Under the pieces are notes generated by a model. That model saw only the letters and a list, made by a program, of their open reading frames with translations. It searched no databases and was not told where the DNA came from. A stretch of DNA of 48,864 nucleotides from Candidatus Micrarchaeia archaeon (GTDB taxonomy: Archaea; Micrarchaeota; Micrarchaeia; Micrarchaeales; Micrarchaeaceae), in the NCBI GenBank assembly GCA_049964795.1, contig JBMFWY010000006.1:1-48864 (forward strand), read 5' to 3'. The translations under genes were made by a program, and so were the position numbers. The stretch's first letter is position 1. Each line of letters opens with the position of its first letter. Shown here piece after piece: positions 1 through 48,864 of the stretch.

Positions 1-190
1 CCTCGTTGACAACATGAATTGCCGCAGGCCGGAGGCACGCCTTTTTTACAAATCTTTTTGTATATACATCGCTATCTCTTTAATAAATCTCAAGAATTAG
101 GCACACAATAATTTAATATTAGGCAGAAGACTTTTTTATTATTTGCCATTTGCTTTAGGATTTGGACATGCCTTCCTCGAAAAGCAGAAA

Positions 191-265
191 TGCTCCCACT
201 GGGATTTGAACCCAGGTTTTAGGGTTGAAAGCCCCATGTCCTTGGCCGGGCTAGACGATGGGAGC
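191..265 (-). tRNA. tRNA-Glu(TTC)
   Basis: Reverse complement folds as a cloverleaf: GCTCCCA/TGGGAGC acceptor stem, anticodon loop CTTTCAA, T-arm CTGGG-TTCAAAT-CCCAG. No encoded CCA. Confidence 0.95.
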
Positions 266-371
266 AATGTAGCTTACTTTTGCTACCTATCTTTTTATTT
301 CTTTCCAAATGTACTTAGATTTTATTGGCAACCTTTATAATTATATTTTTTAAAATTTGTTCAGTGCTACT

Positions 372-908
372 ATGATACTGTCTGATTATGACATCAAAAA
401 CATGATAAAGGGAAGAAGGCTAATTATCAGGCCTTTATATCCTGATACGGTTAGGCAAAATGGCGTGGATCTTAGATTGGCAAATGAGATTGCCAGGCAC
501 AATACATTCGAGGAGGGCAAAATAATAGACCCTTCGAGCAGCAAGCAAATCAAAAATATCTACAAAATTGAGAAAGGAGTAAAAGAAATGATCATAGCAC
601 CGCATGAGCAGGTACTGCTTTCTACCATAGAATATACTTCAATCCCAAAGGACGTTGCAGGATTTGTTGAGCTAAGGAGCACGTGGGCGCGCCATGGCCT
701 TTCCATGCCGCCAACCATAATAGATGCAGGGTTCAACGGCACCATAACGCTGGAAGTAATAAATAACTCGCCGTACAAACTGCTGCTCAAGCCAGGACAG
801 CGCTTTGCACATGTAGTATTTATAAAGACGGATAACGCGGCGTCGAACGGTTACAAAGGACATTACAGCAATCAGCACGGCATAAAGCTTCCTAAGGTAA
901 TATCCTAG
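372..908 (+). CDS. dcd: dCTP deaminase
   Basis: MILSD start, GVDLRL, RSTWARHGL, IDAGFNGTITLE motifs. ATG at 372 preferred over TTG at 357. Confidence 0.92.
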   Translation: MILSDYDIKNMIKGRRLIIRPLYPDTVRQNGVDLRLANEIARHNTFEEGKIIDPSSSKQIKNIYKIEKGVKEMIIAPHEQVLLSTIEYTSIPKDVAGFVELRSTWARHGLSMPPTIIDAGFNGTITLEVINNSPYKLLLKPGQRFAHVVFIKTDNAASNGYKGHYSNQHGIKLPKVIS

Positions 909-1034
909 CGACTTCTGAAGGCTAAAGCCTGCAAGATACACCTGGACTTCCACAACTCTTTTCTATATGCCTTTATAGGCGCAATTTCGCAAGATATATA
1001 AATATATGATACACTTATAGTTGCAGGTGATCGG

Positions 1035-1328
1035 TTGAGGATTCTCGAACTTTACAATATGGACATCTACAATGATGCAGGGCAATATCTGGGAGAGGTA
1101 AGAGACGCTATTGTTGACTTGGAACAGGGAACGGTCAGCAGGCTGCTTCTGGAAGAATGGAAAAACGCAAGCAGGGATGAAGTTAAGAAAATCCTGCAGC
1201 TCAAGAGTGTCTTGTTCAAAAATGTCAAAAACATTGGCGATGTCGTATTGATATCAAGCACTGGGCAGGCGCAGAGGCCTTCGGAAAGCGCCGCAAGCGC
1301 GGAAGTTTCTGACCTGGCAATGAGATAA
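1035..1328 (+). CDS. PRC-barrel domain protein (CdpB-like)
   Basis: IYNDAGQYLGEVRDAIVD...VKNIGDVVLI PRC-barrel pattern; AGGTGA RBS before the TTG start. Confidence 0.8.
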   Translation: MRILELYNMDIYNDAGQYLGEVRDAIVDLEQGTVSRLLLEEWKNASRDEVKKILQLKSVLFKNVKNIGDVVLISSTGQAQRPSESAASAEVSDLAMR

Positions 1329-1542
1329 TTCAAATTTTATTTTTATTTATTTCTAGCAATTTTGTGCTTTTTAAAGTTGCATATTTGCAGATTTTCCTTG
1401 TCCTGTTTGTGTATTAAGCCCTAGTTTGGGGGAGCGAAAGATTTAAATATCTTATTGTTTACTATTTATTCGCTTGTTTTTAGTAATATTTAAAAACCTT
1501 TCTTATTTCATAGTGGAGGCTTGCGATTAAAACGTGATCCGA

Positions 1543-2700
1543 ATGGTAGCTAAACCAAAAAAGATATCGAAGAATAAAGCAGGAAATAACATCAAAGCAC
1601 AGCCTGGCACAGACAAGGGCATCTTGCAGCCTAAGCAAAAGATAGAGGTTAATGGTAGAAGAATAAATGTAGAAATAGAGGAAGACGCACATGACCGCCA
1701 AGCCCAGGAGCAGCATAATAGGGCAATACATGCAACAGCGATGTCTTCCAGACAATCTTCGCAATCCTTATCAGCAACGCAACCGTCTCAGGAAAGGGTG
1801 CTTAGGTGTCCAAGCTGTGGCAGCACAGACATAATTGTTGACCACGAACGCGGAGAGCGTGTGTGCAACAATTGCGGGCTTATAATAGAAGAGAATATAA
1901 CAGACACCGGCCCAGAATGGCGTGCTTTCGACGCTGAGCAGAAGGCAAGCAGGGCAAGGACAGGAGCGCCTATGAAATATACAAGGGCTAACAAGGGACT
2001 TGTTACTGAGATAGACCTTTACAACAAGGATATAAGGGGAGTGAGGATACCTTCAAAACACCAAGCCCAGTTGTACAGGATGAAGAAGTGGCACAAGCGC
2101 GCAAGCATAGCAAGCTCCAATGAGAGGAACTACCTTATCGCATTCCCTGAGCTTATAAGAGTAGCAAGCTATCTGAATCTGCCGGAAAACATAAGGGAGA
2201 ATGCGGCACTGCTTTATAGGAAATGCGTCAAGAACAATCTTATAAGAGGAAGACCTATAGAAACAGTCGTTCAAGCTGTAATATATGCAGCTTGCAGGAA
2301 AGCAGGCACGCCAAGGACCCTTGACGAGATAGCAACGATTTCAGGCATGCCAAAGAAAGAGATAGGAAGAGCCTACAGGGCAATATCGCACGAGCTTGAC
2401 CTCAAGATACCACTTACAGACCCGATTAGCTATGTGCCTAGGTACATAAACGCCTTGAAGCTTAGCGGGGAGGCGCAGGAGAAATCAATAAAGCTCCTCA
2501 AGGAAGCAATGAGAAAAGGACTTGTTTCGGGCAGAAGCCCGACAGGTGTAAGCGCAGCTGCAGTATACATTGCGGGTGCGCTGGCAGGAGAGCGCAGAAC
2601 CCAGAAGGAGGTTGCAGAAGTTGCAGGCGTTACTGAAGTAACAATAAGGAACAGGTACAGGGAGCTCAAGGAGCAGCTTAACATAGATGTAAATCTTTGA
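1543..2700 (+). CDS. tfb: Transcription initiation factor IIB (TFB) with long N-terminal extension
   Basis: CPSC...CNNC Zn ribbon, GPEWRAF B-reader, two cyclin repeats, GVTEVTIRNRY helix-turn-helix. Confidence 0.96.
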   Translation: MVAKPKKISKNKAGNNIKAQPGTDKGILQPKQKIEVNGRRINVEIEEDAHDRQAQEQHNRAIHATAMSSRQSSQSLSATQPSQERVLRCPSCGSTDIIVDHERGERVCNNCGLIIEENITDTGPEWRAFDAEQKASRARTGAPMKYTRANKGLVTEIDLYNKDIRGVRIPSKHQAQLYRMKKWHKRASIASSNERNYLIAFPELIRVASYLNLPENIRENAALLYRKCVKNNLIRGRPIETVVQAVIYAACRKAGTPRTLDEIATISGMPKKEIGRAYRAISHELDLKIPLTDPISYVPRYINALKLSGEAQEKSIKLLKEAMRKGLVSGRSPTGVSAAAVYIAGALAGERRTQKEVAEVAGVTEVTIRNRYRELKEQLNIDVNL

Positions 2701-2718
2701 TCCCTGCTTTTTTGTTTT

Positions 2719-3249
2719 TTAACTTTTTCTTGCTTTTGTTATGTTGATTGCTAGATATCTCTTTGGTTCTGCGATTTTACCCAGATCGTTTGCTTCAACT
2801 TTCAAGAATGTGTAAATGCGTAAAGTGTCATCGTAGCTTATTTCCTTGCCTAAATTTTTACTAATTTCTTCCGCTGTTTTTTCTATCATTACTTTCTCAC
2901 TGCAAAACAGGGGCATAGATGCTGCATCTACTTCTTCTTTTATAAATTGAGAGCAAAGTTTCAGTTCTGCCAGGGCAAAAACCTTTATTTCCTCTTCATT
3001 CCTAAATTTAGGAAGCCTTTTCAATGAAGATATTAAGCTATTAAAAGCAATAGGCCGCATGCTAATATTATGCTCGGCAAACCCAAATTTAGAATTCAAT
3101 AGCACAGAGAAAGAGGCGAATACGTTAGAAACATGGTCTAAAAGCATTTTTGAACGTGGATCGCCTTCTTCCACAACTATGTAGTGACTAAAGTCTGAAT
3201 GCATTGAAACTAGCTCGCTTTTATGATTATGCTTTTCTAAAAAAACCAT
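2719..3249 (-). CDS. Hypothetical protein (176 aa)
   Basis: ATG-started ORF filling the gap, convergent with tfb; no recognised motif. Confidence 0.6.
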   Translation of the reverse strand: MVFLEKHNHKSELVSMHSDFSHYIVVEEGDPRSKMLLDHVSNVFASFSVLLNSKFGFAEHNISMRPIAFNSLISSLKRLPKFRNEEEIKVFALAELKLCSQFIKEEVDAASMPLFCSEKVMIEKTAEEISKNLGKEISYDDTLRIYTFLKVEANDLGKIAEPKRYLAINITKARKS

Positions 3250-3423
3250 GATAAGGCCGTTTTTTATACATTTTTATTTGCCTTTTGATATTTAAATATA
3301 TTTTAGGTTGGATTTTGCATAAGCAATAAATAAATATGGTAGAAATAAGATAATTATTAAAAATTTGTCGGCACTGCAGAGTCCTAAAAGATAAATTTAG
3401 AAATGGATTTCAACAATGATTAG

Positions 3424-5148
3424 ATGAGCATTGATTTTAAATCGGCAAAAAAGTTTGTCGGAAGAGATAAAGAGAAGGGTATTTATCTAATTTTAGCAAT
3501 AATAGTGGCTTACGATTTGTTTCGCGCAGCGACTCATATCCTTGGACCTACATATTTAAGCGAAGATTTTGCGTATGTTCTTTCGGCTTTTTCGGTCTTG
3601 CGTGGCTATATTAACATTGGATTTTCGATAGATTCGACAAGAATCTTACAATATCTGCCCATAGCGCTATTTTACAGGTTGTTTGGAATTAATATTTACA
3701 CTTCATCCGCCTGGAATGTGATTGCGTACATTGGGACGGTAATAATTACGTTTTTTGTAGGAAAAGAAGTGTATAATTCCAAGGCGGGGCTAGTGGCAGC
3801 CCTTCTCATAAGCTTCTTCACTCCTGTAGTGAAAAACTCCGTAACCGTGGGAATAAACGAAGCCATGATGTTTTTTGTCTCTCTGGCGATGCTTGCTGTA
3901 CTTTATGGGCATGACAAGCGTTCGGCGTATTGGATCTTTGCCGCAGGTTTTCTTGCAGTTATGGCACAGCTAACTATACCAATAGCACTTATTGCGCTGC
4001 TTGGCACTGTGATATATGTATTGGTGGAGTATCTAAGGAAAAACATCTCTATTAGAATAGTGTCCTGGTTTTTTGCTGGGATAATCGTTGCTGCTTTGAT
4101 AGTGGCGCTGTTTAGCTATGCTAATACAGGAGATCCGCTTGTAATTATACATCAAAATAGTGTCTATTACTCAAACTTGTCAATGACATCCACAACCTAT
4201 GGCATAATAGGTAACGTGCCTAGCCACTTTCAAAACCAATCGGGGAACAACTTGATAGCATACCTTATGTTTTATCCGAATGTGATGTTTAACTTCTATA
4301 TTTTGCACGCAATTAGGAACGCAATTTTCACTAAAAACTTAAATCCTGTTTCTATATGGAATAATGCTTATAAAATAAATACTAATAACGACGGGCTATA
4401 TTTTTACGCGGTTTTGCTTGCTTCTCTCATACTTTTAATCCTGGAAGATAAAAAAGTCTACTTTCCGCTACTTTGGCTGGGAGTTGGCCTTGGCTTCTTG
4501 GATTTTGCACCTATGTCAATAAGCCTGTTTCCTTTCAGGTATATACTTTCCTTTAGAGCACTTAGATATACTACTGCAGTAGCTGTGCCTATCGCAGTCA
4601 TACTAAGCATAGCGATAGTTAGGATTATGCAGGGGGATCAATCGCCCAAACAAAATGGGCATAGGCACAGGAAAGAAGAAGAGTATAAAAAAGTGATAAG
4701 AGGTATAGCCGCAGTCGCAATAATAGTTTTCCTTGTGGCAACTTCGATACCCCTAAACGAAATGTGGTACCAATTCGTAAAATTTCAGATTTATCCTCTG
4801 CAGGTCATATCAAACTATTTGAATACTAGGAGCAATATTAGCGGAATTTTTGTCGAGTTTAACTTTTACCCTTTCATGACAGTATATTTGAATAGGAATA
4901 ATTCTGACATATTATACCAATACTATCCGTCCTACAATTGCACAGATATGGAACCAGGGTCATATATTATTATACCAAACATTACTTCGCTAGGTCTTAC
5001 CTCTTCAACTGTGTTCATGGAAAATGCGACCAAGGTTTGTCCTAATTTAAAGCTAGTTATGACAGTGAATGCGACCAGATCGCAGACCAGCCTCCTTTAT
5101 GGAATTTCGCCACTTTCATACCAAGAAAAACTTTATTACTATAGTTGA
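3424..5148 (+). CDS. Polytopic membrane glycosyltransferase, GT-C fold (PMT/ArnT-like)
   Basis: Many hydrophobic segments, acidic ED in the first external loop (YLSEDFAY), RY motif late in the membrane domain, C-terminal extracellular domain with N-x-S/T sequons. Confidence 0.72.
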   Translation: MSIDFKSAKKFVGRDKEKGIYLILAIIVAYDLFRAATHILGPTYLSEDFAYVLSAFSVLRGYINIGFSIDSTRILQYLPIALFYRLFGINIYTSSAWNVIAYIGTVIITFFVGKEVYNSKAGLVAALLISFFTPVVKNSVTVGINEAMMFFVSLAMLAVLYGHDKRSAYWIFAAGFLAVMAQLTIPIALIALLGTVIYVLVEYLRKNISIRIVSWFFAGIIVAALIVALFSYANTGDPLVIIHQNSVYYSNLSMTSTTYGIIGNVPSHFQNQSGNNLIAYLMFYPNVMFNFYILHAIRNAIFTKNLNPVSIWNNAYKINTNNDGLYFYAVLLASLILLILEDKKVYFPLLWLGVGLGFLDFAPMSISLFPFRYILSFRALRYTTAVAVPIAVILSIAIVRIMQGDQSPKQNGHRHRKEEEYKKVIRGIAAVAIIVFLVATSIPLNEMWYQFVKFQIYPLQVISNYLNTRSNISGIFVEFNFYPFMTVYLNRNNSDILYQYYPSYNCTDMEPGSYIIIPNITSLGLTSSTVFMENATKVCPNLKLVMTVNATRSQTSLLYGISPLSYQEKLYYYS

Positions 5149-5293
5149 AAGCGTTAGGCTCTAATTTTGCAGAATTATGCAAGGCTTCGCAAGCGCTGCG
5201 CATCCAGATAGGAAGCAATTGATAAATAAGTATTTAAACTTATACCTGCATAAAATAAAGTATATTTTACTACAAGGTGGGTGGATGGGAGGC

Positions 5294-5725
5294 ATGCGGT
5301 TGAAGACAAGAGAGAGGTGCGATAAAGTGCACAAGGATTTTAGTTTGGAGAGCACAATATTCTTCGCAAAATCGCTAGGCAATAAGCTAGGGCAATTGCT
5401 AATTCCAACGATGTTGCTGCTCTTCTTGCTCCATCTTTCTTATGGCGCGACTAATACCTCCCTGCTTTCGCAGCTGAGCTATATAAAAATAGTGCTTTCG
5501 CAGGTTGGGCCTGCTTTGAGTGCTGTACTTTTTGTCATAGCGGGAATATTTTACGCCATAGGGCAGATGCTTCCTCCAGACAAAAAAGCGAACTTCCACA
5601 CTACGGCAATAAACATTATAATAGGAGCAATTGTCGTAGGTGCGTTGAGCATAGCATCTACATCTTTGGCTGTGGCCTCTACCCACCTTCTTGACAACTT
5701 GACTGTCGCTAACAGTGCGGTCTGA
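5294..5725 (+). CDS. VirB2/TrbC-like pilin-type membrane protein (start uncertain)
   Basis: Signal-like segment ending SYGA, then two hydrophobic helices separated by a short basic loop (GQMLPPDKKANF). First gene of the ATPase operon. Confidence 0.55.
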   Translation: MRLKTRERCDKVHKDFSLESTIFFAKSLGNKLGQLLIPTMLLLFLLHLSYGATNTSLLSQLSYIKIVLSQVGPALSAVLFVIAGIFYAIGQMLPPDKKANFHTTAINIIIGAIVVGALSIASTSLAVASTHLLDNLTVANSAV

Positions 5726-5738
5726 GAGGCAATGAGAG

Positions 5739-6779
5739 GTGGATTGCTTGGCTTATTTTGCAGGTTATGCTATAGCAGTAAGTATTATAGGGATCATGTT
5801 AGCCGCTGGAGGGATAATGCTTGGGCTAGGCTATTCATTGGATGATAAAAAACTTAAGGAATGGGGAAGGAATGAACTCTTCCAATCGGTGGCAAATGGA
5901 ATAATTGTAGGGGCGCTATTGCTGGCATTCAGCCCAGGAGGGGCTGTAGTATCATTGATAAATTCGATGACGAGAATACAAAATACAAGCCTCTGCACAG
6001 GGGCCCTAAGCTCCAACTATGCTATATGCTTTGCATACAACTATCTTTCAGGGCTTGGCTCCATAACTGTAAATGGAGTTCAGCACCAAGAGTTATTGGG
6101 CTCGGCATTGACCCTTCTAGCCCCCCTATCAATCCTGTACGTCGTGCTTGGTGTTATTGGCGCATTGAAGATAGGAATAGGTGTAGTATCTTTCTCCTTC
6201 TCAGGCTTGCTTAACCCGTTGCTTTCACAGATCAACTATGCAATAAGCGCAATAGTTTTTGCGATAACAGGCATCGAAGTTCAGGCGGTGCTACTGAAAT
6301 TTGTTGGAATGACAGCTGTGCCGATACTCCTCCCTGTAGGAATTGTGCTAAGGGCCTTTTATTTCACGAGAAGGTTAGGAGGCGCCATAATGGCAATAGC
6401 AATAGGGCTTTTTGCGGTATTTCCTCTCACTTATTTGCTTGATGCGCAGCTCTCTTCTGGCTATTCAAGCATGATAAACTCAAGCAGCATAAATTCCTTG
6501 ATAACAAATTCTACCCAAGCAAAGCAAGTGCTTTCAGAAGAAAGCTTAGGAAGCAACACGATAAGCTTGAACTTTCTGAATCCTTTGCTTGGCATGCTCG
6601 AGCCGCTTGTGGCCAGCATAGAAAATGCCGTGGAAAAGCTGCTAAACTATATAGCGCTGTTGATTGTGGAGGTATTTTTCCTCCCGACTTTTAGCATAAT
6701 ACTCACGATTATCTCGATAAGGGAACTGGCGAGGATACTTGGCACTGAAGTTTCTTTTGGCAAATTTGATGTTTTTTAG
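5739..6779 (+). CDS. Polytopic membrane protein, VirB6/CedA-like
   Basis: About 7-8 hydrophobic segments with S/N-rich external loops; GIVLRAFYFTRRLGGAIMAIAIG segment; operon context. Confidence 0.55.
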   Translation: MDCLAYFAGYAIAVSIIGIMLAAGGIMLGLGYSLDDKKLKEWGRNELFQSVANGIIVGALLLAFSPGGAVVSLINSMTRIQNTSLCTGALSSNYAICFAYNYLSGLGSITVNGVQHQELLGSALTLLAPLSILYVVLGVIGALKIGIGVVSFSFSGLLNPLLSQINYAISAIVFAITGIEVQAVLLKFVGMTAVPILLPVGIVLRAFYFTRRLGGAIMAIAIGLFAVFPLTYLLDAQLSSGYSSMINSSSINSLITNSTQAKQVLSEESLGSNTISLNFLNPLLGMLEPLVASIENAVEKLLNYIALLIVEVFFLPTFSIILTIISIRELARILGTEVSFGKFDVF

Positions 6780-6786
6780 CGATTGA

Positions 6787-7536
6787 ATGGGCAAATGGGA
6801 CTTTTTTGAATATGGAATGCTAGGAGCTGCTTTAGGAGTGCTTGCCTTAGCGGCATTTTTTGGAGTTTACGCGCTACTCGGCGCAGCGTTGCTGCTGGCC
6901 TCTTTGGCAGTTTTGCACTATTCTGACCCTTATTTGGAGGCAATCCTCCTTAAGTATGGAAATATTACTGAAAAAATTGGCATGTACGAAATAAGTGGAG
7001 AGAGGGAGGTTGCAACAAGGAAAGAGGGTGGCAAGTATATAGCAACAGCATGCGTCATTATAAGTGTAAAAGACAATTCGGGCGATATTGAAAAAAGCAG
7101 GCTTGAGGAGCTCATTTCGCGCCTTGCATTCCCTTTCAAATTTACCATTGCCGTTGAGAGGCTGAATACCAAAAAGATGCTTGACTCACTTCAAACAAAA
7201 AAGGGTATGAGGGAAATAGAGCTTTCGAGAATAGGAAACACAAGCAATGGGAGGGAGCTGGCAAAATCTATGAGACTAAAGAGGGAAATCGAGATATTGG
7301 AGCATGAAATCAAGAGCATAAGCACAGGATCTATGCCTTTAAAGGTGAACTATTATGCCATTACCAGCGCCGAGAGCGATAAGAAGTTCATGGCAGAGGA
7401 GCAGGCGCTTTTAAGGGCTAGGGAGCTTGCTACTTCCTTTGATGGTGCGATTGGTACATTTTCTGCGATTGCAAAAGGCAGCATGCTGAAGAAGGTGCTG
7501 ATGTTTGACATGACAGGTGAAAGCTTTGGTTATTGA
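6787..7536 (+). CDS. Membrane-anchored protein with coiled coil (possible VirB3/VirB4 N-terminal-like)
   Basis: N-terminal hydrophobic hairpin, charged soluble domain, overlaps the downstream ATPase gene. Confidence 0.55.
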   Translation: MGKWDFFEYGMLGAALGVLALAAFFGVYALLGAALLLASLAVLHYSDPYLEAILLKYGNITEKIGMYEISGEREVATRKEGGKYIATACVIISVKDNSGDIEKSRLEELISRLAFPFKFTIAVERLNTKKMLDSLQTKKGMREIELSRIGNTSNGRELAKSMRLKREIEILEHEIKSISTGSMPLKVNYYAITSAESDKKFMAEEQALLRARELATSFDGAIGTFSAIAKGSMLKKVLMFDMTGESFGY

Positions 7537-8881
7537 GAAGCATTGCCAGGGAAATGCCAGGGAAGTTGCCGGAAGAATGGCTATTTTTGGGAGATCTGAG
7601 CCTGTAGAAGAGTTCGAAGGCAAAGGAATATACATAGGTAGGGGCTTGATCTACAAGTCACCGATAATAATACGGTTTGACAAACTGATCAACCCGCATG
7701 TTTCAATAATAGGGATGAGCGGGGCAGGCAAAAGCTATCTGCTAAAAAGCATGATAATCAGAAGGCGCATATTGGAAGGGATCAACATATTTGCGATGGA
7801 TTGGAATGGAGAATACAATGATACAATAGAGTTTCTCTCTGGCACGCCACACAAAATCGGCATTGGCTGCAAAATTGGCATGAATTTTTTAAGAGACAAA
7901 AACAAAACGCTTGATTGCATTGCAGAATCGGTATCACATGCGATCGGCATGGAAGCGAATGATAGCAAGGCTATAAGGCAATCAGTGCAGGAGGTGCTTG
8001 AGAGAGGCAATGGAAGGGAAGAAATGGCGAAAGAAAAACTGCGAGACGAGAAAATTTTATCCCAGATCGAAAGGCTGCATCTCCAAAAGTTCTTTTCTGA
8101 AGTAGGCTGCAAGATAGAGGAGCTGCTTAATGGCGCAAGCAGCATTGACTTGTCAAGCATGGAAAATGACATGCAAAGGGAGATAATCGTGCATTTCATA
8201 CTGCAGTCGCTTGTCGAACACATGCACGGTCTAAAGGTAAATGGCAAGAGTAAATTGATGTTTATACTTGATGAGGCATGGAGGAGCATAAATGACAGGC
8301 AACTGTTGCATAGGATTTACAGGGAAGGCAGAAAATATGGCATAGGGGTTGTGACAGCTACGCAGCATGCCAGCGACATAGATGACGGCATACTTGCAAG
8401 CTCGGCATGCATTTTCATTTTTAAAATGCAGGGAGGAGGCTTAGGCACCCTTGCAGAGAAAGGCTTCATAGGGAAAAAAGAGGCTGAGACGCTTGAGAGT
8501 TCTGGAGTTGGCAAATGTGCAATAAGGCTTTCGTATAAGAACGGCACTGCAAAGCCGTTCTTCGTTGACAAGGTAGACGGATTCCTTGTTGGAGTTGCAA
8601 GGCTAAATTATGGTGGTAACATGCACATGGAGATACCTTTCGAGCAGATTGAAAATATAGCAAAAAGGCTTGGGCTAAGCCAAAAACAAAGCGAAGACAT
8701 AAGAGCTATGGCAGAAGAGGCAGAGGGCGAGATTGACATCGTCGAATTTATTAGGAAGCTTCTTTCGATAGGGCTTGATAGGCCCACAGTAATATCGTTT
8801 TTCAGGCTTCTGGGCTTAAATGACATAGCAATCGTGAGGGCGTATGAAAATGCAAAAGGACACAAACAATTACTCAAATAG
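7526..8881 (+). CDS. HerA/VirB4-family P-loop ATPase
   Basis: NPHVSIIGMSGAGKS Walker A, FILDEAW Walker B, REGRKYGIGVVTATQ Arg-finger/Gln motif. TTG start after AGGTGA (alternative GTG at 7517). Confidence 0.88.
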   Translation: MVIEKHCQGNAREVAGRMAIFGRSEPVEEFEGKGIYIGRGLIYKSPIIIRFDKLINPHVSIIGMSGAGKSYLLKSMIIRRRILEGINIFAMDWNGEYNDTIEFLSGTPHKIGIGCKIGMNFLRDKNKTLDCIAESVSHAIGMEANDSKAIRQSVQEVLERGNGREEMAKEKLRDEKILSQIERLHLQKFFSEVGCKIEELLNGASSIDLSSMENDMQREIIVHFILQSLVEHMHGLKVNGKSKLMFILDEAWRSINDRQLLHRIYREGRKYGIGVVTATQHASDIDDGILASSACIFIFKMQGGGLGTLAEKGFIGKKEAETLESSGVGKCAIRLSYKNGTAKPFFVDKVDGFLVGVARLNYGGNMHMEIPFEQIENIAKRLGLSQKQSEDIRAMAEEAEGEIDIVEFIRKLLSIGLDRPTVISFFRLLGLNDIAIVRAYENAKGHKQLLK

Positions 8882-9515
8882 TGAAAAGGCGTTATTCAGC
8901 ACTTCGTTCGTTGCCAAGGCGGAGCTAAAATGCGATTTTGGCTTGCTGGAAAAGACTCTTGAGGAGCTGCCTGCGCTTAAAAAAGCTTCGTACGGGAGCA
9001 GGCTTGCCTACAACATAATCGAGCTGCCTAATGGCGTTAGCAATAACGCGGAAATCTGTTTCGAACGAAACACCATTACTTACAAGGCGTATTTTTCAGA
9101 ATATCGGAGAATAGGATATAGAAAAGAGCTGCTCAAGTTCCTATCACTGCTTGGTTATACCAAAAAGCTCTACCAAGTAGATTTTTCCTCGATTTACGGC
9201 TATATTATAGAAGCATTGCACGTTGAGGAAATCGTCCCAAGCTTAAATCAAGGGTGCAAAAGCGCAGAAGAAAAGCTTGTTGTAGTTAAAAGGGTGAATG
9301 TTGAGCTTGCACAGAAATTGATTGGCGACGATATAGAGATTGCTGCGCTTCGCAGAAGGATTTCTAACTACGAGGCCTTTTTAAGTGAGCTTGCAGAAGC
9401 GATTGAAATGAAAGGGGGATATACGCTGGAAAATCTAATGGAAAAAATAGGCATGCAGGAAAAATTTGCTGAATTGCGCAAGTCCGATGCAATACAACAA
9501 AGAGATAGCAAATAG
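8844..9515 (+). CDS. Hypothetical soluble protein with C-terminal coiled coil
   Basis: 223-aa ORF overlapping the ATPase stop, same strand. Confidence 0.65.
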   Translation: MKMQKDTNNYSNSEKALFSTSFVAKAELKCDFGLLEKTLEELPALKKASYGSRLAYNIIELPNGVSNNAEICFERNTITYKAYFSEYRRIGYRKELLKFLSLLGYTKKLYQVDFSSIYGYIIEALHVEEIVPSLNQGCKSAEEKLVVVKRVNVELAQKLIGDDIEIAALRRRISNYEAFLSELAEAIEMKGGYTLENLMEKIGMQEKFAELRKSDAIQQRDSK

Positions 9516-9528
9516 CAATGGTATTTTT

Positions 9529-10350
9529 ATGAAGCGTACGACGGATTTGGCAAAACTTCTCTTGGCATTTGCGTTTACTGTGATAACCGCATGGCTCGGC
9601 GCCTTCGGGAATATAAGCGGAGCGATTGAAAACTTCAAAGGCCTGTTCTATATAATGGCTGGCGTTGGGGTATTTATTATTCTGTCTAAATTCGGAGTGC
9701 GCTCGAAAGGCGGCATAAAATTGAGATATGATAATTATATAGACACGGAAGAATTGGACTCGATGCATAAAAATATAGGCAAGGAAAATGCAGAGTTGGC
9801 AAGAAAAAATGCAATGCTCCACAACAACAGGATATTTGCAGTAAAAGGCCTTGCGATAAGGGTTAGTGAACTGCGTAGTTACTTTAATGACGCGCCTGGC
9901 TTTCAAGAGGGCGCGTTTGCGGTTGAAGAAGAAATAGAAAATGTTGCTATAAGGCTTTGGAAAGATGGCATTGTGTGCATTGCAGGAGATTACTTTATCG
10001 GATCGCGAAGAAGCGCAATTGCAAGGATGCTCTACGACAATTATATTGCGGGAGTTGACAATTGCTGCGTAAGCCAAAGGCCAGAAGATTTTTTACGAAT
10101 GCTTAATGGCTACTTCAATGCAAAAGAAGGAAGCAACACTAGGAAAAATTTGGTAGCAGATAGAAGCGCGAGAGAATTTTGGCCTAGGATAGAATTTGCA
10201 AACAAATTCTACAGGTCTAAGATCGTTTCAAGCTTGCTTTCTTTTGAGGAAAAAGGCGTATTCGCTCTGTTTATGCTGCTCACTGGTTATGTAAAAGTTA
10301 TAGATGGAGAGCAAGCGAAGCGATCGGACGCAACATTGAATTATGTATGA
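9529..10350 (+). CDS. Hypothetical membrane protein (2 N-terminal TM segments plus soluble domain)
   Basis: MKRTTD start 13 nt after the previous stop; two hydrophobic helices. Confidence 0.65.
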   Translation: MKRTTDLAKLLLAFAFTVITAWLGAFGNISGAIENFKGLFYIMAGVGVFIILSKFGVRSKGGIKLRYDNYIDTEELDSMHKNIGKENAELARKNAMLHNNRIFAVKGLAIRVSELRSYFNDAPGFQEGAFAVEEEIENVAIRLWKDGIVCIAGDYFIGSRRSAIARMLYDNYIAGVDNCCVSQRPEDFLRMLNGYFNAKEGSNTRKNLVADRSAREFWPRIEFANKFYRSKIVSSLLSFEEKGVFALFMLLTGYVKVIDGEQAKRSDATLNYV

Positions 10351-10359
10351 AGTGGGTCT

Positions 10360-10563
10360 ATGCTTGACGCATATGTGGAGGTAATTTCGTTGGGGCTCAC
10401 TACTTCGCTCCTAATGCTAAACTTGGCATTGCTAGAAAACATTGCCGGCAATCTTTCGAGGAATGAAACATTTATCGAATATGGAAAGCGCACGCTTTAT
10501 GGAGCCATACTGCTGGCTGCGATATGCTTAGCTGTAGCAAAAATAGGGTGGTTTCGTGTTTGA
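10360..10563 (+). CDS. Small 2-TM membrane protein
   Basis: 67-aa hydrophobic ORF tightly packed in the operon. Confidence 0.6.
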   Translation: MLDAYVEVISLGLTTSLLMLNLALLENIAGNLSRNETFIEYGKRTLYGAILLAAICLAVAKIGWFRV

Positions 10564-10840
10564 GCATATAGGCAAGGAATTTGGAGCGAATAATGTATAT
10601 GGAGAATTGTTCATAGGTGTCGTTTCTTCTGGCATGGTACTTTTTCTGGCTTACTTCGTTGGATTTGCGATTGGCGTTGGCATACCAAGGCTTGGGATGC
10701 TAGTTTCATTGATGTTTTCAGGTTTTTTATTTTCCTTCGCTGTAGCACACAGGCAAAAGGCAATGATAACCCGCATAGACGCAGCCTCGATGATTGTCTC
10801 ACTTCTTTTTTCGCTTATTATAATAGCAGTTTTGGGATGA
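10556..10840 (+). CDS. Small 3-TM membrane protein
   Basis: 94-aa hydrophobic ORF; GGTGG RBS before GTG; overlaps the previous stop. Confidence 0.62.
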   Translation: MFEHIGKEFGANNVYGELFIGVVSSGMVLFLAYFVGFAIGVGIPRLGMLVSLMFSGFLFSFAVAHRQKAMITRIDAASMIVSLLFSLIIIAVLG

Positions 10841-10844
10841 GCGC

Positions 10845-13091
10845 ATGACGCTATCATTTTATAAAGTAAGCTCCTTGCCTGACAAGGACTTTGACAGAAT
10901 TGTTTTGACGGAGGCTGCGGCGGGATCACCTTTGGCAATTATATACGATCTTGAGAAAGGCTTTACTGCCTTTGGCATAAACACCAACAAAGAGAGCAGC
11001 ATAGACTTTTTGATGAAGGCTATACCAGGACTTGAATTTTCCAAAATAGAAGGTTATGGCAAGGAGCCGGTGGAGTTTGAGCTTATGTCGGTATTCAGGA
11101 AGAAGGAGGCGCTTTCACAAAGTCTGCTCGAAGATTCATTTAGGCTTGGCGAGAATCGCGGCTTTCTAGGAATTGTTTTTCTCCCTGTTTCAGGAAGGGA
11201 GCTGCATGAATCGAAAAGAAGCATAGAGAAATCGCTTGAAAAAATGGGAGTAAAAGAAACGGCGTCATTTACAAATGCAAGCTTGGCAGGAAGAGCAAGC
11301 AATTCAATACAGAAAGATATAGTAAGCAATTCTGAAGAAAGGCTTTTGCTTGGCGAAGTGCTTGAATCAATCAACAACGCGGTGCTTAATGGCGCGGCTA
11401 CTTACAAGATAGGGATAATCTCCAGCAAATTGGACAAGCTTAGCGAATTTGCAAGGTCCAAATTCCTGCTTTTGGGAAAAGTGGAATGCAGGATTAGGCT
11501 GCAGGATCTTGACAAGCTTGGCATTAAAGCTTTCCCGGTGGGGCCTGACAAAGCGGCAGACCTGATCAGGTTCTACAAAGCAGGCAAGCTTAACTACCTT
11601 GTAAACACCGAAGAGCCTGACAGCAGGGGGGACATACCTGTTGGCACCTTTATGGAGGAGGGAGTTCATGATACTGGCTACAAAGTGTCGATTGACGGCT
11701 CACTGCTAAATCTGGGTATGATAATAACAGGGTTGCCTGGATCTGGAAAAACCTTTGAAACCATGCAGATAATAAACGCAGTGGCAAAAAATAGGACAAA
11801 GAGGGTTATTGTAATAGCGCCTACTGATGAGTGGAACGAATTTGCAAGGAACACAGGCATGCATTTGATAAGGATTTATGAGGATCGTGTGCCCCTAAAT
11901 TTTTTCAGGTGTGCTGAAGGCGTTGAAAGACCCGTTTTTTACGAAGATCTTGCAATGTTGCTTTCATCAGCGAGTGATGCGGGTCCGTATAGAAACCCAA
12001 TGGAAAAATGCATGCTAAACGCTTTCAAACGTGTTTATGACAAAGAAAGCAATCCCGATCCGGTAGAGGCATACGAAGAGATAGAGGAATCGATAATAAG
12101 GCTTCATGGGAAAAAGACAAACGTTGGGATAAAATACACAAAGCATGGGGAGAATATAAAATCTGCGCTGGAGAACTTAAGGAGCATATTGCGTAGGCCT
12201 GAATACTCTTCCAGGCAAGGAGTAAAATTCGAAGAGCTGATAGAGCAGGGAGTAGTCTTCGATCTTTCAAAGGTAAGCAACAAGTTCAAGCCTTATCTGT
12301 ACGCGCTTTTGCTGAACCAGGCATATATGCTTGCAAATCTTCTGGATACGCGAGGTGACAATGAACTACGCTTGCTTATATGCCTTGAAGAGGCACAGGT
12401 TGTATTGGGGCAAAGGCAGGGCAACGCTGCCGCCGAAGACCTTAAATATAGGATACAGGATTTTAGGAAGAAAGGGGTTGGACTTGTGCTGCTTGCACAC
12501 AGTGTAGATGATATAGACAGAAACATAAGGAGGCTTTGCCAGATAAAGCTTTACTTAAAGCAGGCGCCTGACGTAGCTGAGATAGCTGCTGAAGACTTAG
12601 TATTTACACGTGCAGAGAGGGATCAAGTCATTGCGAAGCTTAAACATCTGGATTCCAGAGTAGGGGCACTGAACTATATGGTGAGAGAGGGCAACGAGAA
12701 AATTGCAAAGGACACCGTTTTCATACGCACCTTGGATTTCGAAGAAAAATTGATTGAAGGCAATACCTTGCATTCAAAAACAATAGAGAATTTTGGATTG
12801 ATGCCAGAAGCCTCAAAAACAATAGAAGCTTTGATAAGCATAAGCCGGAGAAAGGGCAAGGCAGAAAACACAGGATTGGGAGAGACAAAAATTGAAAGAG
12901 AATTAAAATTGAGGATAAGCTATTTATGCGAAACGATAGCAGAACACAGAATTATGCTTGGAGAACGCTTTGAGATAATGGAAGAAATGACAGAGGGGAG
13001 GCCGTACAAGATAGAGCTGATAGACGAAAAGAAGAAAACAGTTTATAGCAATAGGCTGCTGGCACAGAATCGCATTAATATAGAGATATGA
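10845..13091 (+). CDS. Large HerA/VirB4/VirD4-superfamily ATPase (DUF87-like)
   Basis: ITGLPGSGKT Walker A, LLICLEEAQ Walker B variant, DFRKKGVGLVLLAH motif. Confidence 0.82.
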   Translation: MTLSFYKVSSLPDKDFDRIVLTEAAAGSPLAIIYDLEKGFTAFGINTNKESSIDFLMKAIPGLEFSKIEGYGKEPVEFELMSVFRKKEALSQSLLEDSFRLGENRGFLGIVFLPVSGRELHESKRSIEKSLEKMGVKETASFTNASLAGRASNSIQKDIVSNSEERLLLGEVLESINNAVLNGAATYKIGIISSKLDKLSEFARSKFLLLGKVECRIRLQDLDKLGIKAFPVGPDKAADLIRFYKAGKLNYLVNTEEPDSRGDIPVGTFMEEGVHDTGYKVSIDGSLLNLGMIITGLPGSGKTFETMQIINAVAKNRTKRVIVIAPTDEWNEFARNTGMHLIRIYEDRVPLNFFRCAEGVERPVFYEDLAMLLSSASDAGPYRNPMEKCMLNAFKRVYDKESNPDPVEAYEEIEESIIRLHGKKTNVGIKYTKHGENIKSALENLRSILRRPEYSSRQGVKFEELIEQGVVFDLSKVSNKFKPYLYALLLNQAYMLANLLDTRGDNELRLLICLEEAQVVLGQRQGNAAAEDLKYRIQDFRKKGVGLVLLAHSVDDIDRNIRRLCQIKLYLKQAPDVAEIAAEDLVFTRAERDQVIAKLKHLDSRVGALNYMVREGNEKIAKDTVFIRTLDFEEKLIEGNTLHSKTIENFGLMPEASKTIEALISISRRKGKAENTGLGETKIERELKLRISYLCETIAEHRIMLGERFEIMEEMTEGRPYKIELIDEKKKTVYSNRLLAQNRINIEI

Positions 13092-13208
13092 ATTAAGGAC
13101 TTGCCACGACTTGTAATTGAAGTAGTCTGCACAGTATGCCACATAGCCTTTTAAAGTCGTGGTATAAAAGACAAGGTTTAATAAATATTTTATGCAAAAA
13201 GCAGATGT

Positions 13209-15137
13209 ATGATCAAGTTCAAGACCACTGATGATATCAAAGTTCCTGAAAAGCTCATAGACCAGGTAATCGGCCAGAGCCATGCAGTGAAAATAATCAA
13301 AAAAGCAGCAATGCAGCACAGGAACGTATTGCTTATAGGCGAGCCTGGAATAGGAAAAACAATGCTCGCGCAGGCTATGGCGGAACTTCTCCCTGCTACA
13401 GACTTGGAGGACATTTTAGTATACAAAAATCCCAACGATGAAAACATGCCGCTGATTAAAGCGGTAAAAACTTATCCCGAAGGGGCGGAAAAAAGCGCGA
13501 ATATGGACGGGCAGGGAAGAATAATACTCCAAAGGGAAAGAATGAAAAATAGGATGGCGATGTCCAAAGGAGGCTCGATAATCTCGCCTTTGGTAATAAT
13601 ACTGGTTATTGCGCTTTTTGCATTGTCCCTCAGCGGTCTTATAAAAGGCTATGAAATTGTAGTGCTCGCTGCACTTATATTAGGCATATTCATATTTGGT
13701 GCGATGGCGCTGTTTGTAGGAGGCTTTACAAGGAGGATGGGGGGCTTGCCGGGCGCATTTGACAGCAATGAGCCTAAGCTTATAGTAGACAATACAGGAC
13801 TTACCCACGCCCCTTTTGTAGACGCAACGGGCAATAAGGCAGGGGCGCTATTTGGTGACGTAAGGCACGATCCGCTCCAGTCTGGAGGCTTAGGCACTCC
13901 TGCACACTTGAGAGTTGAAAGCGGGGCAGTGCACAAGGCAAACAAAGGGGTATTATACATAGATGAAGTTTCAAACCTTGATCCAAGATCGCAGCAGGAG
14001 CTGCTTACTGCAATGCAGGAGAAAAAGTACCCCATAACAGGGCAGAGTGAAATGAGCTCCGGGGCGCTGGTGAAAACCGAGCCCGTGCCAAGCGACTTTA
14101 TCCTGGTTGCAGCAGGGAACCTGCAGGATATACAAAATATGCACCCTGCATTGAGATCTAGAATAAGAGGGTATGGCTATGAGATTTATATGGAATCCAC
14201 AATACCTGATACTGAAGCAAACAGAAATGAATTCATAAGGTTTATAGCGCAGGAAGTCAAAAAGGACGGAAGGATTCCACCATTTGACAGGGAAGCTGCT
14301 TATGCTGTTATAGAGGAAGCTAAAAGGCGTTCAGGAAGAAAGGACAGGCTAACGCTTGTCTTCAGGGATCTTGGTGGACTCATAAGGGCGGCAGGAGACC
14401 TGGCGATAGAAAAGAACAAGAAAGTAGTTACCAAAGAGGAAGTCTTAGGCGCGCTAAGCTTGGCGAAGCCCATAGAATCGCAGATCGTTTCGCAGGAGCT
14501 TGAGTATAGGAAAGATTACCAGGTATTCAGCAACAGTGGTTTTCAGGTAGGCAAGGTAAATGGGCTTGCGGTAATAGGCTCAAGCGCAACGCTCTCTTCA
14601 GGCATGGTAATGCCAATAGTTGCAGAAGTAACGCCTGCAAGCTCGAGGGCAGAAGGAAAATTCATACCTACAGGCAAGCTTGGCAAGATAGCTAGCGAGG
14701 CAGTGAAAAATGTAAGTGCAGTAATCAAAAAGCACATGGAAAGGGATGTTGCAAGCTATGATATACATGTGCAGTTCCTGCAGACTTATGAAGGAATAGA
14801 AGGCGACAGCGCGAGCATAAGCGTTGCGATAAGCGTAATTTCCGCAATGGAAGGAGTGCCGGTAGACCAATCGGTAGCGATGACCGGCTCTATGTCGGTA
14901 AGAGGCGAGGTGCTGCCGGTAGGAGGCGTTACCGCGAAAGTAGAGGCTGCGATAGATGCAGGCATGAAAAAAGTGATAGTTCCAAAAAGCAACTTCCATG
15001 ACATAGTGATAAGCAAGGAGAGGCTGAAGAGGATAAAGATAATACCGGTGAGCACCCTTGCCGAAGTAATAAGGTATTCGCTTAAAGAAGGCAAGAGAAG
15101 GGATGAAATTATCAAGAGGCTCAAAGGCGCAACTTGA
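13209..15137 (+). CDS. lonB: Membrane-anchored ATP-dependent protease LonB
   Basis: GEPGIGKT Walker A, two TM helices inside the AAA domain, LYIDE Walker B, GDSAS Ser with Lys dyad (GVTAKVEAA). Confidence 0.96.
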
Positions 15138-15248
15138 TTTTCCATTTGTTTGCCTGTTGTGCCCTTTCAGGGCTTTTGTACCCTGCATATTTATTGCATC
15201 TATTGAATTCCGTTTATTTAAACCGGTTTGTAAAGCGTGGCGATCTTC

Positions 15249-16349
15249 ATGGAAAACGACAAAAATGTAAGCAAAATGCTTGAGGAATTTGGCAAGGATA
15301 TAACCTTGCAGATAGAAAAAGGCAAGAATCCTTCTTTCGAAACTACTTCGAGGACGCGATCAAATATAACTTATGATGAAAAGGAAGGATTTCTAAGGCT
15401 GGGCAATGCAACAGAGGAGAGGAATTTCATAAATATAGCCCAGACAAAAAGGTTCATGCAGACAATTGCAATCGCAGGGAAATGCCACAAATTCATAAAG
15501 GAAAATCTCCACACTTCGATAAGGGGTCTCTTTTATCAGCTCAAGTACTCGCTTGGAGAGGATATAGATGAAAATATATTCAATGAGCAGAGCGAATCCA
15601 ATCCGCTGATAGAGGATTTGGAAGCAGCGCTTGGGGTAAGAAGAGAGGATTTGCACCTCAATGCAAACAGGAAGGGGGTGCTTGTCGGAAACATGAAGGT
15701 AGTTGATACTTTTGAAAATGAAGAGTTAGAGATAGATACAAGCAAGATGGGAAGAAGCGGGTGGAGCATACCGAGCGATGTTGACAACGACATAGAATTC
15801 GTAGATATAAAGGCGAAATATGTAATAGTAGTGGAGAAAGATGCCCTGTGGCAAAGGCTTAATGAAGATGGATTTTGGAGAAAAGAAAATGCGATACTAA
15901 TCTCGCCGCAAGGCCAAGCTTCAAGAGGCACAAGGCGAATGCTCAGGAAACTTGCAGACGAGGGATTACCTATTTACGTTTTCAACGACTGCGATGCCTG
16001 GGGATGGTATATATATTGGACGATAAAGACAGGAAGCATGAACTTGGCGTACATCGGCAAGGACATCGCGACTCCGGAAGCGCGATTCATAGGAGTGACG
16101 ATGTCGGACTTGGAAAGATACGATTTCCTGCAAAAAATGACTATGAAAGCGAACGACGTTGACATCAAGAGGGCGCAGGAGATGCTGTCATATCCTTGGA
16201 TAAGCAGGCACAAGGAATGGGTTGAGGAGCTAAAGAAAGTGATAAAGACCAAAAAGAAGCTTGAGCAAGACACGCTGCAGGGACCAAGGCTTACTTTTGT
16301 AGACGATTATATAAAGGATAAGATAAAAAGCAAGGAGTTCCTGCCATAA
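15249..16349 (+). CDS. top6A: DNA topoisomerase VI subunit A
   Basis: IRGLFY catalytic Tyr, VVEKDA and FNDCDAWG TOPRIM motifs, KLEQ motif. Alternative GTG start at 15237. Confidence 0.95.
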   Translation: MENDKNVSKMLEEFGKDITLQIEKGKNPSFETTSRTRSNITYDEKEGFLRLGNATEERNFINIAQTKRFMQTIAIAGKCHKFIKENLHTSIRGLFYQLKYSLGEDIDENIFNEQSESNPLIEDLEAALGVRREDLHLNANRKGVLVGNMKVVDTFENEELEIDTSKMGRSGWSIPSDVDNDIEFVDIKAKYVIVVEKDALWQRLNEDGFWRKENAILISPQGQASRGTRRMLRKLADEGLPIYVFNDCDAWGWYIYWTIKTGSMNLAYIGKDIATPEARFIGVTMSDLERYDFLQKMTMKANDVDIKRAQEMLSYPWISRHKEWVEELKKVIKTKKKLEQDTLQGPRLTFVDDYIKDKIKSKEFLP

Positions 16350-16378
16350 CTGCATAGAAAAGATTTGGAAACGCATGA

Positions 16379-16434
16379 GCCTATAGAAGCTTGCTGGTTG
16401 CAAACGTATAGGCAAATTGCCTTTTTTATTTGCC
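16379..16434. terminator. Possible hairpin/T-tract terminator between convergent genes
   Basis: GCCTATA...TATAGGC and GGCAAATTGCC followed by a T6 tract. Confidence 0.35.
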
Positions 16435-16848
16435 TCATACGACGTTTATTATCATGCGCTTCTTTACCGCATTTATCACGTGGCCGTAATCCAAATAATG
16501 CATTATAGCGGTAAGCGAAACTGTGTATGCACCCTTGTCGGTGCTTAGGCCGCCGTATACCTCAACCTTTATTTCCTTTTCTTCCTTGGGCTTCATGTTG
16601 CCTATACGTATCTCCTTCTCCTTCGACAAGCCCATTTCGTCAAAGCCGAGCTGCGAAGGCGTCTCCACTACTATAGAAGTAAGTACCGGTTCTGATGTAA
16701 GATTTGCGAGCTTTATAAAAAGAGTTGCAGAACTTTTTTTGTTTGATTCTATATGGTAAGGGACAAGCTCTGTGACAATCCTATAAGGAGGGCTTTTCAT
16801 AAGGTCAGAACCGACATCTTTTTTTCCAAAAATATTGAATATGGACAT
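16435..16848 (-). CDS. Hypothetical protein, beta-rich (Ig/CARDB-like pattern)
   Basis: MSIFNIFG start after a GTGGT RBS; alternating beta-strand pattern, IGNMKPKEEKEIKVEV. Confidence 0.65.
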   Translation of the reverse strand: MSIFNIFGKKDVGSDLMKSPPYRIVTELVPYHIESNKKSSATLFIKLANLTSEPVLTSIVVETPSQLGFDEMGLSKEKEIRIGNMKPKEEKEIKVEVYGGLSTDKGAYTVSLTAIMHYLDYGHVINAVKKRMIINVV

Positions 16849-17002
16849 GCGACCACGCTTTACTCTTGTATGTAATAGCTTAAAATTTATAACTTTTTGC
16901 AGCGTTTTCCGGCACTTTTGACGCTGCAATGCCCTGCTCGGCATTAATCATGCTAAGTGCATATTTATATTTTTATTTATGCAAATATAAAAACAGGTGT
17001 CC

Positions 17003-17428
17003 ATGCCAATAAAATATAATTTAACATGGGCAGATACGCTTTCAAACAAGATACATAAAGTTTCACAGAAGGATTTGCAGACCTTGGATGAAGAGGATAG
17101 GAAACTTGCTAGGATAGGAACTATAATAGCGTCATTTGCTTCTTCGCACTCCTGGCAGACCTACAAAGCCATGAAAGAAAACCACAAGGCGTTTAGCACC
17201 CAAGAGGTCAAGGACGAATTCCTAAAAGCTTCAAGCGAAGGCTGGAAAAGCATAACTTACACAGATATAAGCGAAATTGCAAAGGAAAAGGAGCTGGAAC
17301 AGGCATTTGACTCGTGGCTTTTTTTCAATGTTGAGAAAAAGGAGCAGAAAGATTACAAGCTCGCTTGGGAAACATTGAAGCAATATTTTGGTGAAAACTG
17401 CGACGATGTTGCTGGTGAAAGAGATTAA
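17003..17428 (+). CDS. Hypothetical protein
   Basis: AGGTG RBS before ATG; 141 aa, helical, no recognised motif. Confidence 0.7.
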   Translation: MPIKYNLTWADTLSNKIHKVSQKDLQTLDEEDRKLARIGTIIASFASSHSWQTYKAMKENHKAFSTQEVKDEFLKASSEGWKSITYTDISEIAKEKELEQAFDSWLFFNVEKKEQKDYKLAWETLKQYFGENCDDVAGERD

Positions 17429-17760
17429 TGCTTGCTAAGCCTCCTTACTTTAGTTGCAAGTTCCATCAATAGATCCTTGTTGTCATTTTCTGCTGCCACT
17501 ACATTCTTTTCCTCGCCACATTTCTTGCATTTGTAAAGTATTTTGTACTCGCCATGCCTGTATTCTGCTGAGATTGGTTCCATCATTCCTCCGCAACCAG
17601 AAGACCTGTCTCCGGGATACTTGTCTACGTGCTTGCTGCGAAGGCATTTTGTGCAATGGTCTGTATAGCCATTGCCTTCTACAAAAGTGCCACAGTATTC
17701 GCATGTGAAATTCTCGATTTTCCTCCTGAACTTCCCTTTCTGAAGTATACCTTCTTCCAT
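17425..17760 (-). CDS. RNHCP-domain zinc-binding protein
   Basis: FTCEYCG...DHCTKCLRSKHVD..PGDR...CGGMMEP...CKKCG. Start placed downstream of the tRNA. Confidence 0.85.
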   Translation of the reverse strand: MEEGILQKGKFRRKIENFTCEYCGTFVEGNGYTDHCTKCLRSKHVDKYPGDRSSGCGGMMEPISAEYRHGEYKILYKCKKCGEEKNVVAAENDNKDLLMELATKVRRLSKH

Positions 17761-17801
17761 TGCACCACGTGAAGCCATTGAGGATAAAACGCTAAAGCAT
17801 T

Positions 17802-17916
17802 TGGTGGACTCCGCGGGATTTTCAATGCTTCCTGAATCGGCTTCGACCAAGAAGCGCATTTGAACCCGCAACCTCCTGCATGCCATGCAGGCGCGCTACC
17901 GTTGCGCCAGGAGCCC
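17802..17916 (-). tRNA. tRNA-Ala(GGC) with a 40-nt intron at position 59/60 (17819-17858) and encoded CCA
   Basis: GGGCTCC/GGAGTCC acceptor stem with G3:U70, CCTGC-ATGGCAT-GCAGG anticodon arm, T-loop interrupted by an insert forming a bulge-helix-bulge. Confidence 0.93.
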
Positions 17917-18021
17917 ACTGCCTAATTGTAGAAGGCACCAAATGGATTGAACAACAAAAAACTTTAAGCTTGATTGAGCCAAAAGGCAATATGCAAAAAT
18001 CCCCCTGCCGCGTTAAGAGGA

Positions 18022-18246
18022 TCAAACAGGGGAGATAAATAGTATGTTTCCTCCGCGCAGCAATATCGTACCGAGCTTTGCTTTCAGTTCGCTGCCGTCG
18101 AGCTCCTCTGCATTGTCAATTACTATGTTCATGTGTATGTCAAATGACACCATCTGCCCGCGTATGTCAGCCCCGTTTTTAAGGCGTATCAGTATTTTCT
18201 GCCCAATCATTTTGTTCAGCAGATCAAAAGGCCTTTCCTGTTGCAT
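18022..18246 (-). CDS. Sm-like (Lsm/SmAP1) protein
   Basis: ERPFDLL, FDIHMNIVI Sm1 motif, LLRGGNI Sm2 motif. Confidence 0.95.
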   Translation of the reverse strand: MQQERPFDLLNKMIGQKILIRLKNGADIRGQMVSFDIHMNIVIDNAEELDGSELKAKLGTILLRGGNILFISPV

Positions 18247-18335
18247 TTATTCACCAAACAATCAAAACTGATATATAGTCATTTACCTATATGTTTTTAT
18301 TTATTTGCACTGGGTCTCGCTCTAAGCTTAAACGA

Positions 18336-19370
18336 TCATTTCTTGCTGCCTTTGGCTTTTATTTTCTGAAGATCTTCCTTCTTTACTGCTAGCTTAACAA
18401 ATCCAGTACCTACAGAAATCTGTTTTCCTATAAGGATGTTTTCCGCAACTCCGGAAAGCTTGTCTACCTTGCCTTCTATTGCAGCATTTACAAAATGCTT
18501 TACCGTTTCTTCGAACGCCGCCTTTGCAAAAACAGAATCCTTCATTCCTGCCACACCATGCCTTCCTACGCCTTTTACAGCTCCATAAAAAGTCATTGCG
18601 TCAGCAACAAGCGAGAGGTGCCTGAAGCTTGTGGTGAAGCCTTCTTCCTTTATTGTGGAAGACAGCTCCCTTGCGATAATATTTCTCGCAGCCTCTATGC
18701 CGTAAACCTCAAACACTTCCATTATATTGTTGCTATAAACTCTGTCCTTGTTTATGCCTTCTATCTCGAGCACGCCCTTTATATTGCTGCCTACGGTTGT
18801 TATGAAAAGAGTTCCGTCTTCCTTCTTCTCTACAATTGCATGTGAAATGTTAGGAACGCCGGCTATCCTCAGATCGCGTATGTTGACAAACGCGGTTCTT
18901 GCGGCTTTCATGTCTCCCTTGACTTTTACCTTTATCGAATCGCCATCCAGCTCCGCAGAAGCGCCGAACGATTCTATCCTGCTTGTTATGTTTCTTGCAG
19001 TCATCCCTTTTTCAGAAAGCCTTTCCCTGTCAAGCTCAAGTACCATAATTCCTGACTTAAGGTTTTCAGAGAAATCCTTTATTACATCGGAAATCCTTAC
19101 CTCCTCTATCTTTGACGCTATCTCTTTTACCTTTTCGTAGTCCTTCTCTATTTTCTTTTCGGGCTCTATGTGCATCAGCGGAGACTTCGGATTCTTTCTT
19201 GCATCCAATATCTCCAGTATGCGCGGAAGGCCTGTTGTTATTACCGCAGAAGATATACCTGCAGAGTGGAATGTCCTAAGAATCATTTGCGTGGACGGCT
19301 CGCCTATTGACTCGGCTGCCACAACGCCGACAGCTTCACCTGGTTGAACTTGATAGCTATTTTCATCCAT
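18336..19370 (-). CDS. rpoA2: RNA polymerase subunit A'' (Rpo1C)
   Basis: [51 protein letters not shown]. Confidence 0.96.
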
Positions 19371-19374
19371 ATAA

Positions 19375-21885
19375 TCACTTCTTGAACTTCGCGATAAGCT
19401 CCTTTGTTGGATCTATCCCGTCGCCTCCGTAGATAGTCTGTATCAAAGAACCGCTTGCATCCCTGACGCGCAGGTTTGTATCTACGTAGAAGTCCTGAAC
19501 CGCGTTTAGCACTCTCCTGTACATGTAACCGCTTACAGGCACAATCAGCTGCTTTGAGACTGAAGAGTCCCTCGAACCCATGCCGTGCATATAGTATTCC
19601 TCTATATTTATTCCTTCCATAAAGCTGGAGTCTACGAAGCCGTGCGCGCGTGGATTTGCGCTGCCCTTCTTGAAGAATGGCAGGACCCTGCCTGAATAGC
19701 CTCTTGACGGCCTTCTGCCCCTCACATCTTGCTGGCCCAGGAACATTATTGTTTGCACGAAGTTTATGATATTCCCTCTTGCTCCTATAGACGCCATAAG
19801 ATTGGCGTTGTTTTCGTTGGTCAGCTCTTTCTTAAGCAGCTTGCTTGCGGTAGTTCTTGTTTCCCTGAGTATAAGGCCAGTTAGCAACTCGAGTGTTTCT
19901 TTCCTAGTATTGCCTAGAAGAGGCTCAAGCTTGCCCTCCTTGTAGCTCTTTATCAATGCCTTGACTTTCGACTTTGCTTCGTGCAAAATCTTCTCCTTCT
20001 CGTTTTCCAGCTCCGCGGAATTGTAATAATCTTTTAGGCTTATGGTAAATCCGTGGATGTATGCTACTGCAAGAGCCACTTTCATTGCTTTTAGCATGAA
20101 CTCGGCAGTGAAATCAGATCCGTAATCCTTGTATATCTTTACAAGCAATGGGGAATTTTCCGATGCCGCAACCAAATCCTTTGAGATTACGCCTTCGGTT
20201 ATTATGCCATTCTTTATCACAAATTTGCCTCCCGAAGCACTTACTTCAAGATTGAAGTCTTTTGGAAGCAGCATTGAGAATATGGCCTTGCCAGAGTATG
20301 TGCCGTTTTTCTCCGCTTTTGGCATGTCAAATATACCGGCGCTTGAAAGTATTCTCATTGCTTCGTCCTTGCTGAAATAGGCGCCGTCCTTGGTCAAGAA
20401 ATAAAGCCCTACGAGCTCATCTTCCTCAAACGCCATTATAGGCTTGCCGTCCCTTGGCGAGAGGAGCTGCTCTTCCGAACTCATGAGGATTCTTGCTTCA
20501 GCTTGGGCCTCCAACGATTGCGGAACGTGCAGGTTCATGTCGTCCCCGTCGAAGTCGGCGTTATAGGGGTTTGTCGCAGCAACATGCAAGCGCAAGACCT
20601 TCCCTGGCAGCACCTTCACCTTGTGTGCCATTATGGAGATCCTGTGCAGTGTTGGCTGTCTGTTAAAAAGCACTATGTCATTGTCGCTAAGCTGCCTTTC
20701 TATGATATAGCCAGGGGCAAGCTCCTTCATCAAATCTTCGCGATTAAGCTCCGTTACCCTTTTCCTTATTCCCTCGCGGGTAATTACGTTTATTGCAAGA
20801 GGGTATTCTGTGCGCCCGAGGAATTCGCGCATGTAATCTATGTTCCACTGGGTCACGTACATCGGCACGGTAAGCACTGAAGCGATCTTTAGGGGTACGC
20901 CTACTTGACCTATCCTTAGGCTTCCGTCAGCAGCGATTACGGATCTTGCTGAAAAGTTGACTCTCTTTCCGCTCAGGTTGTATCTTAGCCTGCCCTCCTT
21001 GCCCTTAAGCCTTTGCGCAAAAGTCTTCAGGGGCCTCGAGCTTCTGTGCCTTGCGACAGGCACGCCGGGGGTCTCGTTATTGAAGTATGTAGTAACATGA
21101 TACTGCAAAAGCTCCCACAAATCATCTATTATAATCTGTGGCGTTCCTGCGTCTATGTCCTGCTCGAGCTTCTTGTTTATCCTTATTATCTCTACAAGCT
21201 TGTGCGTAAGGTCGTCCTCACTTCTCTCTCCTGTTTCCAATGTTATTGAAGGCCTTACATTTACAGGAGGCACAAGCAGATAGGTAAGCACAAGCCATTC
21301 GGGCCTGAATATGCTCGGATCCATGCCAAGAAGCCTTATGTCCTCATCAGGAATCTTTGAAAGCCAGTCTCTTATTTCGTCAGGCTTTATTCGCTCTCCG
21401 TCAAGATAGAACATTGTCGGCCTTTCAAATTTGACCTTTTTCTGCTTTGCGCCGCAATGCGGGCACTTGTTGGAAATTTTAAGCTTCTTCTCCTTTTCTG
21501 GAGCCACCTCGTTACCTTCTGCAATATCCTCCAGTTCTATCTTTTTCTTCTCTATCTGGTCGTCGCTGACTAAAAGCCTGTGGCACTTGTCACATGTGGA
21601 CTGGAGCATCAAATAGATAGCCTTTGCAAATTCAGAGTGTATGACTGGCCTTACAAGCTCTATGTGCCCAAAATGACCAGGGCATGTTTTTGAAGAGCCA
21701 CCGCACGTCTTGCACCTGAAGCCTGGATCAACTACCCCGAGCCTCTGGTCTATTACTCCGCCGTCTATAGGATAGCCGTCTTCGTTGTACGTATCAGGCA
21801 CTATAAGCTTGGCTACGCTGATTTTTTTTATGAGCTCCGGGCTCATTATCATGAACTGTATATTCTTTATAGATTCGGCCTGCAT
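19375..21885 (-). CDS. rpoA1: RNA polymerase subunit A' (Rpo1N)
   Basis: [39 protein letters not shown]. Confidence 0.98.
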
Positions 21886-21891
21886 GCAAAA

Positions 21892-23718
21892 TCACTCGCT
21901 TTCAACTTTCATGTTCGTCCTTATGTGAAGAGAATTTATCTCGTAAAGCAAAAGTTTGAATGCGTTGCTTATCTCAATGCGTTCCAAATTGTTGCCTCCG
22001 CACATTGGGCATACCGGCACGTTCTTTATGTAGTTGAAATATCCAATGTCGCCGCAGTCCTTGCAAACCCATACCGAAGTCTTGTCGCTCTGCTCTAGCA
22101 TTCTCTCCTTCAGGAGCAAGCTTGCGCCGTGTCCTACCAATGCATCTCTTTCCATTTCTCCGAACCTCATGCCTCCGCCCCTTGCCTTTCCTTCCGTAGG
22201 CTGCCTCGTGAGAATCTGGACAGGTCCCCTGCTTCTGACTTGGAGGTGATTTATTGTCATATGGTAAAGCCGGTTGTAGTAAACCACGCCCATGAAAACC
22301 TTGGATTGGAAGCTCTTGCCAGTCCTTCCATCATAAAGCACTTCATCTCCAAACTTGTCAAAGCCGTAAGATTCAAGCTCCTTCCCAAAATTTTCCATTG
22401 CTTCGACGCCATCAACTGAGAAAGTGGTGCCGTCTATATACTTTCCTGCAAGCGATGCTGCTTTCACGCCTAGCATCTCGAGCATGTGTCCTACTGTCAT
22501 TCTGCTAGGAAGGCTGTGCGGATTAAGGATCAAGTCAGGCACTATACCTTCGCGGGTAAATGGCAGATCCTCTTGGTTTACTATCAGCGCGACTACACCT
22601 TTTTGCCCGTGTCTGCTCGCAAATTTATCGCCGAGCTCTGGAATCGTTATGCTTCTTACCCTGACTTTCACTATTTTTGTAGCCCCTGAGGTCTCGCTAA
22701 GTAGCACGTTATCGACAACGCCATCTTCCCCCATTCTAAGGGTTGTGGAATTATCCATGTTCTTTTCCTCGCTTATGCCGAAAGAGGTCTGCTCTTCAAG
22801 GAACCTTGGCGGAGAGGTTTTGCCTATAAGAACATCGCCCTCGTGCACCTCGGTCTCCTTTTCTATTATGCCGTCTTCGCTGAGCTTTGCGTATGCGTGC
22901 TCGCCGAGATAGCCGTCAGTAGAAGGCAGGGGAACTCGTATCTTATCCTTTTGGCCTCCTGGATATCTCCTCTCTTCATCGGAATATGTCCTGAAGAAGA
23001 CGCTGCGACCCAAGCCGCGATCTACTGCTGCCTTGTTAAGCACTACCGCATCCTTCATGTTGTACCCGTAGTAGGTCGATAGCGCAACAACAAAATTCTG
23101 GCCCGAAGGATGCTTCTCCATTTTAAGGGAGCGGTATGCTACGCTTGTTAGTATTGGCATTTGAGGATAAAAAAGCATGTAAGCCCTTGCATCGTACCTG
23201 TTGTTGAAATTGAATGCGTAGACGCCTTGGCTTTGCTTCATGAAGTTCATGTTTATTGCGTGCCTTCCCATCTGGTTGTGGTCCATGTATACATTCAAGT
23301 TTGCGGTAAGGCCGAGCATGTAAACTGGGTCTATGACAAGATGCGTAGTTTCCGGTGTTATTTTGTCCTCGCTTGTTGCTATCAGCGCATCTTCCTCTTC
23401 TTCCGCGTCAAGGTATTCGATTACGCCTCTTCTTACAAGATAGTTGAAATCTATCTCGTTGTTTGCGAGCTTTTGCTTAAGCTCGGGGGTAAACTTGCTT
23501 GCACCATTTTCTACTATTATATAAGGCGCCCTTACCCTACCCTTGTCTATGTTGAGATGAACCTCATTGAGCTTTTTAGAATAAAAGATGTTGACTTCGC
23601 CTGATATCAAACCCTGCCTTCTGTTTTTCTTGATTTCGTTTACAAACGCCTCCCCGTCGGCTACGCGCGTCAGCTCTTTGCCGTTCAGGTATACCCTGCA
23701 TTTTTTATCTTCGCTCAA
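21892..23718 (-). CDS. rpoB1: RNA polymerase subunit B' (Rpo2C)
   Basis: GDKFASRHGQKG, PSRMT, RQPTEGKARGGGMRFGEMERD, C-terminal Zn finger; TTG start. Confidence 0.97.
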   Translation of the reverse strand: MSEDKKCRVYLNGKELTRVADGEAFVNEIKKNRRQGLISGEVNIFYSKKLNEVHLNIDKGRVRAPYIIVENGASKFTPELKQKLANNEIDFNYLVRRGVIEYLDAEEEEDALIATSEDKITPETTHLVIDPVYMLGLTANLNVYMDHNQMGRHAINMNFMKQSQGVYAFNFNNRYDARAYMLFYPQMPILTSVAYRSLKMEKHPSGQNFVVALSTYYGYNMKDAVVLNKAAVDRGLGRSVFFRTYSDEERRYPGGQKDKIRVPLPSTDGYLGEHAYAKLSEDGIIEKETEVHEGDVLIGKTSPPRFLEEQTSFGISEEKNMDNSTTLRMGEDGVVDNVLLSETSGATKIVKVRVRSITIPELGDKFASRHGQKGVVALIVNQEDLPFTREGIVPDLILNPHSLPSRMTVGHMLEMLGVKAASLAGKYIDGTTFSVDGVEAMENFGKELESYGFDKFGDEVLYDGRTGKSFQSKVFMGVVYYNRLYHMTINHLQVRSRGPVQILTRQPTEGKARGGGMRFGEMERDALVGHGASLLLKERMLEQSDKTSVWVCKDCGDIGYFNYIKNVPVCPMCGGNNLERIEISNAFKLLLYEINSLHIRTNMKVESE

Positions 23719-23741
23719 GCAAACACTCCTATAAACTTTAA

Positions 23742-25205
23742 TTAAAGCAGCTTCAGTTCCTTTAGCTTGCCCTTAAGCTGCTCTTCGTCAGCGCCAAAAG
23801 AAACTCTTGCAGTTATTGAGAGATATCTTGTAAGGCCAACTTCACCGCCCTCTGGCGTTTCGCTGGGGCAGATTTTGCCGAGATGGGTGCCGTGTATGTC
23901 CCTCGCCTTGAAATGTGCGTGCTTTTTGGCGAGAGGCGATTTTATCCTGCGCAAATGCGCAAGAGTGCTAATCATGTTTATCCTGTCAAGCACTTGCGAT
24001 ACTCCTGTATAGCCGCCTGGCCACGCACCCGTGCCCATCGAATAGAGAATCTTGTCGGTAAGCGTATCTGGATTTATGCTTGTTCTCACCGAGAGCTTCC
24101 TTCCTCTTGCAGTAGTCTTTTCGACATGGTACTTTATGTCCTGCACAAAAGACTTGAAAGCTTCGTTGAAAAGGTCTTCAAGCAAATCTCCCGCAAACCT
24201 CACGCGCTTGTTGGCATAATGGTCCTTGTCGTCCTGCTTTATGTAATTGTACGCTATCAGCGAATTCTTTTCGGCCATTCTCAACAGGAAATAAGCCTTG
24301 CTCTTCCTGCTTTCCTCAGTTACCCCAAGATGCGGCAGAAGGTAGGTATCAATCTGCATCTCAGCGCGCTTTTCCTGATAGCTCTTAGACTGGCTTGGAA
24401 CTGTTATCTTGCCCAACTCACCGAGCGCTTCTGCGATGCCCATTTCTTTTGCCTTGCTCGTCTCTATGTTGAGCATGAAGTCATTTTTGACATCCTCGTT
24501 TGAAGTGCTTTCGATTATCTCATTCATGCTCAAGCCCATTGCGCGCAGCACGAGTATCAAATCAATGCCTTTTGTAACTTTAGGGAATGAAACCGTGAAT
24601 ATACCATAAGCGTCCCTCTCTACGCTGCACCTGCTCTTGAAATTCAAAGTTGTTGAGAATATTTTTGAAACTACTGTTTTCCCATCCTTGGAGCTCATCA
24701 CACGGTTTGGAGCAAGATCCTCTATACCTATTAGCACGCGCTCTGTCCCCCTTATTATGAAATAGCCCCCGGGGTCGTCAGGATCTTCCCCGTTTCTTAT
24801 CAGCTGCTCCCTCGTCATGTTCTTCAAGTAGCACAGATTGCTTTTCACCATGACAGGAAGCTCCCCTATGAAGACCTCACCTGCGCTATCGAGCTTCTCT
24901 ATGTTGCTTATCATAGGCACGTATGTTATGTACATGGCCGCCGCGTACGTCAAATTGCGCGCGATTGCCTCGTTAGGAGTTATGTTTCTAGTAGAACTGT
25001 CAACCTCTATGACTCTGGGCTGCTCAAGCCTTATGTTGCCAAGCTTTATTGCAAAATCAGACACGTCTGGCTCTATAAGGCTGTGGTTCTCTATGATCTT
25101 AGGAAGCGTTACGCTTACAAACCTGTTGTAGCTTTCTATCTGGTGCTGCACTACGGAATTAGATTTCAAGTACGATTCGATCAGTTCATGGCTAGAGCCT
25201 ATCAT
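23742..25205 (-). CDS. rpoB2: RNA polymerase subunit B'' (Rpo2N)
   Basis: DPGGYFIIRGTERV, DDKDHYANKR, GVSQVLDR, CPSETPEG. Confidence 0.97.
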   Translation of the reverse strand: MIGSSHELIESYLKSNSVVQHQIESYNRFVSVTLPKIIENHSLIEPDVSDFAIKLGNIRLEQPRVIEVDSSTRNITPNEAIARNLTYAAAMYITYVPMISNIEKLDSAGEVFIGELPVMVKSNLCYLKNMTREQLIRNGEDPDDPGGYFIIRGTERVLIGIEDLAPNRVMSSKDGKTVVSKIFSTTLNFKSRCSVERDAYGIFTVSFPKVTKGIDLILVLRAMGLSMNEIIESTSNEDVKNDFMLNIETSKAKEMGIAEALGELGKITVPSQSKSYQEKRAEMQIDTYLLPHLGVTEESRKSKAYFLLRMAEKNSLIAYNYIKQDDKDHYANKRVRFAGDLLEDLFNEAFKSFVQDIKYHVEKTTARGRKLSVRTSINPDTLTDKILYSMGTGAWPGGYTGVSQVLDRINMISTLAHLRRIKSPLAKKHAHFKARDIHGTHLGKICPSETPEGGEVGLTRYLSITARVSFGADEEQLKGKLKELKLL

Positions 25206-25231
25206 GCAATTTCACCTGATTTAAAAAGGCG

Positions 25232-25459
25232 TTATGCCTCGTCTACTACTACGCGGTAGTAGACATACTTTCCCGTAGGGTCGTCTCGGTATATCGCGAC
25301 AAGCTGGCCTGGCTTTGGATTTAACTTTGCTATTTGCGGGTCGGTCTTAAGTATGCGCGGAAACTTGTCCAAAGGGGTAGCCAGTTTTTTAATTACCTCC
25401 TGTGCCTTTTTGTCGTCAAGCAGTTCATGCTTGACCACAATATCGAAATCATAATCCAA
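25232..25459 (-). CDS. rpoH: RNA polymerase subunit H (Rpo5)
   Basis: KHELL...PRILKTDP...YYRVVV; TTG start after GGTGA; first gene of the rpo operon. Confidence 0.92.
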   Translation of the reverse strand: MDYDFDIVVKHELLDDKKAQEVIKKLATPLDKFPRILKTDPQIAKLNPKPGQLVAIYRDDPTGKYVYYRVVVDEA

Positions 25460-25649
25460 CAGCTCACCAAAAGGCGCAATCAATAGAGAGCAGAGCATCT
25501 CGTGCTGAAGCGGGCCTCAATCTTCTATCTTTTGAGATAGGAAACAAATAAATACCTTATGAAAATATGCGTTTATCTAGGGAATAGCGGAAACTTTGTG
25601 ATTTTGCAGCTTGCAAGGGTTCCCCTGCTTTAAATATGCTTTGGGGAAG

Positions 25650-26414
25650 TCAACGGCGCGTTCTTTTTGGACTTGGGGCTTTGGAAGAATTGGAATTCTT
25701 GCCTGCATATGCTTTTCGTTTCGGCTGCGAAGATTCCGGCAGCTGGCGGAACTCGTCCATTATGTATCGCGAAGAGTTGAAGAGCAAAGATGCGCCTATG
25801 ATTCCGAAGATCGTTATGAGAGAGGCCATAGATAAGAATAGACTAAAGCGCAAAAGTTCGCTGGACTGCTGCACATTCATGTAAACGGGTACGCTTGTCA
25901 TGCTTGAATATAGGGATAGCATCCCAAACAGGAATATGATCCAAAGCGAAAGCGCCCCGAATGCAATCTCATTGTAATGGTGCTTGAAGATAACATAAAC
26001 GGATAGGTAAAATACCCATAGCACGCCGCCGAAGCTGAACAGGAATATCAAAGGCTCTATCATGCTGTTGAAAAAAAGAATGGGAACAAAGAAAGCTACG
26101 GTGCCTACTACAATGGAAGTGAGCCATATGGCTGTGTGCCTGCTGTGCTCTTTGTGCTCTACTTCATCCATAAAGCGCACTACCGAAATGTGCGCATTTA
26201 CAAAGCTGGAAATGAGGACAGCTACAGTAATTAATATGAGAAGAAGCCAAAATGCGAGCTCTGCTATGTAGTTTGAGTAGAAGGAGGTTGAGAGCATAGA
26301 GGTAAAGGCCATGCCTATTGCGAGAGCCAAAGAAAAGGTGAGCATCGATATCCCTATGGCTCGCCTATATGAGAACGCCCAGTATCTTTTTATATGCTCT
26401 CTAACATATTTCAT
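25650..26414 (-). CDS. Hypothetical polytopic membrane protein (~6 TM)
   Basis: Multiple hydrophobic helices, basic C-terminal tail. Start set at MKYVRE to avoid the tRNA-Leu promoter region. Confidence 0.7.
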   Translation of the reverse strand: MKYVREHIKRYWAFSYRRAIGISMLTFSLALAIGMAFTSMLSTSFYSNYIAELAFWLLLILITVAVLISSFVNAHISVVRFMDEVEHKEHSRHTAIWLTSIVVGTVAFFVPILFFNSMIEPLIFLFSFGGVLWVFYLSVYVIFKHHYNEIAFGALSLWIIFLFGMLSLYSSMTSVPVYMNVQQSSELLRFSLFLSMASLITIFGIIGASLLFNSSRYIMDEFRQLPESSQPKRKAYAGKNSNSSKAPSPKRTRR

Positions 26415-26515
26415 ACAAACACTAGGGCTATCGCAAGCATTTTCCCTTTGGGCTTTGCATTGTTTATGTTGCTCATCTGGTATTAAAAAACTTTCCCTAT
26501 AAAAGTTTTGGTAAT

Positions 26516-26601
26516 GCAGGGATAGCAAAGTCTGGCCAAATGCGGCGGGTTCAGGGCTCGCTCCCTTAGCGGGTTCGGGAGTTCAAATCTCCCTCCCTGC
26601 A
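26516..26601 (+). tRNA. tRNA-Leu(CAG)
   Basis: GCAGGGA/TCCCTGC acceptor stem, GCGGG-TTCAGGG-CTCGC anticodon arm, long variable arm, GGGAG-TTCAAAT-CTCCC T-arm. Confidence 0.95.
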
Positions 26602-26632
26602 TAAAATCAAGATGGCGGCGCTGATAACGCTC

Positions 26633-28363
26633 TTAACGTTGAAGCAGCTTTTGCAAATCTTTCAAAGGAAGCGCATTTATGACCTTTTTCTTCTGAAGCC
26701 AGCCCCTGCGTGCTGTGCCAATGCCGTACCTCATAAATTCCAAATGTGAAGTTCTATGCGCGTCCGTCCCTATAGAAAAAAGAACTTTGTATTTTGAGGC
26801 TAACATTATGTTTGTATCGCTAAGATCCAGCCTGTTGGGAAAAGAGTTGATTTCCATTACAACCCCGTTCCTTTCCGCGGCTTCCAGAACCTTTTCTAGA
26901 TTTACAGGATAGGCCTCTCTGCTGTTTATTACCCTTCCGGTAGGATGCGCAAGTATGTGTATATACCCGCTGTCAAGCGCCTTTACAATTCTGCTTGTCA
27001 TCTCGCCTTCGGTCATATTAAATGAGGAGTGCACCGCGCCAAGAACGCAATCCATCTCCTTGAGCAGTGACTTGTCCAAATCGAGGGAGCCGTCTTTTAG
27101 TATGTCCATTTCCGCCCCTTTTAGTATCCTTATCCTGCCTCCAAGTGCATCGTTTAGCTTGTCCACATGCTTAAAGAACTCCCTGAACTGGCTTTCATTC
27201 ATACCTCTTGCTATCTTTAGGCTTTTTGTGTGGTTGGTAGTCGCAAAGTATTCCCTGCCAAGCGCCATTGCCGCGTCAGCCATCTCTTCTATAGTATTCG
27301 CGCCGTCGGTTTCTTTTGTATGCGTGTGCAAATCACCCCTTATGTCGGAAAGCTCGACAAGCTTTGGAATCTTGTGCTCGAGAGAAAGCTCCACTTCACC
27401 CCTGTCTTCTCTCATTTCAGGCGGCATGTATTGCATGCCAAGCTTTTCGTAGATGCTTTCCTCTCCTGAAAAAGGTATGATCTTGCCCTTTTTGTCAAAA
27501 AGCCCGTATTCATTCAGTTTGTATCCTTTCTTTATGGCTATTTTTCTTACCTTTATGTTGTGCTCCTTGTTGCCTGTAAAATATTGCAAGGCCGCGCCAA
27601 AGCTCTCCGGCGCTATTACGCGGAGGTCGCAGCTCAAGCCAATTTTTAGCCATACTGTGGTCTTCGTGTCGCCTTTTACTATTACGCTTTCTACATCATC
27701 AATGCTGGAAAAAAAGTCCATTACCTCCTTGCCCTTCTTTGATATTGCAAGTATGTCTATATCCCCAACTGTTTCGCGCATCCTTCGTGTCGAGCCTGCA
27801 ATCAGCGCCTTTTCCACCATGCTGCTTTGAAGCAGCTTCTTGACTATTGATTCTGCCACTGGAAGCGCATCGCCAAGCAGCATCCTGCCCTTGCTTGTGC
27901 TGAGAAGCTCGAGCCCTTTTGCAAGCAATTCCTCGCTTTTCTCCCCGAATCCGGGCAGCGAGCGTATTTTATGGCTTTCGATTGCTTTTTTCAGGCTATC
28001 TAGATCCTTCACTCCGAGGGTTTTGTAGAGCACAGCTATCTTTTTTGGGCCCAAGCCCTCTATAGAAGTAAGTGACTTGAAATCTATAGGATACTTCTTT
28101 TTCAGCGTATTGTATTTTTCTATCTTTCCTGTTTTCAAGAATTCTTCGATTTTGCCTGCCAGCCCCTTGCCGATTCCGGGAAGCTTCATGAGCGCATCTA
28201 TGCCGCCCCTTGCGTAAACATCTTCGACAGGCTCCTGCAGAGTTGAAAGCGTCAACGCGGCCTTTTGATAAGCGTTGACTTCGAAGCGCGAGCTTGCTGT
28301 TTCCTCTATTGAAAGCATGCTTGCTATTTCATTGAACAAATCGGCAATGATCTTGTTTTTCAT
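26633..28363 (-). CDS. polX: DNA polymerase X with PHP 3'-5' exonuclease domain
   Basis: HhH repeats (LPGIGK, IEGLGPK), GSTRR..ETVGDID, YFTG, PHP motifs HTHT, AHP, TDAH. Confidence 0.95.
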   Translation of the reverse strand: MKNKIIADLFNEIASMLSIEETASSRFEVNAYQKAALTLSTLQEPVEDVYARGGIDALMKLPGIGKGLAGKIEEFLKTGKIEKYNTLKKKYPIDFKSLTSIEGLGPKKIAVLYKTLGVKDLDSLKKAIESHKIRSLPGFGEKSEELLAKGLELLSTSKGRMLLGDALPVAESIVKKLLQSSMVEKALIAGSTRRMRETVGDIDILAISKKGKEVMDFFSSIDDVESVIVKGDTKTTVWLKIGLSCDLRVIAPESFGAALQYFTGNKEHNIKVRKIAIKKGYKLNEYGLFDKKGKIIPFSGEESIYEKLGMQYMPPEMREDRGEVELSLEHKIPKLVELSDIRGDLHTHTKETDGANTIEEMADAAMALGREYFATTNHTKSLKIARGMNESQFREFFKHVDKLNDALGGRIRILKGAEMDILKDGSLDLDKSLLKEMDCVLGAVHSSFNMTEGEMTSRIVKALDSGYIHILAHPTGRVINSREAYPVNLEKVLEAAERNGVVMEINSFPNRLDLSDTNIMLASKYKVLFSIGTDAHRTSHLEFMRYGIGTARRGWLQKKKVINALPLKDLQKLLQR

Positions 28364-28461
28364 TTTGCTTCCCCAGATGGCTCAAAACCGCAAATTTGCC
28401 CGCTTTTCATTGCAAAAAGAGTTATTTTATCCTTTTCTAAAACATATATTTACATGAGCAT

Positions 28462-29040
28462 ATGCCCAAGGAGCTGCAGGGGAGTGGAGAAAAATACAAC
28501 AGGCTCTACCTCCTGATCATAGAAAGGTACAAGGAGTATATAGAAGAAAAAGAAAGGCTCTCCGTTGCAGAGCTTCCTAGGCTTGTTACCCCATACAGCC
28601 CAGGAGTTGCAAAGAAAGCAGAGGAAATAAAAGAGAGCTTTCCCAGCTATTCCTATAACCTAAATTTTTACGAAGCGAGCGTAAAGGCGTTTGAATTTGT
28701 TAAGAGTAGTATAGAAGAGGTTGTATTGCCTCTGCAATTTTGGCTTACTCCTGAGGAAACACTCGAATTCGAGATGGGCGATGAAATAGACAAGAATATA
28801 CTGCTGTGCAGCATCCTGGTCGCGCTGGGAAACCCTTCGGCTAAAGTTCTTATGCACATAAAAGACAGCGTGAGAAAGACGATAGTTTATCTAGAATTCG
28901 AAGGCAAAGTATATGTGCTGGACTTTGAAGAAGGCATAAGCGTTTTTGGCGGCTACAAAGAAATGCTTGGGCACTTGGACATAGGCGAGGAATCCACAGC
29001 TTACGAATTCAACGACAGAACTTATAGGGACATCGCATAA
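28462..29040 (+). CDS. Transglutaminase-like domain protein, probably inactive
   Basis: FWLTPEETL....GDEID..ILLCSIL..LG resembles the W..P.ETL....GDCED motif but lacks the Cys. Confidence 0.6.
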   Translation: MPKELQGSGEKYNRLYLLIIERYKEYIEEKERLSVAELPRLVTPYSPGVAKKAEEIKESFPSYSYNLNFYEASVKAFEFVKSSIEEVVLPLQFWLTPEETLEFEMGDEIDKNILLCSILVALGNPSAKVLMHIKDSVRKTIVYLEFEGKVYVLDFEEGISVFGGYKEMLGHLDIGEESTAYEFNDRTYRDIA

Positions 29041-29098
29041 AAGAGGCAAATGCGGCATGATAAAAACAAAAAAAAGAAACAGCCAAGCCTCCAGCTAT

Positions 29099-29227
29099 TT
29101 ATGCCCTTCTCAACTTGTGCTTCTGCGAGCGCAAGACCTTCCTATGTTCTGCCTTCAGCCTTGCCGCTTTCTGGCTCCTGTATTTCTTTCCTTTCTTCCT
29201 GTTTGACTTTGGTATTGTTTTCTGCAT
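29099..29227 (-). CDS. Small, very basic protein (42 aa)
   Basis: ATG...TAA ORF MQKTIPKSNRKKGKKYRSQKAARLKAEHRKVLRSQKHKLRRA, GTGGT RBS-like motif upstream, fills an otherwise empty gap. Confidence 0.6.
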   Translation of the reverse strand: MQKTIPKSNRKKGKKYRSQKAARLKAEHRKVLRSQKHKLRRA

Positions 29228-29330
29228 TCTTACCACTTTGTTAAGCAGCCCATACAAATTTTGCGTTTGCCATGTAGAGATTTTTATAGCACCGCGGAAT
29301 TTTGCAATAGCACAATAAAGAGTTTTCAGC

Positions 29331-29834
29331 TTATTTCTTTCGCATTGTTATTTCCAGCACCCCGTTGTTGTATTTGAGCGAATAGCTTTTCTCGTCAACT
29401 TCGCTGCCTAATGGCACCACTTTATGGTATGACCGGTCTTTGTTAGATGCAGATATCTCCATGCTTTTACCGTCAAATTCGACGTGTATGTCGCGTTCGC
29501 TTACTCCCGGCATTTCTGCAATGACAGTTATTTCGCGGCTTTTGTCTATTACATCGACCAGCGGCTCTCTATTTTCTGAAAGAGTTACATGCTCATTTTG
29601 CATTCCTACATTTCCAAAGCTTTCCACGGTCGGCGAGCCGCTTTCACCTATCTTTATATTGAAGCCGAAGACTATTGGCTGGTCAAGCGCGCTGGTCTTT
29701 GCAAACTGCTTGTCTGCATGCTCGAGAAACCTGCTTATAAACTTGTTTATGTTGTTCAAATCCAGCTCTTCGAAATTGCCTGCATTGCCATCTTTTCCTG
29801 AAGAAGGGCCGCCATTTTGTTTTTTCTTCGCCAT
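29331..29834 (-). CDS. Small heat-shock protein Hsp20
   Basis: FGN...REPLVDV, IAEMPGV, YNNGVLEI alpha-crystallin motifs. Confidence 0.92.
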   Translation of the reverse strand: MAKKKQNGGPSSGKDGNAGNFEELDLNNINKFISRFLEHADKQFAKTSALDQPIVFGFNIKIGESGSPTVESFGNVGMQNEHVTLSENREPLVDVIDKSREITVIAEMPGVSERDIHVEFDGKSMEISASNKDRSYHKVVPLGSEVDEKSYSLKYNNGVLEITMRKK

Positions 29835-29959
29835 TTTATCAAAGAAGTTTGCCCTCAAAAGTATAAAATACTTGTGCTTGCAAAATCACTTTTTCAAATC
29901 TTGAAAAGAGCGCAGCGCAAGATTTACTTGGAAGAGGATAGAACGTGCTTGCTGCTCTG

Positions 29960-30997
29960 TCAGAACCATTTGCTTATGCCTTGCTGCTTTCCTTCGGACC
30001 TTTTTTCTGAGAGCTTTTCTACAAATTTTTCCACTCTGTCTTTGCTAAATCCGTGCTCGTCGCAGAGAAAGTTAAGCAGCGCATCGTTTTGCGGCATGCC
30101 TGGAATCAGAGGCTCTTTTGGCTTTTCAACTTCGGGCTTTAGAAAAAGCGCTTCGACTTCGTGGACATCGGTGTCGAATGACAATCCCGTTTTTTCTGCC
30201 GCTTTTGACACTACCTCGTCCAAGGATTTTGAGCCTTTGGCTATTTTAAGAGCAGTAACTGGACCTATACCCTTTATACCTTCATTAAAATCTGTGCCCA
30301 GCATTATGCCTACCCAGATCAGCTGCTCTCTGCTTATACCAAGGGCCGAGAGGGTGTTGGAAAGGGATATCATTTCAGGCTCTACATTAACATATATGTT
30401 TTTCTTTGGCAGCTTTCTCCGCCCGCTTATTGTAAGGTTTCTGACGATTATTGGCGCACCGAAAAGCAGAGTGTCATAATCCTGGCTTGCCGCGGCATAC
30501 GCTTCCCCGATGCTGCAGAGATAGCTTGCTTCTGCTTCACCCTCGCTGGGCGCTGTGAGATACGGCACGCCCATTAAGCTAAGGAGCTTCTTTGAACTCT
30601 CAACTATTTCCTTGTTTATTTTTGTGCTAGCCTGCGCATAGGTGCGAGCTTCCTCGAGCTTGCCTTCTTCTACAGAACGCTTCCATTTTAGCAACGCCTC
30701 ATCCCGTCTGCGCATCCTCGCGTTTATCGTCTTTTGCTTGAGCAGCGAAGGTATTCCGTCGAACACGAATATTGGGTTTATACCTGCGCTGACAAACTCT
30801 ATTGTGCGATAGAAGAGCCCTGACAGGTGGCTTGTTACGTTGCCGTTGGAATCAGTAAGTGGCGAACCGTCAGGCCCCCTTATTATCGACAGAAACTGGT
30901 AAATGGTATTGTAAGCGTCTATTGCTATTGTCTTGCTGGAAAGGGCAGACATTTCTATCTTTTCCCTCAATACAAGTTTGCTAAGGTCTACAGACAA
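29960..30997 (-). CDS. fen: Flap endonuclease 1
   Basis: IAIDAYNTIYQFL, VFDG, APSEGEA, SQDYD, GTDFN, C-terminal PIP box QQGISKWF. Confidence 0.97.
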   Translation of the reverse strand: MSVDLSKLVLREKIEMSALSSKTIAIDAYNTIYQFLSIIRGPDGSPLTDSNGNVTSHLSGLFYRTIEFVSAGINPIFVFDGIPSLLKQKTINARMRRRDEALLKWKRSVEEGKLEEARTYAQASTKINKEIVESSKKLLSLMGVPYLTAPSEGEAEASYLCSIGEAYAAASQDYDTLLFGAPIIVRNLTISGRRKLPKKNIYVNVEPEMISLSNTLSALGISREQLIWVGIMLGTDFNEGIKGIGPVTALKIAKGSKSLDEVVSKAAEKTGLSFDTDVHEVEALFLKPEVEKPKEPLIPGMPQNDALLNFLCDEHGFSKDRVEKFVEKLSEKRSEGKQQGISKWF

Positions 30998-31006
30998 ATA
31001 AGCACC

Positions 31007-31474
31007 TTATTCTTGCTTCTCTATGAAATCCCCTATGCTGGCGTGCTCTTCCTTGTGACTTGCCCTTGAAGGAGAAGAATCTTCTGATACAGAGGTAAGT
31101 TTTATGCCAAGCACCTTTTCAAGCTTCTTGACCAGCTCGGGCGTTGGAAGGGTCTTTTGCTGTTCTACGCGAAGCATGTGGGACTCCTTCTCATTTATCA
31201 TTTCCGCGAGCACGGGCAGCGACAGACCGAGCTTCTCGCGGGCTGATTGTATTCTTTTGCCGTAGTCGTCTGCCAGCTCCGCGGCTTCGGCTTCGCTGGC
31301 TGCCTTGCCGCTTGTCTTATGCGATTGCACTTTTAGCGGGATCGCCGGCTCCTTCATAACTTTCTTTCCTTTTGCGCAAGACGCACAAACGCCGAGTTCT
31401 ACGCCGTCTACTTCTATCACATAAATCTTATCAGTTTTCTTACCACACAATTCGCACTCCTCCATCGCCATCAT
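31007..31474 (-). CDS. Archaeal multiprotein bridging factor aMBF1
   Basis: CELCG...CASC Zn ribbon, Cro-type HTH (AREKLGLS...KLEKVLGIKL), SIGD tail. Confidence 0.9.
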   Translation of the reverse strand: MMAMEECELCGKKTDKIYVIEVDGVELGVCASCAKGKKVMKEPAIPLKVQSHKTSGKAASEAEAAELADDYGKRIQSAREKLGLSLPVLAEMINEKESHMLRVEQQKTLPTPELVKKLEKVLGIKLTSVSEDSSPSRASHKEEHASIGDFIEKQE

Positions 31475-31666
31475 CTATGTTTTGAATGCGCAGGCAAGAT
31501 ATTTATGATTTTATATGCAAACTTCTAGCAATGAATGCTTTGCGCTCGAGACAATAGTGTTAAATTAGTGCAATATTAGAACTTTTGATAGCACAATTTA
31601 CGCTCTGTTTTATTTTGGAGCATGTTCCACTTTGGCGACCGCTATGGCATATAAAAGGTTTGTTTG

Positions 31667-33124
31667 ATGAAGAGGGACAGGGAATTTTTGGTTTATATTC
31701 TTGTAATTGCAGCGTTTGCTTCTCTCGTTGCAATATACTACTCAAGCATAGGCATCGTAAACAAATGGATTTTTGGCATAGGGTCTATGTTTTTCTTTGG
31801 AGTAATAATACAGCAGGTAGGCTCATTCAGTGGAGGCTACGGGCTTTACATGCTTGGAGGTAAAAAAGGAATAAAAAGCATAGATAATATCTCTAAAAAA
31901 GGCGGCAGGTTTTGGGATGATATGGCGCTTTTTGGGCTTGTCTTGGGATTTGGGCTTTTAAGCTATTTCTTTGTAAAGGACAGGAAAAAGCTTTTTGTTG
32001 CAGGGTTGGCGATGATGGTACTCATTTTGCTTTTTGTGCTGCCTTACTTGAGCTATGGAATGCAATTCCTCAACCTTCCGCAGATAAGCGCGGAGTCCTC
32101 TTCCGCGTCAGCTTCAGGTTCCGTGCATGGATTGAGCCTTCTTTCGTACCTGACATATATAGTGACATTTATAACAGGATTTTCGGGATTTACCTTTCTG
32201 CTAATCTGGTATAACGCAGGCCTCATACTCTCCGCTACCTATGCTGTTCTGCTTAGTGCTCTGCAAGGGCATGCGCAGGTTGCACCGCTCGCAAATCAGA
32301 TACCTGGAGTTGCCCCTGTTATACCGGGCATAGACATACCATTGATTGCAGGAGTGATCTCGCTCGCGCTATTATTAGTAATACACGAATTTTCCCACGG
32401 CATACTTGCAAGAAAAGCTAAGATAAAAATAAAGACGCTTGGAGTTCTACTGTTCGGAGTTATACCCATAGGCGCATTTGTCGAGCCGGATGAAAAGGGA
32501 ATTTCAAAACTGGGAAGAATGCCGCAGACCAAGATATTTGCTGCTGGCATTGCTTCAAACTTTGTGGCAATGCTTATATTTTTCGCCATAATGGTTCCTT
32601 TTATCGCATTTGTACTCCCAAACTTGTATCACACAAGCGTGTTTATACAAGGCACCATTTCAGGCTATCCTGCCAACGGTGTGCTAAAAACGGGCATGCA
32701 AATACTTGAATGGAATGGATATAAGATAGAGAATTTGAGCAGCTTTTCAATCGCGGCTGCAGGCGACAAGCCGGGATCCTTGGTCAATGTGGTCACTAAC
32801 ACAGGCGCTTACAAGTTTACTGCGATAGCACCAAACAGCAGCTCCAAAAGGGGCTTGATAGGGGTAGAGGTATATCAAAAGAACATACCGGTAAATAACA
32901 GCGCATACACGCATTTTATGCTGTTTTTGTATTCTGTTATCGCATTGAGCTTTATGCTTAACTTTCTTGTGGCTGTTGTAAATTTGCTCCCCATACCAGG
33001 ATTTGACGGATGGAGGATTTACAAGGTCAACGTAAAGCATGACAATCTTATAAAAGTGCTTGTGGCTATGCTTTTGATAGGCTTGCTGCTCAACGCACTT
33101 CCTTGGATCCCTATACTTGCATGA
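31667..33124 (+). CDS. Site-2 protease (M50 family) with PDZ-like domain
   Basis: HEFSHG, GAFVEPD, AGIASN, NLLPIPGFDG. Confidence 0.93.
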   Translation: MKRDREFLVYILVIAAFASLVAIYYSSIGIVNKWIFGIGSMFFFGVIIQQVGSFSGGYGLYMLGGKKGIKSIDNISKKGGRFWDDMALFGLVLGFGLLSYFFVKDRKKLFVAGLAMMVLILLFVLPYLSYGMQFLNLPQISAESSSASASGSVHGLSLLSYLTYIVTFITGFSGFTFLLIWYNAGLILSATYAVLLSALQGHAQVAPLANQIPGVAPVIPGIDIPLIAGVISLALLLVIHEFSHGILARKAKIKIKTLGVLLFGVIPIGAFVEPDEKGISKLGRMPQTKIFAAGIASNFVAMLIFFAIMVPFIAFVLPNLYHTSVFIQGTISGYPANGVLKTGMQILEWNGYKIENLSSFSIAAAGDKPGSLVNVVTNTGAYKFTAIAPNSSSKRGLIGVEVYQKNIPVNNSAYTHFMLFLYSVIALSFMLNFLVAVVNLLPIPGFDGWRIYKVNVKHDNLIKVLVAMLLIGLLLNALPWIPILA

Positions 33125-33150
33125 TATGCAATGATTTTGCAAGCGCTGCT

Positions 33151-33906
33151 TTATTTTTGGCTTTCGGCAAACTTGCGGAGCTCGCCTATCTTTCCGAAGC
33201 TCAAAGTCGACCCGTACCCTACAGCTATCGCCTCCATCGCATCTACATCTACATACCGAAAAATAGGGGCAAGAAGCTCTGACCTTGGCACTATGTTCAT
33301 CGCGTTGCCTGGCGAATAATAGCTCATTGCGGGCAAAACCAAGAGGGGAAAATTTTTGTAACTGCCGAGCAGAAAGCACCTGACCTTCTCTGCTTTGCCT
33401 GCATCCGTATATATAGTTATCGCAGGATGCTCGTGGCCCATTACCAGCATTTTTGTGGATTTTGGTATGCTGCGGGGAAGCTCTTCGCCGTGCATAAAAA
33501 AATAGCCGCCGTATTCATGCTGCTGCCTGTATACTTGAAATTTGAAGGCGTCGCGGTATCTCTCCACAAAATTGTCATGATTTCCTTTTATCAGAACAAG
33601 CGAAACATTCTTTTCCGATACAAAATGGATAAACTCATATAATTCATTGAACTCCTCTGTATCAACACCTGAAAATTCGTTTTTGATGTCTCCATCTACT
33701 ATTATGTGGGAGGCGCCCGTTGAAGCTATTGCGGAGTCGATCATCGATTCTATGCTCTTCAAATTTGCCTTTGGGAGGAGAACACCATTCTTGGATATGA
33801 CGCCCTCATAGCCAAGGTGCAAATCGGTGCAAACTATTGCATCGATGCTTTTGATGTGCGCAATAGGCATGCCGTCAAGGAGTTCCACGTCGCTGTTAAG
33901 CCTCAA
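33151..33906 (-). CDS. Lhr-associated metallophosphoesterase
   Basis: DLHLGYE, GD, GNHD, HG, GHEHP motifs; abuts the Lhr stop. Confidence 0.9.
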   Translation of the reverse strand: MRLNSDVELLDGMPIAHIKSIDAIVCTDLHLGYEGVISKNGVLLPKANLKSIESMIDSAIASTGASHIIVDGDIKNEFSGVDTEEFNELYEFIHFVSEKNVSLVLIKGNHDNFVERYRDAFKFQVYRQQHEYGGYFFMHGEELPRSIPKSTKMLVMGHEHPAITIYTDAGKAEKVRCFLLGSYKNFPLLVLPAMSYYSPGNAMNIVPRSELLAPIFRYVDVDAMEAIAVGYGSTLSFGKIGELRKFAESQK

Positions 33907-36663
33907 CTACACACCTTTTATTGGCTTGCCAGCCGCCTTGTGCCTCTTTGGCGCGGCTGCATGTTTTGGCGCGCCTTTTTCTGCCCCTATCTTCTTAAGA
34001 ACCATCTTGTGAAGGTATTGCAGATATTCCTGCTTTCCTTTAAGCGATAGGACATCGGCTTCGCCAAAGGTTAGAAGTATGTGCGCAAACGGGGAAGGTG
34101 ATGAAGTCCTTATGAAAGAGTATTTCAGCGTGCCTTCCCTTATTCTCTTCAGCACTTCTTCGGCTCTTGATATATCCATCACGTCGTATAATATCTCCCT
34201 GTAAGTTTCGCTTATTATTGGAAAGTTAGGGTCGATCTCTTCGGAAGCGGCGAGCAGCATTTGCGAGTTTACTTGTTGCTTGCCTATTGGTATCTTCCAC
34301 CCTTTATAATTGCGAAGTATCATAAAGCCGCGGGAAGCCACCTGCCTGAATTTTCTTTTCATAAGCTCGGTGCGGCGTATGTTCGATTTTAGCAATTCTA
34401 GGATACTTTTTGAATACAAAGCCCTTATGGCTGCGCCTATTTCCCTTTCTGATATATGCGAATCCTTGCTTATAGTAAAGACAAAGCCGTTATCGGAGAT
34501 TGTTAGGCCTATCTCCTCGTCAAGCATGTCGCTAAGCTGTATTGCAAAAAGCCTTGAGAGAGCATCATTTGTCCTTCTGCCGTACAGGGAATGGAATATG
34601 ATATATCTCTTGTCATTGTAAGGGTCAAAGGTTTCTTCTATAAGCAGCTCCCTGTAATTTGGTATATGTGAAGTGTAAGCATATTGCTCGAAAAAGTAGT
34701 TGTATATTGCAATCTTCGAGTTATAATCTATGGGCAGCTCCGACAATATTTTATCCACTTTTTCCGGAAGCGCATTGCGCTTGGCCGTTTGCTTCGCTTT
34801 TGATTTCTTGGCACTTTCGCCCGAGCTGCTTTCTATTGCCTCTGCTATCTCCCTTCTAAAAGAGCCAATCGCATCCGCGAGCTCAAAGCTCAGCGGCAAT
34901 CGCTCTGAATACCAAGGAGGAATTGTTGGCACCGAGGTATCAGCAGGGGAGACATAGCAGCGCATGCCGCGCGAGTACTCGAATTTGTAGAGCTTTCCGC
35001 CTAGCGTGAAGATATCTCCCGGCTTGAGCCTCGTCATGAATTCCTCCTCTATGTTGCCTACCCACTTTTTTCCGGCCGTAAAAACGCCTACCGAAACGTC
35101 GTCAGGTATAGTACCTACATTCAGCATATAGATTATTTTTGCATACTTTCCACGCCTGCCAAACATACCTTCTTTTTCATCATACCAGATTTTTCCATAG
35201 ACGCGCCTGCTTTCCAAGCCCACGTAGTGTCCTGCCAGGTAATCAAGCAAAGATATGAACTGCGGCTTTGAAAGGTCATGGTAAGCGTATGCACGCCGCA
35301 CAACTGCAAGCGCTTCTTCTATGCCCCATTTTCTGTTAAGAGACATGCCTACAATATGCTGCGCCAACACGTCCAAAGGCTGCTTCGGAACAGAGAATGA
35401 ATCAAGCTTTCTTTTGAGTGCGGAATCGAGCATTATGGAGCATTCTATTAGATCATCTCTGTTTGTCACTATCATCTCGCCTTTTGCTATGGACTTGAAT
35501 GAATGGCCGGCTCTGCCAATCCTCTGTATTGCGCGCGTTATGCTCTTTGGAGAGCCAAGCTGCACCACATTGTCTATATAGCCTATGTCAACTCCTAGCT
35601 CCAGGCTTGTAGAGGTGACAGCGCATTTCAGCGAGCCAAGCTTTAGCATTTCTTCTACTTCCAGCCTGTGCTCACGCGAAAGAGAGCTGTGATGAGCTGC
35701 TATATCCTCATCAGCATACTTGAAGCGCTTCTTGAGGTTAAATATTACTCTTTCAGTCCCGCTTCTCGTATTTGTAAAAACAAGTGTCGTCCTGCTGCTC
35801 CTTATTATTTTGTCTATTTCTGAATAGATTGCGTTTTCAATTTTCGAGTCCTGTGTATAGATCATGTCTTTTACAGGGCTTATCACTTTTGCCTCTATTC
35901 TTTTGCTCCATGACGCATCGACTATTGAGCACTGCCGCAACTCCCCGTTTTTGTCGTAGCCTACAAGGAATTTGGCCGCCTCCTCCATAGGATATAAAGT
36001 AGCACCCATGCCAATCCTTTGGAAATCTTTACCTGTCAAATCGGCAAGCCTTTCCAAAGATAGGGAAAGGTGAACGCCGCGCTTGTTGTTTGCGAGTTCG
36101 TGGAGCTCGTCTATTATTACATAATTCAAGCCTCTTAAGTTTTCCATGAACTTTTCAGAATTTAGAATTATGGAAATGCTTTCTGGAGTTGTTATCAAAA
36201 TATTTGGAGGGTGCACAAGCATCTTGTGCCTCTCGTTCTGCGGCGTGTCGCCAGTTCTTACGGCTATGGAAACCTTCCTTATGTTGCCTTTTATTATATC
36301 GCCCTTCTTTTCTTCCTTTATCATCTCATATATTTCGTCAAGAGGCTTAGAAAGATTCCTGTACACATCGTTATTAAGCGCGCGGAGAGGCGATATGTAT
36401 ATACAGTACACCTTTTCCTCTAGCTTGCCGGAGAGGGAGAGATCGAAAAGCTTGCTTACTATGGACAAAAACGCACTGAGGGTTTTGCCGCTTCCTGTTG
36501 GAGCAGTTATAAGCGCGTTCTTGCCTTCGCTGATAAGCTTAAAAGCAAATTTTTGTGGGGGCGTAAGCTCGTTGAAATTCTTTTCAAACCATTTGCGCAC
36601 AAAACCGTTTAGCACGCCAAGGCTTTCTTCATCGCTAAAAGGGGTGTCCAAGTTTTCTATCAT
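33907..36663 (-). CDS. lhr: Lhr-family SF2 helicase
   Basis: APTGSGKT, YISPLRALNND, DELH, SLELGVDIG, QRIGRAGH, GTIPD. Confidence 0.94.
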   Translation of the reverse strand: MIENLDTPFSDEESLGVLNGFVRKWFEKNFNELTPPQKFAFKLISEGKNALITAPTGSGKTLSAFLSIVSKLFDLSLSGKLEEKVYCIYISPLRALNNDVYRNLSKPLDEIYEMIKEEKKGDIIKGNIRKVSIAVRTGDTPQNERHKMLVHPPNILITTPESISIILNSEKFMENLRGLNYVIIDELHELANNKRGVHLSLSLERLADLTGKDFQRIGMGATLYPMEEAAKFLVGYDKNGELRQCSIVDASWSKRIEAKVISPVKDMIYTQDSKIENAIYSEIDKIIRSSRTTLVFTNTRSGTERVIFNLKKRFKYADEDIAAHHSSLSREHRLEVEEMLKLGSLKCAVTSTSLELGVDIGYIDNVVQLGSPKSITRAIQRIGRAGHSFKSIAKGEMIVTNRDDLIECSIMLDSALKRKLDSFSVPKQPLDVLAQHIVGMSLNRKWGIEEALAVVRRAYAYHDLSKPQFISLLDYLAGHYVGLESRRVYGKIWYDEKEGMFGRRGKYAKIIYMLNVGTIPDDVSVGVFTAGKKWVGNIEEEFMTRLKPGDIFTLGGKLYKFEYSRGMRCYVSPADTSVPTIPPWYSERLPLSFELADAIGSFRREIAEAIESSSGESAKKSKAKQTAKRNALPEKVDKILSELPIDYNSKIAIYNYFFEQYAYTSHIPNYRELLIEETFDPYNDKRYIIFHSLYGRRTNDALSRLFAIQLSDMLDEEIGLTISDNGFVFTISKDSHISEREIGAAIRALYSKSILELLKSNIRRTELMKRKFRQVASRGFMILRNYKGWKIPIGKQQVNSQMLLAASEEIDPNFPIISETYREILYDVMDISRAEEVLKRIREGTLKYSFIRTSSPSPFAHILLTFGEADVLSLKGKQEYLQYLHKMVLKKIGAEKGAPKHAAAPKRHKAAGKPIKGV

Positions 36664-36811
36664 TTTAACACTCAATAGTATTCGCCAACAAATCGCAATG
36701 TTGTCATGCTGGCAACGCAGCTCCCAGACTTCGGCGAAGGGAAGGAGGAAAGCTTCTGCAGCAATAATAATTAGTCTCAAAATAATAAATAATTAAGCCA
36801 AAATATATGGA

Positions 36812-36848
36812 AAGAAAAAACAGAAGCACCGCGCAAGCATTGCGGTGC
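36812..36848 (-). terminator. Hairpin plus T-tract terminator downstream of the ferredoxin gene
   Basis: GCACCGC/GCGGTGC 7-bp stem followed on the minus strand by TTCTGTTTTTTCTTT. Confidence 0.55.
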
Positions 36849-36871
36849 CAAAAGGTCGCACTTCTGAATTT

Positions 36872-37210
36872 TTACTTGTATATTGACTGATACTTAGTAC
36901 CCGCGTCGTCTATTATGGTAATGCATTCCCCTTCGCATTCTATTAGGCAAGCCTGGCAGAGTATGCAGGCTTCTCCGTTAACCGCAACGGACTTCTCCTT
37001 GTAGTGATTGTGCCCGTCATTTACGCCGTTCCATTTCTGGTATAACGCAGGATCGTTCTGGCCCTTCCATTGCGCTTCAGGCGGAGCGACATCGGCGTTT
37101 ATCTTTTCTGCTGGCGCATCTATTGGCACCATCTCGAATACGCTTACAGGGCACACATCATGGCAATGTGCACAGCCTGTGCATTTGGGCTTGTCAACAT
37201 ACACTTTCAT
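36872..37210 (-). CDS. Dicluster 4Fe-4S ferredoxin
   Basis: CTGCAHCHDVCP and CILCQACLIEC motifs. Confidence 0.9.
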   Translation of the reverse strand: MKVYVDKPKCTGCAHCHDVCPVSVFEMVPIDAPAEKINADVAPPEAQWKGQNDPALYQKWNGVNDGHNHYKEKSVAVNGEACILCQACLIECEGECITIIDDAGTKYQSIYK

Positions 37211-37310
37211 TTTACCTACCCTTTTTTAAGCGCAAATCTAAACAATGGTAATATATTTATAATTTTATCGTAGCGCTTTTTACAGCACTCTAACTATTGC
37301 TTTTGCGGCA

Positions 37311-37964
37311 TCAAGACTGCTCGATGTTTTTCATGCTGAGCATGTTTTCTATTGCCTTGTAAACCGCCATAAGCGTGTTATATCTCGCTTTTGTATGACC
37401 TCTAGAAGAGCTCCAGATATCTTTTACCCCTGCGAGAACAAGCATCTTCTTGATGGGAGCGCTTGCGACAACTCCCGTACCCCTAGGTGCAGGCTTAAGC
37501 TCGACATCCACTCCACCACTCCTTCCTTTGACTGCAAATGGTATGCTGTGCTGCGTTCCACAGTTGCACTGCCAAGAGCCGCAGCCGAGCATTATTGGGA
37601 TAATATTCTTCTTTGCGTCTTTTATGGCACTTTCTATGGCAGCCTTCACTTCGGCATCCTTGCCGGAGCCAACGCCTACATGCCCGTTGGAATCGCCTAC
37701 TATTGCAGTAACCCTGAATTTTTGCTTCCTGCTGTTCTTTGTCATCCTTTGGACGCTCTCTATCTCTATTACTTCATTTTTGAGATTTGGCAAAAGCGCA
37801 TCGACTATCTCTGTCTCCTCTATCTTTTTACCCATTGCAAATATCTGCTCTATAGAGGTAACTTCATGCGCTTTCACTTTTTTGCCTAGATCGGTAAGTG
37901 GTACCCACGCTTCAACATTGAACGGCACGCTTTGCTCTGCTTCTCTTTTCCTGTTGTTCAACAA
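37311..37964 (-). CDS. rps5: 30S ribosomal protein uS5
   Basis: WVPLTDLGKKV, VQRMT, GCGSW, PAPRGTG. Confidence 0.96.
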   Translation of the reverse strand: MLNNRKREAEQSVPFNVEAWVPLTDLGKKVKAHEVTSIEQIFAMGKKIEETEIVDALLPNLKNEVIEIESVQRMTKNSRKQKFRVTAIVGDSNGHVGVGSGKDAEVKAAIESAIKDAKKNIIPIMLGCGSWQCNCGTQHSIPFAVKGRSGGVDVELKPAPRGTGVVASAPIKKMLVLAGVKDIWSSSRGHTKARYNTLMAVYKAIENMLSMKNIEQS

Positions 37965-37965
37965 A

Positions 37966-38517
37966 TCACTTTGAGACTATCTTCTTTTTAACTTCTTCAA
38001 ATATCTGTCCGACTTTTGAAACATCAAAGCCCGACTTCTTATATGATGAAAACTGTTTTGAGTCCAAGCTTGCAGACTTAGCATATTCGCTTATATGCGA
38101 GCCGGCAAGCCGGGCAGGATCGACTTCAAAAGAGCCTCTTATATTGAGGCCGTTGTCCAGGCAACCCTTTGCCGCTGAAAACGCCAACGATGATTTCATA
38201 GGCTTGGAGATTCCTATATCAAGTATGCACTCCTTTAACCCGAGAGGCTTTGCTTTCTGGGCAAGCAAATAGCCGGTAAGGTAGGCAGTTGGTACGTTTG
38301 CTCTTGGCTCCCAGCCCATCTGCTTGAGCTCGGAAGAGCGTGCAGATGTGAGCACAATGTCACCCTTTTGGTCAAACCTTGCTACTTGCATAGTTATAGC
38401 TCTATTGCTCTTTCTTATCACAACGCGATCCAAGCCACTCTTAAGCAGTTTTATCCTGCGCTTGTAATTTGTAAGCGCAGACTTCCTTCTTTTTTTGATA
38501 AGCTTTATTCCTGCCAT
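37966..38517 (-). CDS. rpl18: 50S ribosomal protein uL18
   Basis: RR...TNYKRRIKLL, NVPTAYLTG, LDIG. Confidence 0.95.
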   Translation of the reverse strand: MAGIKLIKKRRKSALTNYKRRIKLLKSGLDRVVIRKSNRAITMQVARFDQKGDIVLTSARSSELKQMGWEPRANVPTAYLTGYLLAQKAKPLGLKECILDIGISKPMKSSLAFSAAKGCLDNGLNIRGSFEVDPARLAGSHISEYAKSASLDSKQFSSYKKSGFDVSKVGQIFEEVKKKIVSK

Positions 38518-38530
38518 TTTACCATTCCAT

Positions 38531-39004
38531 TTACAGATGCCTCAACTTTTCAAATTTTGCATCGTCTATGCTTACTCCTATACTCCTTATGTGGTTAAGC
38601 AGCGTAACTTTGCTTGCAAATGTTCCTCCCTTGACTAGCGCATAAAGTTTCTTGAATGTGCTATTGTCTATAGTGCCCTCACTCTTCAGAGCCTTGAGTA
38701 TGCGCCTCTGGCCTCTAACTCTTTTTGGATAGGTTATGCCTGTGCGCGCCTTGTAGGTGCCGCGCCTGTTTCCAGGACCTCTGGACCTACCCTCGCTTCT
38801 TTTCTCCTGCAGAAGCTTTCCATATATGCTGATGTTCTTCTTTTCCTTTATAGCGTATACGCTGCCCTTCCTTATAAGCTCCCGAACATCTTCTTTTGTC
38901 AGCGCTTTTTTAGCGTCGGCAATTGCATCGGGCTTTATCCTTATTGCACTTTCTCCCCTGTTCATTATATAGGAAGCGGCCCTTTTTACAAACTTAACAC
39001 TCAT
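38531..39004 (-). CDS. rpl19e: 50S ribosomal protein eL19
   Basis: KRAAS, GRSRGPGNRRGTYKAR, KGGTF; operon position. Confidence 0.94.
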   Translation of the reverse strand: MSVKFVKRAASYIMNRGESAIRIKPDAIADAKKALTKEDVRELIRKGSVYAIKEKKNISIYGKLLQEKRSEGRSRGPGNRRGTYKARTGITYPKRVRGQRRILKALKSEGTIDNSTFKKLYALVKGGTFASKVTLLNHIRSIGVSIDDAKFEKLRHL

Positions 39005-39366
39005 TTCCTAGCACCGTTAGTAACATTAAACCCTTGCGAAGTTGCAAGGCTTGTAAATTCTATCCTCTTTTTCCTGCCAATCGGACCCGACAGCATAAGG
39101 TCTACCTCGCTCTTTGCATACAAGGATATTGCAGACCTCAGCTCCTCCATGTTGTGGATAAGCACCACCTTCTTTCCGTTTGCACGAATCCCTGAGATGG
39201 AAGAGGGGTTTTTGTATCCTATGGTCGGCTCTGCCCCTGCAAAGGCTTTCTTCACTCTTTTCTTGCTGTCTTGGCCGATCTGTTTCCTCCAGCGGTCTTT
39301 TACCCTGCTCCTGTGCTTCGTTCCGTAATTTGGAATATTGAATTTTGGATGCTTCTTTTTTATCAT
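39001..39366 (-). CDS. rpl32e: 50S ribosomal protein eL32
   Basis: PKF...WRKQIGQDSK, PTIGY; lies between uL6 and eL19. Confidence 0.9.
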   Translation of the reverse strand: MIKKKHPKFNIPNYGTKHRSRVKDRWRKQIGQDSKKRVKKAFAGAEPTIGYKNPSSISGIRANGKKVVLIHNMEELRSAISLYAKSEVDLMLSGPIGRKKRIEFTSLATSQGFNVTNGARK

Positions 39367-39385
39367 AAATTTCACTTTTTGTCTT

Positions 39386-39994
39386 TCACTCCAACGCGTA
39401 ATAAACACCGTCTTGGAAAACGCGATCATCCTTGTTCACAATCTTGCATGCTTGCCGTATGTTTGCAGCGGTCTGCGATACATCGTCCAGTTTTGTGCCG
39501 TAAAGCCTGACATTTTTGTCCTTTATCTCAACTTTTGTTGAGCCTACAATCTTGGCTGTCCTGGGCTTCCTCTCGCCGAAAAGATTCTTTATTGTGAATA
39601 TGCCGTTCTTGGCTTCTAGGTTTACAGGAAAATGCATAAAAACGGTTTCCATGCGTATCTCAAAATAGCTTCTTACGCCATTGATATCGTTTTGCAGTTC
39701 CTTCGCGAGCGAGCCTACCGCATAAGAGGACTTTTTAGCCAGATTCTTGATTTTTGAAGAATCTATCCTCAACTTTTTGCCATCCTTTGAGACCGAGACA
39801 AGAGAAGTGTTGAAATGGCGGGAATTTGTGCCCAACGGCCCCGTTACCTTTATCTCGTCGCCGTTTATCTGCACTTCTACTCCCTCCGGCACCTCTACTT
39901 CTTCATGCGCTTCAGGCAGCTTTTTTGCTTTGCTGGCGCTTGCGCTATCTTTGGCTTTTTCTCCCGCGCCTTTGCCAGCCACATTGCTCTCCAT
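39386..39994 (-). CDS. rpl6: 50S ribosomal protein uL6
   Basis: VPEGV, GPLG, HFP, NLFGE, QTAANI, DDRVFQDGVY. Confidence 0.95.
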   Translation of the reverse strand: MESNVAGKGAGEKAKDSASASKAKKLPEAHEEVEVPEGVEVQINGDEIKVTGPLGTNSRHFNTSLVSVSKDGKKLRIDSSKIKNLAKKSSYAVGSLAKELQNDINGVRSYFEIRMETVFMHFPVNLEAKNGIFTIKNLFGERKPRTAKIVGSTKVEIKDKNVRLYGTKLDDVSQTAANIRQACKIVNKDDRVFQDGVYYALE

Positions 39995-40137
39995 ATATAT
40001 CATTTATTGCTTTGGGATAAATGCAATTCTTGGCGAGACCATATCCCGCCTTCCTCTACTCTGCGCGCTCATGCCATTGTGCAACGCAATGCATGCGTGC
40101 CTAATATTTAATATGCTCAAGTATATATGCTCAATGC

Positions 40138-40518
40138 TCAATAAACATATGCTATAAGCCTTCCGCCTATGCCTTTCTCCTTTATTTCCTTGCTAGACAT
40201 CATGCCCTGTGAAGTTGAATATATTAATACGCCAAAATTCTTGCTTGGAAGATATGTTGATTCATACTTAAGCAGCTCATCTTTTCCCACGGGGTACCTT
40301 GGCTTCACTGCGCCGATGTCGTTTATTTTGTTTGCAAGCGCCACCTTCAGGTATTTCTTGCCTTCTCCGCTTTGCTCTTCAAAATCCTTGATATAACCTT
40401 CGCGCTGCAGTATTGCAAGCACTGACTTTATCAGCTTTGTCGAAGCAAGCTGGCAGCTTTCCCTGCCTATCCTTTCGTTCGTCTTTATCTTATTGAGAGC
40501 ATCAGCAAGCGTGTCCAT
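40138..40518 (-). CDS. rps8: 30S ribosomal protein uS8
   Basis: MDTLADAL, KPRY, YLP, STSQG, GGRLIAYVY. Confidence 0.96.
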   Translation of the reverse strand: MDTLADALNKIKTNERIGRESCQLASTKLIKSVLAILQREGYIKDFEEQSGEGKKYLKVALANKINDIGAVKPRYPVGKDELLKYESTYLPSKNFGVLIYSTSQGMMSSKEIKEKGIGGRLIAYVY

Positions 40519-40522
40519 TGGA

Positions 40523-40681
40523 TTACCCGTACTTTTTGAAGCCCAAATCTTTTGCTACTTCCCTGAAGCACCTCCTACATATGTAAAGGCCATGCGATCT
40601 TATAAGGCCTCGCGAGGTGCCGCAGATCCTGCATCTTCTTACGCCTTTTCCTTTAAACTTTTCTTCGTTTTTGATCTTCAT
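40523..40681 (-). CDS. rps14: 30S ribosomal protein uS14 (Zn-binding); not in the ORF track
   Basis: Translated by hand: [52 protein letters not shown]. Confidence 0.96.
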
Positions 40682-40686
40682 AAATA

Positions 40687-41256
40687 TCATTCCACGCTAA
40701 CCTTGAAATTTTTCTGCAGAAAGGATATTATTTCTTCCCTCGCCACAAGTGCATGGTGCTTTGCGACGCTGCCTCTTGCGCGCTTTCTCTCTTGGACGCG
40801 CATTCCCGGCCTGCTAAACGCAACATTTACATTCATGCCCATCATACCTATCTTGGGATCATACTTCAAGCCGTTTATGTCTATGTATTCTTTGATCCCA
40901 AAATTCACAGCGTTGTTTACCACTTGCTTCCTTGAAAGCTTGTTGTCCACTGCGCCAAAGAGGCGTTTTAGGATATCCTCTGCCTTTTTCCCTCTCAGTG
41001 ATACGAAAGCACCTATCTTTTGGCCCTTTGCTATCTTGAATTCGGGAAGCCTGTGGCGGGATATCGAAGCTGCAGGCTTTGAGCCCGTAAGCTTTTCCAG
41101 GAGCGAAACAGCATTTAATTGCTTTTGATCATCGCTGCCAGTGCCCATGTTTATAACTACCTTGCTTATCTTTATGGCCCTCATAGGGCTTGGAGAAGGC
41201 ACGGCATTGCCTGCATCATTCTTGCTTTCTTGCTTACCAGCTTCCTTTGCTGCCAT
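40687..41256 (-). CDS. rpl5: 50S ribosomal protein uL5
   Basis: [34 protein letters not shown]. Confidence 0.96.
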
Positions 41257-41270
41257 CAAAATCATTCCTT

Positions 41271-41963
41271 TTAAGCTTCATAGACCATTATATTGCGCAT
41301 CAGCGTTTCGAAAGTCTCGTGGGATGAGCTTGCTGATTCGCTTTCTATAATTACTGACTTTCCTATTGTTTTGGTTCCTGGCGAGATTTTCCTTATTATA
41401 CCTTTAGAACCTACGTGATTGCCGCGGAAGACAAAGCAGCGCGCGCCTTCGCCCATTTTTATATGCTTCTCAACCTTGCCGTTGCTCAGCTTTACCGAAT
41501 CGTTCACTGAAATGTCCTTCTGGCCCTCTATTATCCTGCCGTCGTGGAGCCTTATCATTATCTTGTTGCCTTTCTGCTTGTATTTTCCTATTACCTTGTA
41601 AAGCTGCGAGAATTCAGAGACACCTTCTGCAAGTTCGCTTTTGCCCTGCTTGTTTATTACAAGGGTGAACTTTTTGTCCGAGCTCTTGAAGCTTACGATA
41701 TCGCTGATCCCTATTGGAAATTTTGGATCTGCAACTTTTTGACCGTTGACTTGCACCTCGCCGCTTTTTATAAGCTTGTATATCTCGCGGTTTCTGCTCT
41801 CTGGATTGAGCTTGCGTATTGCAAGGAGCAGCGCTATTGATTCCGAGAGGTTGTGCCTGCCCGCATTCGGCTTTACCACATACTTGTATTCCTTGTGCGG
41901 CGTGCCGAAATAGCGCGGCGCGTTCAGACTTTTAACATGTCGGCTGTTGCCTTTTGATGCCAT
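41271..41963 (-). CDS. rps4e: 30S ribosomal protein eS4
   Basis: HVKSLNAP, GRH, VNG..V.DPKFPIG..D, LHDGR, GNHVG. Confidence 0.94.
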   Translation of the reverse strand: MASKGNSRHVKSLNAPRYFGTPHKEYKYVVKPNAGRHNLSESIALLLAIRKLNPESRNREIYKLIKSGEVQVNGQKVADPKFPIGISDIVSFKSSDKKFTLVINKQGKSELAEGVSEFSQLYKVIGKYKQKGNKIMIRLHDGRIIEGQKDISVNDSVKLSNGKVEKHIKMGEGARCFVFRGNHVGSKGIIRKISPGTKTIGKSVIIESESASSSHETFETLMRNIMVYEA

Positions 41964-41970
41964 AAAATCA

Positions 41971-42360
41971 TCACTGCTTTTGCTTCGATTGCTGCGGGGC
42001 TTTCTTTAGCCTTTCAATCCTGCCCTTGTAGCTTGAAGTATCAAAATCTGTAATGTAGACGCTGCTCGGGGCTATCGGCACGCTTATCTCTTTGCCCTTT
42101 GCATTCTTGCGCACTAGCGCCTCCATGAATATTACGCCTTTCCCAAGGTCCACTTTTGTAACCTTTCCCGTTTTGCCCTTGTTTTTTCCTGACATTATCT
42201 TTACTGTATCCCCCTTTGCAACGCGGGCGCTCCTTATGCTTAATCCAAGCTTTGACCTTAGGGACTTGTCGACGTGGGCATGCACAAAATGCTGCCTAAC
42301 GTGCAATGGCGCCGCATACCTGAATGCGCGCTGAGACCTTCTTTGTGAAGAGCTAATCAT
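41971..42360 (-). CDS. rpl24: 50S ribosomal protein uL24
   Basis: QR...YAAPLH, KGDTVKIMSG KOW motif. Confidence 0.95.
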   Translation of the reverse strand: MISSSQRRSQRAFRYAAPLHVRQHFVHAHVDKSLRSKLGLSIRSARVAKGDTVKIMSGKNKGKTGKVTKVDLGKGVIFMEALVRKNAKGKEISVPIAPSSVYITDFDTSSYKGRIERLKKAPQQSKQKQ

Positions 42361-42375
42361 TAAACCACTAGTGTA

Positions 42376-42780
42376 TTATACGACCCTGGAGGCTATGCCT
42401 GCCATCTTTATGTACATCTCTACTATTTCCCTTGCCATCGGGCCCTTGACCTCTGTTCCTACGGGCAATCCACCTTCTTTGACCAATATACATGCGTTGT
42501 CCTCGAAAATTACGCGCATGCCGTTTGGCCGGCGTATCGGCTGCTTCTGCCTTATTATAAGTGCCTGCACCTTCTTCTTTATGTAATCTGGAGAACCGGA
42601 TTTTACGCTTCCTGTTATTATATCTCCAAGACCGCTTGCGGCAAGCTTGCCTCTTCTGCCGCCTCCGCCCTTGCCAACCTTGTTTATTATCATTACGGTT
42701 TTTGCACCGCTATTGTCTGCACAAATCAGCACTGAACCCGGTATCAAAGTCTTTGAAACATGAGTTGCTGTGCCTGTCAT
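42376..42780 (-). CDS. rpl14: 50S ribosomal protein uL14
   Basis: [24 protein letters not shown]. Confidence 0.96.
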
Positions 42781-43073
42781 TCGGATCCCCTTTCAACAAT
42801 TTTCGTAACGACAAAGGACTTGGTCTTGCTAAGCCTCCTTGATTCCGATATAATTACCTTATCGCCCACTTTTGCTGACATGCACGGCGGATTGTGCGCG
42901 CGTATCTTTGAATGCTTTCTTAGAGACCTCTCATATTTCTGCAGGTAGATTGTATAGGGCCTTTCCACCACTACCGTGTGCTGGGCCTTGTCGCTGACAA
43001 CGACTCCTTCTATGTCGCTGCCCCTTACTTTCAAATGCCCGTGAACAGGGCATTTTGGATCATTGCATTCCAT
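42777..43073 (-). CDS. rps17: 30S ribosomal protein uS17
   Basis: [28 protein letters not shown]. Confidence 0.96.
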
Positions 43074-43105
43074 GCTAGCACTTGTATTTTAATCAAAACT
43101 TCTGC

Positions 43106-43402
43106 TTAGGCCTTCCTTCTTTTGTAGAATTTAAGAGCTTTTTCCGTACGCTCATAAGGCCTAAAATTTATTTCTTCACCTTTTACGGTAAACGAATCTT
43201 TCCCGTAAAAAAATTTAAATGTTGAGGTTTTTTTCACTACCTGCTTTATGCCCTTGCTGGTATTGAGCACAAGCATATTCTTCGTCTCTTTTATGACTTT
43301 TCCCTTTATGCCTTTCTGGTTTTTATCGGAGCTCGAAAGCACTTGGGCTGAGAGGCCGGAAAGTTCGTGTATGACGATAGTTTTATTATTATAATTAGGC
43401 AT
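43106..43402 (-). CDS. rnp1: Ribonuclease P protein subunit Rpp29 (POP4)
   Basis: HELSGL, GKVIKETKNML, RPYER; conserved position upstream of uS17. Confidence 0.9.
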   Translation of the reverse strand: MPNYNNKTIVIHELSGLSAQVLSSSDKNQKGIKGKVIKETKNMLVLNTSKGIKQVVKKTSTFKFFYGKDSFTVKGEEINFRPYERTEKALKFYKRRKA

Positions 43403-43480
43403 ACTTATAAACCTTTCTATTTATACGGAAAAATTTAGCAAGATGAAGTGCAGCGCATTTTCTGGAACACGACAAAATGC

Positions 43481-44701
43481 TTATCTTATTACCACCCTGT
43501 CTGTGACGGTGCTGATTCTGTCAACATCGTACCTCAAAACGGTACCGTAGCTAGTCTTTACGAAAAGCAAGCCCTTCTTTGCGTCGATTCCTGTTACCTT
43601 GCCTATGTATGCCCCTATATCGTTGACAACATTCTTGTCCTTGAGGCGCGTCCTTGAAAGCGCTTTCCTCTTGAGGAAAAGGCTGAGCACTGAAAGACCG
43701 TAGCCAAGAGCCATAGCTACCAAGCCGAATAGCACAAACTCCCAGAAATATATTTGGCCTGCTATCCACGCAGCGGTAAGGTATATTATAGAGAGCACGA
43801 TTATTATGTAGCCGATGTTGCTGCCTTGGGTTATCGCCTTGTACTTAAGTCTCTTGTTTTCGTAGTCTATTATCCTGCCAACAAGATATATTACCATTGT
43901 CACAGGCAAAAGCAGTATGAACCCCTCCAGCCCGTACGAGACGCGCACGAGCTGGTTGCTCGATACGCTTGAGGAGCTTGCATAACTGCTGAAGCCCAGG
44001 AGCAAGTTTATTATAAAGAATATGATGGTGCTCATGTAAAATATGAAGCTAAGCCTGTCAAGGCTGAAGCCAAGACCTTTGAAAGAATTGACTATAGAAT
44101 CTTCTAAGCCGAAGCCTTTTATCAGAAGATAAAGGCCTATAAGGCTTACAGGAAGCTGCCAGCCGTAATGCAAATATGCGCTTATGGCAAAGAGCAGAAG
44201 TAGCACAGCAGGTATGCCAAATACAGTCCTTGCGAAATGAGGCTCTTTGAGCTTTTCAAATATGACAAAGTAAGTGTTTTCAAGATTTTCAGCCTGCTTC
44301 ATCCTTACCAGATCTACGCTGTTTACTTTTATCCTGCTTTTGAGCAGAGGCAGAACCCGGTTGTCGCTTGCGCCGTCGGTGACAAGAACGCATGCATCTA
44401 CCTTAAATCTGTCAAGAAGCAAGTCTATTTGACGGGAAAGCTCTGCGTCAGCCACATAGCCTTCTTTTTCAGCGCCTGTTATGGTTGCTACCGCAACAGG
44501 ATAGCCTGCTGCCTTAAGCTCGTCGTATTTCCTTATGCTTTCAAACATTACATTTGCGTCTGTCTCCTCGGGATCGGCCAGTATAAATTTTTCTGCGGCG
44601 GCTAGTATATTGCTTCTGCCTATGACAGGCCCAGAGATTCTCGTTTTCTGGTACAGGTCATTGTCTATGTCGACAGCAAGCACAAGCAGTCTTTCGGGCA
44701 T
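43481..44701 (-). CDS. DUF373-family membrane protein with C-terminal PRC-barrel-like domain
   Basis: LVLAVDIDNDL, DPEETDAN, VTDGASD, LENTY motifs; several TM helices. Confidence 0.82.
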   Translation of the reverse strand: MPERLLVLAVDIDNDLYQKTRISGPVIGRSNILAAAEKFILADPEETDANVMFESIRKYDELKAAGYPVAVATITGAEKEGYVADAELSRQIDLLLDRFKVDACVLVTDGASDNRVLPLLKSRIKVNSVDLVRMKQAENLENTYFVIFEKLKEPHFARTVFGIPAVLLLLFAISAYLHYGWQLPVSLIGLYLLIKGFGLEDSIVNSFKGLGFSLDRLSFIFYMSTIIFFIINLLLGFSSYASSSSVSSNQLVRVSYGLEGFILLLPVTMVIYLVGRIIDYENKRLKYKAITQGSNIGYIIIVLSIIYLTAAWIAGQIYFWEFVLFGLVAMALGYGLSVLSLFLKRKALSRTRLKDKNVVNDIGAYIGKVTGIDAKKGLLFVKTSYGTVLRYDVDRISTVTDRVVIR

Positions 44702-44921
44702 TAAACCAGCTCAATATTTTTGACATTTTGGCACATCATTTTGGCGCATAGGCATGCAAACCTTCCAAGAGCCTTCGTTGCGTGTGCATGCTCCTGCATG
44801 TTTGCATGCAAAGCGCGCAATGTTGCATGCCAATTCACAATAGATAGAACAGCTACAGCATAAAAATCTTACCTTTTTGCGAGCTGGAGCGCTTGGAACA
44901 GGCATGGGCTTTGCTTATTGC

Positions 44922-46076
44922 TTATGCAACCTCTGCCTTGCCTTTTAGCACGAGATATGCTGCGGCGTACGCAGGTATCTCAACCTCTTGTGGCTGTGCA
45001 TCGAAAGGGCCAAACTCACTTCCTCCCATTGAAAACTTTGGAATGGGTGCAGTGATTTTTATCTTTATCGGCTCGTTGCCGAATGCAAGCGCATCCTCCA
45101 TAGGATTGAACCTTTCCATATCTTGGAATCGAAGCTTCTTTGCAACAAGACCGCTTCCGCCGTGTATGGTGTTTTCCAGCCTTATCAGATGGTAGGGATC
45201 GTTTGTGACATTCCTGTCTATAGAATCGCTTTGGCTTATGCCTATACTCTTTACAACATTGGACCAAAACTCCGCCTTCTTTGGTATATTCACCTTGTCC
45301 CAGTTTCCAGTAGATATTCCTAGCGAAACCTCAGCCCTTTTTCTTACTATCGCTTGCGCTATACCTTTTTCAATCCCTATAGCAGTAAGGGCCGGCGCGC
45401 CTTCGTTCAACAGGGAAAGAAATGCACGCGCAAATTTTCCGCCCCATCCTTTATCTGCAGGAGTGGGGCCCCTAAGCGGCACGGCCCTAATCCCCAAAGT
45501 TGGAAATATTGAATTTGGAGTAAGACCAGAAGCTGAGATATACGCGCTTATCTCGTGCCTCTGCTCGGACCCGAGCTCCAGCACCTTTTCGCTGTAGACA
45601 TGCACGTGGTAGCCCCTGTTGCCGCTGAAATTAAGGCCCATCTCGTCCTTTGAAAATCCAAAATCAGGAATAAGAAAATCCTCTACTAGCCTAATCGTCT
45701 CGTTTTTTACCGAAGAGAGGCAATTGTCGCATACCCAGCTTGTGCCGTGCTCCTTCTGGCATGAGAGGTGCAGGTCAGAAGCGTCAAGATCAAACACAAG
45801 CTCGGCGCCCTTGGGTTTTTTATTCTCCATAGGCCTTGCATCAGGGAACCTGTAATATGCAGAGGAGTAGGAAACATATGCAGGAGCTTTTTCCTTGAGG
45901 AAACTTTGCAACGCCTCCAGGCTGCCAAATGATTTGTGCCTGTAAGCTATCTTGCTCTCAAAGTCCCCGAACCCGAACTCGCGCTCTGAAACCCTGCTCG
46001 GGGCGACATTTGAATTGCTATTTGCATAATAATTCTTAATGAGCGACTGCATCAAAATTCTCGACTTTTCATTCAT
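44922..46076 (-). CDS. priS: DNA primase small (catalytic) subunit
   Basis: REFGF, ELVFDLD, FSGNRGYHVH, IDRNVT, LIRL...HG.SGL; Zn-binding Cys/His cluster. Confidence 0.94.
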   Translation of the reverse strand: MNEKSRILMQSLIKNYYANSNSNVAPSRVSEREFGFGDFESKIAYRHKSFGSLEALQSFLKEKAPAYVSYSSAYYRFPDARPMENKKPKGAELVFDLDASDLHLSCQKEHGTSWVCDNCLSSVKNETIRLVEDFLIPDFGFSKDEMGLNFSGNRGYHVHVYSEKVLELGSEQRHEISAYISASGLTPNSIFPTLGIRAVPLRGPTPADKGWGGKFARAFLSLLNEGAPALTAIGIEKGIAQAIVRKRAEVSLGISTGNWDKVNIPKKAEFWSNVVKSIGISQSDSIDRNVTNDPYHLIRLENTIHGGSGLVAKKLRFQDMERFNPMEDALAFGNEPIKIKITAPIPKFSMGGSEFGPFDAQPQEVEIPAYAAAYLVLKGKAEVA

Positions 46077-46184
46077 TATACCACAATGAGGCAAGAGCGA
46101 ATGTCGAACTTCTTGCTTATAGTCAGCAAGAGAAAAGCAAAACAAAGTGCATGGTGCAAAGGCGCCTGATTTTTGCCTATTCCT

Positions 46185-47228
46185 TCATATAATATTATGG
46201 TGCGACCTTAGAAACTCCCCTACGAGCTCTGCGCCGCCAGCTTCTATGCTTATCTTAGGCCTGAAGCCTATCTCATTTATAATTTTGTTTATGCTTATTA
46301 TTCTCTCGCTTGTGACAAACTCGTATTCGTCATATTTGAGTCCTGCGATCCTGCTTCCGATTTTTGCCATGGTCCGCGAGATTGATTTTTTTGGAGGCTC
46401 AACATTTAGCATCTTAGCGGCAAATTCGTAAAGGCTGCGCACTGTGTGCGATTGCCCGTCAGTCACATTATATATTTGGTTTGCGCTTTTGGGGTTTTTA
46501 GAAACGGCAAGCATAGAATCCGCTGCGTCATTTATATGGATTAGCGAAATATGGTTGTTTCCGCCACCAACATACCTAAGCTTTCCCTGCTCGAGCAGGC
46601 TGAAAATCTTGAAAAAAGACTCTTCATACCCTGGCCCATAAAGAGTGCTAAACCGTAGTATAGTGTGCTTAATATTTGGGTGGGCATCGCTATAAGCTCT
46701 TATTACTTCCTCTTGCATCACTTTGCTTTTGGAATAATTGCTTTCAGGACGCGTTTCTGACTCTTCTGTAAGGACTTCGTTGGGCCTCCTGTAGCCGTAA
46801 ACACTGACGCTTCCTGCGCAAATAATATGCATCGCCTTGTCGCCGTTGGCCAACAGTGCGGCATTGATAAGGTTCTCCGTGCCTACAACATTTATTTCTA
46901 TGAACTCGTCGTAAGTATGCTTGTAATTGTATACAGCGCTGGCGAGATGAAATATATTGTCAACACCTGCAAGCACTTTTTCCATATTCCCTTCATCTGA
47001 AGGCTGTTTTAATGTCAGGTCTGCGATATAAGGCTTTGCTCCTGGAGGCAGGTGCTTCCATTCTTCGCTTGACGAAGGGTCGGTGCGCACCAGCACCCTT
47101 ACCTCATGACCCAGCTCGATAAGCTTCTTTGTGACAAGAGCGCCCAGTCTGCTTGTGGCACCAGTAACAAGATCCACAGGGACCTTGTCAGCCGCAGAAC
47201 CGCCAGACGCTTTAGCCATTTGCATCAC
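46185..47228 (-). CDS. NAD-dependent epimerase/dehydratase (extended SDR)
   Basis: VTGATSRLG, FHLA, NVVGT, YSKSK, YGPG, YNV. Confidence 0.88.
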   Translation of the reverse strand: MMQMAKASGGSAADKVPVDLVTGATSRLGALVTKKLIELGHEVRVLVRTDPSSSEEWKHLPPGAKPYIADLTLKQPSDEGNMEKVLAGVDNIFHLASAVYNYKHTYDEFIEINVVGTENLINAALLANGDKAMHIICAGSVSVYGYRRPNEVLTEESETRPESNYSKSKVMQEEVIRAYSDAHPNIKHTILRFSTLYGPGYEESFFKIFSLLEQGKLRYVGGGNNHISLIHINDAADSMLAVSKNPKSANQIYNVTDGQSHTVRSLYEFAAKMLNVEPPKKSISRTMAKIGSRIAGLKYDEYEFVTSERIISINKIINEIGFRPKISIEAGGAELVGEFLRSHHNII

Positions 47229-48126
47229 GAATCCGCTCGGCTTTTTTCTCGCCGTCCAGTATCGCCACGGCGATATCCCTTATATGGCCTTCAGTAAGCC
47301 GATTTATAGCGTAGGGCACCCAATCCCTACCATAAGGAATGTATATGCTAACATTTATATTATCTTTGACAAGCTTCTTTATTCTTTTGGAGCTGTATCC
47401 AAAAAGGACTTCAAGGACCAGTTCTTTTTTGTTGGTCCTGGGGCTTTTCTTGATTTTGTAAGCGATCTTATCATCTGAAGAGGAGAGGTACAGCACCTTT
47501 CCAGGAACAATCTTCAATATTTTGTCAAAGCTGGGGCAGTCCTCCACAGGCTTTTTAGCTTTGTCATTTGGTTTCGAGCTTGAAAGGCCTTTTTGGCTTT
47601 CCTGCTTTACGCCTTCAAATGGATAGGTCGATATCTTTATCGGAGTCCCGATTTTCTTGAAACCTTCGTAGAACTTGCCACTTGAAATTTCTGATGCAGG
47701 GATCTCAACTCCCAAAAATTTTGATCTGCTGCTTTTTGCTAAGCTTAGCGCGTGCTCAAGCTCCGATTGATTCTGGCACTCTAGCCAAACAGTAATCTTT
47801 TCCTGCTCCGCCCTTTTTAAAAGCTCTCTGACTCCATTAGTTAAAAGTTCTCCTGTACCATATCCTAGCTGGGAAGACCTGACAGAAATATCCGAATTTG
47901 CATGCAAACGAGATATTTGCCGCATAAGCTGAAGATACGCATTTATGTTGTACCTTGCCTGCATTGTATTTTTAGGCCGCTCGTTTAGAAAAGTAAGAGT
48001 TGTATGAATATTGCTTTCATTGAACTTTAACGCCGCGCGTATTGCCGAATCGGCAGTTGCGCCGGCTATGTGCTTTTTTACAAGCTTGAATATAAGCCCT
48101 TTTAATATACCTTTTTCAGTTGGCAA
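47212..48126 (-). CDS. Proline dehydrogenase-like protein, divergent
   Basis: HIAG, ISVRSSQLG and YIPYGRDWVPY resemble monofunctional ProDH; several catalytic motifs are altered. Confidence 0.65.
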   Translation of the reverse strand: MPTEKGILKGLIFKLVKKHIAGATADSAIRAALKFNESNIHTTLTFLNERPKNTMQARYNINAYLQLMRQISRLHANSDISVRSSQLGYGTGELLTNGVRELLKRAEQEKITVWLECQNQSELEHALSLAKSSRSKFLGVEIPASEISSGKFYEGFKKIGTPIKISTYPFEGVKQESQKGLSSSKPNDKAKKPVEDCPSFDKILKIVPGKVLYLSSSDDKIAYKIKKSPRTNKKELVLEVLFGYSSKRIKKLVKDNINVSIYIPYGRDWVPYAINRLTEGHIRDIAVAILDGEKKAERIRDANG

Positions 48127-48568
48127 ACAATCACATGTTATTTATTTAAAATATCCAAACATTGATTTAAAGCGATTAATTATGTGCAGCACAGTTTCAA
48201 AAACCCGACGCTTTCGCGTTCATATGCTTGGCATTTCAAAGCATAACTTTGCATTTGGGATTATAATTGTACAGATATATTTAAGATATTTCATGCTCGT
48301 GCTATTTCGCAATTTAGATAGGGTATTCTCTGTGCTGCAATTATTTATGTTTTATGATTTTCCTGCAAAAAAGTGAAGTTAGAATCGCTTGCATAGGCAC
48401 AATTTACTACTAAAGGAGTATTGAAAATAGGATAGCTGCAATATATTTAGACAAAATCAGCGGCCGTGCTGCTTCTTCCAATTTTCATACCAATCTTCCT
48501 TGCTCTTTGTTGGATTGGTTGAGAAAGAGGAACGCCAGAGTCTAAGCCAATCGCTTCCTGTGAAAGAG

Positions 48569-48864
48569 TTAGAGTCTCTTTTTTTCTTGCTCTTCGTAAT
48601 AAGAGTTATGCTGTGCTAGCCAATTGTAATAAGCTTGAAGCCCTTTTTTCTTACTTGATTTATAGTCCATAAGATCCTGAACTGAGACTTCGCCATTTTC
48701 CTTAAGCATTTTTCCTATATCTGGTGCCTCCTTGTATCTCTGTTCGTTGAGTGCCATCGCTTTTTCCTCGTAAGCGTAAATCCCGCTGACAAATTTCCTA
48801 TAGGTATTTGTGAATTGGGTTCTGCTGCCCAAATTGCTTGCTGCGGCAACATTGCCGTCACTTG
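48569..48864 (-). CDS. Hypothetical protein, 3' part (frame open to the window edge)
   Basis: No stop codon in frame from 48572 to the window end. Confidence 0.6.
   Translation of the reverse strand, partial: SDGNVAAASNLGSRTQFTNTYRKFVSGIYAYEEKAMALNEQRYKEAPDIGKMLKENGEVSVQDLMDYKSSKKKGLQAYYNWLAQHNSYYEEQEKKRL

Follow-up and report, generated by a model that had tools for sequence, protein, structure and literature searches.

Introduction

The small set of domesticated T4SS described in archaea consists of Ced and Ted. Published accounts of Ced (CedA, CedA1, CedA2, CedB and CedD), found in Sulfolobales, depict a chromosomal, relaxase-less apparatus in which two HerA/VirB4-type ATPases accompany a VirB2-like pilin and a polytopic protein resembling VirB6. 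Ted (TedA, TedB and TedC), from Thermoproteales, is likewise described as a domesticated T4SS with a pilin, a channel and an ATPase. Ced is reported to import DNA, and Ted has been proposed to do so. In bacteria, a parallel comes from Patescibacteria, an ultra-small and host-dependent lineage reported to have near-universal, MPF-FATA-derived chromosomal T4SS with VirB2-like pilins, usually relaxase-less.

Here, we analyze a nine-gene locus of a Micrarchaeota genome that likely specifies a conduit between the Micrarchaeon and other cells and that resembles a pared-down version of the machinery of bacterial conjugation. On balance, we favor the reading that it is a chromosomal, vertically inherited, T4SS-derived apparatus of the same kind as Ced and Ted. 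It would then be a third kind of domesticated archaeal T4SS, a very divergent family that, unlike Ted, belongs to a DPANN lineage. Literature searches returned no description of this apparatus in Micrarchaeota, and it appears to be previously undescribed.

A tightly packed operon in a Micrarchaeota genome

The window, i.e. the whole stretch of 48,864 nucleotides analyzed, is one entire contig of a 725-kb Micrarchaeota genome; an earlier sequence-only reading had correctly supposed a DPANN cell. The ORF listing shows nine tightly packed, co-oriented frames on the forward strand (5285/5294–13091). Unlike in Ced, one operon holds all the genes. The gaps measure 13 nt (g1/g2), 7 nt (g2/g3), 9 nt (g6/g7) and 4 nt (g8/g9), and the overlaps 20 nt (g3/g4), 38 nt (g4/g5) and 8 nt (g7/g8), while g5 and g6 overlap by 50 nt or, with the g6 start at ATG 9529, are 13 nt apart. 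This matches the spacing first noted (overlaps, or gaps of at most 13 nt). A hydropathy scan predicted TM segments in g1, g2, g3, g6, g7 and g8, the same number of membrane proteins as read earlier, and none in g4, g5 and g9. The housekeeping setting was likewise confirmed: the locus is preceded by genes for a dCTP deaminase, TFB and a PMT_2 glycosyltransferase, and LonB and Top6A are encoded downstream.

A promoter-like AT-rich box, AAGTATTTAAAC (5228–5239, forward strand), a putative promoter element, precedes the g1 start by ~45 nt, and similar boxes (…TATTTAAATATTTAT…) are found 5′ of the g1 orthologues in most relatives. For g1 (5285–5725; alternative starts 5177 and 5294), 5285 is more likely the true start than 5294 or 5177; a ribosome-binding-like GGTGG site (5276–5280) precedes it, and the interval 5177–5284 contains the promoter-like box.

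A predicted pilin and a candidate channel protein

Judging from its sequence, g1 is a VirB2/TrbC-type pilin precursor. Its N-terminus resembles a signal peptide and there is an AxA-like site; a charged loop separates the two TM helices, and the C-terminal part carries an N-x-S/T sequon. The window protein matched the Pfam families T4SS_pilin (E 2e-4; 21.8 bits against a cut-off of 26.6) and TrbC (4e-3), both under cut-off. At E ≤ 0.01, 14 of the 17 g1 orthologues matched T4SS_pilin (best 5.4e-7) and eight of the 17 matched TrbC. The leader sets g1 apart from the Ced pilins, which are reported to be unprocessed, and resembles that of TedC, whose signal peptide is described as apparently cleaved by signal peptidase I.

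The second gene (5739–6779) encodes a polytopic membrane protein with ~8–10 TM helices, a candidate VirB6/CedA/TedA-like channel or platform. Its best structural match was VirB6, at a Z that the tool itself rates as ambiguous for helical proteins. Of the T4SS-like membrane parts anticipated earlier, the pilin is supported, and g2 is a candidate VirB6. In the ESM Atlas, g2 lies near a Microcaldota cluster (score 0.91) in which 23% of the members carry Pfam CedA1 (PF27251). Searches of PDB sequences with the g1 and g2 profiles gave nothing relevant. The g1 profile matched the N-terminal part of g2 paralogues from a second locus (II_d, 5e-6; II_b, domain E 5e-5). This pilin-like N-terminus mirrors the CedA/CedA1 relation; Beltran et al. 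report the same pilin/channel relation for CedA/CedA1 and VirB6/VirB2. Members of the g2 family turned up in 266 of 301 genomes sampled from the phylum, a count that takes in the unpublished genomes G054 and G204. With the tools used, the membrane parts share no detectable similarity with those of Ced; as with Ted, components cannot be recognized by sequence from one system to another.

The remaining small proteins, g5–g8, have no known Ced counterpart, and these four, together with a second large ATPase, also distinguish the locus from Ted. In agreement with the soluble coiled-coil protein reported from the letters, g5 (8844–9515) is TM-free with a C-terminal coiled coil, and its PDB search matches were to coiled coils only, with both its paralogue and the ortholog profile giving matches of ZapB type. 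The g6 product (9466, or ATG 9529, to 10350) combines two N-terminal TM helices with a variable soluble domain; it evolves fast (mean column identity 18%) while keeping its position in 16 of 20 loci. Two small membrane proteins follow, g7 (10360–10563; two TM helices), conserved in position and topology and weakly in sequence, and g8 (10556–10840; three TM helices).

Two divergent ATPases and a proposed membrane anchor

Both g4 (7517–8881) and g9 (10845–13091; a soluble protein of 748 aa) carry Walker A and B motifs and match Pfam families of the DUF87/HerA, AAA_10, TraG-type P-loop and TrwB kinds, which confirms the two FtsK/HerA/VirB4-superfamily ATPases of the sequence-only reading; a VirB4-like ATPase fold is present in the locus. 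The g4 protein, which has a C-terminal helical extension, is nearest to CedB and CedD. Besides DUF87 (3.2e-11), it matched the NCBIfam families CedB (3.3e-20), CedD (4.5e-17) and VirB4 (2.2e-11), all far under the curated cut-offs (72.2 against 700 bits, 61.9 against 600, and 42.8 against 643.1 for TIGR00929). All 17 g4 orthologues matched CedB (best 1.3e-23) more strongly than the HerA families, and 15 of the 17 matched CedD. Walker A, Walker B and an R-E-G-R-K-Y-G motif are invariant among them. In a parallel to Ced, the best curated families are CedB for g4 and CedD for g9, the latter at 25.4 bits. However, g4 reaches a tenth of the equivalog cut-off (72 against 700 bits), and both proteins fall under those of CedB (NF041017) and CedD (NF053655), so that the locus is not Ced proper. 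Nor does the locus encode a canonical VirB4 (TIGR00929, CagE_TrbE_VirB/TraC), as g4 does not reach that cut-off and g3 does not significantly match VirB4 N-terminal halves. The Patescibacteria T4SS, in contrast, have HMM-detectable canonical full-length VirB4, and the ATPases here are far more divergent. Across the locus, every component stays below the curated family cut-offs.

A grouping of the ATPases with repair HerA was one of the refuting conditions of the first reading. The HerA equivalog families gave 27.6–30.4 bits against cut-offs of 800–970, and a search of the assembly found no NurA, which speaks against a HerA-NurA repair system. On the other side, the g4 profile ranked HerA-type defence proteins of the PDB (5e-21 to 1.4e-15) above VirB4 (6.7e-12) within this common superfamily. 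Unlike HerA-NurA or HerA-based defence systems, the locus has six membrane proteins including a pilin, no Sir2, NurA or DUF4297-type partner was seen, and g4 has only ~55 residues ahead of Walker A. For g9, whose VirB4/VirD4-like ATPase domain (~253–637) is flanked by an alpha/beta domain on the N-terminal side and a beta domain on the C-terminal side, structural matches to VirB4 and TrwB rank above HerA. Its catalytic motifs are invariant among the orthologues, none of which (0/17) matched an NCBIfam HerA family.

We propose that g3 (6787–7536), which has an N-terminal TM hairpin followed by a soluble alpha/beta and coiled-coil domain (~190 aa), is the membrane anchor and N-terminal module of g4 (VirB3/VirB4-NTD-like). 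Together, g3 and g4 look like a membrane-anchored CedB/VirB4-like ATPase, with anchor and motor on separate genes, unlike in Ced. By sequence, g3 gave a single weak CedB match (positions 148–197, E 0.013) and did not significantly resemble VirB4 N-terminal regions or halves; the ESM Atlas lead was to TraC-like/PrgI clusters, at only 0.76–0.79. Of its 212 library matches, the best 150 are without exception stand-alone proteins of 69–283 aa, with no fusion among them. Complex prediction weakly supported a g3–g4 pair (score 0.59; best of three controls, 0.01). The pair passes a mark that 58 of 80 solved complexes attained, as did 2 of 110 mismatched pairs; with scores of ≤0.60, it was attained by only seven of the 80 solved complexes and by both passing mismatches. 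At least 69% of the contacts agreed between runs, with a partner pLDDT of at least 73.

Conservation and absence of mobile-element genes

Conservation of the cluster extends over an archaeal order. Of the loci fetched from 20 related genomes, 16 keep g1–g9 in sequence, with differing flanking genes, and among the 19 public contigs with sufficient upstream DNA, 17 have g1–g5 in order upstream of g9, which answers the refuting condition of a non-conserved cluster. Because all nine frames stay open, in the same order, in those 16 relatives, the nine-gene set is not due to chance. A paralogous locus on contig C5 (locus II) has six tandem g2 copies and paralogues of g3, g4 and g5 (II_l for g5, E 7e-10), and lacks g6–g9.

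That last absence fits an alternative in which two independent modules merely adjoin, g1–g5 forming a pilus or membrane assembly and g6–g9 a separate membrane-associated ATPase system, e.g. for defence or DNA processing. The high scores of DndH/DptH-like and HerA-like folds, and the lead of HerA-type defence proteins in the g4-profile matches, point the same way, and so do two relatives: in G032, g9 lies ~70 kb from g2, and in G004, g5–g9 adjoin lonB without g1–g4. Yet the genes overlap or nearly abut in the 16 intact loci, neither the defence-type partners nor HerA-family matches of g9 orthologues were seen, and in a genome of another Micrarchaeia family (G090, locus L093) a g9-like gene ends a canonical pilin–VirB4 operon, which makes this alternative improbable. 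In locus L093, the g9-like gene, whose product matched the g9 profile at 2.3e-64, is preceded by genes for a pilin, for proteins of 517 and 314 aa, for a PrgI-fused VirB4 and for a protein of 117 aa. The arrangement is that of our locus, a pilin being followed by a large membrane protein, VirB3/VirB4, a small protein and a g9-like ATPase, although the L093 pilin and VirB4 pass Pfam cut-offs, its VirB4 is 29% identical to a Bacillota VirB4, and its 517-aa protein has no similarity to g2. Still, because g9 or g5–g9 separate from g1–g4 in those two of 20 relatives, we infer rather than assert that all nine products assemble into one machine.

T4SS-like genes usually reside on mobile elements, and the locus might be a conjugative element integrated in the chromosome, or a transfer region that came from a plasmid, as a remnant or still active. 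The tRNA-Glu gene 5 kb upstream would suit it, and the Mia14 paper describes membrane proteins of genomic islands as likely conjugative elements. However, no match to Phage_integrase (PF00589), Relaxase (PF03432) or T4SS-DNA_transf (PF02534; VirD4) was found in the 91.6%-complete assembly, in which positive controls were matched. Moreover, GC content is uniform over the region, g9 is present in 31 of 40 relatives, orthologues 35–68% identical over two families keep the gene order, and a g4 tblastn search of 72,556 plasmids gave only partial-length matches of 22–24% identity. An integrative conjugative element was rejected on these grounds, and this reading as a whole seems very improbable. The apparatus is chromosomal, without relaxase or integrase. 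Conservation, the pilin, the CedB-like g4 and the lack of these genes uphold the domesticated, non-mobile T4SS-like apparatus of the first reading, which had likewise seen no relaxase, integrase or NurA.

A possible mode of action and its meaning

Under the favored T4SS-derived reading, the g1 precursor would enter the membrane and lose its signal peptide by cleavage, and the two-helix pilin would polymerize into a conjugative-type pilus, with the VirB6-like g2 as platform or channel. Polymerization would be powered by the membrane-anchored CedB/VirB4-like ATPase, g3 supplying the TM hairpin and N-terminal module and g4 the motor. The TM-free second motor, g9, could dock on g6–g8 and drive or couple substrate transfer, as CedD beside CedB, and g5 would be a coiled-coil accessory. 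The most likely use is contact-dependent macromolecule transfer, in which the Micrarchaeon would be paired with its host or with another cell of its kind, with DNA import as the leading candidate because of the Ced and Ted analogy.

The same apparatus might instead serve a task other than DNA import, as a pilus or conduit by which the cell would attach to its host and take up or deliver proteins, lipids or metabolites. This has been proposed for the Patescibacteria T4SS, reported as mostly relaxase-less and suggested to be co-opted for other functions; a T4SS review describes a pilin array as essential in a cultured Saccharibacterium. The 725-kb genome of a host-dependent group, the sequon retained in 16 of 17 pilin orthologues, and the six tandem g2 paralogues, which suggest diversification at a cell–cell interface, are consistent with such a task. 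Nevertheless, the only archaeal chromosomal relatives of reported function (Ced and, as proposed, Ted) import DNA, both motors are members of a DNA- and substrate-translocase clade, and no effector-like genes were seen among the flanking genes, so that we regard a non-DNA task as possible but somewhat unlikely.

'Pili-like' connections have long been seen between ARMAN cells and Thermoplasmatales. A bolder interpretation, offered tentatively and in our view rather unlikely, is that the operon and locus II are to DPANN what the T4SS is to Patescibacteria, a conduit for host interaction that would be essential and lineage-wide; g1 pili would be those connections, and host DNA or nucleotides, perhaps other macromolecules too, would be taken up through it. 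If true, it would explain the host dependence of the Micrarchaeon and the heavy host-to-symbiont gene transfer. The favored T4SS-derived reading would itself form a parallel to the T4SS of the ultra-small Patescibacteria and point to a convergent use of conjugation machinery by episymbionts of both domains. For the physical exchange of material between DPANN archaea and their hosts, the locus is a concrete candidate. Together, the operon and locus II span ~20 kb, close to 3% of the 0.7-Mb genome, and a co-culture exists of one locus-bearing relative, Ca. Mancarchaeum acidiphilum Mia14 (G013).

Conservation and genomic context of the operon

The nine open reading frames g1–g9 lie on the + strand of the window (5285/5294–13091), with overlaps or gaps of at most 13 nt between neighbours. 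The parent assembly (724,721 bp in 34 contigs, 91.6% complete) contributes the window as the whole of its contig C6. A hydropathy scan placed transmembrane (TM) segments in six of the proteins (g1, g2, g3, g6, g7 and g8); it detected none in the other three, g4, g5 and g9. On the 5′ side are genes for dCTP deaminase, TFB and a PMT_2-family glycosyltransferase, the last of which (3424–5148) is directly upstream of g1; LonB and Top6A genes follow on the 3′ side, and GC content is even along the region. Farther along the window, ARAGORN called an 88-nt tRNA-Leu(CAG) at 26515–26602 that was not called by Rfam at the gathering threshold, where the sole tRNA reported was a tRNA-Glu (191–265); the feature could be a tRNA with an intron or of atypical form, or else a miscall.

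To follow the operon in relatives, we used g9, which had matches in 31 of 40 related genomes at 35–68% identity (17/24 in family f1, 0/1 in f2 and 14/15 in f3), and mapped all nine proteins onto 20 of these 31 loci. In 16 of the 20, all nine positions were present in an unchanged order, and protein lengths and numbers of TM segments were similar. Two more loci (L051 and L052) are interrupted by contig ends. Genome G032 (L039) has g9 alone, about 70 kb away from g2, and G004, a member of the window's genus, has only g5–g9 beside lonB and top6A (L053), with g2 on another contig. The genes flanking g1–g9 vary from genus to genus. A public genome collection supplied 27 Micrarchaeota contigs, 19 of which extend for 6.8 kb or more upstream of g9; g1–g5 were present in order in 17 of these 19. 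Some of the contigs come from genomes already described. The g2 profile reaches wider: of 301 genomes sampled from the phylum, 266 had a match (a count that takes in the unpublished genomes G054 and G204), and in most of f1 and f3 the matches were strong, with E below 1e-80. Genome G013 (a single 952,257-bp contig) carries a g2 orthologue named in NCBI as a Candidatus Mancarchaeum acidiphilum protein, and adjacent g1–g2 pairs were also seen outside these families, in G041, G130 and G090.

Searches of the assembly for Phage_integrase, Relaxase, T4SS-DNA_transf (VirD4/TraG) and NurA gave no matches at E ≤ 0.01, with control genomes positive, and tblastn of g4 against 72,556 plasmids returned at most 22–24% identity over partial lengths only. 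Together with the conservation across the order, these results point to a chromosomal, vertically inherited system.

The start of g1 is more likely at 5285 than at 5294 or 5177. A longer form starting at 5177 is unlikely: an AT-rich promoter-like box (5228–5239) and a GGTGG motif (5276–5280) both sit ahead of 5285, and the orthologues have similar boxes: the AT-rich sequence (…TATTTAAATATTTAT…) is conserved about 30–100 nt before their starts (L037–L056). In many relatives the box is followed by a near-palindromic TACTAAAGTAAAT element, and a palindrome of this type is not evident in the window itself. The box and the palindrome are perhaps a promoter plus operator. A genome-wide search for the combined pattern gave three loose matches and none at the paralogous second locus of this genome (locus II), and the idea of a regulon was dropped.

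A pilin candidate and its polytopic neighbour

The window's g1 matched the Pfam families T4SS_pilin (E 2e-4; 21.8 bits, against a cut-off of 26.6) and TrbC (4e-3), and among 17 orthologues the same families were matched by 14 (best 5.4e-7) and 8, respectively. In their alignment, the hydrophobic leader is variable and ends in AxA-like motifs; after it comes a two-helix core that is highly conserved. A C-terminal N-x-S/T sequon occupies the same position in 16 of the 17 orthologues, with N135 invariant (window 5690–5710), which suggests that the C-terminus of g1 may be exposed and N-glycosylated. The g1 profile found nothing among PDB sequences.

No match was obtained for g2 in Pfam or NCBIfam, its profile retrieved only TM regions of ABC transporters from PDB sequences (E about 2e-3), and every relative recovered by sequence search is unannotated. 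Its AlphaFold model (pLDDT 73.6, pTM 0.63) had no Foldseek match at E ≤ 0.001; the top TM-scores in the list belonged to TrwI/VirB6 (7o3v_J), at E 1.1. In the ESM Atlas, a Microcaldota cluster lies close to g2, and 23% of the proteins in that cluster have the Pfam CedA1 domain. The g1 profile matches the N-terminal parts of g2 paralogues, and the same relation between a pilin and a polytopic N-terminus is described for CedA/CedA1 and VirB6/VirB2 in the part of Beltran et al available to us.

The ATPases and their partners

The g4 protein is a DUF87/HerA-type ATPase. Its 17 orthologues all matched the NCBIfam models CedB (best E 1.3e-23), VirB4-like CD1110, TraC and HerA_antiphage (best E 1.7e-17), and 15 of them matched CedD (best E 1.2e-23), with all scores far under the curated cut-offs. 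Among PDB sequences, HerA-type proteins came first (5e-21) and VirB4 next (6.7e-12), so that sequence alone cannot tell whether g4 is a HerA or a VirB4. In a quick 41-row tree of ATPases, g4 and the locus II ATPases adjoin three VirB4 references and g9 forms a separate clade; this tree holds no HerA, CedB or TedB references, has flagged long branches and does not separate HerA from VirB4.

Directly ahead of g4, and overlapping it by 20 nt, g3 combines a TM hairpin with a soluble domain. A relationship of g3 to VirB3 or to the N-terminal domain of VirB4 is unproven. Comparisons by hhalign with a Sulfolobus plasmid DUF87 protein, a Pontibacillus VirB4 and the N-terminal half of the G090 VirB4 were not significant (E 0.27–0.69), and a weak CedB match was found in only 1 of 17 g3 orthologues. 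A search of 1.84 billion representatives recovered 212 relatives, the best 150 of which are all stand-alone proteins of 69–283 aa, with no fused form. Modelling g4 in complex with g3 (residues 50–249) lent weak support to a g3–g4 pairing: the score was 0.59, compared with 0.01 for the best control, and the predicted contacts showed agreement of at least 69% with a partner pLDDT of at least 73. The mark used was passed by 58 of 80 solved pairs and by 2 of 110 mismatched ones; both of these mismatches, and no more than 7 of the 80 solved pairs, passed it with scores of 0.60 or less.

No recognisable Pfam or NCBIfam family was found for g5–g8, and a profile search with g5 returned coiled-coil matches only. 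For g9, the predicted structure is of good quality (pLDDT 85.1, pTM 0.78) and has an ATPase domain (about residues 253–637) whose structural matches were DndH-C (30.7), VirB4 (4ag5_A, 28.6), TrwB (27.6), HerA (4d2i_B, 25.0), DotL (24.2) and FtsK (16–17). Full-length TrwK/VirB4 aligned to residues 1–645 of the model over 541 residues, at an rmsd of 15.4. NCBIfam matches among 17 g9 orthologues were to CedD (7), a VirB4 family (7) and HerA families (0).

Genome G090, from another Micrarchaeia family, provided a further link. On the − strand of its contig C33 (L093, 8920–17927) there is an operon with the look of a canonical T4SS, encoding a pilin that scores above the Pfam cut-offs, unassigned proteins of 517 and 314 aa, a PrgI-fused VirB4 (890 aa; 29% identical to a Bacillota VirB4 across 590 aa), a 117-aa protein and, as the last gene, a g9-like ATPase (1076 aa; g9 profile 2.3e-64). 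That a g9-like gene closes this pilin–VirB4 operon ties the g9 family to T4SS. The g2 profile showed no similarity by hhalign to the 517-aa protein. The same genome also has a separate g1-g2-g3-g4 cluster on contig C30.

Other ATPase loci in the genome

Locus II, on contig C5 (21399–33391; L085 400–12392), holds paralogues of g2–g5. Those of g2 form a tandem series of six (E 1.5e-18 to 3e-4). The g4 paralogue has 505 aa (1.3e-78) and is preceded by two genes related to g3 (about 1e-24), the C-terminus of g4 is matched by a small gene of its own, and the g5 paralogue is a coiled-coil gene. The locus contains no stand-alone pilin gene and no g6–g9. In other Micrarchaeia families, g2-profile matches are weaker and number 7–8 per genome, which suggests that this multi-paralogue arrangement may be the more widespread one. 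The top6A gene (15237–16349) lies 2 kb downstream of g1–g9, and locus II is followed, after about 2.6 kb, by a gene (C5 36026–37660) whose N-terminal sequence, judged by eye, we take to be top6B-like. This is possibly a coincidence; in other genera the neighbouring genes are different. A fourth HerA/VirB4-superfamily ATPase (621 aa; C14 8607–10472, − strand; L086 2608–4473), with CedB as top NCBIfam match (8.5e-14), is a lone gene amid metabolic genes.

A putative T4SS-derived apparatus of the Ced/Ted kind

We read g1–g9 as a T4SS-derived apparatus of the kind represented by Ced and Ted, in which g1 would be the pilin, g2 a VirB6-like platform, g3 and g4 together an anchored VirB4/CedB-like motor, and g9 a second, VirB4/VirD4-like motor, with g6–g8 as possible small membrane partners. 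Since scores stay below the curated membership cut-offs of CedB, CedD, VirB4 and HerA, we class the apparatus as a new variant rather than a member of these families. By analogy with Ced and Ted, the leading idea is that the substrate would be DNA and that it would be imported. The main alternative is a conduit for host contact or uptake, comparable to the T4SS of Patescibacteria. Two described systems were set aside: the predicted archaeal secretion system of Makarova et al (2015), which in the portion available to us comprises MoxR ATPases and Ig-like S-layer proteins, and the nanohaloarchaeal SPEARE-type giant proteins with VirB4/TraG-like domains, which differ in architecture.

In the accessible literature, the available sections of the Ced/Ted paper do not mention DPANN, those of the CedD papers are about Sulfolobales, and the archaeal section of a 2025 review of T4SS nomenclature covers conjugative plasmids only. 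Secretion, pili, conjugation, VirB, HerA and DNA uptake are absent from the main text of the ARM-1 paper, as are secretion, pili/pilus, conjugation, HerA and DNA uptake from that of a 2025 comparative paper on Micrarchaeota. Papers pairing "Micrarchae" with "type IV secretion" (including PMC10266531 and PMC7308576) do not describe the system in their titles or abstracts. The accessible text of the Mia14 genome paper names type IV pili, Sec and Tat, and its Supplementary Table 2 may list the g1–g9 genes. In newer databases, some related proteins seem to be labelled with the CedA1 Pfam family, so automatic annotation may already show part of the link to Ced.
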